Shown here piece by piece: positions 1 through 51,732 of a DNA stretch of 51,732 nt (position 1 is the stretch's first letter; each line of letters opens with the position of its first letter). The stretch lies in the NCBI RefSeq assembly GCF_000315625.1, contig NW_005434651.1:92205-143936 (forward strand), in the 5' to 3' direction. Both the position numbers and the translations under genes were made by a program. This stretch comes from Guillardia theta CCMP2712. Lineage: Eukaryota > Protista > Cryptophyta. Below the pieces are notes generated by a model. That model had not been told where the DNA came from, did not search any database, and saw nothing but the letters and a program-made list of their open reading frames with translations.

Positions 1-3000
1 TTACCTTACCTTCCCTTCCCTTCCCTGACCTCCCCTTCCTTCTTCCTCTCTCAATTCTCTTCTATCCTTGTTCCCTTCTCTCCTCTCCTCACTGGTTACT
101 ACTTTCTCTCATCTGCTCCTCTCATCTCTTTTATTCTCTCTCGACTCATTCCTACCTCCGATACGTGTAGATGATCCAGCGCGAGCCTCGACCTGCACCT
201 TCCTCAGTGACCTGCGCAGCCCCCCCGCCCCCCCCCCTTCCCTTCTCCTCCTCCTCCTCCTCCTCCTCCTCCTCCTCCTATTCGGACCTTCCATGAGCAA
301 GGAACGGACAGTGGCTGGTGAACTGAACTTTACAGTACTCGATGATCATCCGACTTCTGTCAAGAGGAAGTCATTTCGACTCTTCTCGTGTGACGACGTC
401 ACCGGTGGATGGTGGTCACAGCAGTGTAAGCTCTGCTCTCGTTTCCTTCTCCTCCCAAGTCGCACCGATGTAGAGTGACCTGAAGAATGTCATGAAACCA
501 GTTGCATTATCAACACCAAACGGTCAATCATCACTATCAACCAGCTTACATTCAATGATCACAACCAACAAGCTTCAGGCATCATCGTCATCATCATAAA
601 GCATCACCAGCGCTGAAGAACTGGAACGTACGGCTGTCACTGGCCCACACGCCAATATGAAACAGTTGTCAAACTTCCATTCACCCCCAACAATCCCAAC
701 GGTTGCGATTCTTTTGGCATCAGCCCATAAACTTGATAAATCTTCTAGCGTTTGGATCATCCCGTCCTCCTCGTCCTCCCCCCTTGCTCCCTCCTCCTCC
801 TCCCCCTCGTCGTCGTCGTCGTCGACGATCTTCTCCTTCCACTGGTATCGCTTACCCCCCTCGTGCTTCTCCTCCACCTTCTCCTCCCGCTTGTACCCCT
901 TGTGCACCTTCAGCCCCTTTGCCTCCTTACGCTTCTCCTCTTCTTTGCGCCTCCTCCGCCCCTTCAGTTCCTCCTGCTCCTCCTGCTCCTCCTGCTCCTC
1001 CTGCCCCGTGTGCCCCTTGTGCTCCTGCTTCTCCCCTTTCTCATGCTGCTCTTGCAGCTCTCGCACTTCCTCGGCTAACTTCTCCTCCTTTCTAATCTCC
1101 TCCTCGTTATCTTCGAACCCTGGGAACAAAATCTCGTGCTGGAGATCGCAGTCAACGGAGCTGCTCAAGTTCAGAGTTTCTCACCTCGAACTTCATCTTT
1201 ACGCGCTTCTGCTCTGCTCGCCGGACGTGGAAGGAGATATTTCTGACCTCACCGGAACCATACTTCTGAAGCACAACCGGAATCGTGACTCTCGTCTCCT
1301 CTGCGAATCCTTCTCCCATCAGAGTGATGTTCCTTCCCACCCCGCGAATCCTTTCATCATCCTGCGATGGTGGTACCTTGTCCCATTCCATCAGGTCAGG
1401 GTGAGATAGCTTGCCCTTGCTACGTTGTGAGCCTCTTGGCAGAGTGTAGGTAGAGCCTTGAGAACAAGAGTTATCGCCAAGTGTTTTCTCTTTAGCCTCC
1501 ACAGCAAATTCTCACCTGATACCTTCAGACTCGTGCTTCTCAAAGAAGCGAGAGGGATTAGAGTACCGCTCGCATTCCTCGATCTCCCCCCCCCCCCCTC
1601 TCCTTGCTCCTTCATGGTCCTGCTAGTCTCTTTCTTGCGTTTGCTCGCAAGTCCTGAGCTCATTCTGCTCACGCCGATCGATTCATTAAAGACAAATGTC
1701 TCCTTCTCCTTGTCTTTCTCCTCTTTGGGATTCTGGATTGAAGCGCTTCGTACCCAAGGCCAACTGTAGGCACATCGAATCAGACAGGAAAAGCAAGCAA
1801 GGGAGGCTGGTGCATCATAGAAACATCACATTTTCTTTTCATCACCCTCAACACATTCTTACGAAACATCATCTGCATCTTACGAAACATCATCTGCATC
1901 AGAATACATTCATCCATGGGTCAAGTGACCTCTTGTCCGGATGTAGCAGAGGCATGTCACCGCTGGCATTGAGTTGTCTGTGCAGAAACGTCAACTCCTA
2001 GCGATCAGATCGTATGCTGGTTCAAAAGAAATCCAAAGACAAAGATAAGTTGGGTCCAAAGGAGCAGGGAAAGATGGGAAGATTGTGTGGAAGAGTGGAA
2101 ATCAGAGGAGAGGGGAGGGGAGGGTAGGGGAGGAGGGGTACTTTTGAATCTCCGGTGTCAGGGGATTATCAAGGACCGTCAAACATCCCCTGACATTAAG
2201 ATGTCAAGGAAACGATCAGCATCGACTCAAAAAGTAATGCTACGTCTCGAAATCGAAGATGTAATGGAACTCAGGTCTCTTGACATCCTCTTCATCCACT
2301 TCCTCCTCATCGATCTCGTGCTCATTGATGCAGATTGTTTGATTCCCGATGGTAACGTTCAAGGAGATGTTGTTGTTGAAAATGTTTGTACAGTAACATT
2401 TCTCCAGCTGAAAGGAAGGAAGCATTGACAACGAAATATCTAGAGCAACACCTTACCTTGAGTGAGCGGCACCGGTCGCAATCTTGCGTTACATTCACAT
2501 TTTCGAATGGACAAGTCGCGTCCCACTCTTCGTTCTGCGCAAGAATCCTCTCAACCAGGTCCTTGGGAGCATATTTCATGGCGAATTGCTGTTGCAAACA
2601 ACAAGAACTTCACTTGTAAGGCATGGTCATCATCATGAGATAATTTCCTTTCTTTCGGGGCCAAACTTGATACCCACAGGCAGATCTCTGATAATTGCTC
2701 AGTCTAGACGATTCGGCACGTGGAATCGTGTCCAACCTTTCCTCCTCCTCCCTCAGAAATCTCGTTTGGTTCAGGCTTTCCCTCCTCAGATCTTTGCGGA
2801 GATTCTTCAGACCTGCACATTCTCATGAGCGACCGATCACGATGATCTTCGATGGCTCAATCACCTTCTCTCACCACCACTTTCTTCTCATCCTGCTTCA
2901 GCTCCTTCCACTCCTCCTGGTCTGACTTGCCGTCACGACATGACGATATGCACACTCACCGCTCACTCAACAATCTTGTTCGGTTGGTTTGCAACCAAAA

Positions 3001-3898
3001 CTGCTTCACGGCTACACAGATTCAGAGGCATCACATCAACATTCCAAATCATTGCCTTCTTCTAGAACTTCCTGATTGTAATCAACACTCCCATCGGGCT
3101 GAGAGACTTCGTCAGCTTGCGCAGCGAAAACTTTTCAGCTCCTCACGCGTATTCTCTTGCGGAGCTCGTTTGAGATGAAGTTGGAGAGCAGCTAAACAAA
3201 GCTTCAGCTCCAGGACAAGAAACAAGCGCTCTCTTTTACCCGAGAGTCGTCTTTCTGCTTCTCCTCCAGCCTTTGCTTCTTGTTCATGAACCGTCCTGGT
3301 GTTGGTTCAGATGGAGCAACTTTCACTCCAGTCTTGGCATGTATCGATACCGTATGAGGTCAAGAGGTTGAACTTGGAGTAGTTTCTCTCCAGTATCTGC
3401 TGGTGTAGCTCTTTAATCTGTCAAATGACTTTCATTTCCCGCTGTTTCTCAGCTCCATTCCTTCACCTCTTCCGCGAATTTGGGGTCCTTCTTTGCTCGA
3501 ATGGTCAGTTTTTTCTCCTCCCTCTCCCTCCTCTCCTGGCTCTTCCATCTCTTCAAGATCTTTACAGCTTCTTCATCCATCTTCATGATCATCTCTGACT
3601 TCTCAGCTGCTGCTTCCTTCCACGGCGAGCCTTTTTGAAATTCTGAGAACCTCTTCTTGTCCTTTCCCCCGGTCGACTGAATTTTCGGCGAGGGCCTCGG
3701 AGGTTTGCCTCCTCGTTTACGGCTTCCTCCTCCTCTCAGTCTGCACCGCAAGAGGGATCTCAAGATAGCAGCAGGTGTATCCTGGTTGCTCGTTTGAGTG
3801 AGAGCTGAGGGTGCTGAAGGATAAGGCGGGACAAAGAGGAGCAGAGCGACGAAGAGGAAGCGAGAGGGAGCGGCTTTCATGTTTCCTGGAACCTTCAT
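1..3898 (-). CDS. Multi-exon hypothetical protein: N-terminal signal peptide plus RLRGG motif, charged regions, possible C-terminal right-handed beta-helix; 3' end probably runs off the window
   Basis: MKVPGNMKAAPSRFLFVALLLF signal-like start (ATG 3898 or 3880). Chain of short exons joined by GT/GC-AG introns (IKELHQQILERNYSKF|GRFMNKKQRLEEK|LLSNFISNELRKRIR...), plus ORFs 2322-2597, 1152-1502 and 575-1168. WKFDNC...VTLHRC...MIIEYC periodicity resembles a beta-helix. Could be two genes. Confidence 0.55.
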
Positions 3899-4024
3899 GT
3901 TCGCATGGGAGTCCTTCGCAACGTCGGAAGCTCCTAGTAGAAGCACAGCAAGGAGGATCGAACAATCATGACTAGGGCGCTGGCGTGATGCGACGACCAG
4001 CAACAATATCAGCGTGAAGGAAGG

Positions 4025-4230
<206 letters not shown>

Positions 4231-4284
4231 AGGATTCAGGACTTGCGCCTGCTCGCCATGGCAGCCTCCGCAACTTTCGACCAA

Positions 4285-4390
4285 ACCTTGGAACTTTGAA
4301 CTTGAACATTGAAAGTTAAGAATGTTTGAAAGTTTCAAGGGTCAAATTTTTGTGGACAAATTTGAAATTTCAAAATTAGTTTCAAAAGTG
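4285..4390. promoter_or_regulatory. TTGAA/TTCAA-rich putative bidirectional promoter
   Basis: AT-rich patch with clustered TTGAA/TTCAA words, including palindromic TTGAAATTTCAA, between two divergent genes and ending a few nt before ATG 4397. Confidence 0.45.
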
Positions 4391-4396
4391 CCGCCT

Positions 4397-7300
4397 ATGC
4401 AGGGCAGAGCCGACTGTAACGGAGGTCAGGGAGGAGGAGGAGGGGGAGGAGGAGAACACGGAGATGAAGGAAGAGAAGATGGAGAGAAATGGGAGAAGCA
4501 GGATGTCCCAAATCAGGTCTCAGGTCCTTCGGATCAAGATCAACAAGCGCAGGCAGATCAAACACAGGAAGCCATGCCGCTCGAGGGTTCAACTCAACAG
4601 CAAGGGACAGGCATGAAAATGCAGGATGATGGCCAGGAGGCACAAGAGGAGGTGAATTCATAGAGCAAGCCTCATCTGACGTGTTCCGCTGACAGAATGA
4701 CTACCTGTAGGTGCCGGCTGGTTGGAGCCGCGATGGTGATGGGAAACTGAAGCCGATCAAAGGAGAGATCATCGCCGTCGACTTCAACGCCAGTGGATCT
4801 TCCTCCCTCCAGGACAGATTTCGTAACTTCAGGTTGAACAAGATGAAGTCACAGAGGCAGGAGGCAATCAACTCCAAGAAGAAGCAGGAGGAGCGACAAG
4901 ATCCTGCGAAAATGCAGGAGCTACGACAGATGTTCATTGATAGATGCAAGTCGTACTATGGTGTCCCTTACGCCAAGAAGTATCATCAGCCTGACTCTGA
5001 GCTCTACAACTCCAAGAAGTTCCTTGACTGCTGCGGCCTCGTCCGGCAGGTTCTGCGCGACATGAAGAACGAGCTCGGGTTCTCGCCCGGGCCCTGGAAT
5101 CAGGCTTATCAGTTTGACACGCTGCCGGTGCGGTACGAGACATGGCAGGAGATGAAGCCGGGAGATCTAGTCTTTGCTGAGGGCGAGTACGTCAAGCCTG
5201 GCATGAAGCCGCAGCCAGGTAACATCGTCCACGTCGAAGTCTTCCTCGGAGGTGGTACGGAGGGCAAGTCCGTATGCGGAGCCCGTTGGAACTCAGGAGT
5301 CGTTCAGGAGTTTGACAGCTACGAGTTCGCAGCCAAGTCATGGTCGTTGACGAGATGGCACTTCTGCTCCATCGACACCTGGCTGACCGGAGTGTGCAAG
5401 TCGTTCAACCCCGACAGGAAGTGGAAGCGGAAGCAGCAGTGGGTGCCGGGCAGCCGCAGCATCTTCCATGCCGAGGAGGAGGAGGATGAGATGGCCGAGG
5501 ACGAGCTGGATGAACAAGCGGAGGAGGGAAGCGGGTTGAGCAGCAGAGCAGGCAGGAGATTTTTCGTCTCTGACCCGATGAAGTACCGGACGGTGGTGGA
5601 GGCGCTGGCGAGCAAGGGATGGCACCAGGTACCTCGGACCTGAGCTGCTCGTCTCCTCTGAGCCCTCGTTGTCCTTAGATCACGATGAAGGACGCGGAGA
5701 ACCTGAACTTCGACCTCAAGTGGACGGAGACCCTCGTGGAAGTCGACCTGGCGAGGTTTCGCAACAACGAGCAGGTGTAGGTTGCTTCCTGTGGCTCGTA
5801 GCTGCTGACGTCAGTTGCTCTCCCTCAAGATTGTGAATCACATCCCGACGCGCTTCCCGCTCTCAAACTTCAACAAGCTTATCAAGACACTCCGGTCAAG
5901 AGGTCAGCGGTCACTCCCTTGACGAGTCTCCATGAGTGACCGTTGATAACAGACAGACAAATCATGCGAGAACACAAGAAGTCGGAGGAAGGAGCCTTTT
6001 CCTCCTCCTCCTCCTCTCCCTCCTCCTCTCTCATCACCTCGGACAAGTTTGTTCCTCAGGTTGGAAGCTGCCTGCACTCTCTGCCCCGTAGCCGAACTAC
6101 TCTCAGGTTTTCGACGTCACCCTCTCCACGGACAGGATGCATCTGATTCAGATCCTGGAGGAGGGAGAGCAGGTGAAGTAAAGCGAGCGAGAGCAGCAGC
6201 AGAAATTCTTCTTCCCCTCCTCTTGTGCGCTGATCCGATCTTGGTCCTCTGGAAGACACTCGCAGCTTGCCCCTCGTTGCTTTGTTTCCGCCTCCTTCCT
6301 CCTTTGCTGTTCATGGGATTTTATTTGCGAATGGCAGAAGAACGACTCATGGGTGCTCAAGTCGGCGGGAGGATCGCAGGTTGGAATGTGGAGCGCATGG
6401 GGATGAATTCTAGAGTAGAAGACGAGAGGAGAAGGAGAGAAGAAGAGGGAGAAGTTCGCAAGCAGAAGAGGAGAGAGGAGAGAAGGCGGGGGCTGGGGAG
6501 GAGAAGATGGCAGACTCATTTCTTGGTTGCTTGCGCAGAAGACCATCATATCTAGCGATCGAGATGCGCTCCTCGATTCTTTACTCAAGAGAAGTGCCGG
6601 TCCTGACAAGAAAGGATACACCATGATCCAGAAGCACATCGCAGACCCTCTCCTCCTTCAAGATCGCAAGGTCCTCCCATCTCCTCACTCCTCCCTTCCC
6701 TGCTTTTCTGACTCTCTTGTCCTCAGTTTGCAATCCGCTGTTTCGTCCTCATCCCTCAGACTTTCCCGGCGTTCAAAATTCTCTTTCACACTGGGTGAGA
6801 CTCCTTGTGTTCCCCTTCCTCCTCCTCTCCCGTCCTCTCCTCCTCACCTTCACCACTGACAGCTACTGCTGCTCATCCTTTCAACCGCAGGTTGTGTTGT
6901 TCAGCTCTCAAGAGCTACAGCAGAGATCTGCTGGAGGAGGAGGTGCAGGACCCGTTCCTTGGGTTCAGAGTTGGGGACGCGAGCTTTGCCAGGACATGGA
7001 AACAAGCAGAGGCAAGAGCTTATCCCGCCTGCTTACTCCCCTCCTTCCTCCTTCCGCCCTCTTCCTCCCTCCTCCCTCCTCCCTCCACCCTCCTCCCTCT
7101 CCATCCGAGTAGCTGATCAAGATGCAGGAAGCGCTGGCGCAGGAGGGAGCTATCCCACGCGGTTGGTTCGATGACCAGCTGAAGGAGCAGCTGGAGACAA
7201 TCTGCCGAGAGACTTTCTGCGCTGCTAAGAATGATCTTTCCAGGGTCAGGTAAATCTCCTCTGCACCAAGACCATCAATATTTCTTCTGACTTACCTCTA

Positions 7301-7979
7301 TTTCGTTCTCTTTCCTCCCTTCCTCTCTCCACTCTCCTCCCCTCCTCTATCCCCCCTCTCCTCTCTCCTCTTCTCGCTTTTCCCTTCATCCCTTTTGTCC
7401 CCTCCTCTCCTCTTCTTGGTTCCAGGGGTTACTTCGAGCTTTTCTCCGTCGACTTCCTCGTCGACTCCTCACTGAAGCCCTGGCTCCTTCGGGTCAGTCT
7501 CCTCCCTCCTCCAGTCCTCTTGTCTCATAACATCCCCCTCCCCTCCCATCCTCCTTCATGGCCTTCCTCACTTGCCTCCTCCTCTTCCCCAGTCTCCTCC
7601 CCGGACCTCACTGTCTTTCAGGTGGGCAGCAACAAGCATCTCTCTGCTGACGTTCCCGAGCTGCGGCAAGAGCTGTTCAACATCGTCAGCGATGCTCTTG
7701 AAATCGTCCTTGAGCTCAATGAAAAGGTCGCTCCCTTGCCTTCTCCTTCTCCTGCCCTCCTTCCTCTTCTTCTCTCTCCCTACCTGCCCTTCCCGTCCTC
7801 CCGCCTTCCCTCCTGCTCTTCTCACTGGTCGTGACTTCGATGCACAGACTAAGGTAGAGGGAAAATCTCCAGCTATGGAGGAAATGGAGCAACTAAGGTG
7901 CGAGCTGGGAGTCTGTCGGGAGACAGCTGACGAGTCAGCCTGCAGAAAAAGTTCGTTCAAAGTTCTCCTCGAGGAATGA
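4397..7979 (+). CDS. NlpC/P60 (papain-like) domain fused to a degenerate tubulin-tyrosine-ligase-like (ATP-grasp) domain; ~13 exons
   Basis: NlpC/P60 motifs: YYGVPY...LDCCGLVRQV...PGDLVF...HVEVFLG. TTL motifs across spliced exons: NFDLKW, IVNHIP, FVPQVF, WVLKS, IQKHIADPLLLQDRKFAIR, GYFELFSVDFLVDSSLKPWLL. Stop at 7977-7979. Confidence 0.85.
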
Positions 7980-8108
7980 CAGTGAATCTCCGGTTGTCAT
8001 ACAAGACAACCTAGTCAGAAGAACGGGAGAGGAGAGGAGACGATTTATGTTTATGTGATGTCTTACGGTATTAAAAGTAAAGTTAGTTGTTGACATGGCA
8101 ACATGCCT

Positions 8109-10018
8109 TCACACTACGTCCAATCTCTCTCTCTCCCCCTGATAGTTGGAGCCTGGCGCCATGCTGCTAGGGCGGCTGAAGGCGTTCAGCGCATTCTTTG
8201 CGTCCTGTAAGAGCAACGTCAAACAATCTCCCAGCTGAGAAGTTTCCAGCTCACCTCGAGCTGCTTCCTCGTGTCATTCATGGTCGACCTGCTGGGCTGG
8301 GGGCCAGGGTCATGCTCAGCCACCTCCACGTCCTCCGCTCACCGCGATGCTGTTGGGTGACCTGTAGGAGTCGTAGGGAGTGTTGCGTCCAGAGTTCGCC
8401 CTGGGCTGACATCAGAAGTTGACGACCTGGGAAAGCATAGGAAACCTGCTCGACATCCGATCGGACGAGCCGCGAACTACCACGACCTCGTAGTCGACAC
8501 CTCGTCGGAGGATGCCGAGGGTGACGAGGGTGTTGGGAGGGCCCAGCAGGTGCTTCTTGACAGCGTCGACCGAGCGGTTGACCGGCCAGCCGTCGATGCT
8601 CTTGAGCATGTCGCCGACCTCGATCTTCTGCAGGTCGCCGGACTGGATTTGACACCAGGGGGCAACCTCGGTGACGAGCATGCAGGGAAGGGAGGAGTGC
8701 AGGGAGAGGCCGAGACCCACCCCCACCATGGGCGTCTGCGTTTGCATCTGTGACTGCGACTGCATCTGTGACGGGGGCTGACTGATGGGGGTAGGGGTGG
8801 GCTGAGCTGAGAGAGTTGGGCGGCTCTGGAAGGGAACTTGAGCCATGGGGTACCTCGAGCTGGAGTTGGCATATGGGGCCTGGTCGCTGATGGCGCGGCG
8901 GGGGATGAACCTGCGGTTTCCTCTAGACGCGTCTCCTCTGGTGTTCCTCAAGTCCCCTCCTGTTGCTTTGAACCTGTACGCCTCGAGGAGCAGCGACTGG
9001 TCCACCAGGTTGAGCGGCTCGACGCTGTCAGCCATGTCCTTGCTGTCCATCATGGGGAAGCGAACGTACTGCATGATGTTGGCGAGCTTCTCCCGCAGGA
9101 CGTTGGGGTCGATGTCTCCGTACCTCGCCTTACCCCACCTGACTACCGCACTGAAAGCATCCACCTCCTGAATCTGCAGCTCGTCGTTCTCCAGCAGGCG
9201 GCACACGTATGGCTCGGGAACGGCCTCGAAGGTCGGGTTGAGCATGACTGGAGTTGCGTTACGAAGGATGTAGTGTTCGCATCTAGATCAGAATCAGATG
9301 GGCTATGTCAGAACACATTGCTCGCCTGTCCACAGTGTCAGAGAGATTGAACTGTAAGGCTGACGCCAGGAGCACGTTGACAGTCTCCACCTGTTCAGAT
9401 CGAGCAAGTCATCTGGCATGCCCGGACCAACACCCGCTGATTCACCTTGAGGTACGACTCCGCAAACTGGCTGTAAGCTCGGACGAGGGGTTCAATCTGG
9501 TAGTAAGTGCTGACTGACAGAAGCTCAATGGCATGCTCGGGGTTCAAGGACAACTTCCCGCTGCGTGAAAGCATCAGAAAAGGTCGAAGAGGATATAGAG
9601 CTTTGACCTGTACATGTATGTCAGGATGTCGCTGAACGCGTCTGGATCACATTCCACGCGCAATGAGATTCTATTCGACTGCTGCACGGAGGTCAGCAGT
9701 CAGGAACGACTCCTAGAAGCATACCTTTCCACTCAAAGAAGCTAGGCCCTGTAGCTGTTGCGATTGAGCTTGCATGAGCAGCTGCGCGAAGACGCTGCTA
9801 TGCGCTGCGAGCATGTGGCGGTGACAGTTGACGCTCGCCGTCCCGCTTCCCTCGCGTCCAAGGTGAAGTGTGACGTCCCAGAAGCCCTCCTGAGAGGAAT
9901 CAAGTCACTGGAGCGAAGCTGTGGCTGAGAAACAAACATTCTCGGAAAGAGATCGTAGAAGTGAATTCTGAAATTGCTCCATGGCATATTCCTCCAAATC
10001 ATCATTGACAACAGCCAT
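8109..10018 (-). CDS. BTB/POZ-BACK-PDZ domain protein
   Basis: BTB: WDVTLHLG...HRHMLAAHSSVFAQL. BACK: LLENDELQIQEVDAFSAVVRW...VRFPMM. PDZ: GVGLGL...IEVGDMLKSIDG...LLGPPNTLVTL. ATG at 10018; last exons inferred from splice sites. Confidence 0.85.
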
Positions 10019-11090
10019 CGCTAAATCTGTGAGGTGCGCCAAGAAAGTCAGAGTCATCGCAAGTCAGATGAAGTCTTGTCTCGTCATGGTCTCTGACTCT
10101 AGATACTTCTTGTATCATCTTGACGCAACAGTAACAAAGTTGCATCTCTCTTTCGCTACGATACTCATGTTCCGTTCCCACCTTCGTAACTTCCCAAAAG
10201 CATACCCTCAGTCTCTTTACTACCTGTCTGCCACTCTGTTTATGTCCTCTTGTTTCCACATGCTCTTTATCCTAATCTTAGCTCATTTCCTTCCATCATG
10301 GATGGCTTTCTTCAATTTCAAGTCTTCCTATCGCTCTCGTCCATACCTTGCTTTCCCCTTTCGTGTCTTCTTTCAAGTTCCATCTTCTTTCTTGTTCTTC
10401 TACCAACTTCTCTTCTCTTCCTTTCCATCTTCTTCCTTGTTCTTCTACCAACTTCTCTTCTCTTCCTCTTCATCTTCGTCTTCTCACAGCTCTATCTTCT
10501 TCACATCTTCAGCTCTCTTCCATCCTCCTCTGCCTTCTCCTTGGCTTTCATTCAAATTCGCAAAAAAACGTCACCCCTACCCCTACCCCTCCTTCTCATA
10601 CCTACAGCTAGTTTCCACATACCGAACATGAAAGTAATCTAGGTTTAAATTCACTATTTCAGAATAAATTTCGGTCTTTCCCCGAAATTGTACCCACCCC
10701 TCGAGCCTGCTCCTTGACTCTCCCAACTCAGGATGGGACACTCAACCATGGTGGTAGCGCCGAACATACGGCGAAACGATGGTATGGCGATGGAATGAGC
10801 AGAGAACGGGAGCGAGCACAAGGACGATGACACATACCAACAGTTTGCGATGTCTTTTGCTCCTGCTGAACGATCGGCTGAGATAATATCTCCACTGCTG
10901 GCTTACCATCCAAGTGAATGGAGTGAATGGATTAACTCGTAAAGGGATAGCACGAGTATGAGTGGGAAACACACTAGTTCGCACAGGACAGTTGCAAGTG
11001 ACTGATTAAGTTCCAGGTTGTTCAGGGCTACAAGAGAGCTAAGATGAAGTTTTATGTCAATATGAAATCCCTTGCGGTAAATGATTCATT

Positions 11091-12891
11091 CTAGAAGGCG
11101 CAGGCATAGAGGGCCATTGTGTTCTCACCATTCACGAGATCGCATGACTGGAGCACAAGTCAACCAATGAGCATCAGACCCGCAACACCTTACCCTTCCG
11201 TTGCCAGTAGGATCGAAGGTAAAAGTCTTCGCGTTCACCCACACCCTTGTCGCCGAGTTGCCCTGTACACGAAGAAAGTGAGCGTCACGATAATGGGGAA
11301 AGCAAGCAGCTTCACCTGAGTGAAGGCAGTAACCGCCTCGAAGTTGGAGCATCTCCCTCCATAGTGCCCGATGTCCATCCCATGTGTCAACGAGCTCGTG
11401 GAGAACATGTTGGCCAGTCGCCACCAGTCACGCTCATCCCATTCCTCGTGTGGCTGCCAAGCTTTGCAATCCTCGGGCAACTTGTCTTTGTTGTCCCTAG
11501 CAAGAGGGTCAGGCCATTAGAGCAGCTGACAAGGGACAGTACTCGATCTCGATAGACTTGAAGCACACGCCCCGGTACATCATTCCGCCAATGCGGCTGC
11601 ACTCCAACATTTTGGAAGGGGTTCCACGAGTTCCAGCCTCTCCAGCAGGTCCAGTGGGACCCTTCGGACCCTGGCCAAAGAGAATCAAGACTGAAAGTCT
11701 GAGGAGCAGCCTCCTACCTTGAGACCGACTGGGCCCTCTGGTCCCATCTCTCCCGGAACACCCTTGGGCCCGGCATCGCCCGTCGGGCCGATTGGGCCCT
11801 CAGGTCCTTGTTTGCCCTCGGGACCCTGCACACCGTCTTGCCCAGGATGACCAGGAAGTCCAGGAACTCCGTTCCAGCCTGAGCAGAGAGTAAGTAAAAC
11901 TGCAGGAACTGGCCTTGACTGACCAGCGGGTCCTTGCGGTCCAACCGGCCCGGTCGAGTTCTCCTTCTCAAGCATCTTATTCTCCAGATAGCCTAACTCA
12001 AGTCAAACAAACATCTCTTGCCCACTTCCAATACTCACTATCCTCGCGCTTCAACGCCTCCTTCATCTCAAAAACCCTGTCTTTCATGACGTCCTTGAGC
12101 TTCTTCATCTTCTCGACAGACTCCGCAATCCTTCGGTGGTTGACCTGACCGACATTCAGCGAACTTTGCAGACAGCAGTCCCGCTCATGATCACCTCATC
12201 AAGGTGCTCAAGAGATTTGATATATTCTTTGTTCTTCTCGATGTCCTCCTTCTGCTTCTTGATGGCTTCCTCATCCAACACAGGGCACATAGGACAGTCT
12301 CCGGGAGCCATGCTCACATCGCCGAAGCTGCGACACCAAGGATAAGGAACCTGAGGCCCCTAATTCGTCTCCTCACCGGATGATAGTCGGAGGAGGACCT
12401 GGAGGAGCAGGAAGCGTCTTAAACTTGATGGAACCCAAGGGACTTCCGTCACGTCCAACCACCTGCACCTTGCCCATCGGGGGTGTCTGGGAAATTGAAA
12501 TGAGAAAGAGGATGAGACCGAAACGTGTCCTTACTTTGATGTATCCCAGGCCGGGAGGATGTTCAGGTACATCGATGGCTCCGCTCACAGTGAAATCAGC
12601 AAGATTCTGCTTCCTGGCCTTCATGCTCAACAGCGCGAGGCGTTGATTCTACAGAAGTTTTCAACGCGTTGTTGCACTCTTTATGAACAGTGTCGACTGA
12701 CCTGATGGGATGAAGCTCTGCCATTGAACAGTACGATGACACAGACTGCCGCAACAGCAAGAACACTGGCCAGAAGGTATTTTCCAGCCCGCTTCTGTTA
12801 AAGTCTCGATTCAGCTTTTCAAGGCGAAATTGCAAACAGAGTATCTAGAGAAAATGTGCCGGAACTGGATCCTGAGAGCACTTATTGCCAT
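11091..12891 (-). CDS. Type II membrane protein with coiled coil, collagen Gly-X-Y repeats and C-terminal C-type-lectin-like domain
   Basis: Spliced product: [23 protein letters not shown] (TM); K/E heptads; [10 protein letters not shown]|[15 protein letters not shown]...[16 protein letters not shown]; then [15 protein letters not shown]...C...VWV...[18 protein letters not shown]. Confidence 0.75.
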
Positions 12892-13699
12892 ACTTTGATA
12901 TGGAAAGATCTCCCAGGACGGAAAAATCAACACAATACATGAAATACGACTGTTTCTGCTGTCGTGATGGGAATCTATCTACTTTCTTTCATTTCTTCCA
13001 CAAGAGGATCTAACAATTGAAATCTTCTGACAGGTACTTAGTTGTGAGAAAACTATACGTGTGAAAAGACAAAGGCGCCCTAATCCACCATGAAAATCAA
13101 CTCATCTGCCCTGCACAGCCTTCCTGCCACAGAATCCGAGCAAACATGCAAGTGGCCAACCCTGACAGCATCACAACTAGGTCTCCATGTCTGCTCGCAG
13201 ACCATGATCGCATGTTTTGCTTCCAAGTCCTCTCCTCGTCCCAGCCTCTCTCACCTTCTCATCTGGCGGATGAAGCAGGAGATGATCTCTCTCCCCCGCC
13301 ATCCCGAAGGGTCGCCGCCGCTTCAACCACCGTTACAGGTGGTTGAAGCCTATGCTTGACCGTTACATCCCAATAACGCCAATTTATTTAGTCAACCTTG
13401 AGAAACGGGTTAAGATCTAGGTTAAATCCATAGGTGATCCTAGTTAAAGATTCCAGTTAACTCAATTGTGGTGCCACAACTTGGCAACCCACCGTCACAG
13501 GCTGTTTGTTGGAACTTGAACTGTCAACAACTTTGTTCTGCCGATGCATTCAAGTTCATGATGAGGTGGGCATGCACTGCCGCATCATCGAGTCAGAAGA
13601 TGCGGCGGCGATGTGCCATGCGATGCCGCAGCCTGTTCAACTCACTGTCACGGTTAGAAACTTTACCTCTGCCGCTGAGGCTGGCAAGGCTATGAAGAG

Positions 13700-14130
13700 T
13701 TGCTGAGGCAGGGCTTGGCCGGGCTTAACTTAATTTACTTTGACTTAGCGCAGGACGGGGCCCGGGACCGTGGGCGCACCGTAAAACAGTGCCATGCCCG
13801 GCAGCTTGACTAGGAGACCGTGAGAAGGACTGTAGCCGGGGAACGCCGCGCGGCGGCCCCGCGATCATCATCATGCACTGTGACAGGCCCTTGTGATCAG
13901 GCTATACTGTTGCACCGCCGCCGCGGAGCGATCCGCCGGTGTTGCCTGGGCAACTTCCGTTTGAAAGTTTCAAGTTTTAAGTCACTTCCAGGAACCGTTC
14001 AACGGGCGTGACGGTTTCTGGCCGCGTCCGATCACTGCCCGAGCCCGGCTGCTGAGGCAGGTCCGACGACAGTGGGCCGGCCGCGCCCGGCCCGGCGGGC
14101 CCGGCGGCGCGGCCGCAGTAATCAGTACTG
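13700..14130. other. GC-rich intergenic island with CG palindromes (island 1)
   Basis: Dense CCGG/CGGCCG/CCGATC words, no credible ORF, between divergent genes; shares 13- and 18-mers with the island near 49.5 kb. Confidence 0.6.
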
Positions 14131-14399
14131 AAAACACTCCGGATGGTGACTACGGATTGGTCGTATAGAGTCGGAGTTTGTTGCTACCGGAAGATTCAAA
14201 AAATTGAACTAGAGGAGGGCAAACTACCGTGACAGTAGCCATGCCGGCACTGCGAGCGGGCGAGCGATGGGCAGGCGAAGGGGAGGGGAGGGATGGAGGG
14301 ACTCTAAGAGAGATGAAAAGAACAGTGACTGAGGAGAAGAAAGTAGTGCCCTGTATGAGGAAAGGGAGGGATGAGAGGAAAAGGAAGAAAATGAGACAG

Positions 14400-14702
14400 G
14401 TTCAGGAGTATTGAGATAGCTTTAGCGTTGTTGACTATCAGCTTATAAACCTGCCTCAAGGTGGGCGAGAGACAGAAAGGTAAAGAATCAAGAACAAACT
14501 CGCTTCGATGCCTGATATCTCTGAAGAATCTTTACCTGATCGACCTGATTCACAGAGTCTCTTTCGATCTCTGCGGCCAATCCGTCATGGGAATTACATT
14601 TTCGTCGGACAAGAATGAAAGCGATTGCTGCGGCTCTCGGAGAATGCTCATTGGAGCTCGTGGAGATATCTTTGAAAGTCGAAACAGAGCAGGTGTTAGC
14701 GT

Positions 14703-14741
<39 letters not shown>

Positions 14742-16245
14742 GTGATGGTGATGGTGATGGTGATGGTGATGGTGATGTAATAGTTGTTCTTGTTGTTGTT
14801 GTGGTGGTGGTGGTAGTTGTGGTGGACGTGAAGTCGAAGAATCTTCTGGTCACGTTAACGGTGATGTCAACATGACTTTGCTGCAAGGCATTCACGAGAA
14901 TGAATCTGGAGTTGGTTTGATTCTTCATGCCGATGCCGTGGGCTCTCACCTAGTAGTTCGTCAGGTCAGTCGTCCCCGCCCTTCACGTCTGATTTCTACC
15001 ACCTCCAGGTGCTGCCTCATAGCTCGGCAAAGCTGCAAGATGTTCAGGTCGGCGACGAGATCCTCGCCATCGACGGCATCAGCCTGTCGAGGTGTTCGAA
15101 CGAGCTGAGAACGAGCTGCTCCTGAAGAGGCCGCAGGGACCACATGGTGCCTGGAGGGCGATCACCTCTGGTAGGCAGAGATGCCAAGGACATGACGGTG
15201 CTGCTGAAGCGAAACAACCGGATCTTGAGCAAGAGGCTGTCACGAGCCTACAACATGTATCGTTCCTTCTCCCAAGAGTCCATCATCCACTGCATGCCCC
15301 CGCCAGGTGACGTTGCTCCTTCACGGCTGTATGGCTGATGCTTTCAGCTCAGCCTACAGCCGTCGAAGGTTGTCAGCCACAAGGGACGTGGAGCTTCCTT
15401 CAGCCTCCATCACTCCACGTTCCATGCAGGAAGGGGAAGTAGGAGGTGCGGCAGCAGCTCGAGCAACGAGCGAGGCGTCAGGTGCGTGTTGACGATGGGG
15501 AGGTGTCACTCTGACCTCGTCCTCCTCGCATCAGAAGTTGACTCACAGCCGTTGAATTCTGCTCGTTCCCTCGACGAAGTGAGCAGGTCTCCTCTCTCCT
15601 CCTCTCCCAGCTCTCCTCACTCGCTCTCAGCATCCGATCCCTCTCGGAGCTCAGCTCGTCCACCTATGGCATGCGCGGAAATGAAGACTCGTCCCTCCCC
15701 CCCCGCCCTCTGCCGCTCAAGCAGCCCGGCAGGTACTCGCAGCCTGTCAACCAAGCGAGGATGGGAGGCAAGCGAGCGTCGACCCTCCGGCATCCCCTCC
15801 GGACCTTGACGAACCAGCTAGTGCCGAGAGAGCAGTTGGATCACTCGCGAGATGGCGCGGGCAGAGTGCTGAGAACTCCGGGAAGGAGAAATATCCGACG
15901 AAACTCAAGGCTGTCTGAAGGCTTCAAGACGTGAGCCGCTGATCTCCTCCTCCTCCTCCTCCTCCTCCTCCTCCTCCTTTCTCTCCTCCTGCTCTTTTTC
16001 CTCTTCCTCACTCTCCATCTCCTCTGCCAGGTATGCGATGGAGAAGATCTTGCACGGCAATCGAACTTCCAACTTCTCAGGTGGAGGATGAGACGCGGCG
16101 GGAGAAGATTGACGAGATGGCAGACGGGTACAACAGCGACTCGAGCCTGCCGAGCTGCTACTCGGACTCAGCGATTGACATGGACCTGAACTTGACGGGG
16201 GAGAACATTGTTTGTGAGCAGCAAATGCCATGGTTTCATCGCTGA
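14400..16245 (+). CDS. Multi-exon PDZ-domain protein (start uncertain)
   Basis: Spliced ESGVGLILHAD...LVVRQ|VLPHSSAKLQDVQVGDEILAIDG...MTVLLKR is a PDZ signature; low-complexity C-terminus ends at ORF stop 16245. Confidence 0.65.
14703..14826. repeat. (GAT)n/(GGTGAT)n/(GTT,GTG)n intronic microsatellite
   Basis: Seen directly. Confidence 0.9.
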
Positions 16246-16647
16246 GATCTTAATGCTGCAGGATGCAAGGAAAAACTGCTAGTTCAACACTCGATGTTAG
16301 TCTGTGCAAGGAGATGCAAGAAAGGATCATAGCGATGGTTCTGTCTCTTGTGGTGTGTCCTGCTCGGCCTGCTCGGGGGCTGCTGACCCACCAGCTTTCG
16401 GGTTCTGAGTAGAAGTGATGAGCAGGGTTGCGTGATAGAACTGAATTTACCGGGATGAGAGGAGTGAGAGCTCGAACCTGAAATAGAAACACAATGAACG
16501 AACGAACGAACAAACGAACGAAGACAACATCAGCAACACGAACCAATGAACGAATGCAGACAACATCAGCAACATAACAGCAACACATGGTGACTTGATT
16601 GCTCGTGACAAGTTACCTGAGTCTTCAAAACTTCCTTCTCCTCATCC

Positions 16648-18768
16648 TTACCCAAGTTCTGGCAGAGGGTCAGTGTCCTTACGGACAAAGACAACTGCGT
16701 AAACCTCCAAGACGAAGATGGTCGGAACTAGATCGCCAGTCTTGACCGCACACATGGACAAGATCTTCCGTGATGTCAGTGGTTTGCAATCATGCCGATA
16801 GCAGATTACCCGGAACAATCCCAACTTCCTCACCAGCTCAAGGACCTTTCAGAAAGGATCTCTCAGGTTTGATTGAAGACCAGGAAATCCCTCACCATCT
16901 CACACCTCTGCACAAGGAAAACCAACCGTCCTCCCACCTGAAGTACCTTCATCATTCAGCTATGTAAACCCTCGACCCTCACCCGCAGGATCTTGGCGGA
17001 GGAGAACAGAAATCCTTTGTAGATCCTCTCCAGATCAGCATCCTTGCCCACTCGGACCTGCCCACGAGCTCAGAGCTTTTGCTCTCCGATTCCTCTGACG
17101 CGTCACCCCCCATGGCGGGTTTGTCACGATCACGTCGAAGGAGTTGGAGCTGAACGATCGATCGAGGACGCGAGCATTGAGCTCCTGCAAGCGGATCAGG
17201 GGAAAGGAGAGAGCTTGAACCAGAGGCAAGGGAGTGAAGTGAGGAAGGAGACGAGAAAAGAAGGGAATGAAAAAAAAGACCGTGAACTCGACGAGATGTT
17301 CGATCATCGACGCCTTGGCATTCGCTTTCGCTCCCTCCACAACTGCATGCTTTCACTCTCGACCTCTCAGTCAGACCCTCACCAGTCTTGGATCTGTCAC
17401 ATCCACACAGCCTGCCTGCCTTGTCCCTGGGGGCGCGGCTGCAACTGAGCAGGAGGGATCGACCACACAAGGAAGCAGCTCACCCGAAGATGCATGCCGC
17501 CTCCATCGGTATCGTCCCTCCTCCGCAGAACGGATCCAGCAACGAGCCGCCATCCTTGAGCCCTGCCTGTGCGTCAAGGGGTGGGAGGCAGAGCAAGCGG
17601 TTGGGAGGAACCTGACATTCGGATCATGCAGTACGCCACGTTCGGCTTCAATGTGACGCTTCGCTGCCAAGAGGGTGAGGGAGTGAAGACTGTGAGGGCT
17701 GCTGCTGACCACGAACGCCAGTTTGTGTCTCCTCGAAAGCTAGACTCCGTATGAGTGAGGACAGCAGCAAGAGAGATCGAGGCAAGGAGAAGAAAAGGGA
17801 GGAGATGGATGAAAGGAGGAGATGGGGGCTAGTAGGGAAGGCACAGGGAGACTGTAAGGAAGCTCACCTGATCTTTGTTGGGCATCGAGCACACGAGCAC
17901 CTGAGGGGAGAGTGAGAGGGAGGTGAACACGACTGAACAAGACCAACCTTGTCCATGACGATGTCCACACGAATGCAGACCTGAAGTCATCGGCAAGTCT
18001 CAAACAAGATTAGAGCAAAGTCGTCGATTCTTCTTTACCTCGAATTTTTTCATGTCTGCTCGTACCTGTACGAACAAACTCATCACAAATCATGCTCCTC
18101 CCTCGCACCCTCGCTCCCTCTCTTTTTGCGCTTTGTCCGTCAAGCAAACTCGTACTTTCCTTGTATTTCTCATGCAGAACGGAACCGACCTCTCGTTCAA
18201 CCTGAGGTCGATCAGATTCAATTCACGTTTCTCCCTCCTCAGTACTGACTTGGCTGCTCTGGAATCCATGCTCATCGGACTTGCTTGTCTCCATGGCTGC
18301 TGAAATTATCTCCTCGGCAGCATCTGTCGCGATCTCTGAATGTGTCTTTTCTGTTCGAGCTTTCTTCGCTGAACGATCTTCCCCGAGGGCTTTTGTATCC
18401 TGCTTCTTAATATCTCAACTCCCTCCTCCACACTAGGATGTTTCCGGTACCTTGTTCCCCACCATTCGCATGCTTCCCACCCTCTCTGAAACGAGCTGAC
18501 CTGTTAGGGATGGGAAGGAGGAGAAGGAATGGCCCCACCTGACCGGACTCGGAAGCTCTCAGCTGATCCCATCACCGAGTCCAGCTGAGGAAACAAGTCT
18601 GTGGGGTTGAGACAACAAGAATGAGGATGGAGGAGAAGCGAAGATGGTCTTGCCTTGCACTCCTTTGCAGATCGCCTGGATCAGCTCTTGGCCTCTTCCT
18701 ACCATGACAAACAATCAGAACCAAGTTGCAGTAAATGCCGAGTTTGAGTTTCAAGCGGAGGAGCATGA

Positions 18769-18802
<34 letters not shown>

Positions 18803-19674
18803 GGTGGTGGTGGTGGTGGTGGTGGTGGTGGTGGTGGTGGTGGTGGTGGTGATGATGAAGGTGATGATGATGAAGGTGATGATGAAGTTGATGATGAAGG
18901 TGATGATGATGAAGGTAATGATGATGGTGATGATGACGATGCTGAGATGGGCATCGCTGGTGGAAGGGTAGATTAGATCATGGAGCACCAGCTTCAGGGA
19001 GCAAGAAGTAGCCGTGGAACTTGAGGACGTCGTGGGCACTTCTCAGCTCTTGCAGCTTCTCGGCATCTTTCACGTCTGTGAGGCCGAGGTATCTGAACAC
19101 CTCTACTGTCAAGGATCTCAATCAACTCCAACAGCTCGGTGTCACCCGGGGCATCCGAAGCAGCTGGGATGGACGGCTCCCACGTGGCAGATGCTCCTGA
19201 CCTCACTTGCTAGCTCGAGAGTCAGCTGGAAAGAGTCAGCTGGAGCGGAGCTCGGGACCTGCTATGCGCTCGAGTCCTGGGTTGGTGGTGACGAGCTGAG
19301 AGCACTTGATGTCTTTCCTCTCCTTGTCTTCCCCACCAGCAGGATCCTGGCAGGAAGATGAGCAGCTGGAGCAGAGGTCAGCCTCCCTCCTACCTCAGAG
19401 GGGAAGGAGGAGAGGAACTCTTTGACTCCATCGCTCAGCTGTGAAGCTTTCTGTCGTGCCGTGAGGACACGAGGACGCGTATCGGACAGCAAACCTGCGA
19501 GATGCTCTGCGGCAGCCTGACTGAGGTGTTGAGGAACATGAAGCGCTTTAGATCATCTTGCGACAGATGTCATGAGAACCCCAAGGAACAAGATACTTTC
19601 GCACCAAGGGCTCCCTGGATCACAGCGATGGTGTGATAGGCATCGGCATCCATCTCTTCACGGGCGACACTCAT
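16648..19674 (-). CDS. THUMP-domain SAM-dependent RNA (m2G-type) methyltransferase, THUMPD3/Trm14-like
   Basis: LVTTNPGLERIA..SE, LRSAHDVL, AESFRV, VEREVG, IRVDI, ASLKPNVAYCM, LLDPFCGGGTIPMEAA (SAM motif I), FDVIVTNPPWG (motif IV). Confidence 0.85.
18766..18942. repeat. (GAT)n/(GGT)n intronic microsatellite
   Basis: Seen directly. Confidence 0.9.
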
Positions 19675-20027
19675 GCAAGCTCGAGGTTCTGGAGTGAGAA
19701 CCATGAGACAAGCACAAGAACATCACAAAGACTTCAAGATGAGAGTTTAGCTCCGTGTCTTCCGACGAATCAGCCTCCAATTTCTAGTATCAATCTCTAC
19801 CTCAATCCTACCTTTGCTCTTGTCCTGCTGCTATCAAACGAGCCACCTTGAGTATCTTCAGCATCTTTCAGTCAGTCTATCTGTCTGTTCGTCCTCTCTT
19901 GTGCTTCATCTTTCCCTCCTCCTTCCCTTCCAAGCTAGTCGCTCCCGCATTTCCTTGGATGCGGAGTCCGATGCGTCTCTCTGGAAGTCAAGAGAGGGGA
20001 TGAGGGCCCAGTCGGGAAGGCGTCGGG

Positions 20028-23498
<3,471 letters not shown>

Positions 23499-23889
23499 AC
23501 AACGCGACTGGACGGCAGGCTGAACTTGTGGATGAGGTTTCTGATTGTTGAGGCTCAACGTTCTAGCTTGCGAGCGCATTGCAACATGCCTGTGGACTTA
23601 GTCGAGCTGGAGACAGTCAGCTGACATCGGATCAGGCATCGTCACGGTTCGAGCATGACAAGGATGTACAGGAGTGGTTCAGTGATTGATAGTTAGCCTG
23701 CACTGCGTGCGAGTGAAGCGACTGAGGGCGATGAGAGAAAGTTGCTCGTCCGATGATCATCGCCAAGATCTCCCTCGGACTCGGCCCCAGGAGTTGTCAA
23801 AATCACTGGTGACCTTCCGAGTCTTTCAAGGTCTCGAAGAGTTCAAGTTACCCTATGGCACATTCTCCCATCATTCGTCGTTCATCAAG

Positions 23890-24112
23890 TTGAAACTTGC
23901 CGGGCCCGGGCCCGCCGGGTCAGTCACTGAACCGTCAATCAAGTTGAAAGCCCGGCCCCGGGCGGCCGGGCCCTGGCACTGAAGGGTACGGTCATTGAGT
24001 CCGGTGACTCGGTCCGATCAACTCCGAGTGACCGTACTCCCGGGCCGGGCGAATCATCGCGGCCTTTCCGCCTTGGGGCGGTGACTTACGGGCGCGGCGT
24101 GGATTAGTAGTA
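23890..24112. other. GC-rich intergenic island with CG palindromes (island 2)
   Basis: CCCGGG/CCGG/GTCCGATC words; TCCGAGTGACCGT is shared with the island near 49.5 kb. Confidence 0.55.
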
Positions 24113-24231
24113 GGAGACAAGAAAAGTTGATTAAAACGGTCACGTGAATGTCTGAATTTTCACTCAGCAAAGTTAAGTTAAATCAGCACGGAGGACAGTG
24201 ACGGCTCGGACATGTATCATATGGTGGTAGG

Positions 24232-24660
24232 GATTGTCCTCGTACTGATTTTAACTTACTGGGCCTCCAGTTTGAGTGCGGCGGGCTGCGGCGGCGTCCC
24301 TTGAGAGCCAACCGTCGGTTCAACGGTTCGCACTCCAAGTGTTCAGTGCCGTTTGTCGGACTGTCATGGTCACCCGACACAATTCACGGTCCGTCAGCCT
24401 TCAGGCTCCTCGCAACCCAACGGCTGTCGTTGAGAATCTTCTGACCGCGTCCCTGAGATGGCAGCAGGTACCAGTCAGTCACAGAGTTAGGCTCAGGGGC
24501 CCCCGAACGTGACAGATCGGACCGTCTGTGTGACTCGCCAGTGCTGAGGGACGCGCCTCGCGACTCCGGGAGTCTGCGGCGGAGAGCCGCGAGATTGAGA
24601 GGGGACAGGGGCAAGATTCCTTTACTCAAAGTTAAGTTAAAAATCAGTACGAGGACAATC
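24232..24660. mobile_element. Non-autonomous TIR element (MITE-like), ~28-bp terminal inverted repeats, 3-bp AGG target-site duplication
   Basis: Left end GATTGTCCTCGTACTGATTTTAACTTA; right end is its reverse complement with one extra base in the A run. AGG at 24229-24231 and at 24661-24663. No transposase ORF. Confidence 0.7.
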
Positions 24661-24806
24661 AGGAGAGTTCGGTCCGAGTCCGACGTGCCCCCTTTCAGTC
24701 AAAGATGGTTCCTCATATGACCCGGAGGCTGCCGCAGTGCGTTTGCTCTTCCCGTACGACTCGGTACACCCTGAACGTGACGGGGAAATATGGGTGACCG
24801 GAGCAT

Positions 24807-25760
24807 TTGAGGGGGTGGGGGTGGGTAGTACCGTACATTGCACCTTGGCGGGGGTACTTATTAGACAAAATGATCCATTTTGAGGGGGTAGGGTTATACA
24901 GGGGGTGGTAAGGGGGGGTCCACAGGGAGAATGTCTCCCACGGTCTATCTCGTTAATTTTTTTGGCAGGGGCAACAGACCAAAAACATTTTATATTTAAA
25001 ATATTTTATCTACAACCTGAAAATCCCAACCCTGGACTGCATCACCCTACCCAACCCCTCCGACCCACCCTTCCGCTTCCCTCCACACACACTACCCCCT
25101 TCCCCCTTCCCCCTTCCCCCTTCCCCCTTCCCCCTTCCCCCTTCCTCGTTTCCCCCTCCGCAAGCCTAAAACAACCCGTACTACACCCAGTCCTTCACCC
25201 CACCCTATTTTTCAAAGGGATTCAATCACCACATTGTAGGGCATGGTAGCCACTTTCAAGGTACCCCTACCCCTGGCAAACCAGAAATCTGAAGCAAAAA
25301 TTTGGTTTTCCGATCTCTTAACTCCTTCTCGAAGGGGGTGGGGGTGTACACCCTACCGGCTATTGAGGGCTTCAGGTTGGTCTATGTACGGGTGTATCAA
25401 GCAGACGCCGGGTTGTGATCGATGGGTGTTCTCCGGTTCTCAGGAGTTAAATGTGAAAAAGAGCGATGTCGAGGATTATATAAACACTTGTTTGATTAAA
25501 ATGATTTGAACTGTTGTAGCATCGTCTGAGAAGCCAAACGTCCCAATTTAATACTGTTTTTAAGTCTGAAGAAGGTTGGTCGATGGGGTAGGTAATTGAG
25601 AAGTCAGGGGTGATAAGAACCACCGGTGGTGAAAATCTTGTGATCTACCCCATACAACGTAAGATATGGTAGGGGTTATCCGTAATTCAGAGGCTTAAAA
25701 TCACCCACATGGGGGTCGGCAAATTGACAGGGGTATGGCCTGGGGGCAGAGGGGGTAATG
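24807..25760. other. GGGGT/ACCCC-rich intergenic island with G-quadruplex-forming potential
   Basis: Many GGGGT(A) and TACCCC words on both strands; four G-runs at 24883-24918; (CCCCTTC)n at ~25095-25145. Confidence 0.5.
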
Positions 25761-25881
25761 TCAGCAGTAAAGCGGAGAAGGAGTTATCTCCAAGGGTTTT
25801 ATCGTTAGAAAGGAAACCAGAGGCAGGAGCCCGACGAAACGAGAACAAGGCCCACGCAGAGACACACATAAAGTTTGAGCA

Positions 25882-26018
25882 CAAAGGACAAGGACAAGGA
25901 CAAGGACAAGGACAAGGACAAGGACAAGGACAAGGGCAAGGGCAAGGGCAAGGACAAGGACAAGGACAAGGTCAAGGTGAAGGTCAAGGATAAGGATAAG
26001 GAAAAGGATAAGGATAAG
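25882..26018. repeat. (CAAGGA)n hexanucleotide repeat degrading to (TAAGGA)n
   Basis: Seen directly. Confidence 0.93.
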
Positions 26019-26161
26019 TTGTACGGGAACAAGAAGGGAGCTGGGAGACTGTGAAACGGTCTGAAAGGAAAGCACGAGAAGCGCAGTACCTCTGTAGAAG
26101 ACGAGAGAAGTCTGCTCCAGCAGGTGAATCGGACACGAGGGAAGCTACATTACAAGCTTGA

Positions 26162-26719
26162 ATGATAAACTCAGAAGACATGGAGAAACACCACGATCAA
26201 CAGCAGCAAGATGATACCCCGCCGTCAAATTCATCCAAGGTGAACATGGCTTACTTCCTCCCCGAAGCAAGGATGGCGGCATCAAGGAGAAGAAGCTGCA
26301 TCATCATGAAAGACGATTACACAGAGCAGAGTGAAACGATGTACTCGCACTTCATGGAAGAAATCAAAGTGGAGGACCTGATGATGAACCAAGGCCCCAA
26401 AGGGGATGCGAGGAGGCGGAGGTCGACGGTGTCGAGGCGATCGTCGTCTATCGAGGACGACGAGAAGTTCAACAAGATCTGCTTCTATCTCCCCTTCGAC
26501 CCGACACTGGGGGAGTCGGTGGACGCCAACGGCAACTTCATCATCGACGGGGCGTATGATGCGCTGGACATCACCAAGGTCCACCTTGGGCACGTGATCG
26601 ATGCGCAGGGGAACTTTCTGAAGAAGCCTTTCCACATGCGCTTCCTCTCTAACGACTTTGGGTTCAACGACATGCCTGCTGTGAACCTGTCGACTTCGCT
26701 GAACACGATGATGATCTAG
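26162..26719 (+). CDS. Single-exon 185-aa hypothetical protein
   Basis: ATG-to-stop ORF with C/G-ending codon bias typical of the real genes here; internal duplication LGESVDANGNF / LGHVIDAQGNF. Confidence 0.7.
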   Translation: MINSEDMEKHHDQQQQDDTPPSNSSKVNMAYFLPEARMAASRRRSCIIMKDDYTEQSETMYSHFMEEIKVEDLMMNQGPKGDARRRRSTVSRRSSSIEDDEKFNKICFYLPFDPTLGESVDANGNFIIDGAYDALDITKVHLGHVIDAQGNFLKKPFHMRFLSNDFGFNDMPAVNLSTSLNTMMI

Positions 26720-27038
26720 ATTTGCCCGTAGATTGATGTCATGATTTAAACCAACTTTGAGTGAAAGGGACAAGAGCTATGTTATGTAAATGCTGCCCCC
26801 CTTGGGACTCTTTTCTTCTGCCTTGTTGCTGCTTACACAACCACTGACATCTCCTTATTGCCGCTGACATGCCATACTGACCGACCCGCTTCTCCTGATC
26901 CCTGCTTTCACACTGCACACCTATATCCCCTCACCCTCCTCAAGTACTACTTGGTATGTGAGTATCTTACACTGTTTGTCATGGTTTTCATTGAATCGCA
27001 TCCTTGTTTCATATCGCACATGTGCACATCATGGAACG

Positions 27039-30000
27039 CTATGAAGAAGCCATCTTCCGCTTCACTCCTCTTCCTGCTCCTCGCTGCAGGTTTTCATGCC
27101 ACTCAGGCACAACATCTGGTTATCATCGAGGTATTAGGAGGAACAACAGGATGAGGACGGGGAGGGCGAGGAAGGGCGGGGGAGAGGCGGAAAGGTGGTG
27201 ATGGTGGGTTGCAGGATGAAAAGTGTCCCAAGGCTGAAGGGAATGAGACGGGGATGGAAAAGCAGGAGAAATGCGAGGAGGTTGGGGGCAAGGGAGCGAG
27301 CAAAGGGAAGGGAGAAGGAAAGAAGAGATTTGAAACTAAGGCGATGCTTTTACCGTGCTGCTCGTGATGGTAGTCGTAGAAAAGTTCGTCTCCTGCCTCC
27401 ACTCGTCGTTTCGCAAAGATGCCAATTCGATGATCCCCCTGCTTCTATATCACAGCAAGGCAGTGGATCAAGACTGACATACCCTGACAAGAAGGATCTT
27501 TGCAAAGCAATTTGGAGAATTGCTGTGATTCGCAAAGCGAGTCTTGTTTCCCTTTCTCATGGCATCCAAGACAGTCTAGCGAGAAAGGGCCATTTCAGCA
27601 GGCGGTCTAGAAGATAGAAACATGTCACCTGATTGTTAAGGTTGAAGATGTAGCCTGTTGAAAGCATCAGTGAAATACTTGCCTTCACTTCACGCGATCC
27701 ACTCACTCGAATTTCTCTTGTCGTAAATCTTTCCTCGCCTATCCGCTTCCTCCTGTGACATCTGCTCTCCCGTGTACTCCTGCCATCAGATTCGGATCAC
27801 ACTCTGGTCCTCGGACCGCGGGGAGCGACTCACTTGAATGAACTCGTTCTTCTCTACTGCATCTCGCACGAACACCCCCCATCCTTACCCCAGCTCGTCA
27901 GTTCCTCACTGCCATCAGAAAGCAGTACCGGCGACGTTGGAGCGGCCCATGAACAAGTGCTGATGTCTTCGAAGCTGCAGGTTCATGTTGGCGCAGAAGA
28001 GCTTGTCCTCATGCTTCTTGCTCCATGAAGATGGCGAGCTTGGTCCCACTCTCCCCGTCCTTACAGCAAGCGTGAGTCCTTGTCAAACGGCCTGCAGTCT
28101 CACTTGTCGTTTGCAACGTTCCCTTGCCCACCAGGGCTGTCGATGATGGGAGTGTTGACTTCTTGTGTGCCCGCAGATCTTGGGCAGTTAGATTCAGTTG
28201 CTGACGTCATCTCGTCGTCATAGCACCTGGGGGGGGACGGAGACCTCTCTGCTACTCTTTTGGTGAAAAGCCGAGGCGGCAGATGGCGATCAAACCTGAC
28301 TCATGCGATCAGAGGCGACAAGGGTCAGACCTTCCGAGGACATGCCTGTACTGCCAGGCTCTCTTGGGGTTGTGCTCGAATTCCGTCCCGTTGTTCTGAG
28401 AGTCGAAGTTCACGTTGTCTTGAAAAGTGACTTCGAAGTTTTGCAGCATTCCTGCCCGACAGGGGATGATTGTCAACGTCAGCAGCGTTGAGGAGGTTAA
28501 GAGAACCAGAGGATCCGCAGGAGCAAACGTCAGGATCGCATTCTCGGAAAGCATCCCAACAGGGACAGCCGACAGAACGGCACTCGGTCTTCCTGCAGCT
28601 GCATCCGGGAAAGCCGTTGGAGCAACCTCCGAGTGGGCCTGAACAAAGCAAATATTACAATGACAAGACGAGGAGAAATATCATCATGGCATAAAGAAGA
28701 GAAGGGCCGTCTAGGAGGACACGAAAAGGAATGCAAAGATTGATTGAGCAGGACGAGAGAAATTGCGAGGAGGGCAGAAGGAGGAAGGCAGAAGGAGGAA
28801 GGCAGAAGGAGCAGTTCACAACTAGACGAAAGCAACCTGCACACGAGCAGAACTTCTCGCAAAAGTTGTTGGCTTGAATGCATTCACACGTAGGACGGAC
28901 ACAAGGTCGTCCGTTGAGAGCACAAGTGCACGGCCGATACTCGTGCTTAACTCCAAGTCGTTCCTGCTTGCGGAGGATCGCTAGAGTGTGCTCCGCATTC
29001 TCCTTCACGTGCTTCCTTTTTGACGTGCCTCTAGATCGCGCTCCGAACGGTCGGTTGTAGTTAGACTGGCTGTGTGCCCCGGAGACATTCAGGAAACCCT
29101 CCTACATCGCATCTCAGCTCCTCACTGGTAGAAGAACTTCCTCTACTCACCCGAAGTGGTTCGAGGACCGCCATCTTCCTTGTCTGGATTTCAGAGGGCC
29201 GTGGAAGCTCCCGTACGTACTCCTCGATGTGCTCCCGCGGCCGTTCTCTCAGCTACCAAGGCAGCAAGTCAGCCAAGTCAGTTTAACACCAGTAAGAATT
29301 TGGAGACCAGCGCTGAGATCTGATCGATGTTTCCTTGGAAGATGCGATTGGCCTTATCGCAGATCTGTCGCTCACTGGGAGTCAGGCCCAACCTTTCTCC
29401 AACGGCTGCTGCTGTCTCCGAGGACAAGGCCTTGACCTTGGTTCAAGGTCAGATCAAATCAACGTAGGCCGCGGTGGCTGGTCTCACCGCGTTTGCCAAG
29501 ACTTGTGCTGGGAGAACCGCTGTGGTTGTCTTGCCGTTCTTGTTGTGCTGGACCGAGGGAGAGAGCTCCTCAGCAACGCTCCCGTCCCTCCCTTTCATAT
29601 CAGCCTCATCCTCTGAGAATTCTCCTTCCATGGCGTTCGACTCGTTGTCACCGTCCCTGTAATGCTTGTCTCCAGCCTTGACCTCGCTCCCGGCATTCTT
29701 CTCTTCGTCCAGATCTGCCTTGTTCTCCGTCCGTGAGATGCTCCCATTTACATCTGACCTCTCCGGCTGGCTGCAGAACCCCTGATCAGTGAAATCACCC
29801 ATCTTTGTTGGCTGGAGATTCTCAGAAGTGATTTCGTTCCCATCTACACTCAACTTTCTCCCGGAGTTTCCACCTTCTGTGTTGCCCTCGACGGACGGGG
29901 AGGGGGACACAGAATGGCCAAACTCAAGATTTGCAAGACCAGAAATGTTCCGAGAGGTATCAATCCCGGACTTCTCTCTCCTCTCCGATGGTACACCAGC

Positions 30001-32262
30001 AGGGCAATCCTGTATCGATGACTGTGGATGATAGATCCCATGAAAATCGCAATCATATTTGAAGCATCTCCTGCAGAACATAGCGGTGTACGTTTCCAGC
30101 CCTCGGCATTGGAGCTATTTGTACAGTGAGCATCAAAATCTCCAGAATGCCCTTCTTACCTTGTCGTCCTGCAGGTATTTCTCCTTCTTCTCTTGCTGCT
30201 GAGCTGCCTCCTTCGATTGCCCTTCATCCTCGAGCAATTTTGCGTGTCGTTCCCTCACATAGGATGTGCTACAAACAATGTCATGTGTAGTGGAGACTCG
30301 ACTGGTTGACCTTCGAGACAGCTTTTCTGCAAGCACCGTGACCAAGAACGGACAGATCTCAAACTTCTGAGTGGCCTCGAAGATGAGTCCATCATGCACT
30401 GGATGGTGACTTGAATACACGTCAGAGAAACTCGAGTTTCATGCACCGCTACTTACTCTTCTTCACGTGTTGCATCGATCTCATACAAGGTAATGTCGAT
30501 GCCTTCTCTATCGTCATCTGAGGGATTGTCAATGAGGTCAGCGTACATGCACATTTCTGAACCTGTAAAATATGGAATAACACGCAGCACGGGATCGTCT
30601 TCCACTGAAGTGTTCTTGATGATAGCTGTCCAAGACATGTGGGGGGGAAGTTCTTCGACCGCATGCACATTTTGCGGAGCGAGTTCAGCGTAATGTTTGG
30701 TTCCTATCGCACCCTGCAGTTGATGATCTCAATACTCCAGCATCGTGTTATGAATGTCTTGCCTGATGAATGATGTAGCTTGACTTGTTTTGAGAGGGAG
30801 TCGGCTTCTTCAGGGGCAAACATCTGCTTGAAAATGATCTGATTTCTGCACCATCACCTTCACTGAAAGCATCGTCACGGAATGGCAAGGAAAACTCATT
30901 GTGAACTACTTGTAAAGAATAACTGCAAATTCCAGTTGTGATACATCCTGTAGATTCCTGTGAGAAGAGCAATTCAAGTATCACATGGCCATTTTACCTC
31001 ATTGTCCACATTGATTTCACACACATACTTCCCGTTACGATACAGCGCAAGATTCGTCCCTTTGTTCACTTCCAGCTCCAGATTGATTCTATCCCCTTGC
31101 TGCAACGAGCAGAAAGGACCAAAACTAAAACAATCCAAAGTCAAGGCAGCGCACAAGAGACATTGAATCATCGATGGGGTCCCATCTCCGTCATATCAAG
31201 AGGATACAGATAATCTCTCACAAGTTCGCTTCATTCTTGACCCAATGGTACGCTTTTGCTGGAGCTTCAAATTTGCCTATCTTCCCAGATTTTCCTTCAA
31301 AGAACCAGCCCATAGAACTGCAGGACAGTCATTTTAGTTTGCAAGACAACATCTCAGATCCCTCACCCGTCTTTTCTCATACAACCAAAATCAATTTCTC
31401 CCGTCGAGTCACGTGCCAAGTTAAATGAAATGTTGTTGCAGATTCCACCCAGGGAGGCCTGTCTGGAACTTCAAACTTGAAGGTGTACGCAAGGGTTGAG
31501 CAGGGCTCAGCAGACCTTCACAGGAACTGTATGTGTCCCATCAACAAGAGCATGCACATGAATCCCGTCAGGCGAGACGCGGATCAGTTGTTTTTCGTCG
31601 CAATCTTCAGAGTCTCCTGCTCCTCCGGAATCGCTCACAGCAGATATACAAACTGCATCCTCTGAAAAAGCTGCTGCGTAGGAACGACGTAATTCTTTCT
31701 CTGTTGAGAGACGAATGAGTATCAGCGATTCAACAATGCCGATGAAGCATCATGGTAAACAACAGGAAGATATGCATCACCGTGACCGCTGAGTCCCCTC
31801 TCGACTTTTGCTGCTTTGCATTCTCGGAGAAGCGAATCTATCTTACTTTTGTTCTCAAACATCCTGAAAACAATCTTACCAAGAGCCTCCAAATGATGAA
31901 CATCGAAGGAAAGGGGGGACAAGGAAGAAAAGACTGAGGACTCACTTCGTCTCAAGCATGGTGACATGCTCAGCATGAAGACGCGCGTGACATTCTTCGA
32001 TGAACTAGGGGAGGTCAGCCATAATGCTCTGAATCTGATCAAGTGATACCTTGTGGATCTCAAATTTCTGCTCATCTGTCACGGTACACACGTTCGACCC
32101 GTTTTCCTCCATCTTCTCCTTTATCCCCAAGTCCGGACTCGGTTCAGAATCTTGTGTCGCCACTTTGATAACGCAACATCATAAAAGAACATGTTATGAA
32201 AGAAGACACATCTCGTGCGTACCGTTCACATTCTCAGTAGAAATTTCCATTTTGTCGTCCAT
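27039..32262 (-). CDS. EZH2: Enhancer of zeste / EZH2-like histone H3K27 methyltransferase (PRC2 catalytic subunit) with inserted SPRY-like domain
   Basis: SAL/SRM: [31 protein letters not shown]: [17 protein letters not shown]: YRPC...CEKFCSC...FPGCSC...CPC...[11 protein letters not shown]: [45 protein letters not shown]...GDELFYDY. Confidence 0.95.
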
Positions 32263-33011
32263 CTATGGATGAAGCCTCAGCTCTTCTTGTCAGGCTCGAT
32301 GTTTCATTCCGCCGTGCTTGGGAAGCACTCACTCCCCTACAACAAGCAACATCAGTACAATCTATCATCAGAACAATCGATCATGCATCATTTGTCATAT
32401 CCCTGTCATTTATGAACTCAGAATCCTTGGTCGTCGTCTCCTAGGTCCGTCGTCTCCTCGTCACCACAACTCATGCTTCGCGCAGTTTGTAGGATCTGAC
32501 CGATCCGACCCGATTTTTGGTTGTCTCTTACCATCAACAATACCCTCATTCTTTCACTTCATGTTGGTCAACCACTATCAAGATGAACTATTCATTTGCC
32601 ATGATTTACCCTGCATCTCTATCTACCTTCTCCTCCTTCATCACCCCATGATGTCTGTAATACTCCAGACCGCATGCGCGCAGTCATGAAAGGACTCCAT
32701 GTTCCCCTCACCTTCCTTGTCCCTGCCTCCCTGTATCCACACCTCATCTTCCTCTCCTTCTCCTCTTCCTCCTTCCATCCCCTGCCTGCTCCCCTCCTCC
32801 CTCTCTTGCGCATCCCCCGCCATTTCTCTGCTACCTTCCCGCCATTTCCCCATCATCCAATGGTAGAGGTATCACCCCTCCAAATACGGAAAATTGGTAT
32901 ATCAAAAGTAGGGTGGGGTGGACCGACGAGATGTCACAATCGAGGCAGATCATGTTCGTGTTGCGTGGAGATGAACACCAGGAGGTTTGCAAACCATCTC
33001 GCGCTTGCAAG

Positions 33012-33083
33012 TGTTGGTGATGTAGATGTGATTGATCTGATGTTGGTAATGTAGATGTGATTGATCTGATGTTGGTGATGTAC
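33012..33083. repeat. 29-bp tandem repeat (~2.5 copies)
   Basis: TGTTGGTGATGTAGATGTGATTGATCTGA repeated with one mismatch. Confidence 0.85.
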
Positions 33084-34231
33084 ATCCGAGTTTCTTCGAT
33101 GTATACCCTGCCATGAACACCGCGGTTCTTGTTTTGCCTTCCCTCGCTGAACGTGATTTCTTCTGCCCTGCTGTTCACTACACCACTCATCGAGACCTCG
33201 ATTATCAAGGCAAGACTGACTAGACCCAAAGACAAACTTTAATTGCTCATATTCACAATCTCAGCAAGACAAGGCAGATTTCTCTGGCGATTTATCCTCC
33301 CTGCAGCATCACAAGGGCTGCGTATCCGCTCTCTGATCGCCCTCTCCCTCATGGTGCAATTCCGTCTCATAATCACCTCAAGGGCGTCACTCTATCGCTG
33401 CTGCTGTCTTCGTCTCTCCTCTCACAAGCTCTCACTCACATCCCTGTCGGCATCGATGCTGATTCCCTAGCATCGAGGAATGAAGCATGAAGCATGGGCG
33501 AGCACCGGCCATGAGGCTCTACTGCCGATCGCTGGTCCTTAGGCCGCTGGCTGCTGTCAAAAGATTGCTTCAACCGGCTGAACAAACTGAACACAACACA
33601 ACCTGGGATGCGGTCCAAGCGGTCCATGCTGGGACCTCCTCTTTTCAATGTCTTTGAAATGGATTCAGCGACACATTCGACCAGCATACACAACTCCCGC
33701 ACAGCAGAAACGGCAAAGACTGCTATGACATCCTCCTCTATACCATCTGTTCATGGTTGGGATGTTGGTTCCAGCTGGTAACGATTCCTCCTCCTTTCCT
33801 CGCCTCGCTCGATGGACGATCTCGGCGTGCAACTTCTCCGTCCCCTCGTTCTTACAGCCGACGGCTCTCCTCGCTCCTGCATGTCATGTTGCAGCCTTCG
33901 TCCTCTTGAGCGATGGTCGCTACCTGTGCGTCAGCTCAGCATGGCAGACGGCAGATATGTAGGAGAGTAGGAGGGGTCCAGGAAGCTTGGATATAGTGGA
34001 GGATTGGGGGTGGGGGTGGATTGGGGACTAAAACTATCTGGTTGCACGGCGTTGCCCGAATACTACCAAAAAAAATCCACAACTTTCCAAAACCAGGTGG
34101 TCACTCGACTTTTACTGGGAGCAGGAGGAGGAGCAGGAGGAGCAGGAGGAGCAGGAGGAGCAGGAGCAGGAGCAAGAGGAGCAGAAGCAGGAGCAAGGGG
34201 AGCAGAAGCAGGAGCACGAGCAGGCGCAGTG

Positions 34232-35485
34232 ATGCACCTTCTCCTCTTCTCCCTTTTTCTCCTCTTGCCGCATGCAGTTTCCTTGACAATAGATGGGAGC
34301 GTGTTGGCAAGAGAGGACGGAATAGGCATGCATGACCCTGCGAGGGCCGACAAGCTTCATTTCCTTGGAAGATTCTGCTTCTCCAACACTGGATCAGGCA
34401 TGGGAACCGTCACGATGACTGCCAACGTGGCGAGAGGAGGAGGCGGAACCAACGTGGTGCTCGTGGACGACACGAGATGGGCAGATCTGTGGAGGCAGAG
34501 GGAGATAATCGGCTGCACGCAAGCGCTGGGTGCCATGTCGGGGCAGGGAGCGTTCCTGTGGACCACGGACCTGCCGGAGGGGAAGAGCGCGAGAGTGCTC
34601 TCAGTAGAGGACAACGTGAGGCCCCATTACTGGTACGCTGCTGCCATGAACTGCAAGGGCCCGATGGACTTCACCTACAGCATCCGGTTCGTCCAACCTG
34701 ACGGCACTCTCCTCTCCTTCGATGACGTGGGTGTGATGACAGCCTACGAGATGTTGCTCGTCCTCCTCCTCGTCCTTCTCTTCCTCCACGGGTTTGCTCA
34801 TAACTGGAATCTACCGTACATGTACGGAGTGACAGTCCTGACCACCATCGTCCTCCTCTCGCTCTCGCTGGCCTGCGTGCTGAAGATCCTCCACATCTTT
34901 CTGATGAGCCAGGATGGGAGGGGTTCGCCGTTCCTGAGTGCAGTCGGGGACCTCTGTCATGCCAGTGCCCAGCTGTTCCTCTGCTCGATTTTCCTGCTGG
35001 TCAGCAACGGCTGGGGTGCCCTGTCTCCGGTCCTTAGGAGGGAGCACAGACGGCACATCCTCCTCCTCCTCCTCCTCTTTGTTGTCTTCCACGTCTACTT
35101 CCTGCTCAACGACTGGTTCTTCCTCGATCACGCCTCAGCCACGTATGCGTACGAGTCTCTTCCTGGCTTCCTGGTGGTGGCGCTGCAAGTTGCGTCTCTT
35201 GCCTTCTTCGGCTTCAGGCTGAGAGAAACGATGAACACGCTGGAGGGCGGCGAGAAGAAGCGCTTCCTGCTCCTCTTCGGCTGCCTCGCCTGCGTCTGGT
35301 TCATCCTAGTCCCAGTCGCCGTCCTCATCGCGACCCTCCTCGACCCTTACGTGAGGGCCAAGAGCGTCGCGATCATGAGGCTAGTCATCGACGGCTCCAC
35401 CGTCACCGTCCTGGTCTGGCTCGTCATGCCCAGCAGGTAACGAGGGAGGAGAGGAGGAGGAGGGGGAGGAGGAGGAGGAGGAGGA

Positions 35486-35516
<31 letters not shown>

Positions 35517-36088
35517 GCCACGAGTAGGCGAAGGGAGAAGAACGATAGTGGTGATGGATGAAACAATTGAGAAGGGGAGGGTCTAGAGGAAAGAGGTTGC
35601 AACGAGGAGACAATGGAGGAGTCGAGCTGAAGGTTTTACAGGTTGGACAAGTACTTCCAGCAGGCGAGGTGAACCTCCGCCTCTCCTCCTCCTCGCCTCT
35701 CCTCCTCTCCTCTCCTCTCCTCTCCTCTCCTCCACCTCCGCCTCTTCTCTCCTCTCCTCTCCTCTCCTCTCCTCTCCTCTCCTCTCTTCTCCTCTCCTCT
35801 CCTCTCCTCTCCTCTCCTCTCCTCTCCTCTCCTCTCCTCTCCTCTCCCAATTATGTTGTGATTGGGTTTTTTTTGATTTTATGATTTCTTAGTGTGGAAT
35901 GTTTCTTATTATCTCTACCTCTTCCTCCTCTTCCAACTCCTGTCTCCCGTCTTCGTCTGCAATCATCCAGCCCTCCTCGTCTTCTCACTCCGTACTCCCA
36001 CTCTCCTCGTGGTCCTGCTAACTTGTTCAGGCTCAGTTTGCCCTCCTGGTCCGACGTGGCAGAATCGGCACCCTACGAAGATTTATGA
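34232..36088 (+). CDS. GPR180/TMEM145-family (GOLD-like ectodomain + 7TM) protein
   Basis: Signal MHLLLFSLFLLL; FLGRFCF; RPHYWYAAAMNC; LSFD; YAYESLPG; seven hydrophobic segments; two small terminal exons (LDKYFQQA, LSLPSW...YEDL*). Confidence 0.85.
35680..35847. repeat. (CTCTC/CCTCT)n intronic pyrimidine repeat
   Basis: Seen directly. Confidence 0.9.
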
Positions 36089-36477
36089 AGGAGGAGAAGG
36101 CGGGCAGATGGAGCTGGAGGGAGGAGGAAGGGAAGGGAAGATGAGGGGGAAGAAGGAGAAGAGAGAGCTAAGGGCGGAGCAGCGGGACAGGTGTATGGAG
36201 AGCATGATTCAAAGGTTTTCTTCCTTTATCGTTGTGTGGGGGGAGGGTGGGGGGCTGGAGACGGAAGGGAGGGGAGGGGGAGGAGGAGAGCGGAGTGAGA
36301 GGAGTTAGGGGAGGAAGTCAGGAGAATGGGGAAGAAGGCAAGTGACAGTGAGATACGATAATTACCCAAATTAACAAACATCAATGATAAATTTCTATAA
36401 GATGGACAGCAGGAGAGGGATCAGGAGGAGGAGGAGGAGGAGGAGGAGGAGGAGGAGAAATTTTTCCCTCCCCTTTT

Positions 36478-37240
36478 CTATGAGTCGCTATCGCTCCACA
36501 GCGCCTGACGCTTCTGCCGTCTATTTTTGTTGCCCTGCTTACATTGGGTTAGGGGAGAAACATGCAAAGAAGGCAAGTAAGGAAGAGGAGGAGAAGGAGG
36601 ACGACGACGACGACGAGGAGGAGGAGGAGGAGTAGGGAGATGGTAGCAGGATAGGAGGAGGTCAGGGAAATGCATCCGGAAAATTGATCGGTAATGAAAC
36701 TTGCTACCTTTCTTGAAACCGTCCCTGCATTTTGAATGTCATGCCTGAAACTTTCAAGTCAGGACCAGGAATTCCAACACTTCCCTCCACATTCTCCTCC
36801 TCCCCTCCAATATTACTCCCACTCTCTCTCATGAATCTGTCTTACTCTCCTTACTCTTGCCCCCCCCTCCCTTTCTGTTTCCCGTCTCCTCTTCCTGTCT
36901 TTGTTCGTTGGCTTCGCCCACCTTCCATTGGTCGAGGGTTTCGCTGCTAGAGGAACGTCGATGCTGCTAGAGTGAAGGTCAAGATACAGCATGAAGACGA
37001 ACTTATCAAAGAAAAGAAGGGGAGGAGGAGGAGGAGGAGGAGGAGGAGGAAGAAGAGGAGGAGGAGGAGGCTTACCTTGGTATGACGTCAACGTCTGGAG
37101 GTATTGGAAGCTTGTCATCCTGCAGATGAATGAGTGCATATCCAAGCAAGATGGAACGAGGAGGAGGAGGAGGAGGAGGAGGAGGAGGAGGAGGAGGAGG
37201 AGGAGGAGGAGGAGGAGGAGGAGGAGGAGGAGGAGGAGGA

Positions 37241-37278
<38 letters not shown>

Positions 37279-39805
37279 GGTACCTCAGCTAGTATCAGCA
37301 AGCGTGCCTCCTTCACCAGAGACTCCTCTTCCTCGGACGAGTCCGAGTCCTCAACCTCTATGGAGGAAGCGAACGGGTTTGTAGGAGCCGACTGAGAGGC
37401 GAGCAGCCCCCTGAGATCTCGATGGGGGTAGGAAGAGGTTGTATGGGCTGCGCCGTTGTTTTCCCTCCCTCCTGCTCGGGAGGAGGAGGAGGACTGAGGT
37501 TTTCGTGTATGAGCCTGCATCTTGGTTCTTGACTTGTCGTGAGAGATCTTCCAGAGCCATTCGTCGTCGCTGTCTTCCTCCTCTTCCTCCTCCTCGTGCT
37601 CCTTGTTGCCTTCAGAACAAGCGTCAGGTTCACATGAGAGTGTTTCAGCGAGCCTGAGGTGTGTGGAACCTGTCTGAAGTTTCTTCACTCCATCGATCAG
37701 CTCCATCACAGTCTTCCACGCGACCGACAGCGGAGGCTCGTCGCTCTCCACCATCATCTCCCACAACTTAGTAACCAGGTCCTGTGATGACGTCACCGTC
37801 AGGCGCTAGCAGACGCTTGGGAGGGGCGGGAGGAGAGAGAGCCAACCTTGGAGGGAGACAGGGAGCTGTTGTGCGCGTCCTTCATGGCATTTTGTGAAGC
37901 CATCGAAGGAGTGAAAATATCGAGAAAGACATCCCAGACCAGCGCAGAACCTGAGAAGCAGAAAATGAGGGCAACTGAAGCGAGTGAGAGGAGAGGGGGA
38001 GGCGGGAACAAGATCAAGGAAGATTGGTTCTTCAGCGAGACAACGCAAGGGAAAGAAAGATTCTTATGAGTGTGAGAGGTTTGATGTGAAATCATCATGA
38101 GAGAGGATGAAACGAGAAAGCGGATAGTGTGAAAGCGCTTGCAACATCCTCAATCCAGGTCACACGAATTCCAATGAACATCCACGAGCTTGAAATCAGC
38201 CCAACAAATTCAAAACAAGCTCGACAGCTTCAGATCGATGGGATGAAAAAACATCTGGACCTGGAGGTATTTGCCTTCCCCACAATCGCTCGAGAATGAT
38301 GAGGTCCCACTCGTTCCCGAGGAGGCTACAACACAGCTCACGGCACCTCTCCCTCTTCACGTCCTCATCCTGCTTCTGCTTGATCCTCTGCAAGGGAGCG
38401 CTCAGATGCCTGCCGGAGCTCGTCGACCCGAGCAAGGAGAGCGAGACGTTTGTCTGAGGACGCGGAGTAGCTTCCTCAGTCTTCCTTGACCTCCTCTGCT
38501 TTCCTCCCGGCAGCTTCCCCGCCCTGCTCCCTTCGTCCGCCCTCAACCCTCTCACCCACTGGGAGACCGGATCCTTGTAGATACCAATCGAATCACTGGA
38601 CAAGTCGCTCAGCGATCTCGATACTTGGGAGGCCTCGACGGCAGACCGCTTCGACGGCCCCTCAAGTCTCTCCCCGGCCCATCTTGGTCCAGCATGGTTG
38701 TCCTCCTGTCCTCCTCCTGCTCTAAAGATCCTCTTGTGCAGGCGTGACAGCTCCTCCTCTGAGATTGCATGCTTCTCCTTCAGCAGCCTGATCATCTCCC
38801 ACAATTTCTCTATCTCAACCCTCTGCTTCCCCATCGCCTCCCGTGTCTGCTCGTTCTTCCTCATGAGCACGTTGATCGTCGCCTCCAAACTTTCCTTCCT
38901 CCTCTGCATCTCCTCCTTCTCCTCGTAGCTCTGCAAGTGAGCCTCAGCCTGCTCTCTGATGTCCTTGGTCTGCTGCAGCAGCAGGCGTTTCCTTCCGCAG
39001 CCCGAGCGAGGGCACTACACAGCTTCTCCCGCTCCTCCTCCAGCAGGTCCTGCTCCTTCTGCATCTCGCTTCTGATCTGTTCGCAGTCATTCTGCACCCT
39101 CACAACCTCTGCTTCAAAGAAATCTTTCTGCCTCTTGAGCGTTGAGAACTCTTCGTTGACGTTCTGAATGATGCGCTCGAGCTTCTTCTCCACGAAGTCA
39201 AGCCGCACGTTTGCGTTCTGCAGCTCGAAGCTGCTCTCGCACGCTTGTTCCTCCTTGCTTGCAATGCTTTCTTTCAGCGCGATCAGCTCTTCTTCAGCGG
39301 CTGCAAGCTTCAGGTTCCTTGCTTTCAACGTAGCAATTTCCTCCAACAAGGAATTGACCTTACCTTGCCATTCATTCCTCTCATCGATGATCTCGTCCAT
39401 GACCTCGTCCCTCACTTTATCCTTCATCTCCATGTTGCTCCTCAGCAGCTGGTTCCTCTCCTTCTCCATCTCCTTCAGCTTGCTCTTCAGGATCTTGCAC
39501 TCATGCATTTGCTCCTCCTTCTCCCTCTTCATCGCTTCCACCTTCGTCCTCTCCTTGCTCATCATCCGGTTGGCTGCCGAGATTATGGCCGACATTCGAG
39601 AAGCGATCTCAGTCGGATCTCCTCGCAGGAGAGGAGAGGAGGGGTCAAGACCCTTCACCAGGATCTCCTCCGCCTCCTCTCCCGTCAGGCCCTCCTGGCT
39701 CGAGCTTCGACTAGCTTGTTTCATGAACCAATCTTTCCTGCTGTAACTGGCGTCTACTGCGATCCCATTCGTGGATCCAGTAAGAAAGTCCGAGTCCACT
39801 TCCAT
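36478..39805 (-). CDS. Multi-exon long coiled-coil hypothetical protein (3' part may be a separate gene)
   Basis: ORFs 38861-39805, 38196-38936 and 36813-37796 lie on the same strand, with E/K/L heptads and splice-compatible junctions. Confidence 0.65.
37158..37277. repeat. (GGA)n-(GCA)n intronic microsatellite
   Basis: Seen directly. Confidence 0.95.
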
Positions 39806-40411
39806 CCTTCCTTAGCCCATGGCAAACCTGTACAGGAGTGCCTCAGAACATTCTATCATTTCGCACCTCCAAGAATCTCTAGACTCCAATCCTCTCAGAA
39901 CAGAAGTCTTCTTCATCAAGTCTTATCATACACATCCATTATCGACCACGCCTGTCTGCCCTCTTCCTACTCATTCGCCTTCATCTGCCACTAGGCCGGA
40001 CTCTCCTCTTCAATCTCAACCAAACTTAGTGAGCTTGTGCTACCCGGCAGCTCAGTTTCCGATGCTCTACCCTCACCTACCGCCTTCATCTGATCACAGT
40101 GATCAAAATCGCCTCCTCCTCCTCCTCCTCCGCCCCCTCCTCCCATCCCTTCCCCTGCTCCCGCCGCTCTCATTCGGCAAAACCCAATCATCGCGCCCCT
40201 CGTTCTAACTCCCTCCAACATCCCACCCCCTCAAAGACCTGGAATAGTACCCGTCCCTGGATACCAAAAAAAAGTTCAAGGTTCTTTTCTTTCTTTTTCA
40301 AACTTTTTGCTTTCAAAAAAAACTTTCTTTCTTTCTTTTTTGTTGCGTCGAAGTTTGTGGCAACAGTAGGCGGGAAGTATGGCCGAGATCGACATCTTCA
40401 GAGGGTGAGAT

Positions 40412-40850
<439 letters not shown>

Positions 40851-40999
40851 AGGAGGAGGAAGAGAGGGCAGAAAGAATAGTACTTTTTTAGCTGTCTTGG
40901 TGTTGATATAGATACAAGAAGATAAACTTGAAAACTCTAGACAAAATGGCTCAATTCATCTCTCTTTGACATTCATCTCTCGCTTTTGTCTCCAACCGG

Positions 41000-41523
41000 T
41001 TTTCTCGTGATGGCTGTTGTTTGAAGGTACATCTTGGAATATCAAAACTCCAAGTTAAAACGGAGTCGGCAAGGTACCTTGGATTTTCGGATCTTTGGAA
41101 TAAAATTACCAGCAGATGACATGCATTTGATTGAAAAGTCAACCACTACGGTCAAGATAGACTTCATCATTGCTAAGAGGAATTTAGTATGTCTCTGAGA
41201 ATGCAAGTGACCACTTGGCTTTAGGCTCTTCAAGATGGTTTCGAATGCATTCGCAAGCTGGGCCTCATTGAGGCTCCTCAAACATTGCCAATCGGCATCT
41301 CAAGTATTTCATCTGTACTCAGCGCGAGCGATTTGACATGTTTGACAGAAGTTCATAGTGCAGGAAAGGAGGATGAGGAGGTTGAAGCATCATATCTATC
41401 AACCCTGGTGCCCTCGCCCAATTGTCCGAAGGCTTGTAGCAGCAGCGAAGAAATGCAGTTAAAACAGTTTCACACATTCATCTGCGGGGTGATGTGGTTT
41501 TCCTTCCTTTAGTAAAAAAATAA
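41000..41523 (+). CDS. Possible small multi-exon hypothetical gene
   Basis: Regularly spaced GT..AG pairs allow ...STTTVKIDFIIAKRNL|ALQDGFECIRKLGLIEAP...; no recognised domain; start not defined. Confidence 0.25.
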
Positions 41524-41553
41524 AAACTGCTATTAGAAATTCAGCGATCCTCG

Positions 41554-44456
41554 TTAAGTTTGAGATTTGGTGAGAGTGTCAATGGCGAGGATAACCTGCA
41601 AGGCAACTCAGAAGACAATTCAAGCAATTCTAAAGGTTGTAACCTTATCGTAAAGAGTGTCAACCTGTACAGGATTCGGGCTATTGGCGATCCGGAAATA
41701 TCTATTTGAGGTCGAGGAGGCATCAGAAGGCAGTGACTGACATGGTACAGGTACCTCTGAGGACCCCTCCGCCAGATCGCCATGTTTTCGAAGTGCTTCA
41801 GACCTGCACCAAAGGATCACCTCCCGTCGATGCCTGGATGTGCATGGAACCGCTCGAGCCGTCAATGCCAAGTTCGATCAAGAACGAGTCATCGGGCATG
41901 AAGAGCGAGTGAGTGAGACCCGCCCCTGCCGAAAGAGAAGGATAAGAATCATTCTTCAAGATTCATCAACTTTGACTTACCGTGAGGCCCGATCATGATA
42001 TCAGTCTGAGCATCTACAGCTATCTGAGAGGCATGTAAGACAGGCACACAGCCACTGATGCAGCACTTGTTCACGGAAACTCATCTGATTGTAATCCTTT
42101 CTTGACACGATAACCCTTCTGCAGGTCAATCAATCACAAGCAACTTCCACACAGTGATCACTTTGATCCCTTGAACTCAGTCTCTTCAAGAGTTCGGAGC
42201 TTCTGAATCACCTACACAAACTCGGTGAGGGAAGCTAAGAAAAGGTCAACAGTGGCCGACCTCGTCTTCGTTCTTGACGACTCTGCGAAGCTCGCGAATG
42301 CCCAGATGTGAAAACAGGCTGCATTTCCAGAAAGTGTCGTCCTCACAAAAGTTGAGCTCCGGCCATTTCACAGAGGATTTCCTCGACATCCAAGTGATAA
42401 GAAGGTACTTCCGTTCCCCAGGGTACACATAAGTTGTCTTGTGGTGTACCTTCAGGCCGCGAATCATCCAATCTGCGTAGGCTATGACGAGTGGCGATCG
42501 TGCACATTTGGTGACTGAAGTGTGGATGGTCAGGGGGGATGCTGGGCCGACAATGCCTGTGATCAGACGACTGAAACAAATCTTCGAGCCTTTGTACTTG
42601 TTCTTGACATCCCATGCACGAAAAACTCGATCAGGAGACTTGGCGAAGGCGTTTGTCCAGATATCAAAGAATGGGCCCCGAGGATACAGATCGAGGAAGA
42701 AAAGTTGAAAGTCTGAAAGCCCCAGGTCCAGGATTGCGAGCGCCAAGAACAAGTTGAAGAAATCCTCAGAATCATGAAAGAAGTTTGCAAAGGTGTCTCG
42801 CTGGAGGACGATAGTGGCTGTTTCTTCCCACTCGTCACATTGCAAGGGCTTCCAACTGTTCGCTCTTGCAGCTTCATCGCCAACTGTGCTCAACGCTCGA
42901 CGAGGGAAATCTGCACCCGTGGCGTTGACAGCGACCGTTGAAACTTGAAGTCCACTTGCATCATCCCTATGCTGGTTCAGTCTACGTCCTTGCGCAGCTC
43001 CCTGCTTCGCTGCTTGTTCCCCTCCCACAGAGGCTGATTGTTTTGCTACTTCTCCCCCTCCCCCTGCCCCCTCTGGCGGTGACTTTTCTCCCCCTGTTGC
43101 CACCTCCTTCGCTGATTTTTCACCTTTTGATTCATCTTTTTTGTTGGAACCTTTCTCTGAATTCGAATCTGATGTTGCTTTCGCCTTGTCTGATTCTTTT
43201 GTTGCTGGGTCTTCTGTTGAAGAGACCTGATGATATGACGAAATGAGGTCCTTGTTCCACAGCGGGAGTTTGTCTGGTCGGAAATTCTGGGTTATCTTGC
43301 AAGTGCCTTTCAATGTCCCATCTTTCCAGTGAATGTATGCTTCATCTGAGTGCTTCGACTCCACGTACTTTTGCATCACGGAACTTGTAACTTCATCGTT
43401 TTGCAAGTCAGAAATATCAAACAAGATGTTTCGAAGAGAGCAAAGGTTATCGACAGCAGAATGTCCATCCTGTCGGAACGGGTAGCATGAAATCTCTGTC
43501 TTTGAACGGGTCGTTCCCGAATCTGACTTCTCACCTTCTGGCTCACACCACACTTCCCGTTGTTTCGACCATTTTTCGACAAGTCCAATACCAAAGCTGT
43601 TATGACAAGAATCGTCTTGCGACTTTATGCTACCGTAGAACGGAGGATCAAGCCAAGACTTCACGGTCTTGGTCGCGTAATCTTCGTCCGAAGCAACAAT
43701 CAGAGGATGGATTTCACTTTTGTCCACAAGTTTGGTATCCTTGGCATACTCGATAGATTCAACCTCTTTGCGATAAATCTCCACGGTCCTCTTCCATTCT
43801 TTCTTCTGCTCCTCAATGGTCAAGTCCTTCTCATGATTCAGCGCCTTGATAAACTTGGTGATTACATTTGAATCCTTGTTTCCACCTTCTTTTACTTCTT
43901 TCTCTTTGCCATTGTGGGTCGAATCGGATATTTTCAATCTAGTCCCATCTCCCCTTCTCCAGGAAGCCAGCATCTCGAAGTTCTTTTTCAAGGTCTCAAA
44001 ATCTGTGCAGCTGTGTGAAGATAATTCTTCCAACTCATGTGTTATGGAGGATGCTTCTCGTGTCTTCATGTCCTCCAGCCCTGGCAACTTCTGCATGCAC
44101 TCTGCCACAGATTGCAACAATGTTTGGATTTCAATGGGATAGCTGTCATCAACCATGTTCTTCACTGACTTCTCATTGAGCATTCCAAAGAGAAGGATCG
44201 TGTCAAGCAGGATCATCTTCTTCTCTTCCATCAACCGCTTTCTCTTCTCCACTAGATCTACCTTGTATGCCGAGATTGTGTTGGTAGTGTCTGCTGTCGC
44301 GTTCAAAATTCTCTTCATTCTCTCATTGTCTTGCACCAGCGATCGATATCTGTTTGGGAGAGAGAAGTGATTCTGTATGACGTAGTACGAGAAGACTGCT
44401 ACAAGAACAACAAATGCCGCTGTTCTCCTGTTCACCTCGGACATTGTTCCCTGCAT
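41554..44456 (-). CDS. GT61-family glycosyltransferase (EOGT/beta-1,2-xylosyltransferase-like), type II membrane protein
   Basis: N-terminal TM (AAFVVLVAVFSYYVI), coiled stem, RDTFANFFHDSEDFFN, ITWMSR, VDYNQMSFREQ, TDIMIGPHGAGLTHSLFMP...IEL, HFENMA. Confidence 0.9.
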
Positions 44457-45419
44457 GCCGCAAGGAATTCGAAGCTGCAACGTCAACAGACAGGACGGAA
44501 TGTTTCACTCGAGGAAGGAACAAGTATGCCGACCAGTTCACGGGGTAATGGCTTTCCTAGCAAGATCGATTTCTTCATCCCAGAGAGGGGGGCGAACTTC
44601 CGCGGCTGATCCAACCACCTAGCAGCACGAGTGAATGAGAGATCCAGAGGAATGAAGGATGGATAGCAGTTGTTCCATGTTGGCTTTCTTGTTGGAGATT
44701 TATGATGAACATGCTTTGGGGGAGGGGAGATGGGAAGATATGGTGGACATGCCAGCGGACTAGACAAAACATTAGGTGGTCGACTCAAGGCCCTAACGCA
44801 GGAGGGAAACGCTACACAGCCTGGTAGGGCGTGGTTTGGAACAAAGAAAAATGAACTACAGTGAAAACAAATCCAACTGACAGCTACGACAAGAGTAGGA
44901 GGCGGAAAAAACGAAGATAGGAAAGATAGGAAAGATAAGGTTGTAGAGGGCAAGTAAAGGAGGACAATCCTGGATAGATGTTTGAAAGGACATTTCTCTT
45001 GTCAACATGTCTCTCTTCATCTACTCATTCTATGCCTCTTCTATCTCGCTACACCTCGTCGCCTCCTTCCTGGCGGATTCCCGCCGCTTCGTTAGCTCAA
45101 AAAGACTCGACATGGCATGACTGGCCTTGTCCACCACAATATACAAGTATCATTTTTAACCAGTTTATCTATTGTCCATATTCGTACAAATATTAGCCCT
45201 TTGTACTTTTAATATATCTATATAATTTAACTTCTTTGTATAGAATGATATATTCAATAGTGTTTTAAAGTTTCTAAAACCCCACATTTAAATTTTCCCA
45301 ACGTGCCAGACGCGGGCGCGCCCCAGGCCAGGCACGACGCAGAGTATGAGGGGGATGATGCGAAGGAGGGGGATGAGGGGATAAAAAAAAACTGGAGGCG
45401 TGCACGAGGACAAGCGGCG

Positions 45420-46401
45420 ATGGCGGCGAACACCAGCGCGGATCTGCTATGGATGCTGACACGTTCTAACGTGAGGACCGCAGTGATGATGATCTCTCAT
45501 TGTCGCATCTGTTCTCCATGCCATGTCCTTTCTTGAGTTGAGCTGTTCTCTTCTTTGTTTGTCTGTAGATGGATGATAATGGCACGCGCTCATGCCGTCT
45601 GATTGGGTGTTCTATGTTGAAGTGAAGGGATTATGAAGGTGTATGTCTTGTACGATGACAGCCAAAGTTCTCATATGCAGTGACTGGAACACTTTGTTTT
45701 TGCTAGCAAATTGCTCATTGTTGGTGAAAATCTCGTTTGTTGGAAGTTGGTGCGTCTTGAAAAGCAATTTTGTAATTTTAGAGACGAACCCTCCGCATGG
45801 TCATGAGGCTGCTGATGAATGTGCAGAGTTGCTGATTGCAACATACTGAATTTCTGTGTAACATTGTTCTGTATGGATGCAACCCTGTAGCGTTTTGTTG
45901 TGTCCTGTTCATCTCACACTTGCCTGTTCAGAGCTCTTTCCTCGTCAAGAGAGAGAGTGGCCGCATTCAGCTTTCCAAGGATCCGTTCAACTTGATGAAC
46001 AAGAACTCCTTCAAGTACTCGGGTCTTGCCAACGGAAAGAGCGCCGACATCCGCCAGTACGAGAACAAGGGAATCGTGCTGACCACCAAGCTCACCAAGG
46101 CTGCCACCAGCCCGGTAGGAAGCTGCGGGGAAGTGAGTGCAAGGTTGCTCATGGTTTCACTGCAGGCCAAGAGCGTCAGGAAGGTTGTCTGCTCCAGGGA
46201 CTTCGAGCGCAACTTCAAGAAAGTTGCCAACTGCGTTTCCAAGACCGTCGGTGGATACTACCGCCCTGACCTCGAGAAGTCGGCTCTTGCTCGCTGGACC
46301 AAGTACCACCGCGCTTTGAAGAAGACCAAGGCCATGAAGGTACATCGGGTGGAGACAGAAGAAGTCGGAACTAACGAGTGTCGCAGGCTGGCAAGAAGTA
46401 A
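45420..46401 (+). CDS. RPL28: 60S ribosomal protein L28 (eL28), 4 exons
   Basis: SADLLWMLTRSN|SSFLVKR...SKDPFNLMNKNSFKYSGLAN...YYRPDLEKSALAR; last exon AGKK*. Confidence 0.95.
45705..45846 (+). ncRNA. Candidate intronic H/ACA snoRNA in RPL28 intron 1
   Basis: Stem AAATTGCT...AGCAATTT, H-box-like AGACGA (45782-45787), second hairpin (CTGC..GCAG), ACA at 45841-45843; host intron is unusually long and not microsatellite-filled. Confidence 0.3.
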
Positions 46402-46605
46402 ATCGCTTGACATACCGATATTTGAATTACAAAAACAACAAAAATCAAAAATTCCAGAGATATGGGACCTCGAGCTGTGACCAGATATTTTCTTTAGACT
46501 GTTTGTTTATTGGGACATCACGTCTGGATGCATTTGACATCACTCAAAAGCTTCAAATGCGAACGAGCCCAGACTGAGTTACGCTCGCCACCTCTCGACC
46601 ATCAC

Positions 46606-47241
46606 TCACCCAGACTCACACCACCTTCGATTGTGGGAGAGGCCACCAGCAGATAAGCAGAGACTAGAGTACATTCACCATCCTGTCTTGTATGGAGATT
46701 CCCGCGGCTTAGGATTGATCCTTCAACTCATAGTCAGCATTTCGTTACACCGCCCTGTCGAACTCGGTGACCTGAATGGATCCGTGAGACCCTCGGCAAG
46801 CGACTTGCCCGTTGCCTGCCAGCACGAGAAACATCAGCGTGACATTTAGCTGAGGAGCTACACACAATCGAATCTGCAGCCGCGATGCAGCCGACGAGTC
46901 CTGTGCGTGGTGAAAGTCAGGGAGCACAGCAAGGAAACGAGGAGGAGCAACCTGGTGTTGCGAGTACAGCACAGTCTGCGCAAGTCTGCGTGACGATCTG
47001 TGCATCAGACTTCTCCGTTGAAGCCGCTTGGCCGCTGACGGTCTCATGCACAGGCGACAAATCCACCAACGGGAACTTCAACCATCCGCTAGAGCCTGTT
47101 GAGAAGTCAAGACCAGGTGTCTGCGTGGAGAGCCACCTCACCGTTAGAGATGCTCTTTGCCTCCTCCTTCTCCTTCTCCTGCTGGGTCTTGGGTTTGTGC
47201 CGCAGCATCGACAACCCTCCTTCGAGAAAATCGTCCAGCAT
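46606..47241 (-). CDS. Small multi-exon hypothetical protein (~120 aa)
   Basis: MLDDFLEGG...SISN|GSSGWLKFP...CADCAVLATP|GLVGCIAAADSI|ATGKSLAEGLTDPF|RINPKPRESPYKTG|WWCESG* with compatible short introns. Confidence 0.5.
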
Positions 47242-47292
47242 GCCTGCAGCACCAACGTGTGAACCTCTTTCAGTCCCCCTTTGAGCGCGGGG

Positions 47293-47449
47293 CAAACTTT
47301 GAAGCTCCTTCTTAAGAAATGATGAAATGACAAGTTCAAATCTCAAACTTTGAAGCTCCTTCTTAAGAGATGATAGATTGACAAGTTCAAATCTCAAACT
47401 TTGAAGCTCCTTCTTAAGAGATGATAGATTGACAAGTTCAAATCTCAAA
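47293..47449. repeat. 51-bp tandem triplication containing TTGAA/TTCAA words
   Basis: CAAACTTTGAAGCTCCTTCTTAAGAGATGATAGATTGACAAGTTCAAATCT x3; first copy slightly divergent. Confidence 0.93.
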
Positions 47450-47599
47450 GTGCCTAGAAGCAACATGAACAGACCTCTGCAGAGTAAAGGAGGTTGAGGT
47501 TTGCTTTGCAAGATTCAACACTGATCAGAAAACGGAGAGGAGAGTGAGAGAAGACAAGAGAACAAACAAGAGATGGGATACAACACCATACAAGAATCT

Positions 47600-48655
47600 C
47601 GGCATGTCATGATATTCATACTCTTCCTCCCTCCTCTCTCTTGCTTCCGCCCTTGCTACGTGCGGGACCCCCGCTGCTCTTCGGGTACATTGTCGGCAAG
47701 GACCCTGCGGTCGGACTCTGGGGTGGATCCAAATCAATGGGGTTATCTCCTCGATAAATATGGGGTACATTGTTGGGAAAGAGTAGGTGGGGGTCATGTG
47801 ATCAGGGGTGCTCTGGACACCACCACAATCGCAGACAGGATGCCGCACAAACACGATTCCATGATGATAACACCACTGAACAAATCTCAAATCCCCTCCT
47901 GAATTATTTCATGTACGTCTTTATACAACAAGATTTGGTTTGTGTTCTCAACTATCATATTCCGAAGAAGTGTCTGCGGAAAACGAAGCAAAAGATGATT
48001 AAAGTAATGAAAACCTGTACAGAAAACATGAGTTTCTGCTCGAATTCCCTCAGGTAGAGGTGGATACCGTGCAGAGAAGAAACAGTGATGGAAGAGATGG
48101 ATCATAGTATAGCAAGTGCCGATTGTGATTGAACGTCGCGCCCTCCACGCCATTGAGCACACAAAGGCAAACGATCACCAAGAGAGTATTCGCCCACCCA
48201 ACACTAGTGGGAGTGACACAGGTCGGCCGTACTCTGCCATGAAAGAAGAATAAGATGTTTCAGCTGCCTCGATCGGCAGAAGCTATCTATGCAAATGCAT
48301 GATATATGCAGATGAATTCAAAGAAAAATCTCATGCTCTTTCTGCCTGACGTCAAAGCAACACCCTGACCTTCTATGCTGTCTATACAACACCAACACGA
48401 GAATCAAGGTCAGCGAACAAGAAATGCGCTGCAGTATCAGACAAGAGCACTCCCAACACAGAACTGCACCAGAAAATAAAAATACTGCGAACGAAGATAA
48501 AATGCAGATAATCGTCATAACGGGGTTGCTGGCCAAGAATATGGCATCAAAGGCAGGGTGCATCACAGCAGTTTGAAAGCGATTCAATCTTGAGCATGCT
48601 GGAAATGCAGCTCGAGAGGAAAGGGATCCTTGAAGGGCGAGGAGGGAGTGAGTGG
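47600..48655 (-). CDS. Possible small multi-exon membrane protein
   Basis: Hydrophobic exon fragments (WANTLLVIVCLCVL; LFLLCT|VFITLIIFCFVFRR) with GT-AG boundaries; structure not resolved. Confidence 0.3.
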
Positions 48656-48677
48656 GCATGGGGCATCAAGGTTTTTT

Positions 48678-49093
48678 AGCTGCTGCATGAAGCAAGGGAG
48701 GGAGAGCTGCTGCATGAAGCAAGGGAGGGAGAGCTGCTGCATGAAGCAAGGGAGGGAGAGCTGCTGCATGAAGCAAGGGAGGGAGAGCTGCTGCATGAAG
48801 CAAGGGAGGGAGAGCTGCTGCATGAAGCAAGGGAGGGAGAGCTGCTGCATGAAGCAAGGGAGAGCTGCTGCATGAAGCAAGGGAGGGAGAGCTGCTGCAT
48901 GAAGCAAGGGAGGGAGAGCTGCTGCATGAAGCAAGGGAGAGCTGCTGCATGAAGCAAGGGAGGGAGAGCTGCTGCATGAAGCAAGGGAGGGAGAGCTGCT
49001 GCATGAAGCAAGGGAGGGAGAGCTGCTGCATGAAGCAAGGGAGGGAGAGCTGCTGCATGAAGCAAGGGAGAGCTGCTGCATGAAGCAAGGGAG
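48678..49093. repeat. 27/23-bp minisatellite, ~16 copies
   Basis: AGCTGCTGCATGAAGCAAGGGAGGGAG units, some lacking 4 bp; head-to-tail with no spacers. Confidence 0.96.
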
Positions 49094-49227
49094 AGGCCGC
49101 AGCTTATTTACCTCCTAGCATCCGCTGCTTGCGGATGCATGGCGATCTCGAAGGGGCAGCGAACTTGATGTGAACCAGATCTAGAACATCTACCCTAAAA
49201 TTGTATCTCAAATCTAGAACACTTGCC

Positions 49228-49765
49228 AGCCGGCCGGCCGCGGCGGCGGTCACCGTCGCCGCCGGCCCCGGGCCGGCGGGCCGGGCGGCCGGCGGCACGG
49301 TCCGGCCCCGCGGCCGGGCCGAGTCAGTCACACGGGCGGCTGCCGCGTCACAGTGGTGAACGGGCCGTGGCGGTGGCCGCACCGTGACCGACGGTGCAGA
49401 GTCACGGTCCGGCTGCCCGGCAGAGCCCACTTGAACGGTCCCGGCCGGGCCGGGCCGACAGTTTTGAGTAAAGAAGGAGCTCCGAGTCCGATCCGATCAG
49501 AGCCAGTGGGTTCAGTCACACCCGGGCCCCGCGGCCCCCCGGCACGGCGGGGCGGCCGGCGGCGGGCCGTCCGATCGGACTCGCGGGCCGCCGTCCGATC
49601 CGAGTGACCGTCTACGCGGCCGCAGTATCACGGCAGTCACCGTGCCCGAGAGACGGTCCGATCTCCGACCGGCCCGGCCCGGCGGGCCCCGCCGGGGCCC
49701 CCGATGCCCGGCGCAGTCCGATCGGATCGGATCAGGCTTGAGTAGTAGTAACGGTTAACGGTCGG
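49228..49765. other. GC-rich intergenic island with CG palindromes (island 3)
   Basis: Very dense CCGG/CGGCCG/TCCGATCGGA/CAGTCAC words, upstream of the kinesin gene. Confidence 0.65.
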
Positions 49766-50143
49766 GTGGGTAACGGTTGAGGATCACTGGCGTGTACATT
49801 TGAAATGCTTATTACCAAGAGGAGGTAGCAAACAGGCGGAATAGAGGACGGGAGCCTCGGACAGTAGAGATGGGAGAGAGAGAAGATGGTAGACGATGAA
49901 GGAGGAAAGCAGAAAGAGCGTGACAGCAGGAAGGAGATGCTTTTGATAGCAAGCTCTTCAAGGTAGATGAAAGAATGCTTCTAGGAAGATGAAGGGAAAG
50001 GCGAAGAAACTTAGAGGTAGAGGACGTCATTGTTGCATTCATCTGGGTCTATAGTCTGTATCCTTCCTTCCTTCCTTCCTTCCTTCCTTCCTCGTGGTTT
50101 TTTGGTTTCACAGTTCACAACCAGGTGACCTGTTGGCCTCAAG

Positions 50144-51541
50144 ATGATTGAAAGAACGGCTTCATCCGCCAGTGATGCACAAGGTGACGTGGAGAGCGTT
50201 GTAGTAGCAGTCCGCGTCCGACCACTGCTGGACTTCGAAGCTCACCAAGAAGAATGTGTGGAGGTGTGAACAATGATACTTGATGGCGCAAGACTGATGC
50301 GAGTTGTCTTCTCTTTGTGTCTTGCCAGGTTGTAGACAATCAGACTATCACGATGTTCAAGAACGATCCGAACAACCAGCAGACAGGCATCTCTGCAACG
50401 TCAATGAAGTTTGACAGGATCTGGAGCAAGCAATCATCGCAGGATGACGTCTTCCACGAAGCGCAGCAGCTGGTGGACAGCGCCTTTCATGGCTACAACG
50501 CCACCATCTTCGCCTACGGGCCGTCAGGGTCCGGCAAGACACACACGATGATCGGGACGAAGGAGCAACCAGGCATCGTCCCTCGCTCGTTAAATCGCAT
50601 CTTTGAGCTAGCGGACAAGCAGCAAGACAGCATGTTCATGATCGCCCTGACTGTCCTCGAGCTCTACAACGACCAGTTCTTCGACCTGCTCGACAACACG
50701 AAGCCGACGGGATGGCTGGGGTGCAAGCAGAGGAGCGCCAGGAGCCTCATGACGCAGACAGGAACTACCATCCTCAGCCCCAGCAGGAAGATCGAAGTGG
50801 TCAGGAACGGTAGACAGTCACAGCTGAAAGGAGACTATATGAGGATCCAAATAGACGACCCCTCTGCCGCCATGTCCATTATCGAGAACGGACTCAACCG
50901 TCGATCCACCTCCGGCACAATGGTCAGAAGTCTCCCTCCTCCTGCTCCCTCCTACACTCCTGCCCCCCCATCCCCCCCCCCCCACCCCCTCCCCCCCTCC
51001 TTACCCTTCCTCCCCCTGCTCCATGCTCCTGTCGCCCGGCGATTTCTTCATTGGAGAGCAGACTCCTTTCCGTTCCTTTCCGTTCCGTTTTCACCCTTTT
51101 CATCTCCTCCCCTCCCCTCCCCTCTCCTCTCCTCCTCATTCTCTTCGCCTCTGAAACGTTTTGCAGCTCAACGACCGCAGCTCTCGCTCGCACGCCATCG
51201 TGATGATTCAGGTGCAGCAGGCAAGCGCGCGTTCCTCCTTGTCCTCTGGCAAAGAAGCCAGTAAGGCAACGACCCTCGGCTCGCTCTTCCTCGTCGACCT
51301 TGCAGGTTGGATACCTCCTCCCTCTCTTCTCTCTTCCGCCACCTGCACCTGTTCCACAACCACCTGCACACCCTCCTCCTCCTCCTCCTCGATGCTCCCC
51401 TCCTCCACCACCACTACCTCCTCTCCCCTTCCTCTCGTCATCTTTGAATGCACGGCTTTCTCCCCTCATTCTTATTGTTTTCCATCCACAGGAAGCGAGA
51501 GGATCAAGCATTCCGGAGTTACAGGAGATGCTCATGAAGAG
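50144..51541 (+). CDS. Kinesin motor-domain protein (5' part; continues beyond window)
   Basis: VVVAVRVRP, FDRI, GYNATIFAYGPSGSGKTHTM (P-loop), LELYND, NDRSSRSH (switch I), LVDLAG|SER (switch II). Confidence 0.95.
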
Positions 51542-51732
51542 GTAGGGAGGAGAAGGAGCAGGAGGGGGGGGGGGGGGGGGGGGAATTTTTTGATTTTTCT
51601 TTCAAAAAAAACACATCAAAAAAACTTCCTTTGCTCTCGGCAACATTCTTCCTAGCCTTTTAAAACCCCCAAAAGAAAAAGGGCAAGACTTTCCCCCCCA
51701 CCCGCTGCAGCGCGGCGTTTGTTTTCATATGG

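What the first reader, a model, noticed from the sequence alone, without database searches (positions are those of the whole stretch)
4397..7979. Intact NlpC/P60 peptidase fused to an apparently dead TTL ligase domain: candidate novel tubulin-code eraser
Seen: the papain-like domain keeps its catalytic Cys (LDCCGLV) and His (HVEVFLG). The spliced TTL-like domain has lost nearly every catalytic motif: WxxKP..GxGI becomes WVLKSAGGSQ; RKFDxR becomes RKFAIR; the HLTN motif is absent; WLLEVNxxP becomes WLLR|VGSNKH. Known: TTL/TTLL ATP-grasp ligases need the E-x-N metal ligands, and Cys-His enzymes such as vasohibin trim tubulin tails. Inference: the pseudo-ligase may act as a tubulin/tail-binding reader that delivers an amidase or peptidase, for example a deglycylase or deglutamylase. 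The C-terminal part looks TTLL10-like by eye.
Basis: partly seen in the sequence, partly recalled or inferred. Interest (0 to 1): 0.85.

Follow-up and report, generated by a model that had tools for sequence, protein, structure and literature searches.

The report
Live peptidase fused to dead TTLL10
This alga-like protist expresses one protein that joins an intact NlpC/P60 cysteine peptidase to a TTLL10-type tubulin glycine ligase that has lost its catalytic residues, which makes it, and the large unstudied family it belongs to, a testable candidate for the still-unidentified enzyme that removes glycine from tubulin.

Summary
A 2,343-nt intron-less transcript contig (L004, protein P0361) matches 15 window exons (4411-8080) at 100% identity. 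It carries the NlpC/P60 domain and the TTL domain in one reading frame, including the degenerate motifs.

The peptidase keeps the Cys and His that are invariant in 82 homologues, and its model folds like bacterial gamma-D-glutamyl endopeptidases. The TTL domain sits inside the TTLL10 clade and is predicted to fold. It has lost 11 of 20 key positions, including the Gly-rich loop, the KFD Asp, HLTN and both E-x-N metal ligands. Its end branch is four times longer than that of its peptidase domain.

- The fusion is not unique. NlpC/P60-TTLL10 is a widespread architecture (animals and protists), normally with an intact ligase.
- Four close relatives have canonical motifs, so ligase death is specific to this lineage.

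The genome has two TTLL3-like initiating glycylases and no other TTLL10. "Tubulin-code eraser" (most likely a deglycylase) is a reasonable inference but is not shown. No paper in the library links NlpC/P60 to TTLLs, and deglycylases were still unidentified in papers of 2024-2025.

The parts
4397..8080 (+). Whole transcription unit as far as documented. The 3' UTR reaches at least 8080.
   Evidence: Transcript contig L004 aligns at 100% identity to 4411-8080 in 15 blocks. P0361 equals the spliced translation.
4397..4651 (+). Exon 1: low-complexity Gly/Gln/Glu-rich N-terminus, with no domain.
   Evidence: (no Pfam hit).
4711..5628 (+). Exon 2 (P0361 aa 14-319): the complete NlpC/P60-type peptidase domain with family-specific N- and C-terminal extensions, an acidic linker (5473-5545) and the first helix of the TTL N-domain.
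   Evidence: Pfam NLPC_P60 scores 22.2 bits (cut-off 23). There are 171 and 736 homologues. The AF2 model has pLDDT 86.9 and its Foldseek hits are all NlpC/P60. The family profile against PDB finds DPP VI at E 2.5e-5.
5029..5031 (+). Codon of the predicted nucleophile Cys120 (LDCCGLV).
   Evidence: The column is invariant in 82 sequences. It aligns with the Cys of DCSGLVR in DPP VI 3npf.
5230..5238 (+). Codons of His187-Val-Glu189 (HVE). His is the predicted general base, and Glu189 is invariant.
5679..5774 (+). Exon 3: TTL N-domain (LKWTE...).
5830..5902 (+). Exon 4: TTL N-domain (IVNHIP...).
5953..6059 (+). Exon 5: TTL N-domain and a Ser-rich insert.
6107..6172 (+). Exon 6.
6338..6379 (+). 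Exon 7: degenerate motif WVLKSAGGSQ. The ATP-binding Lys441 is kept, and Pro is replaced by Ser.
6539..6670 (+). Exon 8: the rest of the former Gly-rich loop (G448K, G450I), QKHI (Y480H), and ...DRK.
6727..6794 (+). Exon 9: FAIR (D493A in KFDxR; Arg495 is kept).
6891..7011 (+). Exon 10: the region where HLTN should be (His deleted, T528L, N529E). It ends at a GC donor.
7012..7127 (+). GC-AG intron.
7128..7249 (+). Exon 11: helical part of the TTL C-domain.
7426..7492 (+). Exon 12: GYFELFSVDFLVD...WLLR. Asp604 and Asp608 are kept, Gly602 is Ser, and the Mg-ligand Glu is replaced by Arg617 (7490-7492).
   Evidence: This exon alone matches Pfam TTL at E 6.8e-5.
7622..7726 (+). Exon 13: VGSNKH. 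The Mg-ligand Asn is replaced by Gly619 (7625-7627), and Pro is replaced by Lys622.
7848..7897 (+). Exon 14.
7946..7979 (+). Exon 15, coding part, with stop TGA at 7977-7979.

Best explanation
Shown:
- The locus is one expressed gene.
- Its product has an N-terminal NlpC/P60 papain-like amidase domain with the family's invariant Cys and His. A roughly 30-residue acidic flexible linker joins it to a C-terminal TTLL10-type ATP-grasp domain.
- That domain keeps its fold signature but has lost the Gly-rich loop, the KFD Asp, HLTN and both E-x-N metal ligands, so it cannot be an ordinary ligase.
- It is a lineage-specific derivative of a widespread NlpC/P60-TTLL10 fusion family in which the ligase is normally intact.

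Inferred mechanism:
- The dead TTLL10 domain still binds what TTLL10 binds, namely microtubules and tubulin C-terminal tails that carry a gamma-linked glycine branch.
- It thereby holds the Cys-His amidase against the tail.
- The amidase hydrolyses the gamma-glutamyl-glycine isopeptide bond or Gly-Gly bonds.
- The protein would thus be a targeted tubulin (or protein) deglycylase that opposes the two TTLL3-like initiating glycylases of the same genome.
For: One mRNA and one ORF:
- L004 and P0361 are 100% identical to the spliced exons.
- Eleven RNA-like runs hold 0.29-0.52 of the sampled 31-mers (nine of them 0.51-0.52). The expectation for exon-only words is 0.504.

Peptidase intact:
- C120, H187, E189, R125, R205, N143 and Q144 are invariant in 82 homologues.
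- The AF2 model has pLDDT 86.9.
- The nearest folds are RipB, MepS, SagA, LytE and DPP VI, all D,L-endopeptidases that cut gamma-D-Glu amide bonds.
- A profile match to DPP VI aligns the Cys and His motifs.

Ligase dead but retained:
- 26 of 57 columns that are at least 88% conserved are changed. The changes include E617R and N619G.
- P0361 is the only full-length protein among 95 long family members with 11 of 20 key residues changed.
- Pfam TTL still scores 69 bits over the whole profile.
- The AF2 model has pTM 0.89 and its best structural matches are TTLL6, TTL and TTLL7.
- The ORF stays open through 13 exons with all splice sites intact, despite an end branch of about 2 changes per site. 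This argues for selection on a non-catalytic role.

Link to glycylation:
- The domain lies in the TTLL10 clade (support 96/98), sister to relatives with active motifs.
- The fusion partner in animals is named TTLL10.
- The genome has two TTLL3-like genes and no other TTLL10.
- Named homologues come almost only from organisms with cilia or flagella. They include Chlamydomonas species, where a paper reports only TTLL3 and monoglycylation in Chlamydomonas.

From my own knowledge (not tested here):
- The order N-terminal Cys amidase then C-terminal ATP-grasp ligase is that of glutathionylspermidine and trypanothione synthetase-amidases. In those enzymes the amidase reverses the ligase's product.
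Against: - There is no biochemical or localisation evidence of any kind.
- Substrate specificity cannot be read from the fold. The bond could equally be a gamma-linked glutamate branch, or sit on a non-tubulin protein.
- The canonical third catalytic position of NlpC/P60 appears to be an invariant Gly in this family. This is my reading of the motif by eye, and the true third residue is undetermined.
- Pfam NLPC_P60 scores just under its cut-off (20.2-22.2 against 23 bits).
- Substitutions in the TTL domain are spread over the whole domain rather than concentrated in catalytic motifs. That also fits simple relaxation.
- Many lineages have the peptidase alone, so it does not need a TTL domain to work.
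- The AF2 confidence for the TTL domain leans on an alignment of active homologues.
Confidence: 0.4

Rival explanations
1. The peptidase is the only working part, and the TTL domain is a vestige. After the ligase died the C-terminal domain became a passive tail on its way to being lost, as in lineages that have the peptidase alone. Targeting, if there is any, lies in the peptidase domain's own conserved extensions.
For: - Stand-alone homologues of 230-480 aa exist in diplomonads, choanoflagellates, green algae, Ciona, rotifers and others.
- The TTL end branch is four times that of the peptidase.
- The changes are spread over the whole domain.
Against: - About 360 codons in 13 exons stay free of stops and frameshifts, with every splice site intact, at about 2 changes per site.
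- 31 of 57 conserved, mostly structural, positions are kept, and the Pfam match spans the full profile.
Confidence: 0.2
2. It is an eraser, but not of glycine. The amidase removes gamma-linked glutamate branches (a CCP5-like job), or trims another acidic-tail modification, or acts on non-tubulin TTLL substrates.
For: - The nearest folds cut gamma-glutamyl amide bonds in general.
- TTLL10 recruitment is increased by tubulin glutamylation (PMC12340829).
- Invariant Arg125 and Arg205 would suit carboxylate-rich substrates (this is an inference).
Against: - The fusion partner across eukaryotes is specifically the glycine elongase clade, not a glutamylase clade.
- Deglutamylases are already known (CCP, TMCP), whereas no deglycylase is (PMC11244163).
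Confidence: 0.2
3. The role is non-hydrolytic. The protein would be a regulatory reader or competitor that masks glycylated tails, or the NlpC/P60 domain would act as an acyl- or peptidyl-transferase rather than a hydrolase.
For: - Some NlpC/P60-superfamily members are acyltransferases (own knowledge: LRAT/PLAAT).
- A dead TTLL10 could compete with other tail binders.
Against: - Cys and His are invariant across 82 sequences, which points to catalysis.
- The structural neighbours are the hydrolytic P60 endopeptidases, not the permuted LRAT type.
Confidence: 0.1
4. The ligase is still active through a non-canonical active site.
For: Lys441, Gln478, Lys491, Arg495, Asp604 and Asp608 are retained.
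Against: - Both E-x-N metal ligands (E617R, N619G), both loop glycines, the KFD Asp and HLTN are lost together.
- All of these positions are 98-100% conserved in 50 TTLL10-type sequences and in the solved TTL and TTLL6 sequences aligned.
Confidence: 0.03
5. It is a gene-model artefact, two genes, or a pseudogene.
For: The 5' end is not covered by the transcript contig. I could not lay reads.
Against: - One assembled transcript carries both domains in one frame.
- Relatives have the same domain order, with the two ORFs separated by only 40-64 nt.
- 79 fused proteins exist elsewhere.
Confidence: 0.02

Closest known systems
TTLL10, the elongating tubulin/protein polyglycylase (TTL family, Pfam PF03133)
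   Same: - The C-terminal domain falls inside the TTLL10 clade.
- It matches the TTL profile end to end and is predicted to have the TTL fold.
- Starfish, hemichordate, brachiopod, sponge, coelacanth, sturgeon, turtle and gecko proteins named TTLL10 carry the same N-terminal NlpC/P60 domain.
   Different: - Here 11 of 20 key residues are replaced, including both Mg ligands, the Gly-rich loop and HLTN.
- The frog, teleost and mammal TTLL10 proteins in my sample lack the NlpC/P60 domain.
Human 'inactive polyglycylase TTLL10'
   Same: It is a natural precedent for a TTLL10 that lost activity while monoglycylases remain (Rogowski et al. 2009 as cited in PMC11244163).
   Different: - From my recollection, the human protein is inactivated by a few substitutions. 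Here the whole motif set is gone and the domain has evolved very fast.
- The human protein has no peptidase domain attached.
Bacterial NlpC/P60 D,L-endopeptidases (RipA/RipB, MepS/Spr, LytE, SagA, YkfC-type dipeptidyl-peptidase VI)
   Same: - The fold is the same, and the Cys (D-C-x-G-L-V-R) and His (H-V-x-I-[FY]-L-G) motifs match.
- These enzymes hydrolyse the amide made by the gamma-carboxyl of glutamate. This is the same kind of bond as a tubulin glycyl or glutamyl branch point (own knowledge).
   Different: - Sequence identity is only 15-25%.
- The family has long eukaryote-specific N- and C-terminal extensions with their own invariant residues.
- The canonical third catalytic position seems to be Gly.
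- The protein has no signal peptide and is not in a cell-wall context.
- Pfam scores fall just below the cut-off.
Glutathionylspermidine synthetase/amidase and trypanothione synthetase-amidase (own knowledge, not tested here)
   Same: The architecture and logic are the same: an N-terminal papain-like Cys amidase joined to a C-terminal ATP-grasp ligase, with the amidase reversing the amide bond that the ligase makes.
   Different: - Their amidase is a CHAP domain and their ligase is not a TTL.
- Pfam reports no CHAP match in P0361.
- In the window's protein the ligase half is dead.
Known tubulin-code erasers: vasohibin-SVBP and MATCAP (detyrosination), CCP and TMCP carboxypeptidases (deglutamylation)
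   Same: The proposed job is the same: a peptidase that trims tubulin tail modifications. Vasohibin is also a Cys-His enzyme of the wider papain-like/transglutaminase-like group.
   Different: - The folds and families differ. P0361 matches no Pfam family other than TTL and NLPC_P60 at E <= 0.01.
- None of the known erasers is fused to a TTLL domain.
- None is known to remove glycine.
TTLL12 (own knowledge)
   Same: It is a TTL-family domain without detectable ligase activity, fused to another domain, and so a precedent for TTL pseudo-enzymes.
   Different: It belongs to a different TTLL clade, and its partner is a SET-like domain rather than a peptidase.

Membership tests
TTL/TTLL family (PF03133) | Profile match above Pfam's gathering score | tested here: met
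   P0361 scores 69 bits against a cut-off of 20.1, over profile positions 8-284 of 292.
TTL/TTLL family (PF03133) | TTL-type ATP-grasp fold | tested here: met
   The AF2 model has pLDDT 86.6 and pTM 0.89. The best Foldseek matches are TTLL6, TTL and TTLL7, with E values down to 3e-16. The model leans on an alignment of active homologues.
TTL/TTLL family (PF03133) | Catalytic and nucleotide-binding motifs: W..KP....G.GI, KFDxR, HLTN, and the E-x-N metal ligands | tested here: not met
   - Lys441 and Arg495 are kept.
- Changed: P442S, G448K, G450I, D493A, His deleted, T528L, N529E, E617R, N619G, P622K.
TTLL10 subfamily | Groups with named TTLL10 proteins to the exclusion of other TTLL clades | tested here: met
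   The ML tree places it in a TTLL10 clade with support 96/98. The window is sister to two relatives with active motifs (93/93). The own genome's TTLL3-like pair and its other paralogues lie outside. The window has a long end branch of 1.57, so its exact position is less sure.
TTLL10 subfamily | Glycine-elongating ligase activity on pre-glycylated tubulin | not testable with these tools
   This needs an enzyme assay. The motif loss predicts no activity.
NlpC/P60 (PF00877) | Profile match above Pfam's gathering score | tested here: not met
   Scores are 22.2 bits (exon 2) and 20.2 bits (P0361) against a cut-off of 23. Most homologues also score 16-21 bits.
NlpC/P60 (PF00877) | NlpC/P60 fold | tested here: met
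   The AF2 model has pLDDT 86.9, and above 90 over the core. The top 50 Foldseek matches are all NlpC/P60 proteins, with probability 1.00 for all but one (0.99). The family profile hits DPP VI 3npf at E 2.5e-5.
NlpC/P60 (PF00877) | Catalytic Cys at the start of a helix and catalytic His in a following strand | tested here: met
   Cys120 and His187 are invariant in 82 sequences. They align to the Cys and His motifs of DPP VI. In the model, helix 120-130 and strand 185-191 carry them.
NlpC/P60 (PF00877) | Third polar catalytic residue (His/Glu/Asn) about 12 residues after the His | tested here: inconclusive
   The expected position reads as a nearly invariant Gly (G203) by eye. The invariant Glu189 two residues after the His is a candidate. 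No coordinates were available for inspection.
Amidase + ATP-grasp bifunctional enzymes (Gsp/trypanothione synthetase-amidase) | CHAP-type amidase domain and Gsp-synthetase-type ATP-grasp domain | tested here: not met
   Pfam lists only TTL and NLPC_P60 for P0361 at E <= 0.01. The resemblance is in architecture and logic only.
Known tubulin erasers (vasohibin, MATCAP, CCP/M14, TMCP) | Match to those families' domains | tested here: not met
   No such Pfam family appears for P0361 at E <= 0.01.

The most novel reading that the evidence does not exclude
The eukaryotic NlpC/P60 family found here is the long-sought tubulin/protein deglycylase. The family occurs stand-alone in many ciliated lineages and fused to TTLL10 in many others. 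The ancestral TTLL10 would then be a bifunctional writer-eraser, like Gsp synthetase/amidase. The window's gene would be a natural separation-of-function form: eraser alive, writer dead, and the dead writer reused as a reader of glycylated tails.
Probability: 0.3. Interest if true: 0.9.

Novelty: new variant of a known kind. Interest (0 to 1): 0.7.

Why it matters
Enzymes that remove tubulin glycylation were still described as unidentified in papers of 2024 and 2025 (PMC11244163; PMC12340829). I found no paper in the library that links NlpC/P60 to TTLLs or to deglycylation.

A Cys-His amidase with the fold of gamma-glutamyl endopeptidases is repeatedly fused to the glycine-elongating ligase. 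It is otherwise found alone in organisms with cilia. This is a classic "Rosetta stone" pointer to the missing eraser.

The window's gene adds a natural experiment. The ligase half is dead and fast-evolving, while the peptidase half is conserved, in a genome that keeps initiating glycylases. That makes the hypothesis directly testable with one recombinant protein and one Cys-to-Ala control.

If the hypothesis is wrong, the locus is still a clean example of a pseudo-enzyme domain retained next to a live one.

Tried and rejected
   - No read-level evidence on starts, ends or minor isoforms could therefore be obtained.
   - My local alignments and motif scans left them out.
   - Locus L001, which made automatically and which covers them, was never used.
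2. Pfam on single small exons gave nothing except exon 12.
3. The first protein search could not see the gene's own product because of the length window. A search with relative P0001 found it as P0361.
4. My first splice model was wrong in two places. The acceptor is at 7128, not 7113, and I missed a 48-nt intron at 7898-7945. The transcript corrected both.
5. Hidden or alternative exons restoring HLTN, E-x-N or G.GI: none exist in any + frame of 5629-8100.
6. Are the substitutions concentrated in catalytic motifs? By my own hand tally of the columns listed, no: 14 of 27 motif columns are changed against 12 of 30 other conserved columns. I make no such claim.
7. Net charge and pI of the TTL-like domain as a proxy for microtubule binding. 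The window scores -3 and pI 6.25, close to the active protist relatives, while the animal domains are basic. This is uninformative.
8. A second, active TTLL10 in the genome: none was found. The best other match has 36% identity and is TTLL6/7-like.
9. Earlier notes of this scan: none concerns this gene or family.
10. I did not run complex prediction. No claim in this report rests on a docking result.
Full report
**What is there**

The window is eukaryotic DNA with short introns. Its genome (G000) has 87.1 Mb in 669 contigs. That size and contig count match what I recall of the cryptophyte Guillardia theta assembly, but I did not test this.

Reading 4000-8400 in three frames gave a + strand gene with a long second exon and many small exons. 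My hand-built model was then checked against public data:
- A search with a relative's protein returned P0361, 679 aa.
- Its only contig, L004, is 2,343 nt and comes from JGI sample 3300017164.
- L004 aligns at 100% identity to 15 blocks of the window: 4411-4651, 4711-5628, 5679-5774, 5830-5902, 5953-6059, 6107-6172, 6338-6379, 6539-6670, 6727-6794, 6891-7011, 7128-7249, 7426-7492, 7622-7726, 7848-7897 and 7946-8080.
- All introns are GT-AG except one GC-AG intron at 7012-7127.

L004 is therefore a spliced transcript of this very gene. It carries the peptidase and the TTL-like domain in one frame. P0361 is identical to the spliced translation from Met73 onward.

Independent support comes from eleven RNA-like runs in several studies. 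They hold 0.29-0.52 of the sampled 31-mers of 4397-7979, and nine of them hold 0.51-0.52. The share of 31-mers lying wholly inside these exons is 0.504.

Locus L001, made automatically, covers them and was never used.

**The peptidase half**

- Exon 2 alone encodes the domain. Pfam NLPC_P60 scores 22.2 bits, just under the 23-bit cut-off.
- A full scan of 1.84 billion representative proteins found 736 relatives, 457 of them at E <= 1e-10.
- In an alignment of 82 family members, Cys120 (LDCCGLV; codon 5029-5031) and His187 (HVEVFLG; codon 5230-5232) are invariant. So are Glu189, Arg125, Arg205, Asn143 and Gln144.
- The AlphaFold model has mean pLDDT 86.9, above 90 over the core.
- Its 50 best PDB matches are all NlpC/P60 proteins: RipB, MepS, SagA, LytE, CwlO and dipeptidyl-peptidase VI.
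- The family profile hits DPP VI (3npf) at E 2.5e-5, with the Cys and His motifs aligned.

From my own knowledge, those enzymes hydrolyse amide bonds formed by the gamma-carboxyl of glutamate. The canonical third catalytic position seems to be a Gly in this family, so the third residue is undetermined.

There is only one gene of this kind in the genome.

**The ligase half**

- P0361 matches Pfam TTL at 69 bits over nearly the whole profile, against 140-194 bits for fused homologues.
- Its model has pTM 0.89 and is most similar to TTLL6, TTL and TTLL7.
- In a tree with named TTLL10 proteins and twelve TTL paralogues of the same genome, it lies in the TTLL10 clade (96/98). It is sister to two unnamed relatives (93/93), but on a long branch.
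- Of 57 columns that are at least 88% conserved in 50 TTLL10-type sequences, it keeps 31. The 26 changes include P442S, G448K, G450I, Y480H, D493A, loss of the HLTN His, T528L, N529E, G602S, E617R, N619G and P622K.
- Among 95 long family proteins it is the only full-length one with 11 of 20 key positions replaced. 46 have none replaced and 10 have one replaced.
- No frame of the locus encodes a replacement HLTN, E-x-N or G.GI.

1. The fusion is common. 79 proteins in my sample have both domains. The ligase half of the starfish member is 53-58% identical to vertebrate proteins named TTLL10. Echinoderm, hemichordate, brachiopod, chiton, sponge, coelacanth, sturgeon, bichir, turtle, gecko and snake TTLL10 carry the peptidase. 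The frog, teleost, bird and mammal entries in my list did not match it. Many are single ORFs on 2-3 kb contigs, which may be transcript-derived.
2. Stand-alone versions of the peptidase occur in diplomonads, choanoflagellates, green algae including Chlamydomonas species, Ciona, rotifers, molluscs, Cafeteria, Symbiodinium and others. Almost all are organisms with cilia or flagella.
3. The closest relatives are 54-64% identical in the peptidase domain and come from metagenomes. They have the same domain order.
   - L002 and L003, which carry the whole TTL ORF, show WIIKP..G[RK]GI, RKFD[IV]R, HLTN and LLEVNTNP.
   - The truncated contigs show only the N-terminal motifs. L005 and L006 have WIVKP..GHGI and RKFDLR, and L007 has WIVKP..GHGI.
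   - Ligase death is therefore specific to the window's lineage.
4. Rate asymmetry. The window's end branch is 0.49 changes per site in the peptidase tree but 1.97 in the TTL tree, a ratio of 4.0. Other taxa range from 0.3 to 1.4, with one at 2.3.
5. The genome context fits a glycylation system without an elongase. Two genes are clearly TTLL3-like (209 and 189 bits to 5vlq, against 87 or less to other TTLs). They form the sister clade of TTLL10. No other TTLL10 exists in the genome.

**How it most likely works**

Shown: one protein with a live-looking Cys-His amidase, a flexible acidic linker (pLDDT below 50 at residues 284-293) and a folded but catalytically gutted TTLL10 domain.

Inferred:
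- The TTLL10-derived domain still recognises what TTLL10 recognises. [quoted passage not shown]
- It would thereby deliver the amidase to glycylated tails, where the amidase cuts the gamma-glutamyl-glycine or Gly-Gly amide.
- The ORF survives through 13 exons at about 2 changes per site. This argues that the dead domain is still selected for something.
- The architecture mirrors glutathionylspermidine and trypanothione synthetase-amidases, in which an N-terminal Cys amidase reverses the bond made by the C-terminal ATP-grasp ligase (own knowledge).

Rivals are a vestigial TTL tail, a deglutamylase or non-tubulin substrate, a non-hydrolytic role, and a still-active ligase. The last is unlikely.

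**Novelty**

Papers of 2024 and 2025 still call deglycylases unidentified. Searches pairing NlpC with deglycylase, TTLL10, 'tubulin tyrosine ligase', or tubulin plus TTL found nothing relevant. The one paper holding NlpC, tubulin and TTL cites NlpC/P60 only in its reference list. The library lacks many subscription papers, and the 2003 NlpC/P60 survey was not held, so prior mention cannot be excluded. Databases already label some members 'NlpC/P60 domain-containing protein' or 'TTLL10'.

**Verdict**

- It is a new, ligase-dead variant of a widespread but apparently unstudied NlpC/P60-TTLL10 family.
- The eraser function is a good, testable hypothesis and is not shown.

Noticed in passing
window 4027-4230: A perfect (GCAGGA)n microsatellite of about 34 units lies directly upstream of the gene. 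Long ORFs on both strands through it are repeat artefacts (poly-Gly-Ala, poly-Ala-Pro, poly-Leu).
   Followed up: no
window 7012-7127: The gene has one GC-AG intron among 13 GT-AG introns, confirmed by the transcript contig.
   Followed up: partly
G000:C19:860376-861605 (L012) and G000:C79:372979-373686 (L013): Two TTLL3-like genes (candidate initiating glycylases). L012 carries all three motifs scanned (W.KP, HLTN, E-x-N). In L013 the scan found W.KP and HLTN but no E-x-N in the fetched frame. They form the sister clade of TTLL10 in the tree. At least ten further TTL-family genes are present in the genome.
   Followed up: partly
proteins P0262, P0269, P0279, P0281, P0291, P0296, P0298, P0344, P0349 against frog, teleost, bird and mammal TTLL10: Among vertebrate proteins named TTLL10, those of coelacanth, sturgeon, bichir, turtles, gecko and snake carry the N-terminal NlpC/P60 domain. 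Gar and newt show only remnants. No frog, teleost, bird or mammal entry in my list matched it. This suggests repeated loss of the peptidase half, although incomplete gene models are an alternative.
   Followed up: partly
proteins P0124, P0127, P0130, P0141, P0381 and ten others: Fifteen proteins of 514-1,426 aa, several from molluscs, have the same NlpC/P60 domain but no TTL domain. Their C-terminal parts are unexplained.
   Followed up: no
window 5473-5545 (P0361 aa 268-292): The linker between the two domains is strongly acidic (a run of Glu/Asp) and predicted disordered. It resembles a tubulin tail in composition and could act as an internal pseudo-substrate. This is pure speculation.
   Followed up: no
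L002:3274-3693 and L003:3069-3416: In two relatives the fused gene is followed by a MIF-family gene on the opposite strand. I did not check whether the window has the same neighbour. An ORF on the minus strand at 8412-9245 lies downstream here and was not analysed.
   Followed up: no

Follow-up and report, generated by a model that had tools for sequence, protein, structure and literature searches.

The closest described counterparts of the protein analysed here are the human and Drosophila enzymes EZH2 and E(z) (PDB 5HYN, 6C23), in which an N-terminal helix, a beta-addition motif (BAM), a SET-activation-loop (SAL) motif, an MCSS motif, a cysteine-rich CXC (pre-SET) domain and the SET domain follow one another. 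Little is known of PRC2 targeting beyond animals and plants, and the accessory subunits described for this task are mostly lineage-restricted. In solved PRC2 structures, two segments of the N-terminal half of the enzyme wrap around EED. A second system relevant to this work is COMPASS/MLL, the SET-domain methyltransferase complex that is served by the SPRY domain of ASH2L; this domain docks a peptide of RbBP5 and stimulates SET. In that system the SPRY domain lies on a separate subunit and the product is H3K4 methylation.

The window analysed here, a stretch of 51,732 nucleotides from the cryptophyte alga Guillardia theta CCMP2712 (contig NW_005434651.1), carries on its minus strand a gene of the E(z)/EZH2 type. 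Its product shares the SET, CXC, MCSS and SAL elements with the human and Drosophila enzymes, in the common order, but is considerably longer (1130 amino acids, against about 750 in EZH2). Two additions distinguish it: a predicted beta-sandwich of about 160 amino acids between the N-terminal helix and the BAM-like stretch, and a further 105 or so amino acids between CXC and SET. Furthermore, two Pfam families of the animal enzymes, PF11616 and PF18118, were not detected in the G. theta protein. Taking the evidence together, we lean towards reading this protein as the E(z)/EZH2 orthologue that serves as the G. theta PRC2 catalytic subunit, with an inserted beta-sandwich of the SPRY/NHR kind in its N-terminal arm. 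Whereas ASH2L provides its SPRY domain from a separate subunit, the SPRY-like domain would here lie in cis, in an H3K27-type enzyme. The features of the locus are as follows.

27039..32262, minus strand: E(z)/EZH2-type gene, from start to stop codon (29 exons, 1130 amino acids)
31781..32004, minus strand: N-terminal helix region, candidate SBD/EED-binding helix, exons 3-4 (32004-31946, 31863-31781), kept in relatives (alignment A9)
30835..31590, minus strand: predicted SPRY-like beta-sandwich insert, exons 5-10, P0012 residues ~130-290 (transcripts, AlphaFold, relatives)
31700-31516, 31458-31367, 31317-31222, 31124-30998, 30947-30910 and 30862-30763, minus strand: insert exons 5-10
30714..30762, minus strand: GC-AG intron linking exon 10 (the last of the insert) to exon 11 (BAM-like/SAL), with a GC donor (contig offsets; P0012/P0015)
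30563..30713, minus strand: BAM-like strands and SAL motif, exon 11 (alignment to human EZH2)
29488..30114, minus strand: MCSS motif followed by a long low-complexity linker, exon 15 (Pfam Ezh2_MCSS, E=6e-8)
28507..29101, minus strand: CXC (pre-SET) cysteine-rich domain, exons 18-19 (Pfam preSET_CXC, E=1e-6)
27929..28451, minus strand: clade-specific insertion of ~105 amino acids between CXC and SET, exons 20-23 (translated model, residues ~870-975)
27354..28059, minus strand: SET domain with NHS and Y motifs, exons 23-28 (Pfam SET)

The gene consists of many short exons running from 32262 to 27039 on the minus strand, which were spliced by hand and with a script. The start codon is the ATG at 32262, directly preceded by an in-frame TAG, and the stop codon occupies 27041-27039. 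Reads and contigs from four runs were placed on positions 26850-32450, and two transcript contigs, X1 (4045 nt) and X2 (3884 nt), each run through the entire gene across 28 joints. Record offsets of the X1 and X2 pieces agree with the exon lengths in the model; differences, of no more than one base, occur where the base beside a junction could be placed on either side; exons 6-10, for example, total 453 nt, exactly as the transcript contigs demand. The same joints were found in independent contigs from three studies under two organism labels. Among the 28 introns, 26 are of the GT-AG type and two are GC-AG, namely 28345-28296, which was seen directly in the table of transcript joints, and 30762-30714, which lies between the insert and the BAM-like/SAL exon. 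A 42-nt in-frame intron (30310-30269, minus strand) is spliced out in the transcript contigs and in the database proteins; left unspliced, it would lengthen the protein by 14 residues and introduce no stop. The donor of exon 4 is the second of two possible sites. The 5' end of the X1 contig lies about 590 nt ahead of the ATG (32263-32450 and beyond, minus strand); either the 5' leader is long or a neighbouring transcript overlaps here.

The original prediction, made from the genomic letters alone, had placed a SPRY-like domain in the N-terminal regulatory half of an E(z) protein, and had allowed that its exons might prove to belong to a separate upstream gene. They do not: X1 and X2 splice all 28 introns into a single open reading frame, and the spanning contigs, like the database proteins P0012 and P0015, carry the insert exons together with SAL, MCSS, CXC and SET. 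The insert exons and the E(z) exons are thus one mRNA with one reading frame, and in the spliced model the insert lies upstream of SAL, as had been proposed. Every peptide stretch quoted at the time is present on the minus strand at its predicted place, in real exons of this one mRNA, with one correction: the quoted FRMFENK corresponds to (K)MFENK in the exon, the two further residues having been read from an intron.

The complete protein also exists in public records, although not under the reference annotation. Our translated model is identical to P0015, an MMETSP transcript ORF of 1130 amino acids, and to the JGI protein P0012 (1126 amino acids) from the second Met onwards. A search with the CXC exon, and after it a word search that used a partial relative as query, led to P0012; its 90% cluster also contains P0015 and XP_005834965.1/EKX47985.1. 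In the NCBI annotation of G. theta CCMP2712, by contrast, the gene is represented by GUITHDRAFT_43393 (XP_005834965.1), a partial SET fragment of 106 amino acids, and the full E(z) ORF is on record only in the MMETSP and JGI transcript data. Since the reference annotation is such a fragment, the insert was out of reach of surveys based on annotation, which miss an architecture of this kind.

The assignment of the protein as an E(z)/EZH2-type histone methyltransferase is firm, because it rests on Pfam matches to SET, Ezh2_MCSS and CXC together with a SAL motif that aligns to residues 99-143 of human EZH2. The SET match (PF00856) covers P0012 residues 993-1096 with E=1.1e-22, and the RFANHS and ELFYDY motifs can be read straight from the translated model. 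The preSET_CXC profile (PF18264) scores 29.6 bits on exon 19 alone (cut-off 23.3) and 22 bits over the full-length sequence. Ezh2_MCSS (PF21358) reaches 32.8 bits against a cut-off of 27, and a search of PDB sequences aligned P0012 451-475 to human EZH2 276-300. In the same way, P0012 321-363 aligned to the end of the BAM and the SAL of human EZH2; the motif is nearly identical, at a weak E-value for the stretch taken by itself (0.8), and it is near-invariant among the marine relatives described below. The insertion between CXC and SET contains a conserved block (…W..RYD[RK]…) common to these relatives and has no Pfam match.

At the N-terminus, the helix encoded by exons 3-4 had been likened to the EED-binding region. 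A conserved amphipathic helix is indeed present in the clade at the expected N-terminal place (alignment A9) and is a candidate for the EED-binding helix; PF11616 (EED-binding) is absent from P0012, and an hhalign comparison of the clade's helix with animal EZH N-termini gave a probability of 0.2%, which is not significant. The insert had also been supposed to stand where other E(z) proteins have their short BAM, and this proved incorrect. A BAM-like stretch is retained after the insert, directly upstream of SAL, so that the insert does not replace the BAM. The relatives keep the 35 or so residues that precede SAL, and from their position we infer that these are the BAM counterpart.

The insert itself is about 160 amino acids long and sits between the N-terminal helix and the BAM-like/SAL stretch, flanked by an acidic low-complexity linker of about 40 residues on one side and a basic linker of about 15 residues on the other. 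A search for orthologues, which had been put forward as a check, recovered the insert in three uncultured marine relatives. These are represented by genomic contigs from marine metagenomes (L001-L009, GC 0.55-0.62; protein clusters P0011, P0009, P0002 and P0001), and their E(z) proteins are 51-60% identical to that of G. theta in conserved parts and 51-54% in the SAL-MCSS region. Whereas the G. theta gene has 28 introns, theirs is largely made up of long uninterrupted ORFs of up to 885 amino acids. The metagenome scan yielded five further loci, all genomic, with the gene again in pieces, and the search of representative proteins with the CXC exon found eight, all from this clade or generic E(z). 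A word search with the insert region matched only the G. theta protein itself. With tblastn and inspection of reading frames, homologous exons were located upstream in three taxa (L001, L004/L007 and L009), collinear with those of G. theta and 28-35% identical to them in the insert (alignment A6/A8); these orthologues share the CXC-SET insertion as well. The description of the insert as lineage-specific therefore applies if a small clade is meant, not G. theta alone, as the three marine relatives share it.

Between two of the relatives, dN/dS across three insert exons is 0.22-0.24, and for the SAL region of the same pair it is 0.05. Because its exons are collinear and conserved, and dN/dS is well below 1, we conclude that purifying selection acts on the insert as a protein domain and that the domain arose before G. 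theta and the marine relatives diverged. Within the domain the relatives carry a conserved Pro-rich loop of 38-41 amino acids (L001:4932-5090, L004:2600-2720, L009:1810-1930) that is absent in G. theta. The loop separates the strands 'GD..I..EL' and '.L..Y.NG' (alignment A6), presumably at the place where the SPRY domain of ASH2L has an insertion of its own.

The fold of the insert was approached through profiles, predicted structures and feature searches. At E<=10, Pfam gave no match to SPRY, PRY or Neuralized, whether the query was a single exon, the complete insert, one of six slices of it or a piece from the relatives; PF00622, PF07177 and PF13765 likewise had no HMMER match to the insert, and neither did Pfam report a galectin in it. 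DUF6941, the best Pfam match to the insert pieces at E~0.1, was taken as noise. Against all PDB sequences, phmmer and the family profiles A5 and A8 returned chance matches only, with no SPRY chain among them. Two AlphaFold2 models, built from small and shallow alignments that left out the relatives' short first-strand fragments (A1-A3, A7), which MAFFT had misplaced, are of low confidence (mean pLDDT 47 and 50, pTM 0.48-0.49), and both have the same all-beta pattern of 11 strands. When these low-confidence models were submitted to Foldseek, VIA-align and the Atlas shape search, almost only concanavalin-like sandwiches were returned, with no Foldseek match at E<=0.001. The modelled structures make the fold class likely and do not settle the family. 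All in all, we regard the insert as very probably a folded concanavalin-like sandwich, and as such it is predicted to resemble the two-sheet sandwiches, of similar size, of the SPRY/B30.2 family (PF00622; ASH2L, SPSB, TRIM, RanBPM, RyR) and the Neuralized NHR domain (PF07177), from which it differs in having no HMMER match and in being hosted by an E(z) protein.

In the structural alignments, SPRY/NHR rows average 14% identity against 8.6% for all others (Mann-Whitney p=5e-5 and 1e-4 in the two lists), and the matches closest in identity are 2e63 (20%), 2yyo (16-18%) and 7ccb (16%). Every named ESM-Atlas feature neighbour of the insert is SPRY or Neuralized, at scores of 0.89-0.90, although 4-10% of proteins still reach 0.90 after shuffling, and the 152-159 features shared are fewer than the 170 typical of same-family matches. 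A search with the half-domain of one relative gave no usable Atlas match. By eye, we take the order of conserved positions in the insert to resemble the SPRY consensus, with several consensus positions substituted. At the level of sequence, then, the insert appears closer to SPRY/NHR than to other concanavalin-like families, which is supportive, not decisive. The original assignment to SPRY consequently finds backing in the Atlas neighbours and in residue identity, while the Pfam and PDB searches are blank and the low-confidence models do not separate SPRY from galectin. Our own judgement is that the insert probably belongs to the SPRY/NHR superfamily.

What might such a domain do in a Polycomb enzyme? 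A SPRY-type domain tethered by acidic and basic linkers would hang off the EED-binding arm and could dock a short partner peptide, as SPRY domains generally do. Such a peptide might come from a recruiting or accessory protein, from a histone tail or from a further subunit of PRC2, and docking of this kind may target or tune H3K27 methylation. The most economical reading would be a flexibly tethered peptide-docking module that brings in or senses a partner of PRC2. If E(z) does carry its own docking domain, the partner that it binds would reveal how algal PRC2 is aimed or regulated.

The main alternative is an intramolecular or structural role, in which the SPRY-like domain works inside the complex, packing on EED, SUZ12 or SET as a structural or allosteric part, for example as a stand-in for a missing accessory subunit. 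The likely position of the insert, between the two segments that wrap EED, would suit this role, as would the constraint on its sequence (dN/dS of 0.22-0.24), and the second conserved insertion of the clade, beside SET, could offer a partner surface. However, the long low-complexity linkers on its flanks look like those of a loosely tethered module, and the relatives' tolerance of a loop of 38-41 residues points the same way; we consider a role inside the complex unlikely. A more far-reaching version of the docking module would have a marine algal clade putting a COMPASS-type SPRY domain, which ASH2L supplies in trans, into the Polycomb enzyme itself. Its ligand there would be an acidic peptide from a WD40 protein or another partner, and by docking it the domain would either switch SET allosterically or recruit PRC2 without accessories of the JARID2/PCL type, a convergent solution in two antagonistic methyltransferase systems. 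As a complete scenario we rate this as a long shot.

A different family within the same fold class would also change the picture, since an insert that is galectin-like or laminin-G-like would be expected to have another class of ligand (glycan, lipid or nucleic acid). Galectins give the top structural scores in both models, with Z of 7-8.3 (best per model 7.9-8.3), values that fall within the tool's 'common' range, at an rmsd of about 3.1 A, and they also provide the best Foldseek rows; the negative Pfam result for SPRY is in keeping with such an assignment. The AlphaFold check proposed with the original prediction thus returned an all-beta sandwich, in 11 strands, but at pLDDT 47-50 and with galectins at the top. 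Against this, identity in the galectin alignments is just 5-11% and the opening strands of the insert model are left uncovered, whereas SPRY/B30.2/NHR chains, at Z of 5.2-6.0, have 10-20% identity and cover the model from residue 12-14. Moreover, when SPRY and Neuralized are excluded from the Atlas search, the best named neighbour falls to 0.78 and is unrelated, with no galectin or laminin-G cluster; no galectin match came from Pfam either, and glycan binding is not a property one would expect of a chromatin enzyme in the nucleus. We therefore regard a galectin-like or laminin-G-like insert as quite improbable. The suspicion that the insert does not truly belong to the protein (because of chimeric transcript assembly or sequence retention, or because it is a fast-evolving disordered spacer), to which the low pLDDT and the lack of an HMMER family match might lend colour, is already close to refuted by the recurrence of the joints across independent contigs, studies and organism labels, the identical MMETSP and JGI proteins, the collinear exons in genomic contigs of three other taxa, a dN/dS well below 1 and the identical 11-strand pattern of the two AlphaFold models.

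Returning to an insert of the SPRY/NHR kind, its presence would set this protein apart from the E(z) proteins described so far. The original statement that known E(z) proteins lack SPRY agrees with our search: a word search with the SET region listed, as its best-scoring matches, 120 E(z) proteins that all lack PF00622, a set in which the named proteins are all animal and which says nothing on protists. In the literature we found no report of SPRY in any E(z), and it is mentioned neither in a 2022 review of PRC2 evolution nor in a survey of chromatin evolution that includes G. theta. Should a SPRY fold be confirmed, this domain would be the first of its kind that we have found in cis with an H3K27 methyltransferase.

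Two of the marine loci have peculiarities of their own. In one relative (L004:526-1689, plus strand; P0106), the ORF that holds the N-terminal helix also contains a homeodomain (PF00046, 25.9 bits, above the cut-off, E=9e-6), which suggests that a DNA-binding domain is fused to E(z) in this organism. A regex scan of positions 32263-35500, upstream of the G. theta gene, found no homeodomain motif, and none was seen by eye in the N-terminal ORF of the L001 relative. The added homeodomain hints that the N-terminal arm may be a general landing site for targeting modules. In another locus (L009:100-450), coding-like tandem repeats of the 'TLNPK' type lie upstream, and in the same interval the first insert exon is present in duplicate (…TADGSSAVVQD… twice).
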